Shown here: positions 1 to 959 of the stretch, piece after piece | Layout of the letters: each line of letters begins with the position of its first letter | Numbering within the stretch: position 1 is the stretch's first letter | Sequence record: GS874857.1 | Reading direction: 5' to 3' (one strand) | Origin: a phage | Length of the DNA: 959 nt | Position numbers and translations under genes: made by a program | Notes under the pieces: model-generated | The model's input: only the letters and a program-made list of their open reading frames with translations | What the model was told of the DNA's origin: nothing | The model's database searches: none

Positions 1-34
1 GACGACTACATTAATTCACTTAAGTAATGTTACC

Positions 35-57
35 GGGAGACTTCGGTCTCCCTATTT
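35..57 (+). terminator. Stem-loop GGGAGAC-UUCG-GUCUCCC followed by UAUUU; putative intrinsic terminator of an upstream gene and/or stabilising 5' hairpin of the downstream mRNA
   Basis: Read directly: 35-41 gggagac and 46-52 gtctccc are perfect reverse complements (7-bp stem, 5 G:C pairs) closed by the tetraloop ttcg (42-45), giving the classic C(UUCG)G motif; followed by tattt (53-57). The U-tract is short and interrupted, so terminator efficiency is uncertain. It sits between a possible upstream stop (TAA 25-27) and the SD of the next gene. Confidence 0.45.
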
Positions 58-70
58 GGAGGAGAGGAGA
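58..70 (+). promoter_or_regulatory. Ribosome-binding site (Shine-Dalgarno) for CDS 76-618
   Basis: Purine-rich tract ggaggagaggaga with GGAGG at 58-62 and GAGG at 64-67; 8 nt between GAGG(64-67) and the ATG at 76. Confidence 0.7.
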
Positions 71-75
71 ATATT

Positions 76-618
76 ATGAGTTTATATGATGACCTGATAT
101 CAAATATTGATTGGTTTAAACATAGCGGTCTTTCCCATGAAACTAATGCAGTTCTTTATAGAATTCGCCAAGACCTAGGTTATTCCAATGATTTCTTAAG
201 TCGAACAAGTAGCCATGGACACACTACCAAATTGCCCTTTATCTTCGCTTTAGCTGAAGACCTTTCTTTTGCAGAAGCTTTAGAAATTATTGACGTAAAT
301 CTGGGTATTCAACGAGTGGAATTCGCTGGATTATGCTATTCAGTATACGCTTTAAATGAACCAAGTGATTGTAAACAGCTTGTTGATGCTGACGATGATT
401 ACCATTTAGTATGCTATTTGATGTTAGAAAATGGTGACCACTTTGGTATGGTCGACCGCCGCCCGAGTTATTCGGATATTAAAAATTACGATAAAGATGA
501 GCTTATTATTTTGGCTAATGAGTATACATCAGAGATTCGAAAACAACAACGGAAGCTTAATCGTTTTATTGCTGAATGTCGCGAATACGCTAAAGAGGTT
601 CAAAATGGAACGGCCTAG
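76..618 (+). CDS. Hypothetical protein, 180 aa, acidic, predicted cytoplasmic (no signal peptide or TM segment); function unknown
   Basis: ATG at 76 preceded by a strong SD; 181 stop-free codons in AT-rich DNA, where stops are frequent in non-coding frames; stop TAG 616-618. By hand count about 30 Asp/Glu versus 18 Lys/Arg (net charge near -12), including an acidic patch DADDD (residues 104-108, nt 385-399) and a basic C-terminal tail (residues 155-173, nt 538-594, RKQQRKLNRFIAECREYAK). No Walker A, HEXXH, CxxC or other catalytic signature that I recognise. Confidence 0.8.
   Translation: MSLYDDLISNIDWFKHSGLSHETNAVLYRIRQDLGYSNDFLSRTSSHGHTTKLPFIFALAEDLSFAEALEIIDVNLGIQRVEFAGLCYSVYALNEPSDCKQLVDADDDYHLVCYLMLENGDHFGMVDRRPSYSDIKNYDKDELIILANEYTSEIRKQQRKLNRFIAECREYAKEVQNGTA
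592..598 (+). promoter_or_regulatory. Ribosome-binding site for CDS 605-859, embedded in the 3' end of the upstream CDS
   Basis: aaagagg at 592-598 (GAGG 595-598), 6 nt upstream of the ATG at 605; it lies within the last codons of gene 1, which is typical of translational coupling. Confidence 0.6.
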
Positions 619-859
619 TCTTTCATCACATGTTTATCAATTGGCTGAATATGATATTGCTATTTCCTTATTTATGGGAATTGTCACCGGTATGCTAGGA
701 GGTTTGGTTGGTCTGGTAATGACCACGGTTATGGCGGCAATCGAAGGAGTCACGCCTATTGAGATGGGTTTTTATATGATAATCGCTCCGGCTGTCGTGG
801 CTTATTTATCCCTGTTGTGTATGATATTTGCCATACAACGCTTTGATGCTCCATCGTAG
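605..859 (+). CDS. Small integral membrane protein, 84 aa, two predicted transmembrane helices with a glycine-zipper motif in helix 1; function unknown
   Basis: The ORF-track frame is open from 431, but the first ATG with an SD is at 605 (the M of FKMERPSL, residue 59 of the track ORF). Translation from 605: MERPSLSSHVYQLAEYDIAISLFMGIVTGMLGGLVGLVMTTVMAAIEGVTPIEMGFYMIIAPAVVAYLSLLCMIFAIQRFDAPS; stop TAG 857-859. Hydrophobic stretches at about residues 18-46 (nt 656-742) and 54-77 (nt 764-835) are separated by the short loop EGVTPIEM. G25xxxG29xxxG33 and G32xxxG36 lie at nt 677-712. Overlaps the stop of gene 1 by 14 nt (605-618). Confidence 0.7.
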   Translation: MERPSLSSHVYQLAEYDIAISLFMGIVTGMLGGLVGLVMTTVMAAIEGVTPIEMGFYMIIAPAVVAYLSLLCMIFAIQRFDAPS

Positions 860-890
860 AGATATGCTTAGAGATGCTATATATGAGCAT
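858..890. repeat. Short tandem near-repeat (AGAGAT[AT]GCT x2) overlapping a 5-bp inverted repeat (ATGCT-N7-AGCAT) immediately after the stop of gene 2; possible operator or promoter-associated element
   Basis: Read directly: 858-869 agagatatgctt and 870-879 agagatgcta share AGAGAT..GCT with a 2-bp indel; 874-878 atgct and 886-890 agcat are reverse complements flanking atatatg, which contains a TATATAT stretch (878-884) preceded by TG (875-876), weakly resembling an extended -10. The elements are short and could arise by chance in AT-rich DNA. Confidence 0.3.
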
Positions 891-959
891 GTAAACAACT
901 AACGTATGACTGAAATCTTATAGATGTAATCATGATAAATGAATCGAATCCAGAACAAC

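Follow-up and report, generated by a model that had tools for sequence, protein, structure and literature searches.

The window, by which we mean the whole stretch of 959 nucleotides analysed here (GS874857.1), can with high confidence be identified as DNA of the T4-like coliphage IME08/IME341 that carries local versions of the early genes e.5 and e.3. A base-by-base comparison gave 100% identity between positions 1-803 and phage IME08 (NC_014260, Dhakavirus), which bears out the phage origin proposed in the preliminary description, and the best megablast matches of the window were IME08 and IME341, all being T4-like coliphages of the genus Dhakavirus. The locus lies between e.6 and e.2, in a variable stretch that has the tRNA genes on one side and e, the gene for lysozyme, on the other. 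Our explanation as a whole, namely that these are IME08-like e.5 and e.3 early genes, that the end of the window carries a read-end artefact and that the two products serve as accessory factors at the inner membrane of the host, appears probable; its identity part is held with high confidence and its functional part with low confidence. The features of the window, with their coordinates, are as follows.

1-27, plus strand: 3' end of the e.6 homologue (…INSLK, stop TAA at 25-27), from the IME08 and JS10 annotation and the translation.
35-52, plus strand: hairpin GGGAGAC-TTCG-GTCTCCC of the C(UUCG)G type, followed by TATTT, between e.6 and gene 1, from sequence and fold.
65-69, plus strand: Shine-Dalgarno site AGGAG of gene 1, six nt before the ATG at 76, from the sequence.
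76-618, plus strand: gene 1, encoding an acidic cytoplasmic alpha+beta protein of 180 aa (phrog_8788), a diverged homologue of T4 e.5.
595-598, plus strand: Shine-Dalgarno site GAGG of gene 2, within the last codons of gene 1, from the sequence.
605-803, plus strand: gene 2, codons 1-66, intact, encoding the N-terminus, the first transmembrane helix (TM1), a short periplasmic loop and most of TM2; assigned as the T4 e.3 orthologue.
804-959, plus strand: corrupted stretch with the remainder of gene 2 and the start of the next gene, from the comparison with IME08.
933-935, plus strand: TGA to which the true stop of gene 2 corresponds, from the comparison with IME08.
932, plus strand: ATG start of the next gene, an orf123 homologue, garbled in the window.

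The two open reading frames on the same strand, each with a Shine-Dalgarno site of its own, and the 14-nt overlap between them (605-618) had been noted before and are real according to the sequence. The end of the window is a different matter. Its last 156 bases (804-959) differ from IME08 by 31 one-base deletions and by no substitution at all, and once both sequences are run-length encoded they are the same over 704/704 runs. Before position 804 none of the 172 runs of at least two bases was changed, and after it 29 of the 36 such runs were exactly one base shorter than in IME08. Homopolymer shortening of this kind is what results when base-calling deteriorates towards a read's end, and it is implausible as biology. 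The first deletion, in which a run of four T becomes three at 804, changes the reading frame of gene 2 from codon 67 onwards, and the stop at 857-859, the length of 84 aa and the last 18 residues of that reading are therefore artefacts. The out-of-frame residues 67-84 of the 84-residue reading are LSLLCMIFAIQRFDAPS, the true C-terminus is FIPVVYDICHTNALNAPIRKRYALEMANYNEHVKQTKRNDLEIFIKECKS, and the intact gene 2 in both IME08 and JS10 encodes 117 aa ending in …AYFIPVVYDICHTNALNAPIRKRYALEMANYNEHVKQTKRNDLEIFIKECKS. In the family alignment, conservation is highest in the very C-terminal segment that the window's gene 2 has lost; the unreliable last 156 bases led to an inferred protein with a wrong length and with errors where the family is conserved best. 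Of the earlier account of gene 2, the start at 605 and the two transmembrane helices stand; the product of 84 aa, its stop and its characterization as almost entirely two transmembrane helices give way to a protein of 117 aa that also has a tail.

By sequence comparison and gene order, gene 2 is assigned as the orthologue of T4 e.3 (phrog_2330). Its start at ATG 605, with the GAGG at 595-598 lying six nt upstream, is preferred over an in-frame ATG at 431 since all homologues begin with M-x-[KR]-P and are 114-117 aa in length. The full-length IME08 protein matched the phrog_2330 profile from residue 1 to 117 against positions 1-122 of 122 (E 1.8e-45), the frameshifted reading frame of the window matched only from 1 to 71 against 1-76 of 122 (E 6.3e-19), and T4 e.3 itself matched with an E value of 2.9e-57. 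BLASTP aligned gene 2 with T4 e.3 over the whole length at 20% identity (E 2e-9). In addition, gene 2 occupies the place of e.3 in the gene string from e.6 to e.2, and T4 e.4 (phrog_2604) is a more distant paralogue. Hydropathy analysis located hydrophobic segments at residues ~17-49 and ~51-77 with a short acidic loop between them, and in the intact protein the two transmembrane helices are followed by ~43 residues of charged tail containing 8 K/R. On hydropathy and charge, it is predicted to be a helical hairpin in the inner membrane whose N- and C-termini both face the cytoplasm, the C-terminal helix being basic and conserved.

Gene 1 runs from the ATG at 76 to the TAG at 616-618, and its product of 180 aa agrees with the soluble, acidic protein with a basic C-terminal tail that had been described: its pI is 4.82, acidic residues outnumber basic ones by 30 to 18, and the last 30 residues are net basic (K/R = 7, D/E = 4). 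A long C-terminal helix bears the sequence …RFIAECREYAK. A profile search assigned this product to phrog_8788, which is restricted to Dhakavirus, Gaprivervirus and one metagenomic contig. All relatives found in a collection of 5.8 billion proteins were at least 79% identical to it, and an exhaustive profile search of 1.84 billion representatives returned only its own cluster and a single 29%-identical protein, P0042.

When compared directly with the T4 e.5 profile (phrog_2607), gene 1 gave a match limited to residues 158-177 (E 0.017), with a domain-wide match absent, and BLASTP against T4 e.5 aligned the last 15 residues and nothing more. Because gene 1 reaches the e.5 profile directly in its tail only, the homology to e.5 rests on transitive and contextual evidence. 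The hhalign comparison of gene 1 and e.5 returned a probability of 76.8% (E 2e-5) over 102 columns, and the two proteins were colinear in a full-length MAFFT alignment with 18% identity. P0042 matches both phrog_8788 (1.5e-17) and, over its full length, phrog_2607, the family of T4 e.5 (4.2e-8). An AlphaFold model of gene 1 built from its own family alone had a pLDDT of 39.7, and a model built with P0042 and seven e.5-family sequences reached a pLDDT of 72.8 and a pTM of 0.71; the best structural matches of the gene 1 model in BFVD were uncharacterised proteins from other T4-like phages. The synteny also agrees, as the order e.6, gene 1, e.4, e.3 in the Gaprivervirus SP18 parallels e.6, e.5, e.4, e.3 in T4. 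Four independent lines, transitive and contextual and each moderate alone, thus identify gene 1 as a very divergent T4 e.5 homologue, less directly than gene 2 is identified with e.3. More than 80 published T4-like genomes already list the products of both genes as hypothetical proteins, and the genes are known, uncharacterised members of the T4 e.5 and e.3 families, and the suggestion that the pair might be undescribed is hence withdrawn for gene 2 as well as for gene 1.

A promoter scan revealed a near-consensus early promoter, TTTACA-17-TATAAT, upstream of e.6, which fits the T4/PST early-promoter consensus TTTACW-N17-TAYWAT (PMC4122927). The same scan found no promoter between e.6 and gene 1, including the stretch after the hairpin at 35-52. 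This hairpin falls outside the PeSL definition, being a stem-loop without an early promoter directly behind it, and judged from its fold it is unconvincing as a terminator. Given that the promoter lies only upstream of e.6 and that the hairpin makes no convincing terminator, the pair belongs to a longer early polycistronic unit, and the co-transcription and tight translational linkage of an acidic soluble protein and a two-helix membrane protein are upheld. The long early transcript would start at the promoter before e.6 and run through gene 1 and gene 2 into the small genes downstream. For T4, omics data class e.4 and e.5 as early RNA and early protein and e.3 as early RNA and late protein (PMC9697503 supplements), and a genome-wide knock-down lists e.2-e.8 as 'Not Fit', meaning that fitness was unaffected (PMC11879866 supplement).

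The products of gene 1, gene 2, IME08 e.2 and T4 e.5, e.4 and e.3 all carry the motif F-[IV]-x-[ED]-[CS]-[RK] at their C-terminal ends. The tails read …LNRFIAECREYAK… in gene 1, …LEIFIKECKS in gene 2 and …LNSFIEECRK in IME08 e.2, and in T4 they read …LEKFVKECREYVK… in e.5, …IMKFVKESRCKS… in e.4 and …MKEFVIDCRKIK in e.3. Within the early region of T4 (1-73 kb) the motif is found in 3 of the 164 open reading frames, all three occurrences being the C-termini of e.5, e.4 and e.3. A C-terminal F-[IV]-x-E-C-[RK] is a cluster-specific motif of e.5, e.4, e.3 and the Dhakavirus e.2.

In five of seven cases, the motif codons double as the Shine-Dalgarno site of the next gene, and it is the K-E/E-E codons (AAGGAA, AAGGAG, GAGGAA) that do so in gene 2, T4 e.4, T4 e.5, SP18 e.4 and IME08 e.2. 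The conservation of the motif may thereby lie partly at the RNA level rather than in a protein interface. Taken further, this double use speaks for an explanation with no functional link at all, in which a hyperplastic region houses ORFans independent of one another and the motif is only the protein trace of a reused ribosome-binding and junction cassette. Such an explanation draws further support from the e.4 cassette being missing exactly between two such junctions and from published work on T4-type phages, in which modules are shuffled where short boundary sequences are conserved (PMC2839356, PMC4122927). It has to contend, however, with gene 1, which keeps the motif despite the loss of its Shine-Dalgarno site (GCTGAA) and despite a next start displaced downstream by 27 nt, and with T4 e.3, where the Shine-Dalgarno site lies in the C-R-K codons, not in K-E, and F-V-x-D-C-R is still kept. 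The codons vary as well, the basic residue being encoded by CGC, AAA, AGA, CGA, AGG or CGT and the Cys by TGT or TGC, which argues for conservation at the protein level, and none of the remaining 161 open reading frames in the early region of T4 has the motif, coupled junctions being found there too. Since the motif is kept where the same codons hold no Shine-Dalgarno site, and in varied codons, a protein-level constraint probably acts on it as well, and we judge it unlikely that the genes lack a functional link.

The preliminary description had instead proposed a dedicated, stoichiometrically coupled two-component module for superinfection exclusion, abortive infection, a holin/antiholin-like function or toxin/antidote action, in which the soluble protein controls the membrane protein. 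The gene co-occurrence bears on this proposal in both directions. Gene 1 and gene 2 are adjacent and overlapping in 18 of the 27 genomes listed in both tblastn searches, the same arrangement recurs in the only distant relative (a contig, L005, with a gene 1 homologue followed by an overlapping e.3-like open reading frame), and the C-terminal motif is common to both proteins. However, 9 of the 27 genomes listed in both searches carry an insert of ~340 nt between the two genes that encodes an e.4-type membrane protein, phage VR7 has e.4-e.3 with gene 1 missing, and the gene order in T4 is e.5-e.4-e.3. The junction itself is not specific to gene 1 either. The 14-nt overlap behind e.4 in SP18 and VR7 is the same as that behind gene 1 in the window, the two SP18 junctions having A[AG]G[GA]GGTTCnnAATG in common, and the IME08 junction is a composite of the SP18 gene 1 tail through GTTCAAAATG and the SP18 e.4 tail starting at AATGGAACGGCCTAG. 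The 14-nt overlap therefore belongs to the e.3 start, whatever gene lies upstream. Also, overlapping junctions are frequent throughout this region, and the overlap is thus weak evidence of a partnership. Most simply, Dhakavirus lacks the e.4 cassette that T4 and Gaprivervirus carry; the junction is the standard one before e.3, and it came to follow gene 1 through the absence of that cassette.

The allele classes of the two genes are likewise discordant between phages. By tblastn, MX01, Bp7 and vB_EcoM_005 are 94-96% identical in gene 1 and 54-58% in gene 2 (95.6% and 54% for MX01), whereas JS10 and JS98 are 85% identical in gene 1 and ~95% in gene 2 (95.7% for JS10), a pattern that shows gene 1 and gene 2 recombining independently. 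A sliding comparison of IME08 with MX01 located the difference, with 95-100% identity outside the true coordinates 621-860 and 40-70% inside them. This stretch corresponds to codons ~5-85 of gene 2 and extends from the N-terminus through the two transmembrane helices with their loop, so that a 240-bp cassette encoding the transmembrane hairpin has been exchanged within gene 2, the cytoplasmic tail staying constant. The swap of the hairpin could represent neutral recombination instead of selection for specificity.

Comparisons with known families likewise speak against the proposed module. Neither gene product was matched in Pfam, NCBIfam, PADLOC or the PDB, and with a cutoff of E up to 1 no PADLOC-DB family was hit by gene 1, by gene 2 or by T4 e.3, e.4 and e.5. 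Holin, antiholin and lysis-regulator families of Pfam and PHROGs were not among the matches, and no toxin family was matched; the early transcripts of the T4 homologues also stand against a holin or lysis reading. The likeness to holins, toxins and defence systems that had been put forward accordingly finds no counterpart among the families searched. A resemblance in size to T4 Imm had rested on the artefactual 84 aa. Gene 2 was unmatched at E up to 10 to the Imm families PF14373 and phrog_1039, to which T4 Imm itself matches (7.2e-16 and 1.5e-31, respectively), and BLASTP of gene 2 against T4 Imm aligned hydrophobic segments only (E 0.017), which is noise. With the timing of the T4 proteins differing as well, late for e.3 and early for e.5, we consider a dedicated module quite improbable: the adjacency of gene 1 and gene 2 is common, and the pair is neither obligate nor a fixed module. 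A nucleotidyltransferase or RelA-SpoT synthetase fold, for which a significant structural match together with catalytic acidic/basic motifs was sought and not found, was rejected as a candidate.

Our preferred explanation remains that of IME08-like e.5 and e.3 genes expressed early, the products of which would act, soon after infection begins, as accessory factors at the inner membrane of the host. In general terms their most likely role is an accessory one at that membrane, in exclusion or in host interaction. The F-[IV]-x-E-C-[RK] helix in their cytoplasmic tails probably links the e.5, e.4, e.3 and e.2 proteins, either by joint assembly or by one common partner, and specificity probably resides in the swappable transmembrane hairpin of e.3, be it for excluding related phages, for competing with them or for contact with a component of the host envelope. 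It can be speculated further that e.5, e.4, e.3 and e.2 of T-even-type phages form one membrane-associated assembly, the soluble and hairpin subunits of which would be tied together or to one host target by the common C-terminal helix, with the e.3 hairpin as an exchangeable specificity cassette for related-phage exclusion or competition or for countering envelope-based host defence, a proposal that we regard as doubtful in this specific form.

Much of what is reported here is ordinary, in that the two genes belong to the T4 e.5 and e.3 families, which are early-expressed and can be dispensed with under laboratory conditions. What is new is that phrog_8788 has been tied to T4 e.5, that a cluster-specific tail motif is common to soluble and membrane proteins, and that a transmembrane-hairpin cassette has been precisely swapped. 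We contend that the e.5 link, the tail motif and the hairpin cassette together provide a testable handle on an old block of 'dark matter' genes of T-even phages.

Among known genes, the closest counterparts are those of T4 itself. T4 e.5 (NP_049741, UniProt P39223, phrog_2607; PF26876 in precomputed annotations) resembles gene 1 in its position after e.6 and in its similar size (202 aa against 180 aa). Both have in common D/N-x-x-[IV]-x-x-x-x-F…S-V-x-x-L-N-[DE]…D and a tail of the form …[RK]F[IV]xECREYxK; unlike T4 e.5, gene 1 sits in a separate PHROG, 8788. T4 e.3 (NP_049739, UniProt P32274), annotated as a 'conserved hypothetical, predicted membrane protein', has 120 aa against the 117 aa of gene 2, and both start with M-x-K/R-P, contain two transmembrane helices and lie downstream of e.6/e.5(/e.4) in the early transcript. 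The cytoplasmic tail K-x-Y…Y-N…F-[IV]-x-[ED]-C-[KR] is found in T4 e.3 and in the intact gene 2 alike. Dhakavirus differs from T4 in that its e.3 gene directly follows the e.5-like gene, with e.4 absent, and in that the transmembrane part of its e.3 occurs in two allele classes that are ~53% identical.

The likeness to T4 Imm is one of type, as Imm and gene 2 are both small early inner-membrane proteins of T-even phages with two hydrophobic segments. They differ in that the true length of gene 2 is 117 aa and not 84, homology is lacking, and T4 possesses both imm and e.3; an exclusion role for e.3 comparable to that of Imm is conceivable by analogy. At the level of the locus, the region resembles the hyperplastic regions of T4-type phages (Arbiol et al., 2010, PMC2839356; Comeau et al., 2014, PMC4122927), being variable and rich in small early open reading frames. 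As with PeSL elements, stem-loops and TTTACW-N17-TAYWAT promoters are found beside neighbouring genes, and cassettes are gained, lost and replaced where short conserved sequences mark their borders. Unlike those of PeSL elements, the boundaries seen here are junctions of coding sequence and ribosome-binding sites, and one of them lies inside gene 2.

A C-terminal motif, F-[IV]-x-[ED]-[CS]-[RK], is common to the soluble and the membrane proteins of the e.5-e.2 cluster, and it overlaps in part with the Shine-Dalgarno site of the gene that follows. The motif was located as follows:

window 559-576: in gene 1 (e.5)
true C-terminus of gene 2 (e.3): in the membrane protein
IME08 (L001) ~11595-11612: in e.2
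T4 (L004): in e.3, e.4 and e.5

Across T4 1-73 kb, 3 of 164 ORFs have it, namely e.5, e.4 and e.3, each time at the end.

Bases 1-803 of the window are identical to IME08, whereas window 804-959 differs from it by 31 one-base deletions and no substitution, every deletion shortening a homopolymer (or AC) run. This pattern is consistent with a low-quality read end; the deletions also garble the beginning of the following gene (ATG 932). The GenBank record of IME08 sets the start of orf124 (gene 2; L001 6431-6958) at an upstream in-frame ATG at window 431, giving a 188-nt overlap with gene 1, and that of orf125 (gene 1; L001 6073-6618) at an ATT at window 73. Both starts look mis-set on comparison with the JS10 annotation, which places them at 605 and 76, in agreement with the homologues. 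Precomputed annotations assign all T4 e.5 relatives to PF26876.1. Given that the Pfam copy searched here does not return this family even with T4 e.5 itself as the query, the lack of a match to it for gene 1 is uninformative.

Upstream of gene 1, in the window and further upstream in IME08, hairpins and promoter-like sites with the T4-type early consensus TTTACW-N16/17-TAYWAT were found:

window 35-52: GGGAGAC-TTCG-GTCTCCC, a hairpin with a C(UUCG)G tetraloop, after the e.6 stop and before the Shine-Dalgarno site of gene 1
L001 4519-4540: similar hairpin, AAAGGAGAC-TTCG-GTCTCCTTT, ahead of a promoter-like site
L001 5363-5391, 4906-4934 and 4576-4603, + strand: three promoter-like sites

The three consensus sites lie upstream of e.6, orf127 and e.8, each after an intergenic gap; no promoter stands behind the hairpin at window 35-52.

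Directly downstream, orf123, orf122, orf121 and orf120 of IME08 (L001 6955-8197) lie in tandem and encode small acidic proteins of one family, all ending in W-V-S-S-S-x-x-C (stop) except orf120, whose end is different yet similar; orf123 matches phrog_899. The counterpart region in the metagenomic contig L005 spans 1054-1548. At 700-1341 of this contig (Logan SRR23924977), which carries the only distant relative, the e.3-like ORF runs on in frame into an orf123-like ORF (…FIEECKMSKIEIAI…), and the two together make 211-213 aa; the fusion is either real or the product of misassembly at the ATGA junction.

The membrane gene itself is mosaic. Between IME08 (L001 6621-6860) and MX01 (L010), identity is just 40-70% within a cassette of ~240 bp, which codes for the e.3-like protein from its N-terminus through TM1 and the loop to TM2, while the flanks on both sides are 95-100% identical, and two allele classes of this cassette occur in Dhakavirus. 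Dhakavirus lacks an e.4-type membrane gene that T4 and Gaprivervirus have, as seen when window 580-620 is compared with the following:

SP18 (L007) 1155-1514: e.4-type membrane gene
VR7 (L003) 2248-2514: e.4-type membrane gene

The endpoints of this deletion or insertion have A[AG]G[GA]GGTTCnnAATG in common, so that the overlapping start junction of e.3 stays the same with e.4 or without it.

Follow-up and report, generated by a model that had tools for sequence, protein, structure and literature searches.

The window analysed in this study is the whole 959-nucleotide stretch of phage DNA in record GS874857.1. Its best matches were phages IME08 and IME341, and it was matched by 85 phage records from T4-type coliphages of the genera Dhakavirus and Gaprivervirus. 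In IME08 and JS98, the window corresponds to a block of small genes of unknown function between e.6 and the lysozyme gene e. These genes all lie on the same strand, and the ORFs of the block overlap or abut. The last codons of e.6 were found at the 5' end of the window on the plus strand, with the stop codon at positions 25-27. Between this stop codon and the ribosome-binding site (RBS) of the following ORF lies a hairpin, GGGAGAC-UUCG-GUCUCCC (positions 35-52, plus strand), which carries a C(UUCG)G tetraloop. Hairpins with this tetraloop are a classic feature of intercistronic regions in T4. The 61-nt context of the hairpin folded with a z-score of just -1.5, an Rfam scan of the window, hairpin included, gave no match, and a repeat scan of the window found nothing. 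The following ORF (76-618, plus strand) encodes 180 aa, matches the PHROG profile phrog_8788 and sits where T4 has e.5. The protein ends in FIAECREY, a C-terminus similar to those of T4 e.5 and e.3. The ORF of main interest comes next, at 605-859 on the plus strand with its ATG at 605, and it translates to the 84-aa protein described in the first-pass annotation.

The 3' end of the window was compared with Dhakavirus phage IME08. Positions 1-803 of the window aligned with 100% identity. From 804 to 959, the sole differences were 29 homopolymer runs, each one base shorter than in IME08, and the alignment contained no substitution or insertion in this region. From position 836 on, 28 of the 31 runs of at least two bases were shortened. 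The first deletion falls in the T run at 805-807 and shifts the frame after Y67, so that neither residues 68-84 (LSLLCMIFAIQRFDAPS), with R79 among them, nor the stop codon at 857-859 is real. The apparent 84-aa ORF therefore ends in a stretch, 806-859 (plus strand), that is frameshifted and non-biological. The window has lost both the C-terminal tail of this gene and the beginning of the 96-aa gene that follows, and both ORFs are intact in IME08 and JS98. A real variant was rejected as an explanation of the 3' differences, because the 29 deletions are all in homopolymers, occur within 155 bp with zero substitutions and destroy two conserved genes. The exact 84-aa product had no record in an exact-sequence look-up, which fits an artefact. 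Judging from the alignment, the tail at 804-959 reflects base calling that deteriorated towards the end of the read and not a natural allele. Every ORF call within the final ~155 bases of the window is thus invalid, including the 84-aa length, R79 and the second half of the second transmembrane (TM) helix.

The real product is 117 aa long in IME08 and JS98, and the 84-aa protein of the first-pass annotation does not exist as such. Each of the 85 related phage records encodes a full-length form of about 117 aa that covers 98-100% of the 117-aa query. The window retains the authentic 5' part of the gene, codons 1-67 (605-805, plus strand), which matches phrog_2330. Since M1 and P4 are invariant in the family, the ATG at 605 was taken as the start. 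A Shine-Dalgarno-like AAAGAGG lies 6 nt upstream of it (592-598, plus strand), inside the 3' end of the 180-aa ORF, and the two ORFs overlap by 14 nt; a junction of the same type is present in phage SP18. This arrangement suggests that translation of the gene may be coupled to that of the upstream 180-aa ORF. In JS98, the gene is annotated as a 117-aa protein (orf130). In GenBank, IME08 orf124 is given as 175 aa (L001 6431-6958), with an over-extended 5' end whose upstream ATG overlaps the 180-aa gene by 188 nt. The invariance of M1 and P4, together with the JS98 annotation, indicates that the true IME08 start is the ATG equivalent to window position 605, which gives 117 aa.

We then identified the family of this protein by profile matching. 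The IME08 117-aa protein matched phrog_2330 with E = 1.8e-45 over profile positions 1-122 of 122, and T4 e.3 (T4p126, NP_049739) matched the same profile over its full length with E = 2.9e-57. The 84-aa translation of the window covered profile positions 1-76 only (E = 6.3e-19), because its end is frameshifted. In BLASTP, the IME08 protein and T4 e.3 were colinear with ~20% identity (E = 2e-9), and both genes lie on the same strand in the e.8-e.6 ... e gene cluster. On these profile, alignment and positional grounds, the protein is the Dhakavirus orthologue of T4 e.3. The gene was already known, both as a GenBank hypothetical protein (IME08 orf124, JS98 orf130) and through the catalogued T4 e.3 family.

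T4 e.3 is 120 aa long against 117 aa here. The two proteins share an M-x-K/R-P N-terminus, a TM1 with small residues at positions 25, 29, 32, 33 and 36, a short loop, a TM2, a K/R-rich tail ending in F-[IV]-x-[ED]-C-[KR] and a neighbourhood between e.6 and e. However, T4 e.3 has A25, A29 and S33 instead of Gly and so has no strict glycine zipper, it carries D40-C41 inside TM1, and its identity to the protein studied here is ~20%. T4 e.4 (T4p127; phrog_2604) also forms a two-TM hairpin with a basic C-terminal helix, which ends in FVKESRCKS. The similarity is colinear and weak (E = 0.005), and SP18 e.4 matched phrog_2330 with E = 0.0011. In contrast to the protein studied here, e.4 belongs to a separate PHROG, has a TM1 with no comparable Gly ladder and is absent from the phage genus of the window. 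From these matches, e.4 has the same layout and is a more remote paralogue.

Searches beyond this family gave little. No Pfam match was above the curated cut-off, and the sub-threshold matches Keratin_assoc, DUF7847 and TssN were rejected as hydrophobic-segment noise. PADLOC gave no defence-system match. A sequence-profile search of the PDB returned nothing better than CXCR4 TM segments at E > 0.2, and a PDB fold search returned no significant match. The best fold match was ExbB/TolQ (E = 0.7-1, TM-score ~0.3), which was rejected as generic helical-hairpin similarity; a 'MotA-ExbB domain' / 'VirB3' label on a neighbouring feature in one GenBank record probably has the same origin. In the BFVD fold search, matches were limited to uncharacterised phage proteins. 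When 1.84 billion cluster representatives were searched exhaustively with a profile, 9 clusters were recovered, with no annotation on any match and no cellular relatives identified among the 9, which indicates that the e.3 family is very narrow. All named relatives found in this analysis come from T4-like phages, and a full-text literature search for e.3 and e.4 found nothing on function.

The protein has a basic N-tail, a TM1, a short acidic loop, a TM2 and a conserved K/R-rich C-terminal helix of ~45 aa. The first-pass annotation had described a two-helix protein, and this was borne out by hydropathy peaks at residues ~18-45 (TM1) and ~56-72 (TM2), with which AlphaFold2 agrees. TM1 comprises residues 18-47 (656-745, plus strand). 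The short acidic loop, residues 48-55 (746-769, plus strand), includes E53, contains no K or R and is probably periplasmic. The authentic first part of TM2, residues 56-67 (770-805, plus strand), contains the always-small A63 and A66. The AlphaFold2 model, a monomer built from a 25-sequence alignment, showed a helix at 18-47, a four-residue turn at 48-51 and a long helix at 52-116. Its mean pLDDT was 82.9; averaged over 10-residue blocks, the value was 81-89 over residues 11-40 and 73 over residues 41-50. For the divergent Bp7 allele, an independent model from BFVD superposed on it with a TM-score of 0.79. The C-terminal helix ends in the family motif F-[IV]-x-[ED]-C-[KR], as read from IME08, the tail being unreadable in the window.

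The topology was examined by charge counts in 8 diverse family members. The N-tail carried 1-5 K/R residues and the true C-tail 8-16; the loop had 0-1 K/R and 1-4 acidic residues. By the positive-inside rule, this distribution supports an N-in/C-in hairpin. The same topology had been proposed earlier with R79 as part of its basis; that residue is a frameshift artefact, and the conclusion stands on the charge of the real tail. We also considered TM1 as a SAR-like releasable helix, as 13 of its 29 residues are G, A, S or T. This was rejected, since its Kyte-Doolittle values of 1.7-2.1 are high and no other support was found.

The glycine motif lies within TM1. Codons G25-G36 (GIVTGMLGGLVG) were found exactly at 677-712 on the plus strand, with the G25 codon at 677-679 and the G36 codon at 710-712, as first reported. 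Both patterns of the first-pass annotation, G25xxxG29xxxG33 and G32xxxG36, are present; the second had been spelled 'G32-LVG-G36', a slip for G32-GLV-G36. The motif is inside a hydrophobic helix, with 19-residue Kyte-Doolittle means of at least 1.6 (about 1.65-2.10) at centres 26-40, and it falls within the AlphaFold2 helix 18-47. The glycine zipper was reportedly defined by Kim et al. in 2005 as (G/A/S)xxxGxxxG or GxxxGxxx(G/S/T), and G25xxxG29xxxG33 fits this pattern inside a TM helix. In 200,000 shuffles of the TM1 composition (27 aa, 5 Gly), GxxxGxxxG occurred with P = 0.06 and at least three GxxxG pairs with P = 0.009. On a helical wheel, the five glycines fall inside a 100-degree arc (resultant 0.83, P = 0.01). 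By itself, the glycine motif is thus mildly unusual and modestly non-random, and conservation is the stronger argument. A GxxxG or small-xxx-small face is a generic device for the packing of TM helices.

Conservation was assessed in 57 family sequences, each of at least 110 aa. Position 36 was Gly in 57 of 57, and position 32 was Gly in 51 and Ala in 6. At position 33, there were 39 Ser, 16 Gly, one Val and one gap. Position 29 was Ala in 42, Gly in 8, Ser in 4, Thr in 2 and Cys in 1, and position 25 was Ala in 27, Gly in 17 and Ser in 13. Positions 63 and 66 of TM2 were A, S, G or T in all 57 sequences. The earlier proposal would lose its footing if the glycines were not conserved in homologues, and this was partly the case: the strict GxxxGxxxG is lost in most relatives (G29 in 8/57, Ser at position 33 in 39/57), being confined to a minority of Dhakavirus and Gaprivervirus sequences and replaced by AxxxAxxxS in the T4 clade, while the G32xxxG36 core is kept. 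The placement of small residues on one face of TM1, also part of that proposal, holds family-wide, with G/A/S at 25, A/G/S/T/C at 29, G/A at 32, S/G plus one V at 33 and an invariant G at 36. From the alignment, the conserved feature is a small-residue face with a plain GxxxG core, G32xxxG36. The face persists although the hairpin falls to ~20% identity with T4 and to 38% between two Dhakavirus alleles, which argues against chance and for close helix packing. Most other residues that are invariant in the family fall in the C-tail (N82, K87, Y96, N97, F111 and C115), and it is this cytoplasmic tail, not the membrane part, that is the most conserved region of the protein. Mutagenesis had been proposed at G29 and G33; G32 and G36 are the correct targets instead.

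Expression and dispensability were considered from the gene context and from published screens. The e.3-like gene lies ~5.4 kb from gene e (L001 6605-6958 vs 12322-12819), with many CDS between them. The T4 late-promoter motif TATAAATA was absent within 2.7 kb upstream of the e.3-like gene; its sole occurrences in 13 kb were at a distance of 2.7 kb upstream of the e.3-like gene and immediately in front of gene e. In a scan for sigma-70-like promoters, the top matches (11/12 and 10/12) were directly upstream of e.6 and orf127, and the scan as such was not enriched over shuffles (16 found, 11.1 +/- 3.6 expected). These data weakly suggest that the gene may be expressed before the late genes, within an operon of accessory genes. 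T4 e.3 is non-essential, with transposon insertions tolerated at 37/37 sites, and gene e is essential in the same table (HIDEN-SEQ supplement). A published T4 screen table lists e.3 as 'conserved hypothetical, predicted membrane protein'. The CRISPRi-ART table gives e.3 as 'Not Fit', yet gives the essential gene e likewise, and it was given no weight.

The gene and its neighbours also vary between phages. Between IME08 and WG01, codons 6-85 form a hypervariable island (window ~620-860; L001 6620-6860 vs L005 1516-1755). In these codons, the two phages are 52% identical in DNA and 38% in amino acids, with 10% identity in the loop and no indels, whereas codons 86-117 are 93% identical in DNA and 88% in amino acids and the flanking DNA is 93-100% identical. 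Across the 85 phage records, identities were bimodal, with 60 at or above 80%, 25 below 60% and none between. The comparison points to a membrane hairpin that exists as two old allelic cassettes, one carried by IME08 and the other by WG01 and Bp7.

The e.5-like, e.4 and e.3 proteins, one soluble and two membrane proteins, have in common a C-terminal motif of the type F-[IV]-x-[ED]-[CS]-[KR]. The tails of the consecutive genes are FIAECREY, FVKESRCKS, FIKECKS and FVIDCRK (window 556-618; T4 L003; L004 2155-2514). This shared tail may be an interaction motif or a trace of duplication. In T4 and Gaprivervirus SP18, e.4 precedes e.3; the gene (~350 bp in SP18) is missing from IME08, JS98 and WG01. 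Its boundaries lie exactly between two similar RBS and start-codon junctions (AAGGnGGTTCnnAATG; window 588-615, L004 2140-2160 and 2486-2512), which looks like the gain or loss of e.4 as a cassette by recombination at conserved gene boundaries. Further downstream, two genes of 96 and 93 aa (L001 6955-7245 and 7255-7536) are paralogues, and both of their C-termini end in WVSSS-x-x-C.

The reading that we prefer, with a probability of roughly 55%, is that the glycine motif belongs to a packing face of TM1 in an N-in/C-in hairpin, which would pack against TM2 and perhaps in self-association, and which anchors the cytoplasmic tail of a dispensable accessory factor of the inner membrane. The glycines, chiefly G32xxxG36, would let TM1 pack very tightly on another helix. 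The simplest partner would be TM2, whose positions 63 and 66 lie at the membrane depth of G36 and G33; the G36/A63 and G33/A66 pairing is a depth-matching geometry (i + j = 99 around the turn 48-51) and not a measured contact. The face has five small residues, more than a two-helix hairpin strictly needs, which leaves room for an additional intermolecular interface, and the same face could also serve in self-association. The 117-aa inner-membrane hairpin would anchor the K/R-rich cytoplasmic C-terminal helix of ~45 residues, and this tail is probably the end through which the protein makes its interactions. Such a non-essential accessory factor, probably expressed before the late genes, would probably work at the inner membrane of the host, in competition between phage and host or between phages. 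In this reading, it is not the lysis holin.

The first-pass annotation had suggested homo-oligomerisation into a pore or a specific helix-helix interaction. In the pore model, the glycine zipper would assemble the protein into a homo-oligomeric pore or channel, and the protein would be a membrane permeabiliser of the pinholin, viroporin or toxin type. A known protein of similar architecture is the pinholin S21 68 of lambdoid phage 21, a class II holin in which a glycine zipper in TMD2 joins the interhelical interaction in pinhole formation (PMC9025707). Like the protein studied here, S21 68 is small and phage-encoded, with two TMDs, a cytoplasmic C-terminus that is positively charged and a glycine-zipper motif (PMC9025707), and an N-in/C-in topology, as judged from charge, is indicated here as well. 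The presence of GxxxGxxxG and GxxxG in the window, an Asp at position 40 inside TM1 of the T4 clade and a monomer model in which a long amphipathic helix protrudes from the hairpin, a shape common in oligomers, also speak for a pore. However, the motif is in TMD2 of S21 68 and in TMD1 here, no sequence or significant fold similarity between the two proteins was found, and no pore former was matched significantly in structure (best E = 0.7 in the PDB). The C-tail of the e.3-like protein is far longer (~45 aa) than that of S21 68 and is the most conserved region, and the strict zipper is not kept in relatives (G29 in 8/57, G33 in 16/57). The gene is also not beside an endolysin or SAR-endolysin gene, being ~5.4 kb from e, and the late-promoter motif is not nearby. 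A pinholin is needed for timed lysis and plaques, whereas T4 e.3, the orthologue of the protein studied here, tolerated insertions at all 37 sites in a screen in which gene e was essential. Lysis by T4-type phages relies on holin T together with a soluble lysozyme, which also counts against a pore. A pore or toxin role is poorly supported and seems unlikely to us.

An alternative that we consider possible, at well under even odds, is heterotypic docking. Here the TM1 face would bind a TM helix belonging either to an inner-membrane protein of the host or to a protein of a rival phage, and would modulate or block that protein, as a means of superinfection exclusion or counter-defence. Different or co-evolving partners would then account for the two alleles of the hairpin. 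The divergence of codons 6-85 between IME08 and WG01 (38% in amino acids, 52% in DNA) next to flanking DNA and tail at 93-100%, the bimodal identities across the 85 phages and the position of the lowest identity (10%) in the periplasmic loop are consistent with this, and dispensability in the laboratory is as expected for a conditional accessory gene. T4 Imm and other small early membrane proteins act in superinfection immunity, and Imm is a two-TM, inner-membrane, laboratory-dispensable protein. The comparison with Imm is an analogy by general resemblance, with no claim of homology, and to our knowledge Imm has no long conserved cytoplasmic tail. Against docking, we know of no partner, no defence or anti-defence family was matched in PADLOC or above the curated cut-off in Pfam, and the allelic pattern is explained equally well by neutral cassette exchange through recombination. 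The motif might, in contrast, have no specific role and result from a TM segment that is rich in Gly and Ala and under weak constraint, given that 6% of shuffles with five Gly in 27 residues contain GxxxGxxxG and that single glycines are freely swapped for A, S, C or T in relatives. This is very improbable, because positions 25, 29 and 32 are exclusively small, as is position 33 in 56/57, G36 is present in 57/57 and the face is kept in a hairpin only ~20% identical to that of T4; the one-face clustering (P = 0.01) and the three GxxxG pairs (P = 0.009) likewise stand against it.

Compared with these alternatives, the packing face in a tail-anchoring hairpin remains the reading that we prefer. 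A more speculative extension, which we regard as rather improbable, is that the e.3 family is a polymorphic membrane module with a variable hairpin and a conserved tail. In it, the e.3, e.4 and e.5-like proteins might form, or dock onto, one membrane-associated complex through a shared tail motif, written here as F-[IV]-K-E-C-[KR]. The Gly face might oligomerise or capture a variable partner, and the complex might decide which superinfecting phages are excluded or which membrane-acting host defences are escaped. The hairpin is present as two deeply diverged cassettes in Dhakavirus genomes that are otherwise nearly identical.

Taken as it stands, the glycine motif is real, correctly located and probably matters for helix packing, and it is an ordinary finding of little significance. 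The conserved cytoplasmic tail on a fast-evolving, two-allele hairpin is a pattern typical of conflict genes and a modest lead. This combination of hairpin and tail could help to assign a role within the T4 e.2-e.8 block of unknown genes.
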